A stretch of 62,732 nt of DNA, counting the filler, from Fonticula-like sp. SCN 57-25 (taxonomy: Eukaryota), in assembly GCA_001724245.1 (NCBI GenBank). It is 6 parts of 6 records of this genome, joined end to end, with 100 filler letters (N's around TTAATTAATTAA, not from the genome) between each part and the next. Parts side by side here need not be neighbours in the genome. Positions count along the whole stretch, not along the records: positions 19,454 to 29,055 come from MEDX01000255.1; 5 more parts are not named here. One strand, written 5' to 3'. The notes beneath the pieces are model-generated. The model was given only the letters and a program-made list of their open reading frames with translations, was not told the DNA's origin and made no database searches. Positions within the stretch are counted from its first letter, which is position 1. Each line of letters begins with the position of its first letter. Position numbers and translations under genes: made by a program. Positions 1-62,732 of the stretch are shown in pieces.

Positions 1-1
1 C

Positions 2-1831
2 AACAATACCATCGACTGCAATTTTGCCACATTATCCAACGTGTTCATCAGCGGTGGACTCCTCTCTTCGGGAACTATCAACTCGGTTCAACCCACGATT
101 GCATTCTCGGGCAAGTCGCTGACCAACATTAACGACCTTTACGCGGCCAACATTTACGTGTCAAACTCGATCACGATCCCCTCTACGTCCACGGTTTCGG
201 CACTGGCCAATCTCACTTCCACCGCGTATTTGAGAGTGGGTAAAGTGATGGGCTACCCCGACGACACCAACACGGTCCTCGACTTTAGCAGCTTACAATT
301 GACCAACATTGCAAACATTCAAGCTGGTTTTGTCAACGTGCTCAGCGGATCGATCGGCACCGCCGCGACCTCTTTTGATTTTGCTTACAAGCACTTGAAG
401 AACATCCAAAACGTTACCGCCGACGTACTGAACGTACCCCTCATCACAAGCTCGCAAGCTTCCATCAGCGTGGACAATAAGAATTTGATCAACGTCGGAA
501 CCCTGAACGCTGCCGGAGTGGTCACGCCTATTATCACTAGTACCGGATCGCTCATCAATTTCAGCTTCAAGAATCTCGACAACATTAACAGCGTGTTTGC
601 GAGCACCGTTTCTGCGGGCTCGTTCACGTCACCGCTTGCCGATATGAGCTTCAATAACAAGGACCTCGGAAACATTGGAACCTTGACGGCGGCCAGGTTG
701 TCCACCGGTATCATCACAAACTCGTTGGCGAGCATTTCTTTCGACTCCAAGAACATTGACACGATCGGATCTGTCACATCGAACAGCTTGGTGACTTCTT
801 CGCTCAAAGTACCCAGTATCACCACGGACAACACCTTCATAAGCTTCAACTCGAAAGATATCAGCAGCATAGGAACCGTGGTAGCGTCCACAGTATCGGC
901 GACGACTATTACCTCGTCGGGTTCGACCATCGGTTTCAACTCCAAGAACGTGAACAATATCGCAGCTCTCACGGCATCTTCGATCAGTGCGTCCTCCGTC
1001 AGTACGAGTTCATCGATCACAGCACCCACGTTCGTCGCCACGACATCCCTCTCGACGTCCGTGATCACGACGTACGAATTGATGGGTACCACGACCATCG
1101 GATTCGACGCCAAAGACGTGAACAACATGGCATCGTTGACTGTTAACAACGTGATCACCACGCCCATGATCACGGCACCCACGGCGACGCTGAGCTTCGA
1201 TTCAAAGACCCTTACCACCATCGCATCGGCCACGGTGTCTTCTTTCGTCTCGTCTCCCAAATGGACCACCGCGAACACCAATCACGACTTTGACGGCAAG
1301 GGCATGACGAACGTTGGATCTGCCACTTTCAGCAACACGGTGAACACCAAATTTATAGGTGTCGCGTACGGTGGAAGCAGTTACCTAAAGTTACCCGTCA
1401 TTTTCTATAATGTGAGGGCAACCCTGGGCGCTCCTGCTGGAACGAATAATCTTGCCTCTGTCACCATACCTGCCGGATTCGTGGGAACCACCGGTGATTC
1501 TTTCGACATTAGAGTATTTGGAAACAGCAACGGTGCGACCACCACTAGAACGATAACCATCTCGGTCAACGGAGCTTCCGAGTCCTACAACTTGGTACAA
1601 GGTTCTGGTTATATGTGGAAATTCGAATTGAAGGCCCAAAGATCCTCGTCAACTAGCGTTGATATGATAGGCATGGGATCCCACGAAACTTCCATGTTGA
1701 TGATCGGAAACGTCGGCAAAAGTTGCACGTCGTTTGCAAACGCAGGATCGATAGTCATCTCCTCTACTGTGACTGGTGCGTCAGACCTGACGGTTAGAAG
1801 CATCGACATCAAGTTCAACCCAGGAACATAA
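2..1831 (+). CDS. Ser/Thr-rich ~30-aa repeat protein, fibre/adhesin-like, 5'-truncated
   Basis: The frame is open from base 2. It has about 12 repeats with core (I/L)xFxxKx(L/I)xN(I/V) and a distinct C-terminal globular segment (LASVTIPAG...GDSFDIRVFG). Confidence 0.7.
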   Translation, partial: NNTIDCNFATLSNVFISGGLLSSGTINSVQPTIAFSGKSLTNINDLYAANIYVSNSITIPSTSTVSALANLTSTAYLRVGKVMGYPDDTNTVLDFSSLQLTNIANIQAGFVNVLSGSIGTAATSFDFAYKHLKNIQNVTADVLNVPLITSSQASISVDNKNLINVGTLNAAGVVTPIITSTGSLINFSFKNLDNINSVFASTVSAGSFTSPLADMSFNNKDLGNIGTLTAARLSTGIITNSLASISFDSKNIDTIGSVTSNSLVTSSLKVPSITTDNTFISFNSKDISSIGTVVASTVSATTITSSGSTIGFNSKNVNNIAALTASSISASSVSTSSSITAPTFVATTSLSTSVITTYELMGTTTIGFDAKDVNNMASLTVNNVITTPMITAPTATLSFDSKTLTTIASATVSSFVSSPKWTTANTNHDFDGKGMTNVGSATFSNTVNTKFIGVAYGGSSYLKLPVIFYNVRATLGAPAGTNNLASVTIPAGFVGTTGDSFDIRVFGNSNGATTTRTITISVNGASESYNLVQGSGYMWKFELKAQRSSSTSVDMIGMGSHETSMLMIGNVGKSCTSFANAGSIVISSTVTGASDLTVRSIDIKFNPGT

Positions 1832-1903
1832 ACCTCTATAATTACTAAACCAAAATGTAAATAAGCGGAAAAAAAAACCTTCTATAATAAACAAACTTTA
1901 TAT

Positions 1904-2581
1904 TTATTCATCCTTTTGAGGCAAAAGCTTCTTTTTCAATGCCTCCACTAGATCCTTCAACACGTCGATCATGGTGGGAGGGAACAACGCCTTGGCTTCG
2001 CATTTATCAATGTCGTATTCTTCTGCTTTGGCGTTCTTGACGATATACTCAGCGCAGTCCATCTTGTTGGATTTGAGCGCGACGAGTATGGCAAACGAAG
2101 TCATGGGGCAACCATTCTCGTAAGCATACTTGAGGCACTCGATTCCTCCCGTGATTTCGCAGGCTCTCTTCGTCGTATCCTTGTCCCAGGGGCACCCATT
2201 CTCGTGGCAATATTTGAGACACTCCAGATTGTTGTGCGCTGCCGCAGTGGATGGGACAGATTTGTTCCAAGGGCACTTGTTTTCGTGTGCGTAACGCAGG
2301 CAGTCCACGCTTCCTTTGAACGCGGCAAGAACGGCAGTAAACTCGTCCCATTCACCCTTGTTGTCGTGGATAAATTGAAGGCACTCCACGCTTCCAGATT
2401 TGGCAGCAGAAGAAGCAGTGGCCTTGGTGAGTTTGGAACCGTTTTCGAACGCAAACTTGAGGCATTCCAAGTGACCGAAGAGTGCAGCAGACGTGCAACC
2501 TTCTTCCTCCCAATCTCTTCCGTTGAGGTCGTCGCGGCACGTGCCGCAGTATTTGTTCTCGGGGTCTTGTGGTATAGACAT
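1904..2581 (-). CDS. Ankyrin-repeat protein (225 aa)
   Basis: Repeats AAxxGxxxCLx(Y/F)xHENGCPW. ATG at 2581 (MSIPQ...). Confidence 0.85.
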   Translation of the reverse strand: MSIPQDPENKYCGTCRDDLNGRDWEEEGCTSAALFGHLECLKFAFENGSKLTKATASSAAKSGSVECLQFIHDNKGEWDEFTAVLAAFKGSVDCLRYAHENKCPWNKSVPSTAAAHNNLECLKYCHENGCPWDKDTTKRACEITGGIECLKYAYENGCPMTSFAILVALKSNKMDCAEYIVKNAKAEEYDIDKCEAKALFPPTMIDVLKDLVEALKKKLLPQKDE

Positions 2582-2759
2582 GATGAAAATATCGTGAATG
2601 AAATGAAAAAAAAATACAGGAGGTTTCCTGTTGGGAATGTCACGAATAACAGAAAACAAAAAAAAATATTTATAGGCGACGAAAACTGTTTTATTGACTT
2701 GTCATTGGTTGACTAATTACAGCGTTTGTAAAGCTCTGTATTTTTCGAATAAAGTGAGT

Positions 2760-3305
2760 TTACTTGACCTTCATACATTCTCGGTATAGGATATCAGAGC
2801 GGGTGTACAAAGTGGCAAACACCGCAAACCCTATGGCGAAAACGATTACCATTATCACGAATGGTAACTTTCGCTCAAAGTGTTTTGCCTTCATGCGCTT
2901 GATTTTATGAGCGAGTTTTTCTTCGAGGTGATCTTGTCTGCACATTTCTATCTCGATTGTGTTAGACGAAAAAGTGTCGTCCACTTTGATTGTAATGTAG
3001 AATCTATTGTCCTCTTCTTGGTAGGTGACACAGGGATCGTCGAATGTTTTGGTGTTGACGACGTAATGATTTATGATGCGAACCATATCTGACGCATCAT
3101 AGGTCGTCTTACGTTGAACTTTGGCAAGTTGGTCAAAATACGGAGAAACCCAGCTAATACCACCTCCAATGGTGAGTACTAGGACGTGAATGGTGCCATT
3201 TGCACACAGTTTGTATTTCTTGTCGAACGACTTTAATTGAAAGTCCCACGTCTTGTCACGGGAGAGTTTGTTGTCGTCGTTGACTTCGATTCGAGTGTAG
3301 CTCAT
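2760..3305 (-). CDS. Hypothetical protein with a C-terminal transmembrane helix
   Basis: 181-aa ATG ORF with hydrophobic LPFVIMVIVFAIGFAVFATLY near the C-terminus. Confidence 0.7.
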   Translation of the reverse strand: MSYTRIEVNDDNKLSRDKTWDFQLKSFDKKYKLCANGTIHVLVLTIGGGISWVSPYFDQLAKVQRKTTYDASDMVRIINHYVVNTKTFDDPCVTYQEEDNRFYITIKVDDTFSSNTIEIEMCRQDHLEEKLAHKIKRMKAKHFERKLPFVIMVIVFAIGFAVFATLYTRSDILYRECMKVK

Positions 3306-3478
3306 GGTAGTTTTTGTGTGTGTGTGAGTGTTCTGGATCTGTTGTGTTTGTCTGTTTTGAGGTTGTTACAAAATAAAAAAAAACGGTTTGGTTATATACT
3401 TTTTCTAAAAAAATAAATTCTGATAATCCGGACACGTCAAAAATAGACACACTTCGTTTGTTCTGATCAGTCGCGACA

Positions 3479-4003
3479 ATGCCACGCAAAGGACCACCAC
3501 ACCTTAAACAAATATTGTACTGGGAGAATTTCAAAATTATGCAAAAGCCAGAACGGGATGAAATAGGAGTCGTAAACGCAAGACAGCCTTTGCCGTGGTA
3601 TTTTTGGGTGCTAAAGACCGCGTTAGTTTTGGCGGTAGGGATAAATATAATATTGACAATCTCTGTACACCTTATGTTCTCTGCAATGGAAGTCGATGAC
3701 ATACACATTGCAAAATACAAGCCATACGAACCATACATAAGCGAATACGAAAAAAAGCAGAAGTGTGAATACGAATGCCCCACGGAATTTGGAACGCGAA
3801 AAGACTGCGAGAGTTGCAAAACCCCGTTCGATCCATGCCCCAGAGGAACGAAGAGAGGTTTCTTTGGGTCGTGCGAAGTGGTTTACGAAGGAATTGAACA
3901 ATACTGGTGGTACAGACCTGCAAGGTGCCCCATCGCCAAACGTATGCCGCATGTGTTAGTTGTAGCCACGATTAAAGCGTGGGAATTAATAAAACATTCG
4001 TGA
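3479..4003 (+). CDS. Cys-rich membrane protein (CPRGTKR family, copy 1)
   Basis: N-proximal transmembrane segment, then CxxxCP...CxxC...CPRGTKR...C. Confidence 0.7.
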   Translation: MPRKGPPHLKQILYWENFKIMQKPERDEIGVVNARQPLPWYFWVLKTALVLAVGINIILTISVHLMFSAMEVDDIHIAKYKPYEPYISEYEKKQKCEYECPTEFGTRKDCESCKTPFDPCPRGTKRGFFGSCEVVYEGIEQYWWYRPARCPIAKRMPHVLVVATIKAWELIKHS

Positions 4004-4126
4004 GGGAACTGCGTATTGCCTCGATTTCTTTTTCAACTCTAATTTGGTTCGCTTTTTTTTAAGATATTTAGTTTGTAAGTCTTTTACTGTTGGTATCAAT
4101 CCGATTTTGATACAAAAGAAAAACCA

Positions 4127-4786
4127 ATGGCCGAAAACAATGGCAATCTAGGAAAACCGGGTGATTATATCTATGAGGACGGTGCATTCCCCGACGATTC
4201 AGACGGTGGATTACCCGGCGATTCGGACGATGTAAAATCTCTCAGAATGTATTTCGAAAGGGAAATGAATGCCCTGAGACGTGCTCTCAACGAAGAACGA
4301 AAATTTCGAGAACAGAAAGAAAAGCCCGAAGCCCCCTTAGACCTAGACGTAATTTTTCCGGGCATGACGCAACAAGAAAATGATATCAGCAGACTCAAGG
4401 ACCTAAAAATGGACAGACCTACGCCGGAAAACATGTACAAGCACATACGAAAAACAATGAACGAAAAACAGAGAAAGGGAAACGAATGGTGGCCATTGGC
4501 GGCAATGTGGGAGATCTTCTTCACGGACGAACAAGTGACGGATGCATTCGTTAGAGCATCAAAATCGAGGGATGAGTATTATGCCTTGGCAGCCAAAAAT
4601 GCCAAGGACTACTTGGAAGCAAGAGGAGTAGAAGTACGAGATGCACAAAGGGCGTTTATAATATTCAATCACAACACGCACACCTACGTGGCGCACAGAT
4701 TCTCCTACGATACTATAGTAACGATGAACGCTCCTCCCAAGCCCCTTAAAGTTCAAGCTCCTCAAAAGAGAGGTTGGTTTAGTTGA
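4127..4786 (+). CDS. Hypothetical protein
   Basis: 219-aa ATG ORF after an A-rich leader. Acidic N-terminus, short coiled coil, ends KRGWFS. Confidence 0.75.
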   Translation: MAENNGNLGKPGDYIYEDGAFPDDSDGGLPGDSDDVKSLRMYFEREMNALRRALNEERKFREQKEKPEAPLDLDVIFPGMTQQENDISRLKDLKMDRPTPENMYKHIRKTMNEKQRKGNEWWPLAAMWEIFFTDEQVTDAFVRASKSRDEYYALAAKNAKDYLEARGVEVRDAQRAFIIFNHNTHTYVAHRFSYDTIVTMNAPPKPLKVQAPQKRGWFS

Positions 4787-4830
4787 AACATTTATTGTGT
4801 AACGTGTTTTTTTTTAAAAAAAACCCTCGA

Positions 4831-5712
4831 TCATTTCCAAGTGTATTCGTAGACCTTCTTGTTGCCTTCGTACAAGGTGTAATGTGCAAAACCATCCCAA
4901 TCCTTCTTGATGCGATTGTAATCGCTTTGAGTTTTTTCTCGCGCCACTAAGCAAGCCTGCTCGTAGTTTCCGATGACCGTGACGCTACCGCTCGCGACCT
5001 GTTCGACGTGCATGCCGACGAATTCGGCCTTGTAGCGCACGTCGACCTGTCTGGTTCCGCGTTCCTTGGTGATAATGTCTTGAATCTCGGGGTAAACGAT
5101 CGCACGAATGGCCGCGGTAGACGTGACAGGGCACCCGGCTTTCAATGCGACGATCGCACAATCCAATCTCCCGTAAGACACGGCCTTTTCGAAGGTCACG
5201 TGAGTGACGGGGCAGCCGTTGGTGGCTGCGACGATCATGCATTCCGTCATGCCGTGCTTCGCGGCAACGTCGCACACTTTGGATCTGAACTTGCTCTTGT
5301 CGTCCATCTCGGACAATATGTACTGCAAAATTTCGGGCTTGTCGTGCAACACTGCGTGTTTCAAGAACATCTCGTCATTGGCGGGCATGTATTCCAATAG
5401 GAGTTTGACGCACTCCAAATGTCCAAATCGTATGGCATACAAGCAACAGGACACCCCCTTGGGTTTGAATCCCGCTTCCAGTAACACTTTGATAGTGTGC
5501 GACTCGCCGCATCTAGCCATGGCATCGAACCACTCTATTCCCGTTTTATTGGTGAACGATACGCGGGCCTCTAGGTCCTCGACGTCCAATTCGCCCGTCT
5601 CGAAGCAAGACACCATGGAAATGATAGCTTTGTGCGCGAGCTCGAGTTGAGTCTGCCACAGGGATTTCTTCTTGGTGGTTTCGATCGCTTCGATGTATTG
5701 CTCTCGGTTCAT
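4831..5712 (-). CDS. Ankyrin-repeat protein (293 aa)
   Basis: AIRFGHLECVKLLL, AAKHGMTECM...NGCP and AVSYGRLDC...AGCP repeats. Likely ATG at 5712 (MNREQ). Confidence 0.8.
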   Translation of the reverse strand: MNREQYIEAIETTKKKSLWQTQLELAHKAIISMVSCFETGELDVEDLEARVSFTNKTGIEWFDAMARCGESHTIKVLLEAGFKPKGVSCCLYAIRFGHLECVKLLLEYMPANDEMFLKHAVLHDKPEILQYILSEMDDKSKFRSKVCDVAAKHGMTECMIVAATNGCPVTHVTFEKAVSYGRLDCAIVALKAGCPVTSTAAIRAIVYPEIQDIITKERGTRQVDVRYKAEFVGMHVEQVASGSVTVIGNYEQACLVAREKTQSDYNRIKKDWDGFAHYTLYEGNKKVYEYTWK

Positions 5713-5904
5713 GTTTATGACTTTGTTCGTGTGCTCGTGTGCTTTTGCGTTCGTCGAGTTTTGAAACAAAAACAGGGTTTTTAGTTTGCTTTTTATGCCA
5801 AATTTTGGCAAATTTTGATATTCCGAACATATTGACGCGGCAGGTCGCGGTGAAAAATAAAATTTGTGCGAAATTAACTTTGTGTTAATTTTTAATACAG
5901 AACG

Positions 5905-6444
5905 ATGAAGCACACACAAGAGACGGACTTTGAAGAGATACGCGAAATAGTGCACCGTACCAACCGCGAAGCCCTTACCTTTACAAAGTACGTTCGTTTG
6001 TACTTTGTTCTCGTATTGGTCTTCGCGTTGTTCGCTTGTATCGTAGTCCCGATGGGGTGTTTGTACAGGCAATTGGCTTGTGGACCCACGGAATCAGAGG
6101 AAGCTCACTTCGAAGAGCTGGAGAAAAAGTTCGAAATACAACGCAAAATAGAGGAAGACACGAAACCTGAAATGGAAGCCCGTCAAAAGGAAGAGTGTGG
6201 TATGGCTTGTCCCCCTGGGTCCACGGTGATGCCAGGGTGCTCGTGTTTAGTGCATTCGAAATGCAACACAAAGTGCCCGCGAGGAACGAAACGCACGGGT
6301 GTTTGTGAGTGCGGAGATATTGCAGTTGCAACGTGTCAGTTTTTACCCTGTTTAATGCGCCAATTTTCGAATCACGAGTTTTATGCAAATATCTTTGTAA
6401 TGCCACTCCTTACGGTGTTAGTGTCGTGGTTGAATAGTTTCTAA
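5905..6444 (+). CDS. Cys-rich membrane protein (CPRGTKR family, copy 2)
   Basis: N-proximal transmembrane segment, charged linker, CxxxCP...CxC...CPRGTKR...C and a hydrophobic C-terminus. Confidence 0.75.
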   Translation: MKHTQETDFEEIREIVHRTNREALTFTKYVRLYFVLVLVFALFACIVVPMGCLYRQLACGPTESEEAHFEELEKKFEIQRKIEEDTKPEMEARQKEECGMACPPGSTVMPGCSCLVHSKCNTKCPRGTKRTGVCECGDIAVATCQFLPCLMRQFSNHEFYANIFVMPLLTVLVSWLNSF

Positions 6445-6606
6445 AATATAATAAAGGTTCTGGCCATTTTCGTTGGCCAAGAAAAATCATTTTCTGACAT
6501 TCCAAAATCACGTGGCGCGTGGTCGGTTTTTTTTTGAACAGCACAATTTTTTTGGGTCTTGGGCGCATTTTTATTTATGCGGTTTTACGCATTTCTAGAA
6601 CAACAG

Positions 6607-7356
6607 ATGACCACAAGGCTCTCTTATCCCAGGCTCGACGACGAACAAATATTTAGGGTATGCCAAGAAATTGTCGAGAACGAGAGCCCCGCGTTCTTTC
6701 CAAAATTAAATTTGGAGAGCGGTATAAAATCAGAACGCAGGCAATTAATACTTGTCGGCTCTCAAGGCGTCAAGTTATTTTTGGAGAATTCAAAGAGAGA
6801 CGACGAATACATTAATTCCATAAAGAACCCAAAGAACACGAGAAAGGAATTCCTGTTGAGAAAATTGGGTCTGTTTCAACACACCAACAACACGGGTGGA
6901 TCCACGGACCTGGCCTTGCCTCTGGGACTCAAGACGGCGAAGCACAACGCCGATAAATTCTTTGCCATATGCTTCGTTATGAACGATAACAATTCCCATT
7001 GGAGCTTGCTAACTTACTTTTTTGACGACAATTTATGGAGAAACTACGACTCTATCGGCGTAGCCGAAGACCCCAGGTACCGATACAACGACGATCTATG
7101 CGAGCATTTCATGTCGCGCATGTTCAGAGAAGGGGTGATTGCTTGCGATTTTGAAAAGAGCGAATTGTTAGTGTTGATCAACGTTCAATCCAATTTCCCA
7201 CACCAAAGCGCCAATTGGGAGTGCGGTTACTACACCATACTGTTCTTCAATTTCCTGTTCGTCAAACAGAGGAGGATCATGGTAGAAGATCACGAATTGT
7301 TCGACATTGAAAGGGTCAAACTCGTGGCAAAATACCTCAAACAAAAGCCCACTTAA
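6607..7356 (+). CDS. Ulp1/SENP-family (peptidase C48) cysteine protease
   Basis: Motifs occur in catalytic order: NDNNSHWSLL (His), YDS (Asp), PHQSANWECG (oxyanion Gln and Cys). The start may instead be 6577. Confidence 0.85.
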   Translation: MTTRLSYPRLDDEQIFRVCQEIVENESPAFFPKLNLESGIKSERRQLILVGSQGVKLFLENSKRDDEYINSIKNPKNTRKEFLLRKLGLFQHTNNTGGSTDLALPLGLKTAKHNADKFFAICFVMNDNNSHWSLLTYFFDDNLWRNYDSIGVAEDPRYRYNDDLCEHFMSRMFREGVIACDFEKSELLVLINVQSNFPHQSANWECGYYTILFFNFLFVKQRRIMVEDHELFDIERVKLVAKYLKQKPT

Positions 7357-7393
7357 ATACTTGTAAAATTGTTTTTATAAAAGCTCACATTCG

Positions 7394-9646
7394 TTACAAT
7401 TGCATAGCGTCTTCTCCCTTTGTTTTGGGCTTCTTTTGTTTCACTTCGGGTACTTCGGTGTAAAGACCGGTTTCGACGGCCATGTCCACGATCCTGAGCG
7501 CGTTGGTGACAATCTTATTGACGTTGAGAGTGACCTTGTCGAACAGGTGGTACTTTGAGAGGTCGCCCCAGACTGTTCTGACGATGGTATGCAAGCCAAA
7601 CATGCCCACGTCCTTCTTTCCCAACGAATAAGTGATGGACTTGACCTTGGCAACGGAATCACCGCTGGTTCCCTTGGACTTGCCGGCCTCTTGATCGACC
7701 TCCATGGCCTCCGGTGCGTCCTCCGTCTTCTTCTTTGCGGCAGTCTTGGCCTTTGTTTGCGTGTACTCGACGCTCGTTTGATAGGCAGAGTATTTTTGTT
7801 CTAGGGTAGTGTTTTGCAAACAAACGATCATGAATCGGTACAATTCGACTGTGGTGGTGAGCTTGAGACCCATGACTGTTTCCATCAACGCCTCCGTGGT
7901 GAATCTGGAGTGGTTGAGGTATTTGCCGCGCACTTCACGCTTGTTCGCGTTGGCGGTGTGGTCGGCCAGTTTCATGATTCTACCCTTGGTGACGCCAATG
8001 TAGTCGAGCAGCGTCTCGGGGTTAAAGTGTCTCATATCAAACTCGTAATCGGCATAAGTGTGTTTGCCTTCGCCGAATTGGGTCGCGATCGATTCCTCGA
8101 GCTGTTGGAAGATGGCCTTGAAATCCAATTGCTGTACGTTTCCAGTTTCGTCGGTGTTGGAGAAGGTGATCATCTCATCGAAGAGCTGAATGACCAATTT
8201 GGGGTTCCAAGTGTCGAGGATAATGTTGAGCAAAGAAACCGAGCTCGAAGTGAGCAATCCCAACGTCTCCTCCAATTCTTGTGCAGTCTTGCTCTTTGCT
8301 GCCTTGTCGAGTGCCTCCAAGTCGAAGCGAATGTCCGATACTGCTTTGAGGACGTTGTGAACGGACCAATCGTAAGCCGAGACGCGCGACAGTTCGCTTC
8401 CATCAAAGTGAGGGTCTACGAAGCCGTCGTTTGCTGGTACGTAAAAGTAATTATCGAACATGGTCTTGTCAAACTCTGCCGATAGCTTCCTGTCGAAGAT
8501 CTTTCTGTACGATTGGAGAGGAGTAGCTTTGTAGTTCTTTCTACCCACACCTGTGGTAGACCAAGTGGCCTCTCCGTCGATCCAGAGCTTGACCACGTTC
8601 GTGGGGTTGTAATTGTAGTTCCACAATCCCACCTTGTAGCTCGCCACCAGTTTTGATCGCTTGGGTTCCAACACGATGCTCGAGAAGGAAGTGGCAGCTC
8701 CCTTGGCTTGAATCTTGGGCACCAACAGGTCCAAATCGATAAACTTTTCGACCTTTTCGCTCTCTGACTCGTCTTCTTCCTCCAAGTCTTCGCGCATGTA
8801 CTCGGACTCTCTGTCGTAAGTAATCTCTCTGTAGTCGGGAAGAATGGTGTAGTAACCGTAGAACACTTCACCGTCGAACGCGATTCGATCGTTGAGAACG
8901 GAATCGATCTTGGTTATAATATCGATGCGAGAATTCTCGGGCGTGTTGCTGTCGTTGGTCAATCTGTTCTTCTTGGTCAACGTAAACGTGCGTTGGAGTC
9001 CCGGAAACTCTCTCAACACGCGAAGGTCGAAGAGGCTGTCGCGAGGGTGAGACTTTGCACCGTTGTTCAACTTGGCAATGTTGTAAGAAGCGAACAACAG
9101 TTGCAAACTGTTAAAGTATCCTCTAGTGTCCACGAGGAAACCCACGTCGAACCAAAGCGTTCTAATCTTGGCGGGTAGGTACTTTGAAGTGGATCGCTTC
9201 TTGTTGTCGGTACTGCCCTTGATTTCTTCGTCTTCGGAGAGGAGGGACTCGCGAGTGTGATCTCCCGTGTGCTTGTGCATCAGACTCGGCAATACCAGGT
9301 CGAGTTGGGTGTCGTACACGGGGTGACCGCATACCACCGACTTTGTGAAGATAAACTCGTATTTGGAGTACTTTGTCTGGGATTGAGTCGAGGACAGGAT
9401 CTTGGACAATTTGATGCGCTCTTTCAAGAGGGAAGCAAGTGCCTTGTCCACTTCGTTAATCTTGGAGGCCAATCGAGGAGAGTGTTGGAATGCCAAGACC
9501 ATCAGGTTGTAAACGCTCGGGTATTGATCCAGTAGAGCTCTGACCGAGAAGGAGTACCCCATAATGTTGATGGCATCGTCGATGGAGAGTGCGTTGTTGG
9601 CATCTGGCACGGAGTTCATGACGCGCAAGTATTCAATGTAACCGTT
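7394..9646 (-). CDS. Large hypothetical protein (about 750 aa visible), 5'-truncated by the gap
   Basis: The frame stays open to the contig end, is intronless and has no domain I recognise. Confidence 0.8.
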   Translation of the reverse strand, partial: NGYIEYLRVMNSVPDANNALSIDDAINIMGYSFSVRALLDQYPSVYNLMVLAFQHSPRLASKINEVDKALASLLKERIKLSKILSSTQSQTKYSKYEFIFTKSVVCGHPVYDTQLDLVLPSLMHKHTGDHTRESLLSEDEEIKGSTDNKKRSTSKYLPAKIRTLWFDVGFLVDTRGYFNSLQLLFASYNIAKLNNGAKSHPRDSLFDLRVLREFPGLQRTFTLTKKNRLTNDSNTPENSRIDIITKIDSVLNDRIAFDGEVFYGYYTILPDYREITYDRESEYMREDLEEEDESESEKVEKFIDLDLLVPKIQAKGAATSFSSIVLEPKRSKLVASYKVGLWNYNYNPTNVVKLWIDGEATWSTTGVGRKNYKATPLQSYRKIFDRKLSAEFDKTMFDNYFYVPANDGFVDPHFDGSELSRVSAYDWSVHNVLKAVSDIRFDLEALDKAAKSKTAQELEETLGLLTSSSVSLLNIILDTWNPKLVIQLFDEMITFSNTDETGNVQQLDFKAIFQQLEESIATQFGEGKHTYADYEFDMRHFNPETLLDYIGVTKGRIMKLADHTANANKREVRGKYLNHSRFTTEALMETVMGLKLTTTVELYRFMIVCLQNTTLEQKYSAYQTSVEYTQTKAKTAAKKKTEDAPEAMEVDQEAGKSKGTSGDSVAKVKSITYSLGKKDVGMFGLHTIVRTVWGDLSKYHLFDKVTLNVNKIVTNALRIVDMAVETGLYTEVPEVKQKKPKTKGEDAMQL

Positions 9647-9746
9647 NNNNNNNNNNNNNNNNNNNNNNNNNNNNNNNNNNNNNNNNNNNNTTAATTAATT
9701 AANNNNNNNNNNNNNNNNNNNNNNNNNNNNNNNNNNNNNNNNNNNN
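9647..9746. other. Artificial contig linker
   Basis: N44-TTAATTAATTAA-N44, with stop codons in all six frames. Confidence 0.99.
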
Positions 9747-10496
9747 TTAAAGTCGGCAAACTCCTTCTTGGCGTCCTTGAGGGCCTGCTGCAGCGCCTGC
9801 ACGTTGGCGGCCTCCTTGGCCTTGTGCTGGCGCAAAACATCCACTTCGTCCTGAAGGCGCTCCATCAATTTCAGCTTTTCGCGGTCCTCCGCGCGCTTAT
9901 CAAGTATGTTAGATGTGTCGATCGCGATGGCCGGGCAGGCGGCGTACCTTTCCCTCGAGGATGCGGATCTTTGCGACCTGCGCATTGTATTCAGACTCTG
10001 AGAACATGCGAGTCGTCGCCGGCGTCGCAGTCATCGAGATCGATTCAGGGGCGCCTTTAGTAACAAAAAAAAGTCAGAATTAATGTCGCGCAAACAAAAG
10101 AAACGTACTTGGCGCCTTCGCGGGCGTCTGAGGAACAACAACCGCAGGCGCCGCCTCAACAGGCTTCACATCGGCCTCCTTCACAGGAGCCGGTGGCGGT
10201 ACCTCGGCCTGCACCGGAGCAGGAGCTGGTGCAGGCGCCGCGGGCTGATCGACCGGCGCGGCGGGCGCGGGCTCCTCCAGCTTCTTCACAGCGCCAGGGC
10301 GCAGAAAGATGCCGTGCGATGGCTTGCATGTAAAGTACGACTTTCCCTTGACGGATCCGTCGTTTTTGCCGAGCGGTTCGTCCAGCTCAATACCCACCCA
10401 AACACCGGCGGCAAAGTCGCCGGTGCCATAGAACCGCACGGTTCCGTGGTTGTCCTGCGCTTCGACGCGGTCGCCGACCTTGAACTCGGCCGCCAT
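9747..10496 (-). CDS. DCTN1: Dynactin p150Glued, N-terminal part (3'-truncated)
   Basis: CAP-Gly domain (GVWVGIELDEPLGKNDGSV), then after two introns the coiled coil KIRILEGK|RAEDREKLK. Confidence 0.88.
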
Positions 10497-10573
10497 CGCG
10501 CCGTTCCGTTTGTTGGGCACTAAAAATCTGGGGTGGAATCAGACCCTGCTCAACACTTTGGAGGTGCGCTGGG

Positions 10574-12632
10574 ATGGCGCGACCAGGGGAGCTGGTTGAG
10601 CGCCCTGCCGCGTTTGAGAACCGCAATGGTGTTCTCATTACGGCGGCCTCTGAGCTGTGGTGGGGTCCGTCGGCCACAGAGGTAGAGTTTAGGATACCGT
10701 ACTCTACCATCAAAGGTGCTTTCTTGGCCTCGGTGTCGATGCGATGCTGACGTTACCCGCCACTCGTATCTAGGCCAGTCCACGAACAAGGAGCGGCCAA
10801 ACATCCCGTTTCGCCCGCAGCTTCAGCTTCGCCTGCATGACCGCAACGCTTCTGGTGTTGTTTTGCCGCAGAATGTGACCGATACGGTTTTGTTTTCGTT
10901 TTCTGCGACGGATCTCGCGCAGAGCAAGGCGGACCGTGAGGCCATTGTGATTTCGCTGCGCCGCGTGGTGCGCCTCCTCTGCTGCTGCACCGCGCAATGA
11001 GCTGACTTTTTTCCTGTATGATAGATTAACAGGCCTGCAGGCGCGAGTGCTCCCAGCACGCCGCTGCCGGGCGGATCCCTACAGAGCAGCAATGTCGCGT
11101 CGCCATCGCAGCCGACTGCCCTCCCCGAAGTGTACAAGATCCGCAAGCAGATCCTGGCTGCGAACGAAGAGGTGAAGCAGGCGCACAAGTCGCTTGTTAT
11201 GGGCGAGCATCTCACTGAAGAAGAATTCTGGGCGTTTCGCAAGGATCTGATTGTTGAGGAGCAGATGCGGCAGGAGCGTTCCCTCCCCAGCGCGATGATC
11301 GCCGACGTGCGCGCCAACAAGGCTAATTATGAGATTTCGCCGTCCGTCATCCACTCCATATTTGTGCAGTACCCTGGAGTCAAGCGCGCCTTTCAAGATT
11401 ACGTGCCCGACCGCATGACCGAGGAGGCCTTCTGGCTAAAGTTTTTTCAAAGCCAGTTCTTTCACCGGGACCGCACCAAGCAGACCTACATGGCGGCGAC
11501 TGAAAAGGACATGTTTGACGAGTACGACCAGCAGTATCAAGAAGAAGGTACGATGTTGTTCTTTATTCGCTTTTCGCCGCTTACTTTTGTGATCTGCAGA
11601 GTCTGCGCGCAAGCGACTTCGCGTGAACCCCGACCTCCTGGTTGACCTGGCCGCCTCCGAGGAGGACCACATTGCCGGCTACGGTAACCGCCCCGATGTC
11701 ACCATGCGCGGCGGCCACACGGCCAACAGCATGGTGATTGCGAGCCGCCTGCACCGCCACGCGAGCGTCGCGCTGCACGGCGAGAGCGGCGAACCGCAGA
11801 CCGAGTCGCCCGAAGACCAGGCGCAGGAGCTCGAGCGCGCAACGTACATTGACGACCTGAACCGCGTGTCGCTCCCCGAGCCGGTGCCGCTCAACATCCC
11901 GCACCACGCGCAGTACCTCAACTCGACGCGCGCAGACAGGGAGCAAGAGCAGACAGCGGAGCCGGCGGACCCGCTCTTCCTCGCCAAGCAGCTCAAGTCG
12001 TACACGGGACGGCCGTTGCTGGTGAGTTTTTTTTTGTTGGTTCTGCATTTGTGCTAACACGGCGATTGCAGACGAGCCTGGCACCTGAGTGGAGCGCAAA
12101 GCTGAAATCGCAGCTGTCGAGCGCGCTCGTGATGAAGCACCAGCGCGCCGCCATTGCGCAGGCACCCGTCTCGGCGGCCATCCTCAAGCAGCTCACCTCG
12201 TATGCCGGGACGTGCACGCAGCTTCTGCGCCACTTTTGGGCCTGCTTTCGCCAGGCAGACCTCGCTTCCAAAGGTGCGCCGTTCTGTATTGGCTTTCCGC
12301 GTGTGTGCTAAACTTTTTGCAGAGTCACGAATGATCAGCTCGTTAAAGGCTATTAAGGACTCGGTCGTGGCGTTTAGCAAGACGGTGGAAGACTCTCGCA
12401 GCGGGGCGCCCGAGGCTGTGCAGGAAGCTGTCGATGTACGCGGGAGTTTTATTTGCGTTTTTGCTCATGTATCGCCCCTTAGTGCATTGCCAGTATTGTC
12501 GTCATGATTGACGTGGCGGTGTCATCGTACGACGAGGATGTCAAGCGGCGGGCGACGGCGGGCCGCGGGAGACTTGGGACGCCTGGCACGCCGCGGGCAA
12601 TGTCGCCCGCTCCAAGGAGCCCCGCGCCATAA
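10574..12632 (+). CDS. GTF2H1: TFIIH subunit p62/Tfb1 (multi-exon)
   Basis: N-terminal PH-like domain, BSD motifs (LTEEEFW; IFVQYPGVKRAFQDYVPDRMTEEAFWLKFFQS) and C-terminal LLRHFW. Confidence 0.9.
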
Positions 12633-12820
12633 AAATCACCCATGTTGTAAATTCAGCAGCACCATGTTTATTGTAATTTGTGTATTCATTGAATATTTAT
12701 CATGCATCGTAAATAAAAAACTGAATGTATAAGTCGCTGTATAGATAATTATGAAGGACGGCTTTTGTTGGGTAAATCGCGTCGATGTGTCAGACAGCAT
12801 GCCAGTTTGCAGTTTGCGCG

Positions 12821-14091
12821 ATGGATCGTGACAGGGAGGCTGCGGCCGCCGCGGCATTTGCGAGGCTGCATCGCGCCGACAAGGAGCTCGGCGAGACTAT
12901 TTCAAAGCTGCAAGAGTTTCCTCGGCGTCTCACGGTTCCCCACAAGGTATGGCTTTTGTGCCTGTGCAATTTAAAAGTACTAAACGATTCCAGGTAAATG
13001 TTGGTCCTCTGGCGTTCTTTGAGGGCGAGCTGCAGCACACGAACGAAGTGCTTGTGCTTCTCGGCGACAATTACTTTGCCAAAATGACCGCTCCGCGCGC
13101 AGCTGAGCTTCTTAGCGAGCGGAGAACTGCATTGAGATCACGTCTGGGGCCCGACGCGATTGCCGTTCTCGATGCACCCGCCTCTAAGGATGCCGCCGCC
13201 ACCCCGAAGGATCCCGTTGCCACGCCCGCTGCATCCACGACAAAAAGCAAGGCCGCCGAGCCAAAGGCCGCCGCTGTTGCCGAACCAAAGGCCGCTGACG
13301 CAAAGGCCGCTTCTGCCGCTGAGAATGTCAACACAGTTGCCAAGACTGTCACTGTTCATGCCAAGAATGCGGCGGCCGAGACCGCCAAGCCTGCGAGCGC
13401 GCCTGCGTCCTCTTCTACCGCAAATGCCACCGGAAGCCGCGGCGGCGTTATTACAATTATGGAAGAGTACGATTCTTCAGACAAGTTTGTGGGCGCGTCG
13501 ACAATGTCGTCGAACCAGCTTAAGGAGGCCCTCGGCGGCGGCGACGACGGCAAGTCGAACGACATCGAAGAGGAGCTGGTGGACGAGAGCATGTTTGAGG
13601 TAAAGCCGCGCCCGGCGGACGAGCTCGACCGGCTCATCGAGCGGCTTCGCGAGCTCGAGGCCCTCGAGAAGAGCGAGCAGCAGCGGCTAGAAGTACGCCT
13701 TTTGCTTGATGTTATTTTTTTTCTTACATGATCATTACAGGAGAACCCCGTGTCCAACCCCGCCGACGTGTTTTCGCTCATGAACTCTACCGCAAGCACC
13801 AATGAGGAGCCGGCGGCGCCCAAGGCAAAGTCCGTCCGGTTTTCAGAGGATACGAAAGCGCCATCAATGGACACCGCCCCCGCTCGCGAAGTGCCCTTGC
13901 GGCCGGCGGCGACGCTGACGGCCGTTCGTGATGTTATTGTCGAGCAGAGCACCGTACGTTATAATTTGGTACTGTATACATTATGTGCTTACCATGCGTG
14001 TTTTTAGCAGCAGGAATTTGAGCCGACGGCGCCCACTGCCCCGCCAGCAAAGGTGTCGCGATTCAAGGCGGCGCGCATGGGCATGCAGTAA
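12821..14091 (+). CDS. URI1: Unconventional prefoldin RPB5 interactor (URI1/Bud27)
   Basis: GPLAFFEGELQHTNEVLVLLGDNYF prefoldin motif and a C-terminal KVSRFKAAR box. Confidence 0.9.
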
Positions 14092-14197
14092 CCCTTTTTG
14101 TCATCATTCGTAATAGTGTATTGTACAGCATCAGAAATTTTAACATGGTTATACAACAGATTTACACGAATCGTCAAAAATGATACAAGAATGTACA

Positions 14198-17100
14198 CTA
14201 AAAATCGTATCGCAGCTCGCTTTCATCCGCAATCTCCGCATCCGCCGCCGCCTCTCCCTCGCCCAGCAGCTCAACCAGCCGATAATACGCGCCCTGCTCG
14301 TCACCCTCTTCCTCATGTACATTGCCCGGCGGCGGTGGCGGCGGGCTAGCTGCCCTCACCGCCATGCTGCGCATCGTCTCGTAAAAGTCCGCCGCCGACT
14401 CTGCCTCGAGGTGCGCCTTGATGCGCTGATACAGCACCGGGCAGTCGACCGACACGCACGATATCTCTGGCGAGGGGTCGCCCAGGCAGCTCTGGCAGAC
14501 TCGCGCTGCGTCAGCCACGTGGCGCTCGGCGTCGCGGAGCCGCGTGGTCGCCGCGAGAAGCGCCGCCGTCGGGTTTGCCTTGCAGTCGTCACACAAGTCT
14601 GCGGCAAAAGATTAGAATCAGCGCAAATGATAAAGTAAATAACAAGAAAAAGGTGACAAGAAACGTCAATGCGGACAAAGCGTACATGTATTTTGAGTGA
14701 TGCTGCTGCAGAGTGGGCAGCTCTGAGTGCGGTAAAACTGATCGATCGTGGCGCGCTCTGCGTTCCCGCGCCGCACGCCACGCGGCACATACGGCTCGCG
14801 CAGCGCGCGGAACACGCGCGGCATCTCGGCGTACCACGCGTGGACGTCGGCGCCGACAAGGTTCAGGTGCCGCGCCAGGGCGGGGATCAGCTGCTTGGTG
14901 ATATAATAGACACCGTTTAGACGCAGATTCCGGCTGCAGGCACACAATTAGATATGAAAAGCGCGGCACAAAAGGAAATGCGCACTTTAGGAGCAGGTCT
15001 TCGGGCGGGCGGACCATGTCCATGAGGCGACCGCCTGGCGTTCCGTGCACGACAACATACGGAACGCGCTCGCCATATCTAATCCCGCGCGTTAGCTGGC
15101 TTGAAACATCAAGTATAATGCGTACCGCGGCTCGGCTCGCGGATCGCGGTTCATTTTCTGAGCGGCAACGATGGCAGCAGGCGGCGGCGGTCCGCGGTCC
15201 CTATTGTTTTCCTTAGCACAAATGACAAAAGGCGTCGAAATGGGACGTACGAGTATGTGCCGAGGCGGACTTCCTTGGCAAAGATAAAGTCTTGTACAGA
15301 GACGCGGTCGCTGAGAATCTTGAGCCACTGTCGCTGGACATATGTCTTGACGGCCGAGAGGTCCTTTGTGTTGAACAGGATAGAGAGCGACTTTTCGACC
15401 ATCTTTACGACAGCAGGGCAGCCGTCGCGCCGCACTGTTTCCGTCCCCTTTGCCTCATAAATCGGCTCCTTTTGCGTCGGGGACTCGTACTTGAAGCCGA
15501 CATAGCGCTTCTTGGTCATGAGGATGCACGGGTGGTACACCTTTTCAAAGCGGAGCTTCATCGGCTTGGGGTTCATGTCGGTGATCTTGGCGGCAATCGC
15601 ATTGCCCATCTTGAAGGCCTCTTCGCGCGACGCATTCGGCATAAGAACAAACAAACTGTGCAAGTGTCAGAAAGGGACAAGAAAGCACACAAAAGCAGAT
15701 AAATATGAGCAAAAATAGTTAATGGCTGTCAAAACGTACCTGTCTGTGTCGCCGTACACGACGCGCGCGGGAAAATTCTCTTCAATGGTGCGCACGGCCT
15801 ATACCTTATGTTAAAATAACAATAAAAACCTCAAACTTTGACGCGTACGCGCTCCAAAGTCGTGCGTCCGGTATTAACGATGCTATCCGCCACCTCGACG
15901 CACGGCATTCTTCCCGAAAAAGACGCCGCCGTGTACCCGTACGTAACGTTGGCAATGAACTTTAAGCCAAGCTGCCGCGCCTCCATCATGCGCTCGAGCG
16001 CCTTGTTGCCCTTGTTCTGCTTCATAGTCTTTTTCACCATCACGCGCGTGTCAAGCACTTCTTGTACGAGGCGCGGCAGGACGCCCTTGCGCACATCTGG
16101 CTTTACAAACATTACACCATTCGGCGAAACTGTAAAATAACTCGTTCAGCTTGCAAAACAAATATAAAGACTGCGCACCTGTGATGTGTTCCTCCATTGA
16201 GCCGAGCGCCCCCGGCGGGATAGCGAGCGAGCTGACGCCGAGCTTCTTCCCTTCTGCAGGCGTCGGCGCCACGCGACCGAGGCACGTCGAGTAGCAGTAG
16301 TTGTACGCAATCATGATGGACGGGTAAAGCGACTGAAAGTCGAGCACGGCAACAGGGCTGTCGTACATCTTTGACTCTGGCTCCATAACGAGCGGGATGC
16401 ACTCGGGCGCCGCCATCTCGGCGACCTGCCGGCGCGTCGGGGAGAGCGCAAGCATGTTTTGGGCGCGCGTGATGCGCAGCAGCATCGACTCGACCTTGTA
16501 TTGCGAGCCGTGCGATATGATGGAAAAGAAGTCGATGCCAAATACTCGAGCAAACTCGCTGAAAAACAGTGTCAGAAACGCGCATTTGAGCAAAGTAAAA
16601 GTGCGTACCTTGTCCTCCCGACAACGTCGAGTGCGTCCATGATCTCGAGCACCTTTTGTACGCGGTCGAGAAGGTAGCTGACAGTGCGCCCGCGGGTGAG
16701 CCTGCCCGACGTGTAGTAACGCGTGAGCATCTCGTGCGGAATCATCGGCGTCCTTTAAAACAACAGTCAGAAAGACCAATAAAGAAGCATTCCTGGTGCG
16801 CACCGCTGGCATAAGACATGAAAAACAACGTTTTCGAAAGAGTAGATTGTCAGCGCCAGCTCTGATCGAATAATTCGCCACAAATTGAGCACGATGCGAC
16901 CCGTCAAGTTGATGCCCGACGTGTGCCGCGCATTGTACCCCGTCGGGTCGTCCTCGATACCGTCCTCGACAGACCCCTTTTCGCGCGACCTCGCCAGCAG
17001 CAGTCCGAGGTCAAGCGAGTGGGCCTTTTGCGCGCGCTCGAGCATGTACCCATACGATGTGGTCTGCAGCTGAAATCCAACGAGAATGTCGGGGTCGCAT

Positions 17101-19353
17101 GAGCGGACCAGCTCGGCAAATCGGTGAAACAGCGCCAGCTCATCAGCAACAATATCAACGTCAAAACCTGTTGCGCATAGGGTCAGAATATGAAAGAATA
17201 TCGTTATGAGCGCGCACCGCCAACACCGATGGCGGCCATCGGGTTCTCGCCGTCCGCGCCGACCGCAATGCAGCCGAGGTGGTAGTTTGGCTTCCTGCTG
17301 AGCAGCTGCTTGCTTGTCTTGTGGTCGTCCTGCAGGCAGTACATCACCGCTGACACCGCGTCATGCTGCGGGTCGGGCAAAAGGCTCCCTCGAGTGTTCA
17401 CTGGCGCGCACGTCAGCCTCTTTTTGTAAATTAAAGTGAAAGTGTACCATGAACGTCGGCAGAGAGAATCCTGAGGTACGTCGCTCGATAGGGCTGATCC
17501 TGCTTACCGCGCTGAAACTTTACGCCGTGCTTGTTGGCCGGCGCCATCCCTTCTATCTGCGACGCCATGGCCTTGATGTCAGACGCAATATGCTGTGCCC
17601 ATTGTAAGTCGAAAGAATAGACTTTTATGTGCGTACCAGGGGCGTCGCCGAGCTCGCGCCGTGAGAGGCGCTTGCTTTCTGATTGGCAGGCGTGACGGGC
17701 GACCGCGCCGGGACGTGCAGCCCGAGTGGCGCCGCAGGCTGGCCGCTTCCGACGGCGCTCAGTGGTGTTCCCTGCTCCTGTGACTCCTTTTCAGGTCGCG
17801 GCTCCTCTTGCTTGACGTTCTCTCGCCGCACTCGGCCCGCCCGATGCTCCACTTGGCGGCGCGTCGGTGCAGGGCGGCCGTACCGGACGACGAGCATGCG
17901 CGGCGCCTCGCCCTTTGGCCCCGCCCTGGCGCGCATGATCTCGAGGGGCGTGACTGCGGTGCGCGGGATCGACGACTCGAACGCGCGCGGCGCCGACGAC
18001 GGCAGGTCAAACATGCGGCCGGACAGAACGACGGGCCGCGAAGGAACGTCGCTCGGCCTGGCAAAGTAAAGTGTCAGTGGGAGTATAACAGAGACGAGCT
18101 ACGCACTTTCCGTAGAATGGCGACGTGTAAAGTACAGAGGGCGCCATCGTGGACATGACGTGCGCGCGCGACGGCGGGCGGGCGTGAAAACGGAACGGAA
18201 ACTTGAACGGGCGCGGCAGACTTGCGGCTGCGGCCGACGAAACTGACCCTGAACCGACGAGCGACACAGCTGAACCGGCGTGCGCGCTCTGCGACTGCGG
18301 CGTCCGCTGCGGTGTCTCATCAGCAGGCACGTCAGTGCGCGGCTGCTCGTTGCTAGGGAAAGCGTGCTCGTTGCTAGGGAAAGCGTGCTCATTGCTAGGG
18401 AAAGCGTGCTCGTCGCTGGGCGGGTGATGCTCGTCGGGAGTATCGCTAACCGCAAAGGGCACCGCTGGGGACGCGTGCGGCAGTGACGGCGAGAGCGGCC
18501 GTGGTGGCCCAGGTGAGAGCGCCGCAAAGGGCTCGTCAAACGTGTCGCTCTGAACGTGCTTTGGCGACCACGAAGACGAAACTCCAAAGTGAAACGGTTC
18601 ATCTGATACGCTTTCCAGCAATTCGTCGGCGCCCCGCGACTTGTGCCGCGCGAGCAGCAGCGCCATTTCAAAGTCGCGCATGCGCGACTCTGCCGTCGGC
18701 GACAGCGGCGGCGACACATCTGTGCTGCCCTTTTTCTCCTCTCTCCGCCGACGCTTGGTAGGTCTCTGCTGCTTTGACGGCCGCCGCTGCTGCTGCTGTT
18801 CGTCGTCCGCGCCGTCCTGCTGGGCGATGCGGCCGCCCATGTCAATGACGTCATCCCCGGCGATGCCCGCGAGGAAATCGATCAAGTCGGCGTCGTCCTC
18901 ATCCTCGGACGGCGGCGCCTCGTCCTCGTCGCCGCGCGCCGCCTCGTGCTGACTGCGCAAAAGCGCCTCTTCGGCGTCCGTTTCGCGCTGCGTGTAGACA
19001 GCAAGGTGCTCGTCGACGTTGGGCTCAAAGAGCGGCCCATCGGGCTGCCGCAGCGCGATCGGCCGGAAGAGCGTGCCGGGTCGCTGCGGAGACGACGCAA
19101 GCGCCGCCGCGGCTGCCATAGCGCTCGAGTGGAACGGCGACCAAGGTATGCTCGAGCCGCGGTCCTGCGAGGCAGCTGGCAGGTACTGAGAAAGCTCTTC
19201 AGGAGGCGCATTCTGCCGCTGCTGTTGCTGCTGCTGCTGCTGTAGAATTTGTTGTTGTTGCAGTTCTTCCTGTTTTTGTTGTTGTGCGACGCTCTCTTCT
19301 TTGACGATTTCGCGCAGCCGGTCGTGCCAAAGGGCGGCCTCGGGCGGCGTCTG
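14198..19353 (-). CDS. REV3: DNA polymerase zeta catalytic subunit (multi-exon, 5'-truncated)
   Basis: PolB motifs LDFQSLYPSIMIAYNYCYSTCLG, KFIANVTYGY...SGRMPC, YGDTD and KKRYVG, plus C-terminal CysA/CysB clusters. Confidence 0.95.
18344..18427. repeat. 21-bp coding tandem repeat in REV3 (HAFPSNE x3 plus one degenerate copy)
   Basis: TGCTCRTTGCTAGGGAAAGCG occurs three times in tandem. Confidence 0.95.
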
Positions 19354-19453
19354 NNNNNNNNNNNNNNNNNNNNNNNNNNNNNNNNNNNNNNNNNNNNTTA
19401 ATTAATTAANNNNNNNNNNNNNNNNNNNNNNNNNNNNNNNNNNNNNNNNNNNN
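19354..19453. other. Artificial contig linker
   Basis: N44-TTAATTAATTAA-N44. Confidence 0.99.
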
Positions 19454-20031
19454 GCTTGGCGCGATGTCGGTGACCCCCTCTGGTGCTCGCAAGTTCGCGC
19501 GAAAATCACACGCCAAATTAGGAAATGCCATGCCTTCTTTTGGCAAGTTGCAGTCACAGCCAGCCAATGAATATGTGCTCATAGTATGATATCTGAGCTG
19601 TCAAAAAAAGGAAAGGGTAATCGAGGGATGGACGGGTCCACTTCTTCTAAAAGCTGCCTACGCTACAATTGCAGTTTATAAACAACGAACGGTAGTGAGC
19701 GAGGCAAGAATTTAGTATTATATGGAGGAAATACTATGCAGTTCGCGTTTGACATAGATAGTAACTCTCTTTTTGACGGCTGCAAGGTATTCAAAGGGCT
19801 CGTGTAAAAGGCCCACAGCCCAAGTAGGTTTGTGAATCGGCCCTTTGCATGCTTGCGCGCAAGAAACTCCTCTCTGCGAGTCCAACGGACGATATCCCTC
19901 GCTTTGGCCGTGACTGGGAGTAGGTCGTCGGGTTGGCAAGACTGGGTAGACCAATCTGGATCCCCCCAGCTTTCTTTCTGTCTGCAGACTGTCGGGCAGA
20001 CTGTGCAAGCAGAGCAAGAAAGGACACAGCC

Positions 20032-21284
20032 ATGGCGACCACAGGCAAGCACGTTCTTGTATTTGGCGGAGCCGCCGGTAGCTCGCCGAGCACGCGCGGC
20101 CGTCGCGTCACTCCCGCGGCGTCAACTCGTGGGGGTCGTCAGTACGTGCATCCATGCCCGCATCGGAAGGTGCTGACCCGCGCGTTTGAACAGGGCGTCT
20201 GCCGGCCTCGCGCGGCCACCGCCCAAGGAGAACGGCACACAGGAAGAGGAGCCTTCGGACGCCACGTGGCGGTACTCGCAGGATGCGACAACTGATCGTG
20301 AGGGCACCGCGCAGATGATGCAGGCGCTCAAGCTCAGCATGATGGCACAGGCGCCGGAGGAGCTTCCCCAGCAGCCTCCGCAAATGCCGCAGCCTCAGCA
20401 ATTCCGCGAGCCTTTCCCGAACGGGGACGGGCAACAGGGCCAGCCCCCCATGCTCCCGCCTCCGTACGCCGTTGCGTTTGCCTGCTATGAGTGCTTACCT
20501 CTGGATGCTTTCAGGTTTGCCTTTGTGCCGCCGACCTCGGCTGCGTACGTACTGCACAATAACCTGCCGTTCCGCGTGAATGTTGGTGGTCGCGTCTTTG
20601 AGATGCTCCCCTCCACCGTGAACGAGTACCCCGAGTCGCCCCTTGCTGCCCTGTTCCGTGACGAGCAGGGCACTCTGTCGGACGTCTTCTTTGATCGCGA
20701 TCCTCTCGCCTTTGAGATCGTCCTCGGGTTCATGCGCACCGGCAAGGTGTACCGCCCCGAGGCGATCAGCACCGACCTGCTGCGCGACGAGGCCATGTTC
20801 TGGGGAGTCGCGGCCGCCATGTTCCCCGACAACAACGAGCACGCGTCGTACAGGAAGGCGTTCAAGTTTTCGTTGGTGCGTGCTCGCTCGCTCGTGATGC
20901 CTGCTCCCGTCCTTACGCCTGACCCATTCGCAGACGTCGTCGAATGCGCGTTTCTCTCTGATGTTGCTGCCGCACGAGGGCCTCTCGATCAAGTCGGTCG
21001 AGGGCGACGGCATGCTGCTGCTCGATGTGCTGTCGCTCGAGCGGGAGCCCACCGTCACTGGCGCCACCGTGTACGACTCGATGCTCTCTCTCGCTGCCGG
21101 CCAGCCCGCCCTTGGCCTTGCCGTCGGCTCGCAGGTGTTCCCGGGTGGTCGCATCTATGAGCTCTACGGCAAGCCCGCCGCAGGCCGCGCCTACGGCAGC
21201 AAGGACAGCACGGCCGAGATGACCATGAGCGTTCTGTGTGACAAAGTGTACTATTTCCAGGCAGGCGACCAGGTCAGCAAGTAA
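20032..21284 (+). CDS. KCTD-type BTB/POZ domain protein (4 exons)
   Basis: VNVGGRVF...YPESPLA...FFDRDPLAFEIVLGFMRTG...LRDEAMFWG. Three GT-AG introns restore the frame. Confidence 0.85.
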
Positions 21285-21378
21285 TAGGATGATATAAAAG
21301 GCGTGTTTTTGCAAGTCATTTTCTATGTAGATTCATCTCTGCACTTTCAATACACAAATTCACAGATATTTCATGATC

Positions 21379-23699
21379 TTACTGATCTTGCGACTCGATG
21401 GGCACCTTCCCGGTCCACCTTACTATCCACGGGTCCTTGTCTCCGTCGTGCTCCATCCTATGGTTTTTAATCATCATTATAAACTTTGCTGCCGCCACCG
21501 CGGTGAGGGAGCCAAAACTAGCCTCTTGGACGCGGACGGGCGACAGGGAGCAGAGGGCGGCGCCGTTCCACTGCGCAAAAACGAGCGAGTGGAATTGCTT
21601 ATCTAACGAAGAGATCCACATGGCGACGTGCTGCTCGTCCCAGGAGAGAACCGTGTTTGCCGGAGGCTCGAAGAACGGCAGGGAGGAATAGCCGAAATGC
21701 GCCATGAAGCCGTGCAGCAGGAGTCGCGACGCGTCATTGAGCGTCACACCGTGCTCGACGATATTCTCGGCGGTCAGCATTGTAAGCACCGTGCCGTCAA
21801 ACTCGCGCAGCGGAGCCTTTAGCCTCTCGAGTCCAATGTCGCACAGCCATTCGCTGAACGAATCGGCTCTCAGGTCTGATAGCCCGCTCACCGTCAGACA
21901 GTCGGTGAGGCTGTCAATGATCATTTTGCACTGCTCGACGACGGCTTGAAGCTCTCCTTTCCTCACCTCCCACCTAGCGATATCAACCGACATTTTCCTG
22001 TACTGGTCCGACTGCAGCTGCGAAAGCTCAGCACGCTCCCTCGCCACTACCAACAGCACGGTGAGCACCACAAATCATACCAACAATTGAGCGTACGCTG
22101 CGTCTCCAGTTGGGCAATAGTGGCAAGAAGCTCGCGTTCCCTCGCGTTCTGCTTCACATACACGTGCCCGACCGTGCGCAGCGACGTCTCGACCGACTCC
22201 AGCTCTGACTGGGCGTCTTCCAGGCGCCGCCGCACGCAACCCGACATTGCAGACACCGTAGTTGATTGCTGCTTCTTGGGTGGTACCGTCGGCGGCAGCT
22301 TAATCGCCCCGAGTGTTTGGCTGCGCGCTATAGCGGGCACCTCGCGATCAGCGTTGCTAATAAGGGGGGAAGACGAGCGCGGGGGCGTGGGAGGGCGTGG
22401 GCCGGAGCGATCGCGGCGCTCAGTAGCGGGCGGCAGAGGGAACGACAGGCCGTACGCCGGCTGCGGCGTTCGCGCCGAAGTCGCGCCCAGAGAAAGGGCC
22501 GAACGGTCGTACGGCTGGGCTTGCCAAAGCTCGATAAGGCCGCTCTGCAGACCGACGGCAACCGTTCCCGTCGGCGCATGGTGGGAGATGCTGATGACCT
22601 ATCAAATGTCCAGGTGAGCGCCAAACTAATATGGAGGCGACAGGCGTCGTACCTTGTCAGATGTCTGGACCCTCGCAATCTGATTGCCGTCCAAAATGCT
22701 CCACACTCGTAGCTCCGAATCGAGCGAGCCAGTAATCACGTACGTCTCGTCACCGCAGAAAATGCCGCACGTCACTCGACTCGTATGCCCAGCAAGCACA
22801 AGGCGCGGCGATGTCGGCCACGCAATGTCCAACGCAGGGACGTCCCACAGAGTAGCCTTTGAATCCCTGCTTGTAATCAGCAGAAACTGGCCATAATAGC
22901 TAAACGCTAGAGACAGGATCTGTCGCCAATGTTGAGCAAGGCGTTGATGGGCCAAGCGGCATAAAAGGACGTGCGTACGTCATTACTATGGGGCTTGAAG
23001 GATGCGACCTTTTTGAATTGCGCTTTGGTCGAGTAAACGTGAACGTAGCCCAGCAAGCAACCGATGGCGAGCAGAGTGCCGTCGCGAGACCAGGCCACTT
23101 GCGTAGGCTTTTGCAGAATTAGTAAAAAAGCAAGAAGGGAAACGGTTTGCACATACCTCCGAGCCCAGCCCCTTGACTTGCTTAATTTGTGCAAAGTCGT
23201 CTGTAATATCAAAAATATCAACGCCGCTTTTCTTGGCGACAGCGACGTGGCCCTTCGTGCTTGCCGAGCAGCTTACCAGCTGGCCGTACAAGTCAGCTCT
23301 CATGCGGGCAAAGGTGAATGTCGTACCGCTTTCGAGCTTTTACGCAAAACTTGATAGCTGGACGCGTCGGTAATTTGGATGACGCTGCCGGCCATAGTGA
23401 GACCGACCACTCGGTTCGAGCCTGGAATCCACTTGCACGAGCTCACCTACCACCAGAAAACAATGAGTCTACCGCCAGATCCACATGGAAAGCGTGACGC
23501 ACCATGTCGTCGCAGCTGATCGAGTACAAGAGCGACTCTGGATCTATGCTAACAATAGCGAACGCCTTGTCTTCCGTGCCGACAGCCAGGTAGCGTCCAT
23601 CGCTCGAAAGCTCGCAAGTTGTCACCTGAAAATTGCTTAGACCACTTAAAACAACCACACGGGATGACGTACCGGTCCCGCGCGCCAATTGAGCGCCAT
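21379..23699 (-). CDS. WD40-repeat, coiled-coil, tandem SAM-domain protein (multi-exon)
   Basis: WD40 repeats (SSDGRYLAVG, AWSRDGTLLAIG, GHTSRVT...TGSLDSELRVW) and two SAM-like segments (EWLCDIGL...FDGTVLTMLT; SWDEQHVAMWI...NGAALCSL). Confidence 0.75.
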
Positions 23700-24133
23700 C
23701 CATTTGGCCAAAACGCGCGCCATTTTGTAAAGTGGGGGGGTTGCCCAGCGTGTGCAAAGTATTCCGCTCTAGGACCACGTGGCCGCATAAATCGAGCCCC
23801 CTATTTATGCTGGTGTGCCAGAATTGCCATAAGTTTCTATATTGAACCGATATAGTTCACTGAAAAAGCTAGTGTTAAGGTACATAGGATACCGATAGAA
23901 CTTACGTATGTAATGGCAGAGAATGTCCTTGCCAAGCAATGGCTCAACGTTGCTCAAGCTTTCTGCTTCTTTCTGCCTGGGATCGTCATCTCTTTGATGA
24001 CCATCAACGCTAATCAATATCTGATGGTCATCAGGGAAACAACCATAAAGTCGCGAAAGAACACACGCACAGTTCACTGTTGCCGTCATCCTCTTTCGCC
24101 TTTCCTGCAAAGCAGAGAGTCAAGTCGGCCACA

Positions 24134-25053
24134 ATGTTTGGCTCGTCGTCAAATAACATGGAGAGTGCGTGGCGCCGTCTCCTTATGAATATTTGATATT
24201 TACCATTTTTTGTTTAGAGCACTTGTTCAATCTTCGGTTCACGGCAAAGCAGCTGAACCGTCTTTCTCTCAAGTGTAACAAGGAGGAGCGCGAAGAAAAG
24301 GTCAAGCTAAAAAAGGTATTGTTGGCTTTTGACCACGATCTATTATTTGGCCTTGCCCGTGTTCTGACGAGTTTTCTCTGTAGGCGCTCCAGAAGGGAAA
24401 TCACGAGGGTGCGCGTATCTATGCCCAGAACGCGATCCGCAAGAAGAACGAGGCTCTCAACTACCTTCGCATGTCTTCCCGCATCGACGCCGTCGCGTCC
24501 AAGGTGCAGACTGCCGTGACAATGAAATCTGTGACCAAGTCGATGGAGGGCGTGGTTGGCCAAATGGACAAGGCGATGAACTCGTGCAACCTCGAGCAAA
24601 TTCAGATGGTCATGGACAGGTTTGAGCAGCAGTTTGAGAACATGGATGTGCAGACGGCCGCCATGGAGGGCGCCATGTCATCCACTACCGCGACTACCAC
24701 GCCGGCCGAGGATGTCGACAGCCTCATCTCGCAGGTCGCTGAGGAGAACGGTACGCGTCAACGACAGTCTTTGTGGTTTCAGTTGTGTGTGGTTATGGTG
24801 GAGACCTTGCCTTCGTCGCTTGATTAAAGTCTGAAAGCGATGAAACTTAGGTTTCCTAGATCTCTTTTCCTTTTTCTTTTTTTTTCTTTCCGTGTCTCGC
24901 TACCTTTTTACTGTTTGTCGCCTTACTAACATGCATGCAGGTCTCGAGGTCAACCTCTCGACACCCAACGCCCCGCTCGGGACGACCTCGACCGCAGAGC
25001 GCGAGCAGGACGAGCTGAGCGAGCGCCTTGCACGTCTCCGCAACGAGCTCTAA
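24134..25053 (+). CDS. CHMP1: ESCRT-III CHMP1/Did2/Vps46 (4 exons)
   Basis: ME(K)[26 protein letters not shown] and the C-terminal MIM1 motif [11 protein letters not shown]. Confidence 0.95.
24800..24863 (+). ncRNA. Candidate intronic H/ACA-type guide RNA, single hairpin with AGA box, predicted target 18S rRNA Psi1415 (yeast numbering)
   Basis: Lower stem 24800-06/24850-56, upper stem 24813-21/24835-43, and pocket strands UUGCCU and AACUU complementary to AAGUU-(U)G-AGGCAA. The AGA lies 14 nt after the upper stem. The rRNA target sequence is recalled, not in the window. Confidence 0.65.
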
Positions 25054-25294
25054 ACTGCACTCGCGCGTTAATTTGTCCTTGTATTCGCCTAGTCGATGTT
25101 GAATTCCCTTTTGTGTGTCTCTTTCCGTTTGCCTGCTTCTTTCGTTATCTTTTCATACGTGTGTATAAAGGTCTGCTATTAATTAATTGAATGAAAGAAC
25201 AACATTTACTGAGGCCGATATCGCTTCCTGGTAAGGGATCTTGGGCTAAAGAGGTCGAAAGGGGGTCAAAGCAATTACTAAATCTGGCCAGCGT

Positions 25295-28200
25295 CTAGGC
25301 GCAGTACGTGTGGCGGCTGTCGCCGTCGTCGGGCGACGGGATGTTGAGCGGCGGCCCCTCAGGGAGCGGCTTGCTCTCTGGCGCGAGCTGGTCCATTGTC
25401 GCAGCGTCATAGAGAAGACCGTCAACCATGACGAGCGCGACCTTCTCCGAGTTTGCCAGGTCGTCGAGCGGCGACGCGCCGGCGTCATACGTGATGATGT
25501 CAGCAAGGCGACCGACCTGAATGGAGCCGACGTTGATGAGGCCGAGCGAGTCTGCCGCCGAGCGCGTGGCGGCCTTGAGGACGTCGTACGGCGTCATACC
25601 GCCCTGCTCGAGCATCCAGAGCTCCCAGTGGAATCCAATTCCCTGGCGCTGGCCGTGGGCGCCCGGCTGCACGCGGACGCCCTCAGCGCTAAGGGCGGTG
25701 ACGCTCTCGGACGTCCTAAAGTGGTGGTAGTCGCGCGTGTCGCTCTTGACGCGGCGCATCGAGCCCGCCTCGAGCGAGCGCGTCGGGTGGAAACGGCGCA
25801 GGCGCTCGTTCTCCCACACGTTCGTCTCCTGGTACCAGTAGCGCTCGCCATAGATGCCGCCATAGTTGACAACGAGTGTCGGCGTGTACGACGTGTTGCT
25901 GCGCGCAAACAGCTGGATGACGTCCTCGTACAACGGCGCGACGGGGAGCGCGTGCTCGATGGTCGTGTGGCCGTCGACGATCTGGTTGAGGTTCCACGTG
26001 AACGCCATGCCGCCCTCGGGGACAATGGCAAAGTTGAGCTCGCGTGCGGCCTCAAGGATGCGGAGGCGCGCCGCGCGGCATGGCTGGTTGTACGACTTTG
26101 CGGACCACGCGCCGTACGCGGCGAGGCGGCGCAGGTTCTCGCGCGCGTCGTCCAGCGTGTTCACCTCGCAGCGGTACGTGCCGTCAGCGCCATACAGAAT
26201 GGTACCCGTGCTAAAAAGGCGCGGGCCGAGCTTGCCGGTCCTGACAAGCTCCGCCTCGGCAAAGGCGTCCACCGTGTCGTACGACGGGTTGTGCAGCGTC
26301 GTCACACCAAATGCGAGGTTGGCGAGGTACTCCCAGCTCTGCTGCACGTAAAAGTCGGACGAGCCGCCCCAGTGCGCGTGAATGTCGATAAAGCCGGGCA
26401 GCAGCGCGCCGCCTTCAAGGTCGCGCTCGTACGACACGGGGACAGGCGACGACGCGTCATAGTCATCGCATGTGCCGACAAAGCTGATCTTGTCGCCGCG
26501 CACCTCGACGCACCCGCCCTCAATGACATTGTCCGCCTCCATCGTGTACACCACGGCGTTGCGGAAGAGCGTCGACGCCGAGGGCACGACGCGCGAGGCA
26601 ACCGAGATCGAGATGACGGTCTTTGACACGTGCGGCAGCGCGCACGCAAGCCCAAAGGTCGTCGTGTCGCTGCTGTCGGCGTTGCACCCGGACACGCTCG
26701 CAAACTCAAACTGATGAAGCGTGTTGCCAAGAAGGAACGACACGCGGCTGCCATCGGCGCTCCAGCGGATATAGCGACCGCCGTTCTGCGAGACGCGCAC
26801 CGCACCAGAGGTCGGCTGGTCCTTGGGACGCGACGAGAGGACAGTCGTGTTCACTTCGCTCAACAGCGTCGCCAGATACACATTATCAAGCTCGACGTAC
26901 GCGACGCGCGTGCCGTCAGGGCTGACCGCCACCTCGGTCGCGTACTCGCTCGACGTCAGCGTGGCCATCGTCGCACCGGTCTCGAGGCCGACGCGCGTCA
27001 CCGTGCCGCCATTGCGCACAAGCAGCGACGCGCCGTCGCTCGAAAAGGTCGCGCGGCCGGCCGCCCCAGCGACCACGAGGCGGGGCGTACCGGCGGCAGT
27101 GACGACGCCGTCGGTCAGAGTCAGGTCAGAGACGTACACGCCAGTGCCCACATCGTGCATCGGGCCCGACACGGCGTCCCACGAGGCGGGCACGCGCGTG
27201 AACACAAGGCGGTCACCGGCAGGCGAGAATGACGCGTGCGCGTAGCGACCGGGTGTCGTCGTGACGGTCACTGGCGCCGCGACGCCCACCGACGCAATGA
27301 TAACCTTGCCGAGGTTGACGTCGGACCATGTGGACATGGCGACCTGCGCGCCGCTGGGGCTGAGCGACGGGCCAAACTCATAGTCGGAGCCGCTCGTCAG
27401 GCGCTGCGACACACCCGTCGAAAAAGTGTGGCCTGCAGCCGCGGTCAATAGACATTCAGTAAACTAAAAACCCCGTACTGTACACGTGGCCGGCCGCGGT
27501 CACGTACGCGACGGTCCTGTCGGCGTTGAGGTCGGCCCACTGGAGCACCTTGGGGATGACGGTTTCGCCGGTGCTCGCGTCCACGTTGGCCATGGCGGTC
27601 GGGGCGAGCTTGAGGTCGACGTTGACGGTCACCGGGATGCTCGTCTCGACGCCGGTGGTCGCATCAATGCGGAAGAACTGGCCCTTTGACCAAATGACGA
27701 TGGCGCTGTCGTCCGCGAGCCAGTTAAAGGTCGGGTACACGCCGTGCGAGGCGGACGACTCCTGCTGGTCGGTCGAGAGTCCGCTGTAGAGCACGCGCTC
27801 GTTGCCCGTCTCGAGGTCGCGCAGGACAAGCGCCGACTCGAAGCGGATGCGGCGGACAAAGGCGAGAAGCTTGCCGTTGCGCGACAGCTGCGGGCGGCAG
27901 GCGCCTCCCGCGCCACCAGTCACCGTCTCAACCTTGCCGGTGGCAACATTCACGCGGCGAATGCTGTAGATGCCGGCATGCGGGTCCTTGCTGTACTCAA
28001 AGGTCTGCGAACCGCCATCCGCCACGTTCTGGCTGTAGTAGACGTACTGCCCGGCGGGGTCAAAGACGGGCTCCTCGGGGCCGATCTGGGCCGTATCGCT
28101 CGCGCGACCGACGAGCTGCGCGCCGCCGGTGGTCCCCTCGGAAGTCACATTAAAGAGCCACAGCTCGCCGGCGGGGATCGAGCGCGACGTCGTGTGCCAC

Positions 28201-28823
28201 TTGACACCGACAACCTGCTGCCCGCTGGGCGCCCACGCGGCGCTGCCCACAAAGCGGAATTCTTCGGCGGTGAGCTGGCGTGCGTTCTCGCCATCCCTTG
28301 TCATAACCCACAGGTTGTCACAGCCGCTCAAATCACTCTTGAACAGAATGCTGTTTCCGTCGGGGGAGAAGCGAGGCTGAAGGTCAAAGGCAACACCGCG
28401 GCGGAGAGGCGTCGCCACGGCTCCGGGATCACTCAGCGACACGCGGTAAATATCGCCAAGGTGATCAAACACCATCCACTGACCGTCGGGAGAAATGTCC
28501 AGGTTCGCCCAGGTGCTCCATGTCGTCGTGAACTGAACAGGGAGCGAGTGGGCGGTATCAATGTCATAAAAGGCCGGGGAGCGGAAAGGAAGCTTGGGCA
28601 CGGAGGGAACGGGTCCAGGGGGAGGAATCTCCTCATCGCCGCCTCCATCGCCCTGGCCCGGCTGCTGGCTCACAACGACGCCAAGCGCGATTGCCAGCGC
28701 CACCGCAGAAATGGCAAAAAACACTTGACCAGCAACAAGGTAGCGCCAGCGCTTTCTGGAGACTACAACAGAGTCCCCCGCCGTACCCCGCAAAAGGCTC
28801 GCCTCCTCATCTTGCAGGGACAT
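25295..28823 (-). CDS. Membrane-anchored TolB/PD40 beta-propeller plus amidohydrolase protein (1160 aa, one 46-nt intron at 27433-27478)
   Basis: PD40 repeats (LDISPDG, QPRFSPDG), metal-binding PGFIDIHAH, GHTTIEH and GAHGQ motifs, and an N-terminal transmembrane helix. Confidence 0.9.
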
Positions 28824-29055
28824 TTTGGCGGGAACAGGGGTTAATTGAAACCAAACCAGACCGACCCAGACCTACTTTTGTAACGCCGTCGGGAAACAAC
28901 TTGTGGCATTGAATAAATATAAAATTTATAGCAATTTGCGCAGCTATATAAACACATTTCATGAATAGACATATCACTGGCGTCCGTCATAGCCCAAAAT
29001 TTGATTACTATGTACAAGCATTACAGAAATTTGATTCACGCGCCATACTTTGGCG

Positions 29056-29155
29056 NNNNNNNNNNNNNNNNNNNNNNNNNNNNNNNNNNNNNNNNNNNNT
29101 TAATTAATTAANNNNNNNNNNNNNNNNNNNNNNNNNNNNNNNNNNNNNNNNNNNN
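29056..29155. other. Artificial contig linker
   Basis: N44-TTAATTAATTAA-N44. Confidence 0.99.
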
Positions 29156-29218
29156 GTGCACCGTTGTTCCCGGTATTGTCCAGTGGAGCAGCGTCAGACA
29201 CACATACTCGCCGTCCAT
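29156..29218 (-). CDS. Possible first micro-exon of a gene truncated by the gap
   Basis: ATG GAC GGC GA followed by a GTATGT donor, divergent from LYRM7. Confidence 0.3.
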
Positions 29219-29309
29219 CGCGCCGCAGACACGCCCGATGAATGCAAATCGCAAACTGCAATTTGCACACCGAATCGTAGCGTGACCAACCGACGACGAC
29301 AGCTGCATC

Positions 29310-29794
29310 ATGTCGGCCCGTAACCTGGTCCTCGCGGCGTACCGCGACTTGCTTCGCGCGCGGCGACTGGCATTCCAGGGCGACGTTCATGCTTTGCAAG
29401 GTACGCGTTTCTTTGTCTAATTAAGTGCCCTTTGTAATGAATGAATACGACCGCTAATCTCTGCGCAGTGTCGGCCCAGCGCGCGCGTGACGAATTCAAC
29501 AAGCATCGCGGCGAGGTCGACGCCACCAAGGTCGCCACTGTACGCGCCTTTCTTTTTATTTTCGCTTCTGATTGTACTTTTCTGTTGTTTTCCAGCTGCT
29601 TGACCACGCGGCGCAGGCGGCCAAGGTGCTGCGGACACAGATCGTGCAGGGCGTTCGTGAGGACCAGAACAGCGCGACCTTTCGTACGCCGCGGAATGCC
29701 ATCCCACCTGCGTAGCTGACATCATACTTTAGGTCTCCACGTAGACAAGTCGCGGCATCGCCTGCACGACAGCCCCAAGGCCAAGCGCATCTGA
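29310..29794 (+). CDS. LYRM7: LYR-family complex III assembly factor Mzm1/LYRM7 (4 exons)
   Basis: VLAAYRDLLRARRLAFQGD...RDEF...VLRTQIVQG. Confidence 0.85.
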
Positions 29795-30073
29795 CGGGCA
29801 TCTGCACATAGTTTCAGTGGGGCGGGTTTTGTATAGCTTATTTTCCATATCAGAAATTAAAAGAGATTACAGGAAAGACTTACAGGGCAATGGGCGCAAA
29901 GAGTGTGAGAGACAGGAAAAAGGAAAGAACAAAAAGCAAGGCGCCAGGCGGGCACGCCACGCATTCAGTGGCGGGCCGCAAGCGCAGCCGCGGCCGCCGC
30001 CGTGAATGGATGGGAACAAAAAGAAAGAGGTCAGGAAAGGGGAATAGAGAGTGTATGGTCACAGGCACGTCTC

Positions 30074-31538
30074 CTACTCTGCCGTCTCGACGGGGATTCC
30101 GTTCTTGGCCGAGATGGAGGCGTAGTTTCCGAGATTGCGCTTGAGAATATCGAGGCAGGGCCCGAGCAGCCGCGTGAACCCGCCGTTATTGAGCGTGGCG
30201 CACCGCAGCTTGCCCTTGGCGGTGACCGTGGCGGCGCGCGGCTTGCTCGTCAACAGAGCGAGCTCGCCAAAGTACGTGCCCTTCTTGAGCATCGCGACTT
30301 CCTTCTCATTGCCCTTGTCGTCCTTTTGGGTTACGCGCGCCTGGCCATCCTCAATGATGAAGAAGCGCGTGCCGACATCACTGCACAGCAGCGTCAGCAA
30401 CGAGCGCCAATCAAAAAGCCGCAACGCACCCCTGCTTGATAACAACCTCGCCGTCCTCGTACTCCACCGACTCGAGAGCGTCGGCGATTTTGTGGCGCTC
30501 ATAAGGCTCGAGAGACATCAAGAGCGGGACCTCCTCGAGGAATTTGTCATACATTTTGCTGTCGAGGCGAGTTTAGCCACTATTGCCGCAGAGATAAAAG
30601 AGTCAAAAGTATCACGTACCGCTTGCGAAGGGCATTATCCATGAGCATGCGGCGGAAAGTAGTCCGGTCGAGGGCCCACACGATCGAGTCTGACGTGGCT
30701 GTGACGGTGGCAGCGCTGTGGGCCAATCGTCAGCACGCCGCAAATCCACCAAACAATACGCGTACCGCGGGGCGTTATACATGAGCGCGAGCTCGCCGAA
30801 AGAGGCGCCGGCCGTGTACGAGACGACCTTGACCGGCGGATTGCTTCCCTTGGCGACAAACACGTCAAACGTGCCAGTGTCCACGATATAGAAATAGTCA
30901 CCGAGAGCGCCCTGCTTGATAATGTCCTCGCCGCTCTTTACCGCCTTTTCAAACATGGCGTCGACAGCCTCCTTCCGCTGCGACTCGTCGAGGTTCTTGA
31001 ACAAAAAGCTGGTCTCGACGCCGACCTGGATGCGGCGGATCTGGTCTTCCGTCTTCGGAATCACAATCTACGCAAACAAAAAGAAGGCCAAAGAGAAAAG
31101 GGCAACACGGTGAGCCAAAAGGCACCTAAATGGGCGCAATGACACGCGTACCTTTTCGACATTCTTGTTATCCTCGGGGCTGAGCGATTCAGCGCTGACA
31201 GAAATGCGCCGCGAAGGGTTCTTCACGTCGCGGACCTCCTCCTCGTCGTCGCTGCTGCTCACCTCGTCCTCCTCCTTCTCGCTCTTCAGGAACTTTTTGT
31301 TCTTGAAAAAGTTCTGCAGGACACCAAGCGTCAGTAGGGAGCCATCGGCAAAAAGGGAAACACTCGTCACCCGACAAAAGAGAAGGAAAAAAAAGTCAAC
31401 GGACAATAGTGAAAGCGACACCACAGCCTCAAATAGTAAAAAGCAAAAGGCCAATGCGTTGGCCTTGTACTACACAGCCCTTTCCCAGCAGCTCCCACCC
31501 TCCCCGCGGTCTCCGCCGCGGCTCCCGGCGCGCACCAT
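30074..31538 (-). CDS. PRKAR: cAMP-dependent protein kinase regulatory subunit
   Basis: Inhibitor site RRISVSAES and two cNMP-binding domains (FGELALMYNAPR, FGELALLTSKPRAAT). The first coding exon is inferred to be ATG only. Confidence 0.93.
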
Positions 31539-31754
31539 GTTTCTTGCGCTGCACCCGCGTCGGGGTCCCAACAAACAAGAAAAGCAGCAGCTCGAAAAGC
31601 ACCCAAATGAAGCGACCAATCAGATCGCATTCCGTCGTCGGGTTTGCGTCGGGTTTGGTCGTTCTGCTGAACGCTGACGGCGGCGGGCTGGCGGCGGGAA
31701 CGCGAGGGTAGCGGACGACTGCGCGGCTTCCAGCGAGGCTAGATCAGGGGTGCC

Positions 31755-32343
31755 ATGGACTCGCGCCTCGCCCTGACGGACCCTGACAACAGGGTATACT
31801 ACTGCCCTCACTGCAAGCGCCCAGTGTCGGCGCACAAGGACGCACTGTCGGATGAGTGGCTGTTCACGTCACGCGGCGCTGCGGCCGGCACCTTTTTGTA
31901 CGCCGCCATGCCGCCGCGAACGACCGCTTGTCTGACTCTTTTTGGTTTACACGCGTAGTAAATTACCCGCCATGTACGAATCCACGGTGGGCGGCGTGAG
32001 CGCACTCGGTTTGGGCGCCGTCTACACATACTATGCGTTTCCCGCGGTTCTGTCGCGCATCGAGCGGCGCATGCCACGGTGGCACGGTGCGACATCGCCC
32101 TATCGTGCATGTATCGTGAACTAACTTACTGTGCTTGTAGGGACGGCAATCCCGCCTCTGATTGCGAGCGTGCCTGTGGGCCTCGGGCTGGCGGTGACGG
32201 CGGGGCTCGCTCGGGCGGCCATTCCGGGCATTGTCGAGCTCGGCCTCCAGCTCTACTTTGGTGTCAGCGAGTCCGTGTTTGGCCTAACAATAGACGCCAA
32301 GCGGAGGCTAGCGGCCGCGCAGCTGGAGCGCAAGGGGAAATGA
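31755..32343 (+). CDS. Small hypothetical membrane protein with N-terminal CxxC (3 exons)
   Basis: YYCPHCKRP followed by hydrophobic segments. Two GT-AG introns link the ORF pieces. Confidence 0.6.
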
Positions 32344-32585
32344 GCAGGAAGAACGAGTATGTACGACATTTATTACCTCCTTGATAGAGTAATTCCGGTA
32401 GCCGGACCGACCAATAAATTACGAATGCACCGCTCGGCGACGCCATGCACTATGGGAATATACAAAAACTTAAAGGTACACTAAATGGACTGCGGCTGCC
32501 GTCTGCGTTTCGCCTGGAAAACCGCAGGGAAGCGCCGCACTCCATCCTTTCCTTGCACACCGCGGGCGACTCACGACACGCGGCT

Positions 32586-33269
32586 CTAGAATGACGGGCC
32601 TTTACACTTTCGCAGCTGCGCGCACGGCCGCCTCCCACGCTCATCCCTACCATTACAGCAGTCGCACACGCCGTCGTCCCTATATTCCGCACTGATTAGC
32701 ACGACATGGCCGATGCGGGCGATGCGCCACGTACACCCACGCGGAGGGGATCGCCACTCCTTTCGAGCAGAGGAACCGCCCCATGAGGCACGCCGACGTA
32801 TCCGGCTCGTCCGACCCGTCGTCCGGGCAGTCGCAGTAGCCGTCGTTGATTGCCGTCGACGCCAGCTTTGCCACGCATTCGGTCACGGTCAGCGGCCGTG
32901 ATGTCGGATGCTGTACCGGCTTCAATGGCTGGTACACATACTCCTTCATCTGCAACATGAGCTCGTCATCTACAAACGACTCGGGCAAAACCTCCTCCGT
33001 GGCAGCAATAAAAAGCGCCTCGGAGGGCGTTGGTGTCGGCGGCTCGGTACTGCGGATCCAGTTCGGGACCGACGCGAACCACGGCGTCGACACCGTTGGC
33101 ACCTCCCGGCGCCCCCCGCTTGAATAGTATATCAATAAACTGCAAACATATCGTAAGTACATGCTGTCAGGATGGTAAAACAGGAAAATAGAGCGCACAG
33201 GACTCCGAATGCCGACACAAGCAGGAGCAGGACCCGCGACAACGGCCGCCACCTAACTCCTGCTTTCAT
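32586..33269 (-). CDS. Short glucosidase II beta (PRKCSH)-like/LDLa protein with a signal anchor
   Basis: INDGYCDCPDDGSDEPDTSAC...FLC...V|DDGVCDCCNGRDE, with a hydrophobic N-terminus after splicing. Confidence 0.8.
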
Positions 33270-33583
33270 GGCACCGATCCAATGCAAACTGCAAACTGCA
33301 ATCGTATGCTCAGATCAAGATGGTGGGCTGGCTGACGTGAGCCGTAGGACCACAATACACGGTTGAAAGCGACTATAAAGTGGTGTGCGAGAGTAACTGG
33401 GAATGACAAGCGTCCCTTTCGTACAATGCTAATGGTAGTATGAATGGATATAATGGGTAATATATTGAACAGGATTAGTAGTAGGTTCACATGATGATGG
33501 CTCACGAGTATTCGAAAGTGATTAGAATAGTAATGCAAAATGAATAATAAAGAGGCGACGTGATAGAAAAAGTCACAGGTTGC

Positions 33584-36500
33584 TCACGGCGTCGGGGTCG
33601 ACGGCAAGCTCACGATAGACGAGCTAGACGAGTCGTGCCCAAGCTCCTTCTCGAGCTCTTCGACGCGCGCCTCCTCGTGCGCGAGCTGCTTCTGCAGCTG
33701 GGTCACCTTCTTCTGAGCCTCATTGGCCTGCAGCGCGATGCGGTCCTTGGCCTTTTGGTTCTCCTTGGGATTCGCATTGAGGCGCTCAAACATCTGCTGC
33801 GCGCCGCTGTACACCTGGTGACGCACGTGGGTCAGTTTCGCACATTCTTCAATGTCATCAGCGTACCTTTTGCTCCTTGGCCAGCTCGCGGTTGATCTCG
33901 TCGACGGTCTTGCGCGCCTGCATGAGCGACTCGCGCATCGAGTTCTTGGGCGCAGAGTTTGACGTCGGCAGCAGGTTGACGCGGCCGGGGCGGCGGAAAA
34001 CGTTGCCGAGGCGCTGCGCGCTCGACATGGTCGGCGCCTTTTCCGTGTCCTTGTTGAGCTCGGTAATCGAGGTGCTCGTGCTCGCCGCCGCGGCGTACTG
34101 GGCCTGCAAGCGCTCGACCTCGGCCAACCAGTTCATGCGGTCCGTCTCAGATAGCGCGTAAAGGACGCGGCGCTCCGGCGGGCGGTCGCCCTGCTGGAAG
34201 GTCACCACAAGCGGCATCAAAGGAATGTTGGCACCCTGCAACACAAATTCGTCAGTATATGCGAAAGATAGGCAGATAGATAGAGTGAAACTGAAAAATC
34301 GCAACGCAAAAGCACAAACAGCATTTAAATCTTTGACGTACATCGCGGTTGTATGTCTCGGCCGTGTCTGCCTTGAGGGCCGTGACTTCGACCAATGACG
34401 ACAGCGGGTACGCCCACTTGAACTCATAGTCAGTCGTGGCGACATTGTGGCGGTTGACAAGCTTGGCGCAGAAGAAGAGGTCGTTAAAGAGCACGACGCG
34501 GCGCTCCTTTGGCGACGCACTGACCATCTCGCAGAGCTCACCCTCCTTGACGACGAAGCGGTCCTGCCCGCGGACGAGCGGCTCCATGGAGCGCGGCAGC
34601 CCCGTGAGGCGCTGCGAAATGTCAATGACCGCCTGGAACTTTTCGACCTGTCCCTTCTTCTCGTTGATCGAGTCGGCGGCGGCCTTGATGACGATGACCG
34701 CGTGCTGGAGCTTGGCATAGTCCGGGTGGCGCGGCGACGTGCGCTTGAAGAGCTCCTGGAGCAGGAGCGAGTAGCGGACGACGCGCTGGATGGGCATGAT
34801 GAGCAGGTCGGGCAGCGCGAGGCTGCGGCGGCCCTGCTTCTCCTTAATGTCATTCATGAGCGCGCGGAACTGATCGCGCTGGCGGCACTCGTTGAGCGTC
34901 ACGAGCGCCTTGTTGTAGTTGTTGACGTATTCCGTGTAGCACGTGTCGAGCTGGCCGCCAAGCTTGATGAACGTGTCGCCAATCACCTGCCACGCCTGCC
35001 AGTTGTTGACGCGGTCCTCGAGCTCGACCAGCAGGCGCTTGTTAAAGTCGCGGATCTCAACAACGTGGTAAAAGAGCGTCTCAAACTGGTCCTTGGTCAG
35101 CACCGAGCCCACCTTGCGGCTGAACGTCTCGCGGTAGTTGTCGACGAGCACGTGCAGGTAGCCGACGTACGACTTTTCAGTGTCGTAGATCTCGCGCACA
35201 ATGTGGCGGCGGCGGACCGCGTTCTTGAGCAGTGCGCGCGCGGCAAAGCCCCTAAAGACCTTTTGGATGAGCACGACGGCGGCGCCCTCGTCCATCGGGG
35301 GGGCGCGCTGCGCGGGCGTCATCGAGATGCTAGAGTCGCTCGCGGTCGACATGATGCTGCTCTGGCTGCCCGAGCGGCCGCGGCGGCCGTCCAACTCCGC
35401 GGACAGGTTGTTCTGCGACGACACGGGGGTCGAGCGAAGGCGGTCGAGCATCTCGCGGGCGTGCACGCCGACGCGCTGCGTGTCGACCAGCTTGCCCTGC
35501 AGCTGGTACTTTTCCTGCTGCAGCTTGCCGGCCACCGAGCGCCACTCGTCCAGCTCCTCGTGCAGCTTGGACACGTCCGTCTGCAGCTGGTCGATGCGGC
35601 GCTCCTTGAGCTCCGACTCGCCGCGAAGGGTAGTCATCGCGCGCTCCTGGCGGCGCTGGTTCTCAATCACCTCGACGACGCGCTGCTCGACGAGGGCGAG
35701 CGAGGCCGCGTGCGGCTCAATCTCGGCGATCGACTGCTTGTAATAGTCGGCGAGCACGCGCAGGTCCGCAGACGCCTCGGCGGTCGTCACGGCCTGCTGC
35801 TTCTCGTCCACCTCGGCAAGGCGACGGCGGTAGAAAGCAAGGATGCCAGACAGGCCCGTGCAGGGCGAAACCTCCGAGAAGAAGCGGCGGAAGTCCTTGC
35901 CGAGCACAGTTTGGAGCTTGGCCGTCTCACCCTTGTCCGACAGCGCCTTGACAATCTCGTGGCGGCTGACCTCGAGGCGGCGGTTGGCCGTGCGCAGCAG
36001 CTCGGCCTCGGCGGCCCACTGCTTCTTCTCCTTCTCGTACTGATCCAGCGACACGACCTCGGTGGACGGCCAGCTCGTGGTGGTCCGCCCCTCGGCAAGC
36101 TCCTGCTCGAGCGACTCGCGCAAAGCGACCTCGGCCGCCAGCGACGCCCGCAGGCTCTCCACCTCACCGGCGTCGGCCGTGTTGAGGCTGTCCTGTGAGC
36201 CAACGCTGCCACGGAGCGTCTCCATCTGCGCGAGCAGATCGGCGCGCTCCGTCTCCCACAGCTGCTCGATGCGGTCGTCGGCAACGCGCGAGTACTGCTG
36301 CATGCTCTCCGATTCAAGCTCGGCAACGCGCATCGCCAGCTCGGTGCAGGTCGCCTTGAGCTTTTCATTCTCGCTCAAGAGTTCGCTGTCGGACTGCGCC
36401 GACGACACGGGGGCGCCGTCCTCGGACGCGGTCAGCTCGCGGATCCTTGACGACAGCGTCTCAATGGCCTCCTCTGACTCTTTGAGCGACGCCGACAGCG

Positions 36501-38070
36501 ACGAGTTTTCCTCGATCAGCTGCTCCAGGGCGTCGTTGCGCGCGTGCGTCGGCGAATCTTCCGCGCCAAACTTTTCCAGGCGGCCCAGCAGCACCTCGCA
36601 CGAGTGCTCCGCCTCCAGCCGCGATGCCTCTGCAATCTGCAGATCGGACGAGAGCGTCGAGCGCGCCGTCTCGAGCTGCTTGTTGGACTGCAGGAGCGCG
36701 CCGACAATAAGCCGCAGGCGGTCAATCTCGGACTTGCTGTCGGCGTACTTGTCGTCGCCAATCAGGTCGCGCGAGAACGGCGAGAGGGGCGTGGGGGGAA
36801 TGCTCGAGATCATACTGGGTGAAAGTCCGCTCGGGGTGGGCACGGTCACCGACAGCGCGGGCATCTCGGGCGTCTCGGCCGTCGTGATGATCGTGGGGAT
36901 TTCGGGGTGCAGCAACGGCGAATCCTTCATCGCCTGGTACACATTCTTGGCCGCATTCGCGAGCGCCTCAAGCATAGACTGCACGCTCTCCTTGTGTGTG
37001 GCAAAGTCCTTCACCGAAACGCCCTTCACCACCGTGAGGAACTCGCGCATGCTCTCGCGCAGCGCCTCCGCTGTGATGCTCAGATTACGCACAATGTTTG
37101 ACTCCGCCTCGAGGTCGGCCAGGCGCGACGACAGCGACAAAAGCGGCGTGATGGCAACCACGAGCTTCTTGGTGCCGCTAAAGAGCGTGTCGGCAGTGGG
37201 CTGCGCAACCGCCTCCAGCTTCTCCAGCAGCGTGCTGTACGACCCTTCAATTTCGTTGACGTCGACCAAGTCCGCAGCAGCCACGGCGGCTGGCGTCCCG
37301 GGCAGAGGCGAATCCTGTGCAACCTCAGTGCTCGCGCCGTTGCTCGACGGCTGCGCCGCCTGCTGGTCGGCAACAGAAACAACGAGAGGCGACGCGGGCA
37401 CACTCTGGGCCGCCACCTCGGACACTGGCGTCGGCGCCTGCGGCTCTGCAGAGACGGGCGTCTCGACCACCGGCAGGGCAGAGACGGGTGTGTCGGCCGC
37501 TGGCAAAGCCGAGACTGGTGTGTCGGCCGCCGGCAGAGCAGAGGCCGGCGACGCGGCGACCGGTGACTCGACGGACTGGATCTCGAGATGAGGCACGCTC
37601 GATGCTACCGACTCAGCCTGTTCGACAGGCGTAGCCGGGACCGACGCTGTAGTTGACGAAACCCCCTCTTGCTCGGTCTCGAGGGATTCGGGCTCTTGGC
37701 TGACCTCGGCCGCCAGAGTCTCTGCTTGCGGGGTGTCGGGCGCCGGGGTGGCTGGCGTGACAGCCACGGCGGGACTCTGCGTCTGCTCCTCGGCCTCAGA
37801 GTCCGAATCTGAAAGCACGGTTAAAAGCCCACTTTAAACCACTTGAACAAAAGGCCGTACCATCTGAATGCTTGTTTGCGGCCTGGTTGGACTGCGCATT
37901 GTGGGCCTGGTTCCCCGGATTGCCCCCGCCGCGGCCACGGCGATTGCGATTCCGCTTGCCGGCCTTCCACCTCGTCAGCATCACGCGCGCAAAAACACAG
38001 CAAGACAACACTTCCCCTTTTACACGCAAATATTCGCTCCCCCTCCTTCCCCGTGCGCAACGCGTACCAT
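33584..38070 (-). CDS. Large Dbl-family RhoGEF (coiled coil, IQ, DH-PH, C-terminal HR1-like)
   Basis: IQKVFRGFAAR, EIYDTEKSYVGYL, LLIMPIQRVVRYSLLLQEL...HPDY and the PH motif ERRVVLFNDLF. Confidence 0.9.
37448..37537. repeat. 30-bp coding tandem repeat (SALPAADTPV-like, x3) in the RhoGEF N-terminus
   Basis: Three imperfect 30-nt units. Confidence 0.85.
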
Positions 38071-38702
38071 TTCTCACTATCTCTTGCCAAAAAGGCTCTC
38101 CCGCGTAATTAGACAATCCTAAGTTTGACCTCGCCGACCCTGAAGCCGACAACGCGTCAGCCCTTTGTGCCCACCACGCAACCCAAGCTCAACATACCTA
38201 CTATAGCTCGCTGGTCTTTGCTCGACTGGCCGCTTTGCTTCACAGGAGACCAGTTGCTGCCCGGCTGAAGCACGCTTCTTTCCTCCTTGCCCAAGTCGCA
38301 ATGCAACAGGCAGGCACAAAAAACATTCCAATCAAAGCAAGACACAAGGATGTCACAGCCTTGTGGAACAGTTGTGGGCAATCGGTAGTGATCGAACACG
38401 GTTGATTGACCAATTCCACGTTGTGTGGCATATGATAAATATTATGGACAGTGGCATACAAAAGTACCAGAATGGTATGATATGTGACATGAGAGTGCTT
38501 GTAGCCGCTTTTTTGTGCTGCACTTTGCTTTGCGCTGGACAATTAATGTGTACATGGACATTGACATGACAATCATCAAACATGAAACCCTATCAAAGTG
38601 TGCCCAAATCAAAAGGAGGGAAATAAAATCGCTAGCGAAAAGATTACCAAATGAGCACGACAAAAACGAGTCGCGCCAAATGCCAAACATGAATGCACCC
38701 CA

Positions 38703-40515
38703 CTACTCATCCGCGGCGCTCGAGCTCGGGAACACCGTGTCGACGACGGCCGACCCGTTTGCAGCGGCGGCCTCTGCCGTCGGCGGCTGCGCGGGCGCCG
38801 GTGGCGAAACGTCGCCCGCCGTCTTCACCGGGTTTGACACGAGCGGGCTTGCGTGCCGCGACCTCTTCCTGTCGGCGTCCTCGCTCTTCAACGCCATGTC
38901 GTCCAGCGAGCGCACGCGCTTCTCCTGCCCCGGCGGCGCCGTCATGGTGCCCGCCGCGATGGCCGCCGAGTACCCGAACGCGTCCCTCGACGGAGACGTC
39001 GGCACCGAAAGCGACCCGCTCGCAAAGCGGCCGTATGCCTCGGCCGGCAGCGGCTGCGGCTGGATCGGCTGCTGTGTGATGACCGACAGGCCCGTCGCGC
39101 TCGACGACGACGAAGGGCCTCCGAGCGGTGACGACGGGACGGCCGGCGCACCCGCGAGCGGGCGGATCGAGCGCTGTCGCCGGCGGTAAACGCCGTCGCT
39201 AAACATGTGCTCGTGCTGGCTGTCGATCGTCCAAAAGGCGCCCTTTCCGGGCTCGTTCTCATTGCGCGGCACCTTGACAAAGGCCTTATTCAGGCTGAGG
39301 TTGTGCCGGATAGAGTTTTGCCAGCCGTTCTGCGCCACGCGGTAGTACGGGTAGTTGTCCATGATGAACGAGTAGATGCCGGCAAGCGTGAGGCGCTTGT
39401 GCGGCGTATTGTTGATGGCCTGCGCGATGAGCGACGCGTACGAGAACGGCGGCTTGGCTTCGGCCGACACGCGGTAGTCCGGCAGGTCGTCGCCGCCCAC
39501 TAGAAAGCAGTGTCAGCATGCGAGCAGAGACACAAAGGTGAGCGGCGTACTGTCAAAGGTGGGCGACGCCGGCCGCGAGGTGACGGGCGTGTTGGGCAGC
39601 GTGGCGAGCGGCGACGTCGGCTGGCTCAGCGAGCTCCGCTTCGGTGTCGTCGGCATTCCCCTACTCGTCGCGCCGTGGTGCTGCATCAGCATCTGCTGAA
39701 GGTGCTGCTGCTCGTCCGTCATGCGCAGGTCAACAACGCCATTGGTGCTACTGAGCGGAAGCAGAAAGTAAAAGTATTGCTCGCCAATCTGCACCATTGT
39801 TCTGCAAGCATATATAGTGAGCAAAAAGAAAGCTTAACTGGGCAGGTCGTACTTGGTCTCCAGCGGGACGGGAGGCGCGTCCTTTGCGACAAACTGCCCG
39901 TCGACATAAACGCCGTTCTTGCCCTGCACCGTCAGCTCAAACATGCGCGTGACAAAGTTGTACTCGATCCGAGCATGCTTTCTCGAAATGATCTTGTGTG
40001 GCCCAAGCCCCACGTCAACCTACACAAACGAGCACGGTTAGCACATGAACAGCACCTACGGCGGCATTGATCGCACATCATCGCGGGGATGGCTCTTTCG
40101 CCCAATCGTCACGGCAAGCGAGCGAATATAATAGGTGAAGTTCTCGCCCTCAAGCTTGGCGTAGGCTTCCGGCTGCTTGCCACCCTAATAAGAAACAGCG
40201 TTGGTCAGCGCGAAATGCAAGCCATCTGACACGTACGGGTGTGCCCCCGCGCGATGCAAAACCCTGCGGCGAGAACGGAGACCCAAAGTCGTTCTGCGGC
40301 GGTGGCGTTGACGGCCGCGAGTGAACAATGGTGAGAAGCGCGTCGGCCGCAAATTCCTCCTCGGCCCCAAGGTTCGCTGCGCCCGGCGCTCCGGCACCTA
40401 TACCGCGCCAAGTCAGAATCATCGGACGCGTGTCAGAATGTCAACACGAAATTAGGGGGCACGAGCAAACCGTACCGGCATCGAGCGACTTGTGGTGCCC
40501 GTTCATGTCATCCAT
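38703..40515 (-). CDS. FOXK: FHA plus forkhead transcription factor (Fkh1/2-FOXK type)
   Basis: FHA domain (AYAKLEG...IGR...ISRKHARI...GKNG) and forkhead domain ([10 protein letters not shown]...[12 protein letters not shown]...GKGAFW). Confidence 0.93.
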
Positions 40516-40783
40516 GCTCTATAAATCAGCGGTCCCTAATACGAGGCCCGCAATATACTCGTCGCCCCCCTTTTAAAATGCAGCCGCCGATTTCGCGCAA
40601 CGTGCTCCACCGCTGCCAAACACAAACACACGGGATAGGATTGCCCTCGTGTTGTTGTTGTTGAAAAAAATTACAGGGATGACGGTAATTCCGGAATCGT
40701 GACGGTAATCTTGTGCACAGCCTTGTGCACAGGAAGATCCTCGTTTCCGCGTGAGCTCTCGATCAGTGCCTGCACGCGACGCA

Positions 40784-42304
40784 ATGCTGGACATTAACCT
40801 CTTCCGTGTGGAGAAGGGCGGCAACCCCGACCTCGTTCGCGAGTCGCAGCGCCGCCGTGGAAAGGACCCCAAGACGGTCGACGAGATCATCGAGCTCGAC
40901 AAGGAGTGGGTCGCTGGTACGCCGCAATCACCGCCAATGAAGAAAGGCTCACGTGCTGGCAGCGCGCTTCAACGTTGACGAGCTCAACAAGCAGATCAAC
41001 CAGGTGCAGAAGAAGATTGGCGAGAAGAAGAAGGTACTGGCGCGTTGATGCTCTGGCCATCGTGTTGACCCGTTTTCAGGCCAAGCTCGAGTGCGATGAC
41101 CTGCTCGCCGAGAAGGTGGCTCTTGAGACCAAGCGCAAGGGCCTCGAGGCCGACCTTGACGAGAAGCAGTCCGTGCTCCGCAAGAAGCTCATTGCCATTG
41201 GCAACCTTGTCCACGACTCGGTTATTGTGAGCAACGACGAGGCGAACAACAAGATTGAGCGCTTCTGGCCCGAGGAGCACATTGAGGGGACGCAGGATGC
41301 CACCAAGTTCCACCACTTTGAAGTGCTCCAGATGATTGACGGCTTTGACACTGAGCGCGGCCAGAACATTGCCGGCCACCGCGGCTACTTTTTGAAGAAC
41401 TATGGTGTCCTGCTGAACCAGGCGCTCATCAACTATGGCCTTGCCTTTACGCGCAAGCGCAAGTACAACCTTCTTCAGACGCCCTTCTTCATGCGCAAGG
41501 AGATCATGGCCGAGACCGCCCAGCTCGAGCAGTTTGACGAGGAGCTGTACAAGGTTGTCGCCGGCGACGGCAACGACAAGTACCTGATCGCGACCTCTGA
41601 GCAGCCGATCTCTGCGTTCCACCGCGGCGAGTGGCTCGAGCCCAAGGACCTCCCGATCCGCTACGCCGGCTCGTCCACGTGCTTCCGCAAGGAGGCCGGC
41701 GCGCACGGCAAGGACACGCTCGGTATTTTCCGCGTCCACCAGTTTGAAAAGATTGAGCAGTTTGTCTTTTCCAAGCCCGAGGAGTCGTGGGAGATGTTTG
41801 CCGAGATGGTCAGCACGGCCGAGGAGTTTTACCAGTCGCTCAAGATCCCGTACCGCGTCGTCAACATCGTCTCGGGCGCCCTCAACAATGCCGCCGCCAA
41901 AAAGTTTGATGTCGAGGCCTGGTTCCCGGGCTTTGGCGCCTACCGCGAGCTCGTCTCGGCCTCCAACTGCCTCGACTACCAGGCCAGGCGGCTCGAGATC
42001 CGCTACGGCCAGAAGAAGATGGGCGACAAGGACAAGAAGTACGTCCACTGCCTTAACGCCACGCTCTGCGCCACCGAGCGCGCCCTCTGCTGCGTCCTCG
42101 AAAACTACCAGGAGGCTGATGTGCGCACAATATTCATTTCAAGTGCTGTGAATGCTCACTTTTTTCGCTTTTTTGTAGGGTGTCCGCGTGCCCGAGGTGC
42201 TCATTCCGTTCATGGGCGGCATCGACTTTATCCCGTACGCCTTCAAGCTCCCCAAGAAGCGCGACTGGAAGTCGGACCCGGCCCCGGCCAACGCCTCGGC
42301 CTAG
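40784..42304 (+). CDS. SARS1: Cytosolic seryl-tRNA synthetase
   Basis: [26 protein letters not shown]...[11 protein letters not shown] and ELVSASNC. Confidence 0.97.
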
Positions 42305-42423
42305 GCTGGAGATCAAAAATGATTCAATGTTTACTTGCAATAAATAGTTTCGCCGGTAACAAAGAGCCATATATCGGGCATATTTAAAATTTATTGAATT
42401 GCGCAATGTCTATGATGAATGCT

Positions 42424-43133
42424 TTACTGGCGCATGTCGGCGGGGGTGTCGGGCTGAGTGTGTGCGTGCGCCGCCACAAACGCCGGCATCTCGTTGAGCT
42501 CCTTGTACAGCCTGTCAATTGTGGGGAAGCTAGCCATGTCGACACCCCAGCGGTACGCGTTGTACACCTGCGGGACGAGGCACACGTCGGCGAGCGTGAC
42601 GCTGTCGCCGTAGCAGAAGCGGCCGGCCGTGCGCGCCAGCACCGTCTCGAGGCCCTCAAAGTTGACCGTGATCCAGTGCTTGGCCCACTCGGCCTTCTTC
42701 TCGCCGACGTACACCAGCACGCGCTGGTTCGAGACGGGCTGCGTGTCGCACGCGATCATGTTACAGATCGAGCGCACCTCGGCGCGCTCAAAGGCGCCCT
42801 TGGGCAGAAGCGGCACAGACGAGTAAGCCTCCTCGAGGTACTCGAGAATAGACATGGACTGCGTCAGCGTGTGGCCGTCAATGAGGAGCGTCGGGAGAAG
42901 GCGGCCGGGGTTCAGCTTGACATACTCCTCGCTTTTCTAGAATCGGGGAGTCAACATCGGGCGAGCATCAAGATGATCGCGCGAACCTGCTCGCCGCCGC
43001 CGGGAGCGATGAGATTCACCGCGCGGTACTCATAGGGCATGTTCTTGAGCGCAAGCGCAATGCGCACGCGCCATGAGCATGAGCTGCGAAAGTACGAGTA
43101 GAGAACGATGGGAGATGCCGCCGCGTCCGCCAT
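42424..43133 (-). CDS. GSTZ1: Glutathione transferase zeta / maleylacetoacetate isomerase
   Basis: [30 protein letters not shown] and AHAHTQPD. Confidence 0.95.
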
Positions 43134-43300
43134 GGTGTTTCAGGTTTGTGGCCACGTGGATGAAGATGTAGAGCTCTCGGTGACCCGTGGTGTAAAGTTG
43201 TATGTGGTAGGAGTGTAATTCATTGATCATTGAGTAATACATGTACAAAATTTTAATGTTTTTCTACTAAATTAATCGTGGCTAAAACCTCACTTTACCT

Positions 43301-43761
43301 CTACGATTGCATCTCTTCGAAGTACGGTCTTAGTGCCTCGTTCAGCTCCTCCGACGCGATCGCCTCTGCCCCGTCGTCGACGATCACGCACGGCGTACGC
43401 AAGTGCGCAAACGTGAGCCTGACTCTAAGCTCAACCTCTGCGCGCGTGCTGCACCGCCGCGTCTCCCCCGACGCCGCCAGCGACGCTGTCGAGCTTGACG
43501 CTGCGAGCGAGTCGGTCGAAGCCGCCGCCGAGGGCAATTGGTCCATCGACTCTGCGGCCTGCAGTAGAAGCGAGTCTGTCGACGCCCTTACCATGGACCG
43601 CTCGGCGGACGGCAACGTCGGCGACGAGATCGAATGGAGCAGATCGTCGCGGTTTTTAAGCGTGTCAAGCGGCGAGAGCACCTCGCGCAACAGCGACGGC
43701 TCTCGCATGGGCGTCGCCGTGCCGCTCCTCGGTGGCGTCGATGGTAGGCTCCCAGGCGGCG
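43301..43761 (-). CDS. C-terminal fragment of an unidentified protein (5'-truncated)
   Basis: The frame is open from the gap to TAG with host-like codon usage. Confidence 0.55.
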
Positions 43762-43861
43762 NNNNNNNNNNNNNNNNNNNNNNNNNNNNNNNNNNNNNNN
43801 NNNNNTTAATTAATTAANNNNNNNNNNNNNNNNNNNNNNNNNNNNNNNNNNNNNNNNNNNN
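43762..43861. other. Artificial contig linker
   Basis: N44-TTAATTAATTAA-N44. Confidence 0.99.
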
Positions 43862-43937
43862 GATGTTCATGTGATATTTGGTCATGTGATGTGTGGTCAT
43901 GTGATGTGTGGTCATGTGACTAACAATGTTTGAATAG

Positions 43938-44663
43938 GCGAGGTGGGGTGGGCTGTGCAATTGCAGGCAGCCTGGTGGGTGCATTCCGCCGACGACGAGC
44001 CCTGGGTATCAGTACGAGGACCTCGACAAGCAGGTATGAAGAAAGTTATGATGGTGATGATAGTAGTGATGATGATATGCGTGATGATACTAGTTATGAT
44101 ATTTTGATGATAATTGTCATGAATGTGATGATAGTCGTCATGATTGTGATGATGGTGGTGATGAAGTTGTCATGATATTTCAATGATGTTTGTTATCATA
44201 TCTGTGATGATATTCACAATGATGTGTGCCAATGTTTGCTGTTTGCTGCTGCTAAACATCTATTTCGAATAGGGATTCTGGCTAAGGACGTGCGCTGCTT
44301 CCGACAGCCACGATGTCCCCATTGCCGTCACGCAGTTTGAGATGGACCGCCAGCGCAAGCCCATGCACCAAAAAGACCCACGTGGCGTGTACGTCATTAA
44401 TCTCTTTTCCTCTTTGCTGACACACCATTAGTGTTCTCAAATGGGAATATGACGCCTCTGATGAGCTTGAAGTGCAGCTTTTCCTCTACGACGGCTTCAA
44501 CATCAACTATGCGCGCACGCAGACGCCCAAGGTGCTCTCGCCGCCCAATAGCGCGCTTGCTGACAGGGGCGAGCACGTGGTCAGCACGCCGGGGACGTAT
44601 GTGCTGCGGTTCACCAATCAGAGCGCGTCGGCAACGTCGTTCAGATACAGGCTCTTTGAGTGA
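43938..44663 (+). CDS. Sec14/CRAL-TRIO plus GOLD protein, C-terminal exons (5'-truncated)
   Basis: RWGGLCNCRQPGGC resembles the end of CRAL-TRIO and is followed by GOLD-like VLKWEY...PGTYVLRFTN. Confidence 0.7.
44034..44272. repeat. Degenerate (GAT)n low-complexity intron
   Basis: GATGAT-rich tract between the GTATGA donor and TAG acceptor. A 15-bp GTCATGTGATGTGTG repeat also lies at about 43881-43920. Confidence 0.8.
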
Positions 44664-45161
44664 TGTAAATGTAAAAGAAGAATGATAGACGGCCTTGTTT
44701 GGCGTGCTTGTTTGTGTTGTTTGTGGTCTTTTTATCTTCTTTATAGTCTCTTTTTGATTACCTCTCACCTTACAAGTACATGTATAATACAGATATATAC
44801 ACAGAACACCATGAAGGCACATCAACAGACATACTAACAATATACATACAGTCAACAACAATATCAACCAATATACTTTCAGTTTTCGAAACAGACTTCT
44901 TTGGTAATGTAAAAATGTGAGGGTGCAATGTCCAAAGACACAGCGCCCTTTGCAGGTTGAGAAACCTGCTGAACCAACAACGTCTTAAAAGGGATTTCCT
45001 GTCGGTCAGCAGCCAAACAAACACGAGCGCGGCAAGCAAAAAACTAAACTAAAAACAAGACAAAAAACGCCGTCAAAGAGTACCTTGCCGTACCTTTGCG
45101 GCCACACCGCTCGACCCCTTCCCTTTCGGTCCGGAATCTCGCGCTGGACCGCGGCCGGCCC

Positions 45162-46583
45162 TTAGCGGATGGTGAGGGTGTTGGCGAGGTCGGCCTTCTT
45201 GGCGCCGCCGCGGATGGGCATGCCAGCGGCAGCCGCACCCTTGGCGGTCTCGGCGATCGGCTCAAAGCAGCGCCAAAAGCGGAGGGTCTCGTCGGCGGCA
45301 GCGGTGGCGACGGTGGTGCCGTCGGGGCTGATGGCCATGTGGAGCACACGCTGGGTGTGGCCGGTGAGGTCGGCCACCTTGGTCATGTTCGAGTACTTCC
45401 AGATCGAGAGCTGGTTGTGGGCAAAGCCGTGCGACGAGACGAGCTCGCGGTGCTCGGCGTTGAAGACGATCGAGCACACCTGCGACTTGGTGTCGACGGC
45501 GTTGAGGCACGCGCCCGACTGAGTGTTCCAGAGGCGAATGTGGCGGTCGTTCGAGCCCGCGCCCGAGGCGAGCACACCCTGCTGCCACGGGCACCAGGCG
45601 AGCGCCTTGACGGCAGCGCGGTGCTGCGTCAGGCGGAGGCGGGGGGCCTCGGCGGTGAGCGGGCCGTCCCAGATGTTGAGGATGTTGTCGTTGCCGCCAG
45701 AGGCGAGCTGCGTGCCGTCCGGCGACCACTTGAGGCCGCACACCTCCAGGCTGTGCGCCTGGACAGAGGCGACAAGGTGGTCGCGCACGCGAACGTCGCT
45801 GTGGTGAAGGTAGCCGTCGCGGGCGCCAGTGGAAAGAATGTGCTGGTTCCACGAGCTCGATGCGACGCGGGCATTGTGGCCGCGCATCGTGCGGAGCTGC
45901 TTCTGGCGCGAAACGTCCCAAAGCTGAACCTCGGCATTGTTCGTGCCGACGGCGAGGGTGGCGCCGCCAGCGGCCCAGCTGACAGAGGTAACGTGGTCGT
46001 TCTCGGCGGTGGTCATGAGCTCGGTGATGTCCTGAGTGGTGTAGTTCCACAGGTAGATCGTGCGGCCGAGGGCAATGGCAACGACATTGTCGTCGTTCCA
46101 GTCGAGAAGGTTGAGGTAGTAGTCATCGAGCAGCTCCGGGGCGTCGAGGACGCGCTCGGGCTTCTGCGGGATGCTGCGGGTCTTGGCGGCCTGGCGGGCG
46201 GGGCGGTTCTGGTTGTACAGCACGCGGGTGCCGTTCGTGTAGCCGTCCTTGGGCGCAGGCGCCTTCTTGGAGTAGGCGAGGATCTTGCTAGACTCGGAGC
46301 CCTGGGACAGAGCGTCGCCGACCTCCGCGCGGTACTGCAGGCGGCCGGGGCTCAGGATGTCCTCAGTCTCATCAGAGCACGACGGACGAGTCAGCTCATA
46401 GTGGTTCAGGTCAAGATCCATGGCCTCGCGCGAGGGGATGAAGCGGTCAGTCGAGGGAGACGACGAACCGGCGCGAGCCTCCAAGGCCTTGCGCTGCCAG
46501 CGGGGCATGGCAGCGTTCTTGAGGGGGGTAGAAAAACGAACAGCATTGTCCATGTCCAACTCGGCGTGGCCGCGGAAGTCCAT
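45162..46583 (-). CDS. CDC20: APC/C activator Cdc20
   Basis: PRWQRK, C-box DRFIPSR, KILAY, LDAPELLDDYYLNLLDW, WD40 repeats and an IR tail. Confidence 0.96.
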   Translation of the reverse strand: MDFRGHAELDMDNAVRFSTPLKNAAMPRWQRKALEARAGSSSPSTDRFIPSREAMDLDLNHYELTRPSCSDETEDILSPGRLQYRAEVGDALSQGSESSKILAYSKKAPAPKDGYTNGTRVLYNQNRPARQAAKTRSIPQKPERVLDAPELLDDYYLNLLDWNDDNVVAIALGRTIYLWNYTTQDITELMTTAENDHVTSVSWAAGGATLAVGTNNAEVQLWDVSRQKQLRTMRGHNARVASSSWNQHILSTGARDGYLHHSDVRVRDHLVASVQAHSLEVCGLKWSPDGTQLASGGNDNILNIWDGPLTAEAPRLRLTQHRAAVKALAWCPWQQGVLASGAGSNDRHIRLWNTQSGACLNAVDTKSQVCSIVFNAEHRELVSSHGFAHNQLSIWKYSNMTKVADLTGHTQRVLHMAISPDGTTVATAAADETLRFWRCFEPIAETAKGAAAAGMPIRGGAKKADLANTLTIR

Positions 46584-47030
46584 GGCTATATAAAAAGAAA
46601 AAAAGAAAACAAAACACAAAACAAACACAAAGAGAGAGCGCGTGTAGTGGGCGTGGACCTACTCGAGACTTTTCGGCTGATGAACTCGAAAGCACTGATG
46701 TACTTTCAAGAACAAAAGGAAAGAGGCAGGGAAAGAAAGACCACGAGCGCAATTTATACTTCCGCAAATTTCGACGTTCAAGGTGGTTTTCGTCTCTGAC
46801 GGTTCCGAACTAACATGAGATAACTAGAGAATTCTAACGATCGTCACCATAAAGTTGAGACGAAACGTGGGAAAAGAAAAATGTCGTAACGGTCGAATCA
46901 GCTTATTTTTCTGATTGGAATCAGCGAATCGGGGTTTGAAACCGACCGGATATATCGGACGTTCAAAGGAAACCGCGGCCGGGTTTCATACCAGCATCGT
47001 CGCGCGTGTTTGATTTCAGTCAGCGGCAGA

Positions 47031-47678
47031 ATGGTACGCATCGCAACGTCGCACTTCTAATTGCTCGTCATCGCTGACGCGCCGCTGAATTGATAGGCGA
47101 CCATCCAGGATTCCGAGATCAGCGGTATGTTTCTCGCCATTTGTTTCGGTTTGACTGACGGCATCCGCAGAGTACTTTGCGCTTGTGGACTCGTCGGGCT
47201 CTGGCAAGATCAGCGGCGACCAGATTGAGGTTCTCCTGCGCGCCCTCGGCCACAACCCCAGCAAGGACGAGATCCAGCGTACGATGCCATAGCATTCTCT
47301 ATTCTATCAGTTCTCTAAACGTCCGGGCATCTAGGCTATGGCACCGTTGATCTCAAGGGCTTCAAGGCGATCGTGCCCAAGCAGCGCGCCTCGATCAGCA
47401 AGGACGCCATCCGCACCGCCGTGACGACGCTCAATGCCAAGGAGAGCAGCAGCCAGGTCGTCTCGAAAGACTTTTTGCGCCGCCTCTTGACACAAATCGG
47501 CGACAAGCTCACCGACGCCGAGTTTGAAGAGTTTATCAGCGACCCGGCTCTCGAGGTGACCTCTGACGGCCGCGTCAACATTAAGAGTGCGCACTTGTTT
47601 TACTTTATATTTGATTGCGCTTTGAATGATCGGCTCACACTTGCTCTTGCAGATCTCGTTGACGTTCTCGGCGTGTAA
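47031..47678 (+). CDS. Myosin light chain / calmodulin-like EF-hand protein (5 exons)
   Basis: FALVDSSGSGKI...LLRALGHNPS and LLTQIGDKLTDAE...DGRVN. The first coding exon is ATG only. Confidence 0.85.
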
Positions 47679-48038
47679 GGCGCATCTCTTTTTGTCCTTT
47701 TTGTGGTCTATTCTATTACCTTTCATGTTTTCCTTTAATCTATTGCATTCAGCACGAATATGTTGGCCCTTTTGTTTTGCCTATTGATTTGGTTGTCCAT
47801 GGCCGCACCGGCATGCGGAGATGATCGCGGTCAGAATGCCAGTGGTCAAAACGCCTGTTGACTTGATCATTGACACCGGCTCTGCATTATCAAAAGCTGC
47901 GTAACATTAAAAAGAGCACCGCGGCTTCCCACTCTAGCCAAATGCACTGCTTTATATTCACTGCTGCATGTCTTGTACACATGCCGCACGACCGTTCGCG
48001 CCAAATTTCAGACAAACTTGTCCACGTGGCCAATAATC

Positions 48039-49110
48039 ATGGGAGGGAACGATGGCAAGCGCTGCCGTGTGCCGGATCTCAAGACAGTCACCAAGGTGCG
48101 CCGCCTTTCCTTTTGCTTCTCTCTGTGCCTCATTGGTCTGACGCCATGTCTGTAGCGTCGGCGGATGACGCAGTCGCTTTCCGAAGGGATGCGCGGCGTT
48201 CTCATTACGTGCGCCAAGGGCCGCGAGCGGCGATGCGCCGACGAGTGCCTTGATCTCTTTGAAGAAGTGCGCTTTTCCATCATCCCCATGCTTTCTCACC
48301 ATCCTCTTTGCCTTTCCAGCTCACCAAGACTGCGACTGTTCGCCGCCGCCCCTCTGTCGCGCTCGCCATGGAGACCGGCAAGAGCTTCCAGGACATGTTT
48401 GAAGCCGAGCTCGCCGATCTCAAAGCCCCCAAGGCCGCGTCCGATGCCGTGAGCCGCTTCAGCGAAGTCAATGTCCACATGGACTGCGTTGTGTTCATCA
48501 GCTTCCCCGATGACGTCGATCCCACCGCGCTCGTGATGCAGCTCCTCCGCGATGTCGATGCCACCAAGAAGCCGCGCACCGTGCACTGCCTCCGCATGGT
48601 GCCGATCGAGCGCGTCTGCCGCGCCACCGAGTGGTCCGCCTGCGAAGAAATGATCAAGGAAGTCGTTGCCAAGCACTTTACCGCCGACGCGCCGACGTCG
48701 TTCGCCGTCGTGTTCAACTCGCGGAACAGCAGCAACTTTGACCGCGAGGAGACAATCAAAAAGCTCGCGGGCATCGTCGGAAGGCCCCACAAGGTCAACC
48801 TGTCGGCGCCCGAAAAGCACATCATATTCGAAAACATGATGGTACGATATTTGCATGTCTTTTTGTATGCTTTTGTGTGCTAAAAATGCCGTAGGGATTC
48901 GTGCTGTCGAGTGTCGTGGAAGAGTACAACAAGCTGAAAAAGTTTAATCTTACACAAATTGTGGCGCCGATGCCAAAGGACGCGGCGGCAAAGGCGGCCG
49001 AGGGCGCCGCCAAGGAGGCAAAGGAAGAGGCTAAGGAGGCAAAGGAGGAGGCAAAGGAGGAGGCGAAGGAGGCTACGACAGGTAGCGGGGACAAGCCAGA
49101 GAGCGCGTAA
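48039..49110 (+). CDS. THUMPD1: THUMP-domain protein (THUMPD1/Tan1)
   Basis: GMRGVLITC, RMVPIERVC, FAVVFNSRNS, HKVNLSAP and KFNL, with an EAKE-repeat tail. Confidence 0.9.
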
Positions 49111-49709
49111 TATTGATGTTCAGTGGTATATGTGACATTAGTGAATAAATTTGCTTGATATATTCGAGATTGAAAGGCGGAAAGTAAAGTGACATTGATA
49201 AAACATTGAAAAACACATCTAAGAAGCGACACTTTCAGACATTAGATCTTGAGTATCAGATAGTGCTTCACATATGTACATGCGAGACACACTCAATGCT
49301 TCATATCATGTGATAAGGTACATTTTATGTTGTGTTTGAAGTGACACAGCAGGTCACAAGTCTTGTCACAGAAGAAGGTACATTCAATAAATTTATTCAG
49401 ATCGTCCATATTGGCCCATGTTTAGCAAACTTTATATCTAGATTGACACTAGAGTCACTAAACAGTATCAGCATGTAGCCCTTGATATGCTGCATCTTTC
49501 ATGCATGTTTGTGCCTTCTAGACCCTCGCAATAGGCACCGACAGTAAACACAGCAAAAGGCTTCATAAACTGGAATGGCGTCATGTGACCCACACCTTTT
49601 TCATCCAATTATAATCAAGCAATTATCCCATCGTCCAATCAGAGGCTGTTTATATCCGACGCCGTTTCTTTTGCCAGGGCCGCGCCTCGCCAGCTGTCTT
49701 GCCGCCACC

Positions 49710-51071
49710 ATGAGCCGCATGTTTACGCGTTCGAACGCGTCCTCTGACGACGCGTCGTTTGAGAGCGTCCTTAAGCGCAAGGAGGGCGAGATGCGCCAAA
49801 TGTTTAATCTTCTCGACTCTGATGGCAAGGGATTTGTGTCGCGCGATACGCTGTGCAGCGTGCTTGAGGCGGCCGGCATCGACCCCAGCCGCCAGGTGAT
49901 CGTCGACGAGCTTGATGCCGTGACGGATAACAGCGACCACGTCGAGTTCCGCCGCTTCTGCGACGTTCTTTCGGGCTCCTTCCGCGCCGAGAGCCTCCAA
50001 AAGACGCTCACTGGCGGGCTCGCCATCCCCAGCTTCCGCGAGTTCTGCGAGGACCTGACGCAGATCTTTGAAGAGATCCGCGGCGACAACCGCGGCGAGG
50101 TCGCGTCGTACATCCCCGAGCTCGCCAACGTCGACCCGGAAAAGTTTGCCTTTGCGATCTGCACCGTCGACGGGCAGGTGTTTGGCTACGGCGATGCCGA
50201 CGAGGAGTTTGGCCTGCAGTCGTGCGCCAAGCCGTTCACCTACTGCCTCGCATGCGAAGAGGTACGCGGCTGTTTTTTGCCTTTCTTTGTCTTTTTCACC
50301 TTCTAATGACCCTTTTAGCACGGCGTTCGCGAGGTCCACAAGTGGGTCGGCCGCGAGCCCTCTGGCGTCGCCTTCAACGCCTTCACGCTCAACCGCGACA
50401 ACAAGCCGCACAACCCCATGATCAACGCCGGCGCCTTTATCACGCACTGGCTCGTCAAGCAAGACCTGCGCGCGAGCAAGCGCACCTCTCACATTCTTCA
50501 GACCTTCAAGGGCATCGCCGGCGGCAACAAGATCGGCTTTGACCAGCCCACTTTCCTCAGCGAGCGCGAGACTGCCAACAAAAATTTTGCGCTCGGCTAC
50601 TTTATGAAGAGCCTCAACGCGTGGCCGTCGACCGTCAATGTCGAGTCTGAGCTCGAGTTTTACTTTCAGGTGTGCTCGACGACCGTCACGGCGCGCACGC
50701 TGGCCGTCATGGCGTCGACGCTCGCGATGGGCGGCACGTGCCCGCTCACGCTCGAGCACATCTTTGCGCACGACAACGTAAAGTCGTGCCTCCAGCTCAT
50801 GATGTCGTGCGGAATGTACGACTACTCGGGCGAGTGGGCGTGCACGATCGGGCTGCCGGCAAAGAGCGGCGTGTCGGGATGCCTTTTGGTTGTTATTCCG
50901 AACGTGATGGGGATCGCCATCTGGAGCCCAAAGTTGGACGATAGAGGGAATACGTACAGGGGGATCAAGTTTTGCGAGAGGCTGACGGAAAAGTACTCGC
51001 TCAGCATCTTTGATCAGCTCATGGCGACATCAAGCAGCAAGATCGACCCGACCGCGCGCGCGGATCTCTAG
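49710..51071 (+). CDS. GLS: Glutaminase (GLS family) with an N-terminal EF-hand-like region
   Basis: VASYIPELA, QSCAKP (SxxK), NPMINAGA and SCGMYDYSG...GLPAKSGVSG. The start context is GCCGCCACCATG and there is one intron. Confidence 0.93.
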
Positions 51072-51300
51072 ACGATGCAGAGCGATCGTGGAAATATGAC
51101 AGTTTATATTAGTCAATTAGTTTTTGCACTGTTTTTTGCACGGTTTTCTGCGGTTTTCTGCGCTTTTTGTTGCTTAAGTATGTCAAGTTCAATATCCATA
51201 CGGTTTCAATGTTTCTTTTGTGTTGAATCATCAAACTTATGTACAAGGCGACAACAAAAAAAGAGGCAGAATAGCGGGTACAAACGACGACAAAACACAC

Positions 51301-51932
51301 TTATTTACTCTCGGCGTCCTTGGGAACGCCGTACTTTTCGCGGACCTTTTCCAACTCTTCGCGCTTCTGCGCAATGTCGAGCTTCTTGGTCTGCTTGGTG
51401 GGCTGGTGATAGAGCACGACGAGATGGCGGCCGCCAACCTGGAAGCCAGAAAGGTGATCGCACGCATTCTAAAAGGAACGTTAGATATAAATGAAGAGGA
51501 AAAGAAGCGGCGGCGCACCTTGGCATCGAAAATGTCCTCGTAGACGACGAAAGCAGTGCCGCGCGTCGACGGGGCATCGCCACTATCAGGCAAGGAGATT
51601 AGACCGCGAGGTAAAGCAACACAATAAAGAGGCGCGGGACGTACAGGCGAATCTGCCGAATGGCGCCGTACTTGCCGAAAATGTCGTACATTTCCTCTGC
51701 GGAAATCTTAAAGGGGAGATTTCTGCGGCGAAATGTCAGCCACCGAAAGAGATCCTCAACAAAAAAGAGTCGTACTTTACGTAGAGCGCGCGGTTCACCT
51801 CCGGAGGCAAACGCGTCTAATAGGCAACATGTGTCAGTACGCGTTCAACCCAGCTTACCCAGAAAAAGTTTCCAATAAATAAAGCAAGGCACGCACCGTC
51901 CGCGGGACGCCCATCTTGCCGGCCAACGCCAT
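51301..51932 (-). CDS. SF3B6: Splicing factor 3B p14 (5 exons)
   Basis: [31 protein letters not shown] and [15 protein letters not shown]. Confidence 0.95.
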
Positions 51933-52070
51933 CGTAGCGAGACAAGTTAGAAACTGCCCCTCAAGTGAACATCGCCAAACCGTGACATCATCATTTGTGG
52001 GTTACGTGGCCTGTACGTGGCGGACCTTGGCCCAGCGAGGGCGGCGCATGCGGGGCGGATCGAGTTAAGC

Positions 52071-53259
<1,189 letters not shown>

Positions 53260-53359
53260 NNNNNNNNNNNNNNNNNNNNNNNNNNNNNNNNNNNNNNNNN
53301 NNNTTAATTAATTAANNNNNNNNNNNNNNNNNNNNNNNNNNNNNNNNNNNNNNNNNNNN
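53260..53359. other. Artificial contig linker
   Basis: N44-TTAATTAATTAA-N44. Confidence 0.99.
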
Positions 53360-53515
53360 GTCGGAGCACTCCTTGTCGAGGCCGCGGTTAAAGTGAATGT
53401 CGGCAAACTGGGTGATCTTGAACGAGCCATTCTCGCCCATGCGCATCTGCAGGTTGGCAGCGGCCGCAACGGCGGCGAGGCCGAGGACGACCACGGCAAG
53501 CGAGCGGGCAGCCAT
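53360..53515 (-). CDS. Secreted metallophosphoesterase (Dcr2/purple acid phosphatase-like), N-terminus only
   Basis: Signal peptide followed by GSFKITQFADIH. Confidence 0.75.
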
Positions 53516-53857
53516 GGCGGACAGGGTAGAGTGAGCTACGGTGCGCGCGTGCTTCCGGCGTATGTTGATAGCGAGCGACCAATCATCGACGAGAATGACT
53601 GCACGCTCTCAATACACATGCCGACCTTGAACAACGCCATTGGTCGAACCGAGAACGGAAGGAAACGGGAGAGGCAGAGGCAAAAAGGCCAAAACCTGCC
53701 TACTTATGTATGTTTCTAATAGGCACATTATTACACGGCCATAAATTTCCTCATGCATCATAAAATTCAGGCTCAATAAACTTGCATTGCTAATGGTACA
53801 TGGCTCAAACATATTATGCGAAACCAACAAACGAAAATAATACATGCATAAAGCGCC

Positions 53858-54469
53858 TTACTTGCGCCCGCCCTGCTCAAGGTGCGTCGCCACAATCGAG
53901 CGCAGGTACGAATTTTCCCCTTCCAGCGACTGGATCTTGGCCAGCATCTCCATCCGCTCGCGCTCGAGCACCGCAACGCGCTCAGCGTTCATCTTCTCTG
54001 CCGTGCGGCGCTTGAGGCGCGACCGGCACGCCGAGTCGTTGTTGTTCTTGCGGCGGCGAATGTACTTTTCGCGCTCGGGCGACACAGCGTCCTCGCCAGG
54101 CGAGGGGCTGTTGCCGCGCGTCGGCGGCGGCGAGGGGCCGGCAGCATCGACGGGCGAGCTCGCCTCAGAGGACGAGGGAGCCCAGCCAGTGTTGCGGTTC
54201 AGCATCTCGTCCATCGGCGACTGCAGCGGCGCGGCTAGGCCGAGCGGCGCGGGCGCAGAGTGCGCGCCGCTAAAGTAGTCCAGCGGCGCGGCGGCGGGCG
54301 AGGCGAGGAGGAGGGGAAAGGCGGCCGGGGTCGTGGCGCCGAAAGAGATCGGCGCCTTAACATAGGCCGCATCGGTCTCGATGAGGAGATCGGGCTCGTT
54401 GAAAGGGAGGTCATTGTCAGAGTCGGGGAACAGAGAGGCAGGGACACAGTCGTAGGTCAAGATCGGCAT
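53858..54469 (-). CDS. C/EBP/PAR-like bZIP transcription factor (start uncertain: 54469, 54642 if spliced, or 54685 if unspliced)
   Basis: EKYIRRRKNNNDSACRSRLKRR basic region followed by a heptad zipper. Confidence 0.85.
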   Translation of the reverse strand: MPILTYDCVPASLFPDSDNDLPFNEPDLLIETDAAYVKAPISFGATTPAAFPLLLASPAAAPLDYFSGAHSAPAPLGLAAPLQSPMDEMLNRNTGWAPSSSEASSPVDAAGPSPPPTRGNSPSPGEDAVSPEREKYIRRRKNNNDSACRSRLKRRTAEKMNAERVAVLERERMEMLAKIQSLEGENSYLRSIVATHLEQGGRK

Positions 54470-54482
54470 CTCGGTGGTGGGG

Positions 54483-54685
54483 CTAAATACACCACTCACG
54501 GACGCGGCCATCCACATCGGCGAGGTCGAGACCGCCAAAGCGGCGGCTCGACCGCGAGAGCTTGGCATCGACAGCGACCTGCAGGTGAAAAGGTCAGAGG
54601 ACAGATCTCCACAGAAAGGAAAGCGTACATTGGCGACGGCATGGGGGCCGACAGCGGCGTGGAAGAAAGAGGATGAGGGAGACAT
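54483..54685 (-). CDS. Spliced 50-codon upstream ORF of the bZIP gene (intron 54579-54628)
   Basis: GTACGC donor, CTGAC branch point and CAG acceptor give 19+32 codons ending in TAG, 13 nt before ATG 54469. Confidence 0.55.
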
Positions 54686-55074
54686 TCTTCAACAACGGGG
54701 TGGGAGAAGGTGCTCGCGGAAAAGGAAGCCGTGCTGCTCGAGGTTCGAGGCAGTGACAACAAGAGGCTAGTGGCTCGAATTACAGAGAGGCACTAGCGGG
54801 GGGGAGTGGGGATCTGATCGCTGCTGGGCCGGCAAAGGTGTGCGGGACGAGCAGGCGAAAGAGATCGCACTGAAGAGGGCGGCAGCGTGGAGATCTGCAC
54901 AATACAATACACCGACGGTGAACAGAAGACAGATGCCCTTTTCCAGCGCGCTGGTACAGCGGCGCTACTTGAGGGAAAAACGGCGTTCTCTGCTTGTGCT
55001 GCAAGGTCAAAGTGGAGCGCGACACGCTTTGGCACGTCAACTTATACGGAGTTCAGTGAACGCCCTGCACGTTT

Positions 55075-55125
55075 ACCACAAGGTCGCTTTTCCCAATTGT
55101 TGACTGGGAAAAGGGACCTTGTGGT
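55075..55125. repeat. 21-bp inverted repeat (1 mismatch, 9-nt loop)
   Basis: ACCACAAGGTCgCTTTTCCCA / TGGGAAAAGgGACCTTGTGGT. Confidence 0.95.
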
Positions 55126-55129
55126 CAAA

Positions 55130-55157
55130 ATGACGTCATAACCCCGTATTGCGCAAT
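55130..55157. promoter_or_regulatory. Adjacent perfect CRE (ATGACGTCAT) and C/EBP (ATTGCGCAAT) palindromes
   Basis: At 55130-55139 and 55148-55157, upstream of the bZIP gene. Confidence 0.65.
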
Positions 55158-55391
55158 GCCCAATCCCAAAATGGACGAAATCGACTAATTAGGACGAGCT
55201 GTGACAAGCCTGTGGTATATTTATAGAATGATGGTGACAGGCGGCAGATTTGAATGCAATGCATCTTCAGGTCACCATTGTACAGCAGTCAGCAAAACAG
55301 AAGGCAATAGAACATTCAACTACCGGCATCTGGCGCCAAGCCACTCTGCCCGCGTCTCTTCTAGTTTGCGCTCCGGTCATCTTTATGGGGG

Positions 55392-56140
55392 ATGCCGATC
55401 TCGCTAGCCGGCCCAGCCATTGTCGTTAATCAATTTGTGGAGGCCCGCAACATCGAATGCAAATGGGGATCCCTTGCTCCAAAAACATGCGATCTTTCAA
55501 AAGACTTGCCCGCACAGACAACCTTCTTTTGGATTCATGACTTTTGCCGCTATCCGCATGGCGATAACGAGAAGCCTGTGCGTTTTCCTTTCATTCCGTG
55601 TCCTATGCTGATCAACGTTGACAGGTTTTTCGGCGCGTTAGTTTTCAAGTCGACCGTCCATTTGATAGCATGAATGAGTGTGTCCGCTATATAGCAGCGA
55701 CCTGTCCTTCCAAAAAGCTGTTTAAGCCCCACTCTGGATTAATGCATACTGGCGTATCGTCTTCAGATATTTATATTTCCTTCGCAGAAACGTGGTTTAA
55801 TGAAGCATTGGATGGTTTTTTATCCTCTGCTCGCTATGTGGCCACGCTCGCCAGGTCTTTCTTTGTGCCGCCATTTTCATTCACTCCATCTACGATGAAT
55901 CTCGCAGGTCCACCTGCAAGCACCAAGCGCGTCGAGCAGGACGGCAGTGCGCTTACGCCAAATCTCGCTGGTTCATCTGCAAGTACCAAGAGCGTTGAAC
56001 AGGACGGCAGTATCCTTACGCCAAAGCTCCAGGAGTTTTATGATTTTTACTACGTAGACGATCGGTATGCAGACTACATATCTGATCCATACGACGACGA
56101 TGACGACGTCGGTTGCCCATGTTCCATAATGTACATGTAA
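55392..56140 (+). CDS. Orphan protein (~233 aa, 47-nt intron at 55578-55624) with an internal 21-aa duplication
   Basis: A GTGCGT...CAG intron joins two ORFs in frame. The 63-bp repeat lies at 55898-56023. Confidence 0.5.
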
Positions 56141-56241
56141 TAATTCACTTTCAATATTGAAGCATTGTGTTTCATTTCCCACAAAAATATTCCATGCAAT
56201 GCGCCAGTTGAACAAGAGTATAATATTATTAAAAGGCAACT

Positions 56242-58583
56242 TTACATGACGATCCTCTCGATCGAATAGTCGCGCGCGACCGCCGGCGCCGACCTCTGCC
56301 TGAGCAGCAGCTGCATGACCCCGCTGAGCTGCCCCTGCAGCGACTCTACCGCCGTGCACACGTCAAGATGCTCGTGCGTGAGCTTGCGCAGATCGGCAAA
56401 CACCTCGTGCGCCGTCGGCGAGAGCACAATGCGCGCAAAGTGCGCGTCGAGCACCATGCACAGCCAGTCGATGGTCTGCGCGAGCGACGGAATGCGCTGG
56501 CACGTCGCCGCGCGCAGCGACGTGTCGAGCGAGGCGAGGTGCTTCTTGAGGAGGCTGTGGAGCAGCCGCAGCAGGAAAAGCGACTGCTTATAGTCGAGGT
56601 TGCGGAGATACGCGTCCATAAAGACGTCGTTGCGCGGCGCCGACAGCACAAGGTAGAGGAAAGCGTCGCGCGCAGCGTCGCCCTCGAGCGCCGCCGGCAG
56701 ACCCGTCTCGGCCTCGCGCGCCGCCGCGTACTTTGCGAGCTCGTCGTCGGCCGCGCCCGACAGGCCGTGCTGCAGAATGTGCAGCAGCTGCGACTCGGGG
56801 ATGTCGTGCACGCACATCAGGCAGCAGTCGAGCAGCCTAAAGTTTTGGCGCTCAATCAGCGCGGGGATCAGATTGTCCTCGAGCGTCGCCGACACGGCGT
56901 GCGACTGAATCAGGTGCGCAAGAACGTCCTCGGCAAAGTGCTGCGGCGAGGAAAGGCTCATCTGAAGCACCTCGTGGATGAAGCGCTGCGACTGGCTCGG
57001 CGTCATGCGGCGCTTGCCGGGCGCGGGGGCGGCGGGCTCGGGCACGCCGGCGGCAGCAGAGGCGGCGGCAGCGGCAGCGGCCTGCTTCTCAACAAACGCA
57101 AAGAAAATCTCGCCAAACGCGCGCGGCGATGCCGACGCGGCGAGGCGCTTGAGCACAGCGTCCTCGTCGTCGACGGCCGGGTCGCCGCCAGCGCGCAGCG
57201 AAGCGACTTCGGCCTTGTCGAGGTGCGGCAGCGTCTGCTTGAGGCGGCCGAGCGCGCCCAGCAGCGTGGCCGCCGGTGGGCACGTCACGGGGACGAGGTG
57301 CGCGACGCCGTACGCCGTGCCGATAAGCGCCATGTCGTTGGCAAAGGAGGCGCGGATCGGCAGCGCCGTCAGGGAGGACGCGCCGTCGACAGAGGGGAGC
57401 GACGACTCGCTCTGAAGGGTGCCAAACTGGAGGTCCCAGAGGGCGGCAAAGTCCGCGCCGCCGGTGCGGTACGAGACGAGCGCGTGGGAGCCGGGGAGAG
57501 CGACCACGGCAACATTGGCGCGCGCGGCAGAGGCGGCGGCCGGGGTGGCCTTGGCGCGAGCCTGCTTGCGGGGGGTCGCCGAGGTGGCGGCCGACGAAGA
57601 AGAAGACTCTAGCGACGCAAAGGCGTCCATGCGAAGCGACAGCATCGTCTGCGGGACGGGCGAAGAAACAGAAAAGCGGCAGAGGTGCCCGGCGCTGCTA
57701 AAGACAACAAGCGTCTCGCCGTGAAAGTCGGCAGCGAGAACAGTCTCGGAAGGGCCGCCAGGCTGAAAAAGGGTCAGTAAAGGACACGGGAAAACGAAGA
57801 AAGACGAAAAGTAACACAAACCACACCCAAATAATCAACCAAAATAACCAATGAAAGTGCGACATACGAATTGGAGCGTGGACGATTCGGCCGAGACGAT
57901 GCCGCCGCGAGCCACCGGCAGGACGTACTGCAAGAGCACGCCAGAAACAAAAAGAATGGCAACGCGGATCGTCGCCTCGTCGCTCTCCACAACAGCGCTC
58001 GCGCACACGGTCGACGCCACGGGGCTCGACGGCTCGCCGATCACGTAGATGCGGCGGTCGGCGATGCTCCAGCAACCCACGCGGCCCGACGCAAAGATCA
58101 CGAGGGCGTCGTCGTTGAGCGCCTGCGCGGCTGTCGTCAACGCCACAACGGCCTCATCCGTCTAAAAGCGTGCATTCACGAGTGTCAGTGACAGGGACCA
58201 ATGAGGGCTGGCGGGGGCGCACCGCTTGGTTCTGTGCCTTGTCAAACTCGACCGTGTCAAACGTCCACGTGGAAAGCATTCGCCCGCCTTCCTGGACGGA
58301 AAAGAAGCGCTTACTGCTCTGGTGCTGCACAATTGGGCTGCAGAAAGAGAGGCCTGGCCTCGTCGACCAGCTGTGAACACACCTGCGCTCGTGGATCTGG
58401 CGAGAGAGGTAAGACACGGCGACAAGGAAAGGAATCGCAGCGCACATTATACAAAGAGATTCCATTTTCATTCGCAGCGATAATCGCCGCGGGGGCTCCT
58501 GACGCAGTCACGCCAAAGGAAACTCCCGCAACGCCAGCAGCGAAGCCGCTTAGCGGAGAAGGGTCGCCGATCTGCGCCGCCAT
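56242..58583 (-). CDS. NOL11: Nucleolar protein 11/Utp8-like (multi-exon)
   Basis: HDIPESQLL, IPSLAQTIDWLCMVLDAHF and terminal YSIERIVM, with an N-terminal propeller-like region. Confidence 0.75.
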
Positions 58584-58671
58584 CGTCTCTCGACACGCAC
58601 GTGGAACAAATGATGCAAACTGCAAACCGACTTGCAATCTATCGACGCCCTGTGCCCAGCCAGTGCCCGCC

Positions 58672-59124
58672 ATGGACCAAATGGGCCGGCTCGAGGATGT
58701 TCTCGCGCTCCGCGACGCGGTCTACGCTCGCCTTTCTGCCTACTTGCGGTTGAGAAACCAGCTTGAGCCGTTAAAGGTCGCGAATCAGCCGTCGCTCAAG
58801 ACGCAGGTCGACATTGGCTCGAGCGTCTTTATGCAGGCTAGAGTGTACGCACGCGCGATCGTTCGATCGACAAGTAGCAATGGCGCTAACCCCACGCGAC
58901 AGGGCGGACGCCTCAAAGGTCTTTATCGACGTGGGCTGTCAGACATTCGTCCCGATGACGCTTCCCGACGCGCTAAAGTTCATCGACTTTATCGAAGCGC
59001 GCCTTACAGAGTACGAACTGGACGAAGATGTATGTTCGCGATCTGACTTGGTGTGTCGCGCAGGAGCGCACAGCGCTACACAGACCAAGCTCTTCAGCTC
59101 CGCGCCAAGCTCCTTGGCGCATAG
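58672..59124 (+). CDS. UXT: Prefoldin-like alpha subunit UXT (3 exons)
   Basis: LKTQVDIGSSVFMQARV|ADASKVFIDVG...MTLPDALKFID. Confidence 0.82.
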
Positions 59125-59249
59125 TCGCGGTTGAAGCGCTTGCACATGCTTCTTCGCTCATCGCGGCGATGGCCATTTTTCACAATCATTTTAGCATTTA
59201 CCTTTTATTCCTTGTACTAATATCCATATTCTACCTCAATATCTTCTAC

Positions 59250-59968
59250 CTAGTCCCCCTTGCCGCCGCGCCCCGTGAGTGTGCGTATCTCTGCCTCCAG
59301 CGCGAGGCACTGCGCGCTGCATTCCCTGTTGCGCTCCTGTGCCGCGGCCACCTGCGAGTGCAGCTCGCCCCGCTCGCGCTCAAAGTGCACCTGCAGCGTG
59401 TGCCGCGCCTGGCCGAGCGACGCCATTTCGTCCGAGCACGACTGAATCTACGCGGTGTTACGAAAGGCGCACACACGAATGTTTGTGGCGTACCGCCTGC
59501 TGCTTGCCGTGAATGAGCCGCGCGAGCTTGCGAAGCTGCTCTTCGGAGGCGCGCGCGCGCGTTTTCCTGGCGGCGGCCCACGTAGAAAACTCTTGCGCAG
59601 AGGCCAGAGAGCCCAGGCGCGTCCTCAGAGCGTCCACTTTGTGCGCACATGGTGAGCTAGTTTCGCGGTAGTAAATGAGGCGCACCGCGCTCAGTGGCGC
59701 TCGTGAGCTTTGCCTGCAAGTCGGCGACCTGCTGCTGGAGTGGCAGCGTAGCGGTAAACGCGGCGTCGTTCAGCTTTGCAGTGCCGCACAGTTGGGAAAC
59801 ACGACGCGCGCACCTGGTACACACGCTCAGCGCCAAAAAAAAGATAGTCAAAGAATACCTTTGGGCGGCCTCAAGCTGCTCTTCGGCAAGAAAGCGCGCC
59901 TCGCCAAGCGCGCCAATGCGCTCCTGCACAAACGCGTCGTGCTGCAAGACGCCTCCGACGGCACTCAT
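59250..59968 (-). CDS. Hypothetical coiled-coil protein (multi-exon)
   Basis: A/Q/E/L-rich ORF pieces separated by short GT-AG introns. Confidence 0.55.
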
Positions 59969-60611
59969 GGGCGCGACTTACAAAGAGACTCGCTTTGGTA
60001 CACGGTTTGGCGGGAAACCACACTCGAAACCAAATTCACATTGGGCACTTTAAGGCAATTTTTGTTGGCGGGAAATTGCTCTATAATTCAATTTGGGCAT
60101 TCAAAGAGCAATGCACAGCTTCAAGAAAGAGGCATGCTAGCAGCTGTACTTACAGTATAGTACTTTGTGGTCAAACATGCAGCATTATTGTCTATACTGC
60201 ACGCATGCAACACCTGATCTGCACAGCCAGCGTTGGGTGCTTGGCAGCGGCCGCTACCCATTTTTAGTATATTTCTTATTTCTTTATGTCGAACACCGTT
60301 CGGCACCTTCCAATGGCCACCTCAGTCAACGCGCCAAACGCGCTTTTGCACAAAAAATGTCGCAAGTGTCGCACAGTGTCATTTAATGAATTGAAAAAGA
60401 GTAACTAAAACACGGGGGTATCCATAATGGAAAATGGGAAAGTGGTGTCTTCTTATAACAAAAAAGCGGCAACTGAACTCTGAAAGAATAAAAAAAAGAA
60501 AATCAAAAAAGGGCGAGAAACGAGGGCCGGTATGAAATGGATTCTCGCGATGCCACTTTCAGCACGCGCGACCTCTTTCTCCCTCTCTCTCTCATACTCC
60601 CTTCTCCTCCT

Positions 60612-61470
60612 TTAAAGCATGGTGCAGCCGCCCTTCTTCTGGTTGCCACCCTTGCCACCCTTGGCGCTCTTGGACGGGAGCTGCTTGTTGATCTGGCGAA
60701 CCAGGTCAAAGAAAACCTCATCGACATTGATCTTCTTGCGCGCCGACGTCTCAAGGAACGTGACACCGCCCCACTGGTCAGCGAGCCGGCTGCCCTGCTC
60801 CTTGCCCACCGTGCGGTCGTCCTCGAGATCGCACTTGTTGCCGACAAGCACCATTGGCACCTTGTCAGTGTCCTTCACGCGCAAGATCTGCTCGCGGAGC
60901 TCGGCGAGATCGTTGAAAGTCGCCTGGGAGGTGATCGAGTACACAAGAACAAAGCCCTGGCCGTTCTTCATGTAGAGATCGCGCATCGCTGTGAATTGTT
61001 CCTACAAGGCCAAAATCAAAAGAAATCGGGATTGACCAAATGGGCAAGGATGACAAGGAAAAAGAGAGATATAATTAGCTTTAAAAGTCGATAGAAAGGG
61101 GGCACGCACCGTGCCGGCCGTATCGAGAATCTCGAGCATGCACTGGTTGCCCTCAATCTCGACCTGCTTGCGGTACGAATCCTCAATGGTGGGATCATAC
61201 TTCTCAACAAAGATCGACTGGACAAACTGGACGGTCTGCTCTCCGGAAATAATAAAACAATATCAATGAGAGTGACAGATACGCAGAAAAGAGTAAGCGA
61301 GGCAAGACGGGGTAGAAAAAGAGGCGAGTCAACGAATCCAAGGATGAGCACAAATTGAATTTTCAACATTGGTTAGCCAAATAATAGGTCAATCAAAAGC
61401 GGGAAAAACGCACCAGGGCGGACTTGCCGACACCTCCGGAACCAAGAACGACAAGCTTGTACTCACGCAT
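60612..61470 (-). CDS. RAP1: Ras-related GTPase Rap1 (3 exons)
   Basis: [36 protein letters not shown] (Thr61), NKCD and CaaX CTML. Confidence 0.97.
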
Positions 61471-61814
61471 TGTGATTGAAGGGGTGCGTGTGCAAAATGT
61501 ACCGCGTGCGTTCCCTTTGGAGGAGAGAGAATAATGTAGTCGTCAAACGGGAAACACGCTCTTTTTTCCCTTTTCCCAAAAGTTCTTGGAACCACCCGCC
61601 ACGCGATGCGTCTCAAATTAGGTGAACGTAACATGGGCCAATATGGGATCAATCTCAACATATTTGACCGGTGAGACGATGTGACTAATCGAGGTGGTAA
61701 ATCTGACTTTTGCTGACGCACTCAATGTTTTTCGTGACGCAAGCCGGATTATCGCATGCGATATTGTGGCAGTGTTGTGGCAGGAGTTGTCGTTGAAGCG
61801 CAGCCAGGCGGGCC

Positions 61815-62691
61815 ATGTCCACAACGTGGTACGACACGGCCAATGAGGGCGGCAATGCCTACGGGGCAGGCGCAGGAATGGCGATGCCCCAGCACCAGCA
61901 GGGGAGCCGCCGTCTGCACGATCCCATTCAGGTGTCATGGAGCACGGCATTCGGCACGGGCGGCTTTGATGACGAGCCGCCACTTTCGGAAGGTGCGTGG
62001 CTGTGATCACGGCAAATCCGCGTTAACGCATCGCCGCAGAACTCGGCATCAACCTCGAGCACATTCGCAAGAAGGCCATGGTTGTGCTTAATCCCCGCAA
62101 GGTTCTCGAGGCGGAAGTTCTGAACGACGACGACCTCGCGGGTCCTCTTCTCTTCTGCCTCACATTCGGCGCGATGCTTCTCCTGGTGCGCCGACGCCAT
62201 TCACTTTGCTGCGGCTGACACTCGTGGTTTAATGTAGGCTGGAAAGTTCCATTTTGGTTATATTTACGGACTGGCCCTGGTCGGCTGCATCGCCCTCTAC
62301 TTTTTGCTTAATCTCATGTCGCCCACTGGGTACATTGCGCATGTCGTCCCAGAGCCCCTTTGCTAATTCTAATAATAGGCTGGATGGGTACCGCACGGCG
62401 TCGGTGCTCGGCTACTGCTTGTTGCCGATGGTTCTCTTGTCGGTGATCCAGGTCATCGTGCCCATCGAGTACGCACCCGCTCGTTTCCTCGACGGCATCA
62501 ATTAACGTGCCCTGTGCCTTTGTAGTAGCGGAGTTTTTTCTTTTGTTGTTGCACTTTTGACGGTCGGATGGTGCACCTTTTCGGCATCCTCAATGTTTGT
62601 CACCGTGCTCGGCATGCACAACCAGCGCGCCCTGGTGGCTTACCCCGTTAGTCTCTTTTACACATGCTTTGCTCTCATGTCGATCTTTTAA
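61815..62691 (+). CDS. YIP1: Yip1/YIPF5 Golgi membrane protein (5 exons)
   Basis: [36 protein letters not shown] and LVAYPV. Confidence 0.95.
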
Positions 62692-62732
62692 AACAATAAT
62701 ATGTTTCGCATTTTCGATATTTCATACATGTA

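Follow-up and report, generated by a model that had tools for sequence, protein, structure and literature searches.

The locus analysed here lies within a 62.7-kb stretch of DNA (the window) that originates from a metagenome assembly. It holds a gene of the Snf7 family with four exons, the last of which follows a long intron. The gene and its parts are:

24134–25053, plus strand: CHMP1/Did2 (Snf7-family) host gene, from translation and from its relatives carrying PF03357
24134–24164, 24218–24315, 24384–24750 and 24941–25053, plus strand: exons of the host gene, with the stop codon TAA at 25051–53
24751–24940, plus strand: intron 3, the last intron, 190 nt, with GT at 24751–52, AG at 24939–40 and the branch-site-like sequence TACTAAC at 24924–30

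Translation of exon 3 yields a 122-aa Snf7-family segment. All listed relatives of this exon carry PF03357 and many of them are named CHMP1, Did2 or Vps46, which bears out the identification of the host gene as CHMP1 in the original prediction. The junction of exons 3 and 4, falling between ...EENG and LEV..., agrees with the relatives in a local tblastn comparison. The best named relative of exon 3 is Lithocolla globosa with 76%, followed by chytrids, Mucoromycota and Nuclearia with 63–71%. For the seryl-tRNA synthetase encoded elsewhere in the window (40906–42387), the best named match is Fonticula alba with 70%, and early-diverging fungi come next with ~66%. From these best named matches of CHMP1 and seryl-tRNA synthetase, the source is an uncultured protist of the Holomycota, close to the fonticulid/nucleariid lineage, and the opisthokont-like protist assumed before the analysis can be specified as holomycotan. 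Parts of the stretch are present in 14 sequencing runs, all of which are DNA metagenomes.

Introns 1 and 2 of the gene have 53 nt (24165–24217) and 68 nt (24316–24383). The length of 190 nt for the last intron stands, while the accompanying claim that introns here mostly have about 40–60 nt is weakly backed: in a crude and noisy scan of the window for splice sites and open frames, candidate intron sizes showed a sole excess at 50–69 nt (31 and 24 candidates in the two 10-nt bins concerned), with mostly 10–20 in the other bins. All coordinates given in the original prediction were correct on re-reading the sequence. Taken over its whole length, the 190-nt intron shows no unusual degree of structure (z −0.85). 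Its elements upstream of the branch site are as follows:

24751–24799, plus strand: intron stretch 5′ of the hairpin, 49 nt, free of ANANNA and of any stable hairpin; the centroid structure has only a weak 5-pair helix
24800–24806, plus strand: 5′ strand GGAGACC of the lower stem (stem I), from sequence and fold
24807–24812, plus strand: 5′ pocket strand UUGCCU, complementary to AGGCAA 3′ of the predicted target U-G
24813–21 and 24835–43, plus strand: upper stem of 9 bp with one G·U pair, closed by an apical loop of 13 nt (24822–34)
24844–24849, plus strand: 3′ pocket strand AACUU (24844–48), complementary to AAGUU 5′ of the predicted target U, and the unpaired A24849
24850–24856, plus strand: 3′ strand GGUUUCC of the lower stem, forming 7 bp with 24800–06, one of them G·U
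24858–24860, plus strand: AGA box, 1 nt (U24857) past the lower stem and 14 nt past the upper stem
24861–24899, plus strand: pyrimidine/U-rich tract 3′ of the AGA, unable to form a second hairpin and resembling the pyrimidine-only intron of the related locus L010

The hairpin thus has an internal loop of 6+6 nt between a 7-bp and a 9-bp stem, and the pocket strands, the AGA and the 14-nt spacing lie in the sequence as they had been described. Folding of 24795–24865, which had been proposed as a check, returned the hairpin 24800–24856 with a minimum free energy of −25.3 kcal/mol and a z-score of −4.48; none of 200 shuffled sequences folded as well. The minimum free energy structure adds the pairs U24807–A24849 and U24812–A24844, by which the pocket is partly closed to a 4+4 loop. 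The two wobble pairs are G24815·U24841, the third pair of stem II, and G24803·U24853, the fourth pair of stem I. On a transcript of the complementary strand both would be C·A mismatches, which ties the structure to the intron's sense strand. From the AGA down to the branch site the intron is almost free of purines.

A stable hairpin in a long intron could also have arisen by chance and could match rRNA fortuitously over 11 nt, with no function in trans. At most it would then act as local structure of the pre-mRNA, for example by shortening the distance between the 5′ splice site and the branch point or by modulating the splicing of CHMP1. Stability as such is compatible with this explanation, as 0.6% of 2207 GC-matched 71-nt windows, counted on both strands, are equally stable; they fall at some six further sites of the window. 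Furthermore, a hairpin followed by AGA alone is not rare here, because two other such arrangements were found within 1.1 kb, at 23715–23822 (plus strand) and 24061–23962 (minus strand). Neither of them matches rRNA in the stand-in sequences described below (LSU coverage ~2260 of ~3400 nt), and both were discarded as guide candidates. On the other hand, the G·U pairs on the sense strand and the position within an intron suit an RNA that is processed from a transcript.

The original prediction had seen neither an ANANNA box nor a convincing second hairpin, and both observations hold. No ANANNA H box is present in 24751–24799, and the AGAUCU that follows the hairpin lacks the final A. No second hairpin fits into the intron. 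With 49 nt upstream that form no stable hairpin and a pyrimidine tract downstream, the 190-nt intron cannot accommodate an RNA of the order hairpin-H-hairpin-ACA. In hairpin number and in the H box, the candidate therefore differs from canonical H/ACA RNAs. It agrees with them in the distance of 14 nt between the predicted target U and the box (the rule being 14–16 nt) and in bipartite Watson-Crick pairing of 5+6 bp on stand-in 18S rRNA. The box itself reads AGA, and variants in the middle position of the ACA box are described as rare in fungi (PMC5824354). A comparison with Rfam, also proposed beforehand, assigned the hairpin to no family: there were no matches at gathering score across the window, and in 24700–24990, with E-values up to 10, no H/ACA family appeared among the matches, which consisted only of noise (SNORD97 with E 9.5, v-snoRNA-1 and Guanidine-II). 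The motifs CUGA and CGAUGA inside the hairpin might suggest a C/D snoRNA, but they occur in the wrong order and this reading was rejected.

The predicted target was evaluated on stand-in eukaryotic 18S sequences rather than on that of the source organism, as the window contains no rRNA. The stand-ins were fetched with the 19-nt motif of the original prediction from contaminant eukaryotic rDNA contigs in prokaryotic assemblies, and three of them contain a complete SSU_rRNA_eukarya. On all three, the pocket strands pair with 18S rRNA in 11 of 11 Watson-Crick pairs (AAGUU with AACUU and AGGCAA with UUGCCU) with no wobble, leaving U-G unpaired. The unpaired target U is U1410 in stand-in L033 and U1420 in L041 and L038. 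The 19-nt motif corresponds to nt 1403–1421 of the 1795-nt 18S of L033 and lies inside the full-length SSU_rRNA_eukarya matches. It is exactly conserved in at least 42 contaminant rDNA contigs with mutual 18S identities down to ~75%. Five matches of the motif in viral contigs represent one conserved segment of a phage gene, not rRNA, and were set aside. The Rfam SSU consensus at the site is AAGuuugggGCAA, in which the GA of UUUGAGG is variable. This GA is part of a helix that covaries and is not shared by all eukaryotes in the consensus, so that the 18S rRNA of the source organism may or may not contain the exact motif. The expectation that a conserved 18S segment pairs with 5+6 bp around a central U therefore holds exactly for the three stand-ins, but the assumed conservation does not extend to the GA in the consensus. 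If the hairpin acts as a guide, the 18S rRNA of the source organism is predicted from the stand-ins to contain AAGUUUGAGGCAA.

We take the third U of the motif to be position 1415 of yeast 18S rRNA, which fits both its position at 1410 of 1795 in L033 and the offset of +13 to the G listed as Gm1428. With this mapping, the matched U is one of the 14 known pseudouridines of yeast 18S rRNA. That yeast Psi1415 is guided by snR83, as stated in the original prediction, is confirmed by the table in PMC5699541 and by PMC9045821. snR83 is a box H/ACA RNA that targets 18S Psi1290 as well as Psi1415.

How far the rRNA match exceeds chance depends on the conditions applied. For the four registers of this hairpin against 4.2 kb of shuffled rRNA, 11 Watson-Crick pairs were reached in 15 of 5000 shuffles. 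When G·U pairs were allowed, 11 pairs were reached in 350 of 5000 shuffles and the significance was gone. A loose scan of the window (stems of at least 5 bp, 2236 registers) found four hairpins with at least 11 bp with real rRNA versus ~2.3 hits per shuffled replicate. Matches of this length thus arise by chance across the window, in favor of a fortuitous origin, and because the loose scan shows no signal, the complementarity is significant only jointly with the strong structure. The other matches of the loose scan, at 59372 on the minus strand and at 48829 and 12827 on the plus strand, were disregarded, as their stems are weak or they fall within apparent coding sequence. In the set of well-formed hairpins followed by an ANA box (both stems at least 7 bp; 40 boxes, 68 registers), the hairpin in the CHMP1 intron is the sole one with at least 9 pairs. 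Decoy rRNA produced any 11-pair match in this set in 10 of 300 replicates, and in 2 of 300 when the upper stem was required to have at least 9 bp. The rarity with which stems, 14-nt spacing, ANA box and 5+6 match come together in these decoys argues against a chance hairpin, as does the fact that the matched U is among the few known pseudouridines of yeast 18S rRNA; the latter adds, by our own estimate rather than by computation, a factor of about 30-fold. The interpretation as a guide is coherent and statistically respectable, although its basis is a single sequence together with stand-in rRNAs.

For comparison, 18 CHMP1 loci from metagenomes were examined. One of them, L001, belongs to the same organism and ends within exon 3. 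The original prediction had proposed orthologous CHMP1 introns as a test for covariation in the hairpin. In L010, which is the nearest relative with 83% in its best segment, the intron is present at the same position and in the same phase and consists of 80 nt of pyrimidines without the hairpin, while L011 has no intron at the exon 3/4 position. L016–L018 have long GC-rich introns near this position. No orthologue of the hairpin was found among the 18 loci, and scans of these loci for structure and target (801 registers) yielded no convincing guide for this 18S site. Contigs from four metagenomes (X2, X4, X5 and X8) represent near-identical strains; they are short, of low depth and possibly from different strains. 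X2 has 0 differences over 24782–25100, X4 has 0 substitutions and 2 gaps over 24809–25078, and X8 has 2 differences over 24681–24830, at 24713 and 24789, both of which lie outside the hairpin. For introns 1 and 2, 7 differences are listed for X4 and 5 for X5. None of the four contig sets has informative variation in the hairpin, and neither covariation nor constraint can be claimed from them. Both the lack of a Rfam match and the hairpin-free orthologous intron of L010 are in keeping with a chance origin, which, weighed against the joint rarity of structure and match, we nevertheless consider rather unlikely.

Because the intron of L010 has 80 nt and no hairpin, the extra length of the intron studied here is essentially the hairpin region. 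The intron might have been lengthened by the insertion of an inverted repeat, such as a MITE-like element or a transposon footprint: the extra length coincides with the hairpin-containing 5′ part of the intron, and the arms of the hairpin form an imperfect inverted repeat of 22 nt. The hairpin sequence is, however, single-copy in the window and has no second copy in any of the fetched loci, and an asymmetric internal loop with complementarity to rRNA, together with G·U pairs, is no feature of terminal inverted repeats. An insertion of this kind is very improbable.

The hairpin could also be a real small RNA or the relic of one without being an active guide. It would then represent the decaying 3′ hairpin of what was once a two-hairpin H/ACA RNA or an "AGA-like" RNA that is independent of Cbf5. 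In a survey of 147 fungal species the shortest H/ACA RNA has 115 nt, from which it follows that all surveyed fungal H/ACA RNAs are of the two-hairpin type (PMC5824354), and AGA-like RNAs of the same shape in trypanosomes are described in the Psiscan paper as not destabilised by knock-down of CBF5 (PMC2613932). The absence of the element from L010 is consistent with this explanation as well. A decaying hairpin would not be expected to keep a pocket perfectly complementary to 18S rRNA and two intact stems, and neither a 5′ hairpin nor an H box has left a trace in the 49 nt upstream. Taken together, these points make a relic or a Cbf5-independent RNA improbable.

We propose that the hairpin 24800–24863 is an intron-encoded single-hairpin pseudouridylation guide of the H/ACA type with AGA as its 3′ box. 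From the sequence at hand this is plausible and, in our judgment, somewhat better founded than its negation. That it is the mature and functional single-hairpin AGA-box RNA of the original prediction is possible, and here we lean slightly to the negative side. By analogy with the rule of the trypanosomatid family (PMC2613932), the mature RNA would have its 3′ end near 24863 and a length of ~64 nt. If the RNA is expressed and processed as proposed, the H/ACA core proteins Cbf5/dyskerin, Nop10, Nhp2 and Gar1 would bind and assemble on the hairpin during synthesis of the CHMP1 pre-mRNA, and splicing and debranching, followed by exonucleolytic trimming of the intron, would release a ~64-nt RNP. 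The strands of the internal loop would then pair with AAGUU and AGGCAA of 18S rRNA, with U-G staying unpaired where the upper stem starts. The target U, at a distance of 14 nt from the AGA, would thereby be positioned in the active site of Cbf5 for modification. The modified nucleotide would be the counterpart of yeast 18S Psi1415, and in function the RNA would be analogous to one of the hairpins of snR83.

In yeast and vertebrate H/ACA RNPs, a two-hairpin RNA is held to be necessary for stable accumulation, and one-hairpin guides are regarded as peculiar to Archaea and Euglenozoa. We tentatively consider that a free-living protist related to Fonticula and the nucleariids makes functional one-hairpin AGA guides that have no H box and are released from spliceosomal introns, a view that may well turn out to be wrong. 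If true, the minimal guide architecture would extend beyond Euglenozoa and Archaea, having persisted or re-evolved in Opisthokonta; it would be a variant of H/ACA guides and not a new kind of system. Validation would mean that opisthokont H/ACA proteins are able to use a minimal RNA, would bear on the question whether the two-hairpin form is the ancestral eukaryotic state, and would back the unvalidated single-hairpin candidates of Ascomycota. Such genes would escape snoRNA-detection programs that require both H and ACA when assemblies of protists or metagenomes are searched. Should the prediction prove wrong, the locus is simply a structured intron.

Among the known systems, the single-hairpin H/ACA sRNAs of Archaea share with the candidate the one hairpin, the 3′ ANA box and the geometry of the pocket. 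The upper stem of archaeal H/ACA sRNAs contains the K-turn or K-loop to which L7Ae binds, whereas none is evident by inspection in that of the candidate. Single-hairpin forms have also been reported from Entamoeba (PMC3542256). Literature searches on snoRNAs of Fonticula and on single-hairpin guides in opisthokonts yielded no report of single-hairpin guides from nucleariids and no paper dealing with the architecture of guide RNAs in Fonticula or the nucleariids.

A close resemblance exists to the trypanosomatid type, and PMC2613932 confirms that single-hairpin AGA guides are the form typical of trypanosomatids and Euglena. The rules derived there from 100 trypanosomatid H/ACA-like RNAs comprise a length of 57–91 nt, a stem I of 5–8 bp, a spacer of 1–3 nt, a distance of 13–16 nt from U to AGA, duplexes of 3–9 bp each and an apical loop of at least 5 nt. 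The candidate fits nearly all of the rules, with a predicted length of 64 nt, a stem I of 7 bp, a spacer of 1 nt, a distance of 14 nt, duplexes of 5+6 bp and a loop of 13 nt. The lack of an H box is common to both, and common descent is not implied. It deviates in the nucleotide before stem I, which is A (or C) by rule and U24799 here, a state that is rare in the trypanosomatid set (PMC2613932). According to the same source, stem II is perfect over 3–7 bp next to the pocket and stem I is usually perfect, which applies to the candidate only if G·U pairs are counted. Trypanosomatid genes of this type occur in polycistronic clusters, with none being intronic (PMC3542256), whereas the candidate is solitary and resides in a spliceosomal intron of a holomycotan host.

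The novelty of such an RNA in opisthokonts had been overstated, since single-hairpin guides have already been proposed for Ascomycota in the form of "conserved intergenic structures 1, 3 and 4" (Gao, Jones & Rivas 2021; PMC8216456). Like the candidate, these structures have one hairpin with a guide-like internal loop, which is conserved in their case, and a single box. They differ in that their box is an H box (ANANNA), in their intergenic position and in the covariation over hundreds of genomes by which they are supported (PMC8216456), whereas the candidate has an AGA box, lies in an intron and lacks comparative support. The same paper describes a Pezizomycotina candidate, #04, as a conserved H/ACA RNA whose host intron belongs to a "vacuolar sorting protein" gene, and CHMP1/Did2/Vps46 is a protein of that kind. 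Candidate #04 is distinct in having two hairpins with H and ACA boxes, a mean length of 177 nt and SSU-743/744 as its predicted target (PMC8216456). That its host, unnamed in the main text, is CHMP1 may serve as a lead.

With regard to the target, the comparison is with snR83. On the numbering that we assume, and with complementarity established on stand-in rRNAs, the candidate is predicted to target the same 18S uridine as one of the two targets of snR83. Neither the single-hairpin architecture nor a guide for Psi1415 is known as ancestral in Holomycota. While snR83 is a two-hairpin RNA encoded by an independent gene, the candidate has one hairpin, is encoded in an intron and has no similarity to snR83 at the level of Rfam. 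In the survey of 147 fungal species, members of the snR83 family were recovered from Saccharomyces only (PMC5824354), and therefore the candidate would be an analogue and not a homologue of snR83.

Beside the main candidate, a hairpin followed by AGA in the last intron of CHMP1 (24800-24860, plus strand), two further hairpins with the same arrangement were found in the window:

23715-23822, plus strand: second hairpin, followed by c-AGA; 108 nt
24061-23962, minus strand: third hairpin, followed by gc-AGA; perfect 13-bp inner stem

The second hairpin consists of an 8-bp lower stem, a loop of 7 + 4 nt and a 10-bp upper stem, with a fold energy of -43.6 kcal/mol (z -1.9). Because four of its pairs are G.U pairs, the hairpin is specific to the plus strand, where it lies antisense within an intron of ~280 nt that belongs to a divergent minus-strand gene encoding a WD40-like protein. 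Its counterpart in L001, a metagenomic CHMP1 locus of the same organism, is 99% identical. Complementarity to rRNA was not found in the stand-in 18S and LSU sequences taken from contaminant eukaryotic rDNA contigs, in which the LSU is only about two-thirds covered. The third hairpin (~-27 kcal/mol) likewise gave no rRNA match in the stand-ins, and the sequence around it reads as the first exon, or otherwise the 5' region, of this minus-strand gene. With it, the hairpin and AGA arrangements total three in 1.1 kb. In the region 24098-24136, only ~33 nt separate the ATG of CHMP1 (24134) from what appears to be the ATG of the divergent gene (~24100). Thus, the 5' transcribed regions of the two genes must overlap, or one tiny bidirectional promoter must serve both.

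Elsewhere in the window, the top GC-matched hairpin is located at 55070-55140 (both strands; -36.9 kcal/mol), with stems of 11 bp and 9 bp and AAA following on either strand. Further strong hairpins occur near 3046-3120, 5958-6030 and 44899-44975. The 440 N of the window form regular 44-nt runs (e.g. 9647-9690, 9703-9746, 19354-19397 and 29056-29099, all within the filler between record parts), which are masked or withheld stretches.

The 19-nt 18S motif that holds the predicted target of the main candidate was found in viral and in prokaryotic sequence collections. Five IMG/VR contigs carry it in part of a gene that is conserved within a single phage group (98% identity across 131 nt); these copies were ruled out as rRNA and represent a chance occurrence. 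In a GTDB-based collection, the motif is carried by contaminant eukaryotic rDNA contigs, which are present in 42 or more genome assemblies of bacteria or archaea; some of these contigs contain complete 18S-5.8S-28S units (L033, L038 and L052).

Among the CHMP1 relatives, two loci of one assembly project, L008 (minus strand 2640-2790) and L015 (minus strand 143-292), have a near-identical segment of ~140 nt in common, which is situated directly downstream of CHMP1 on the opposite strand and contains the C/D-box-like motifs AUGAUAG and CUGA. In the closest relative, L010, another intron (535-672) appears to begin with GC instead of GT and contains a UGAUGA motif. The last intron of L010 (826-905) agrees in position and phase with that of the window CHMP1, but is an 80-nt pyrimidine tract.
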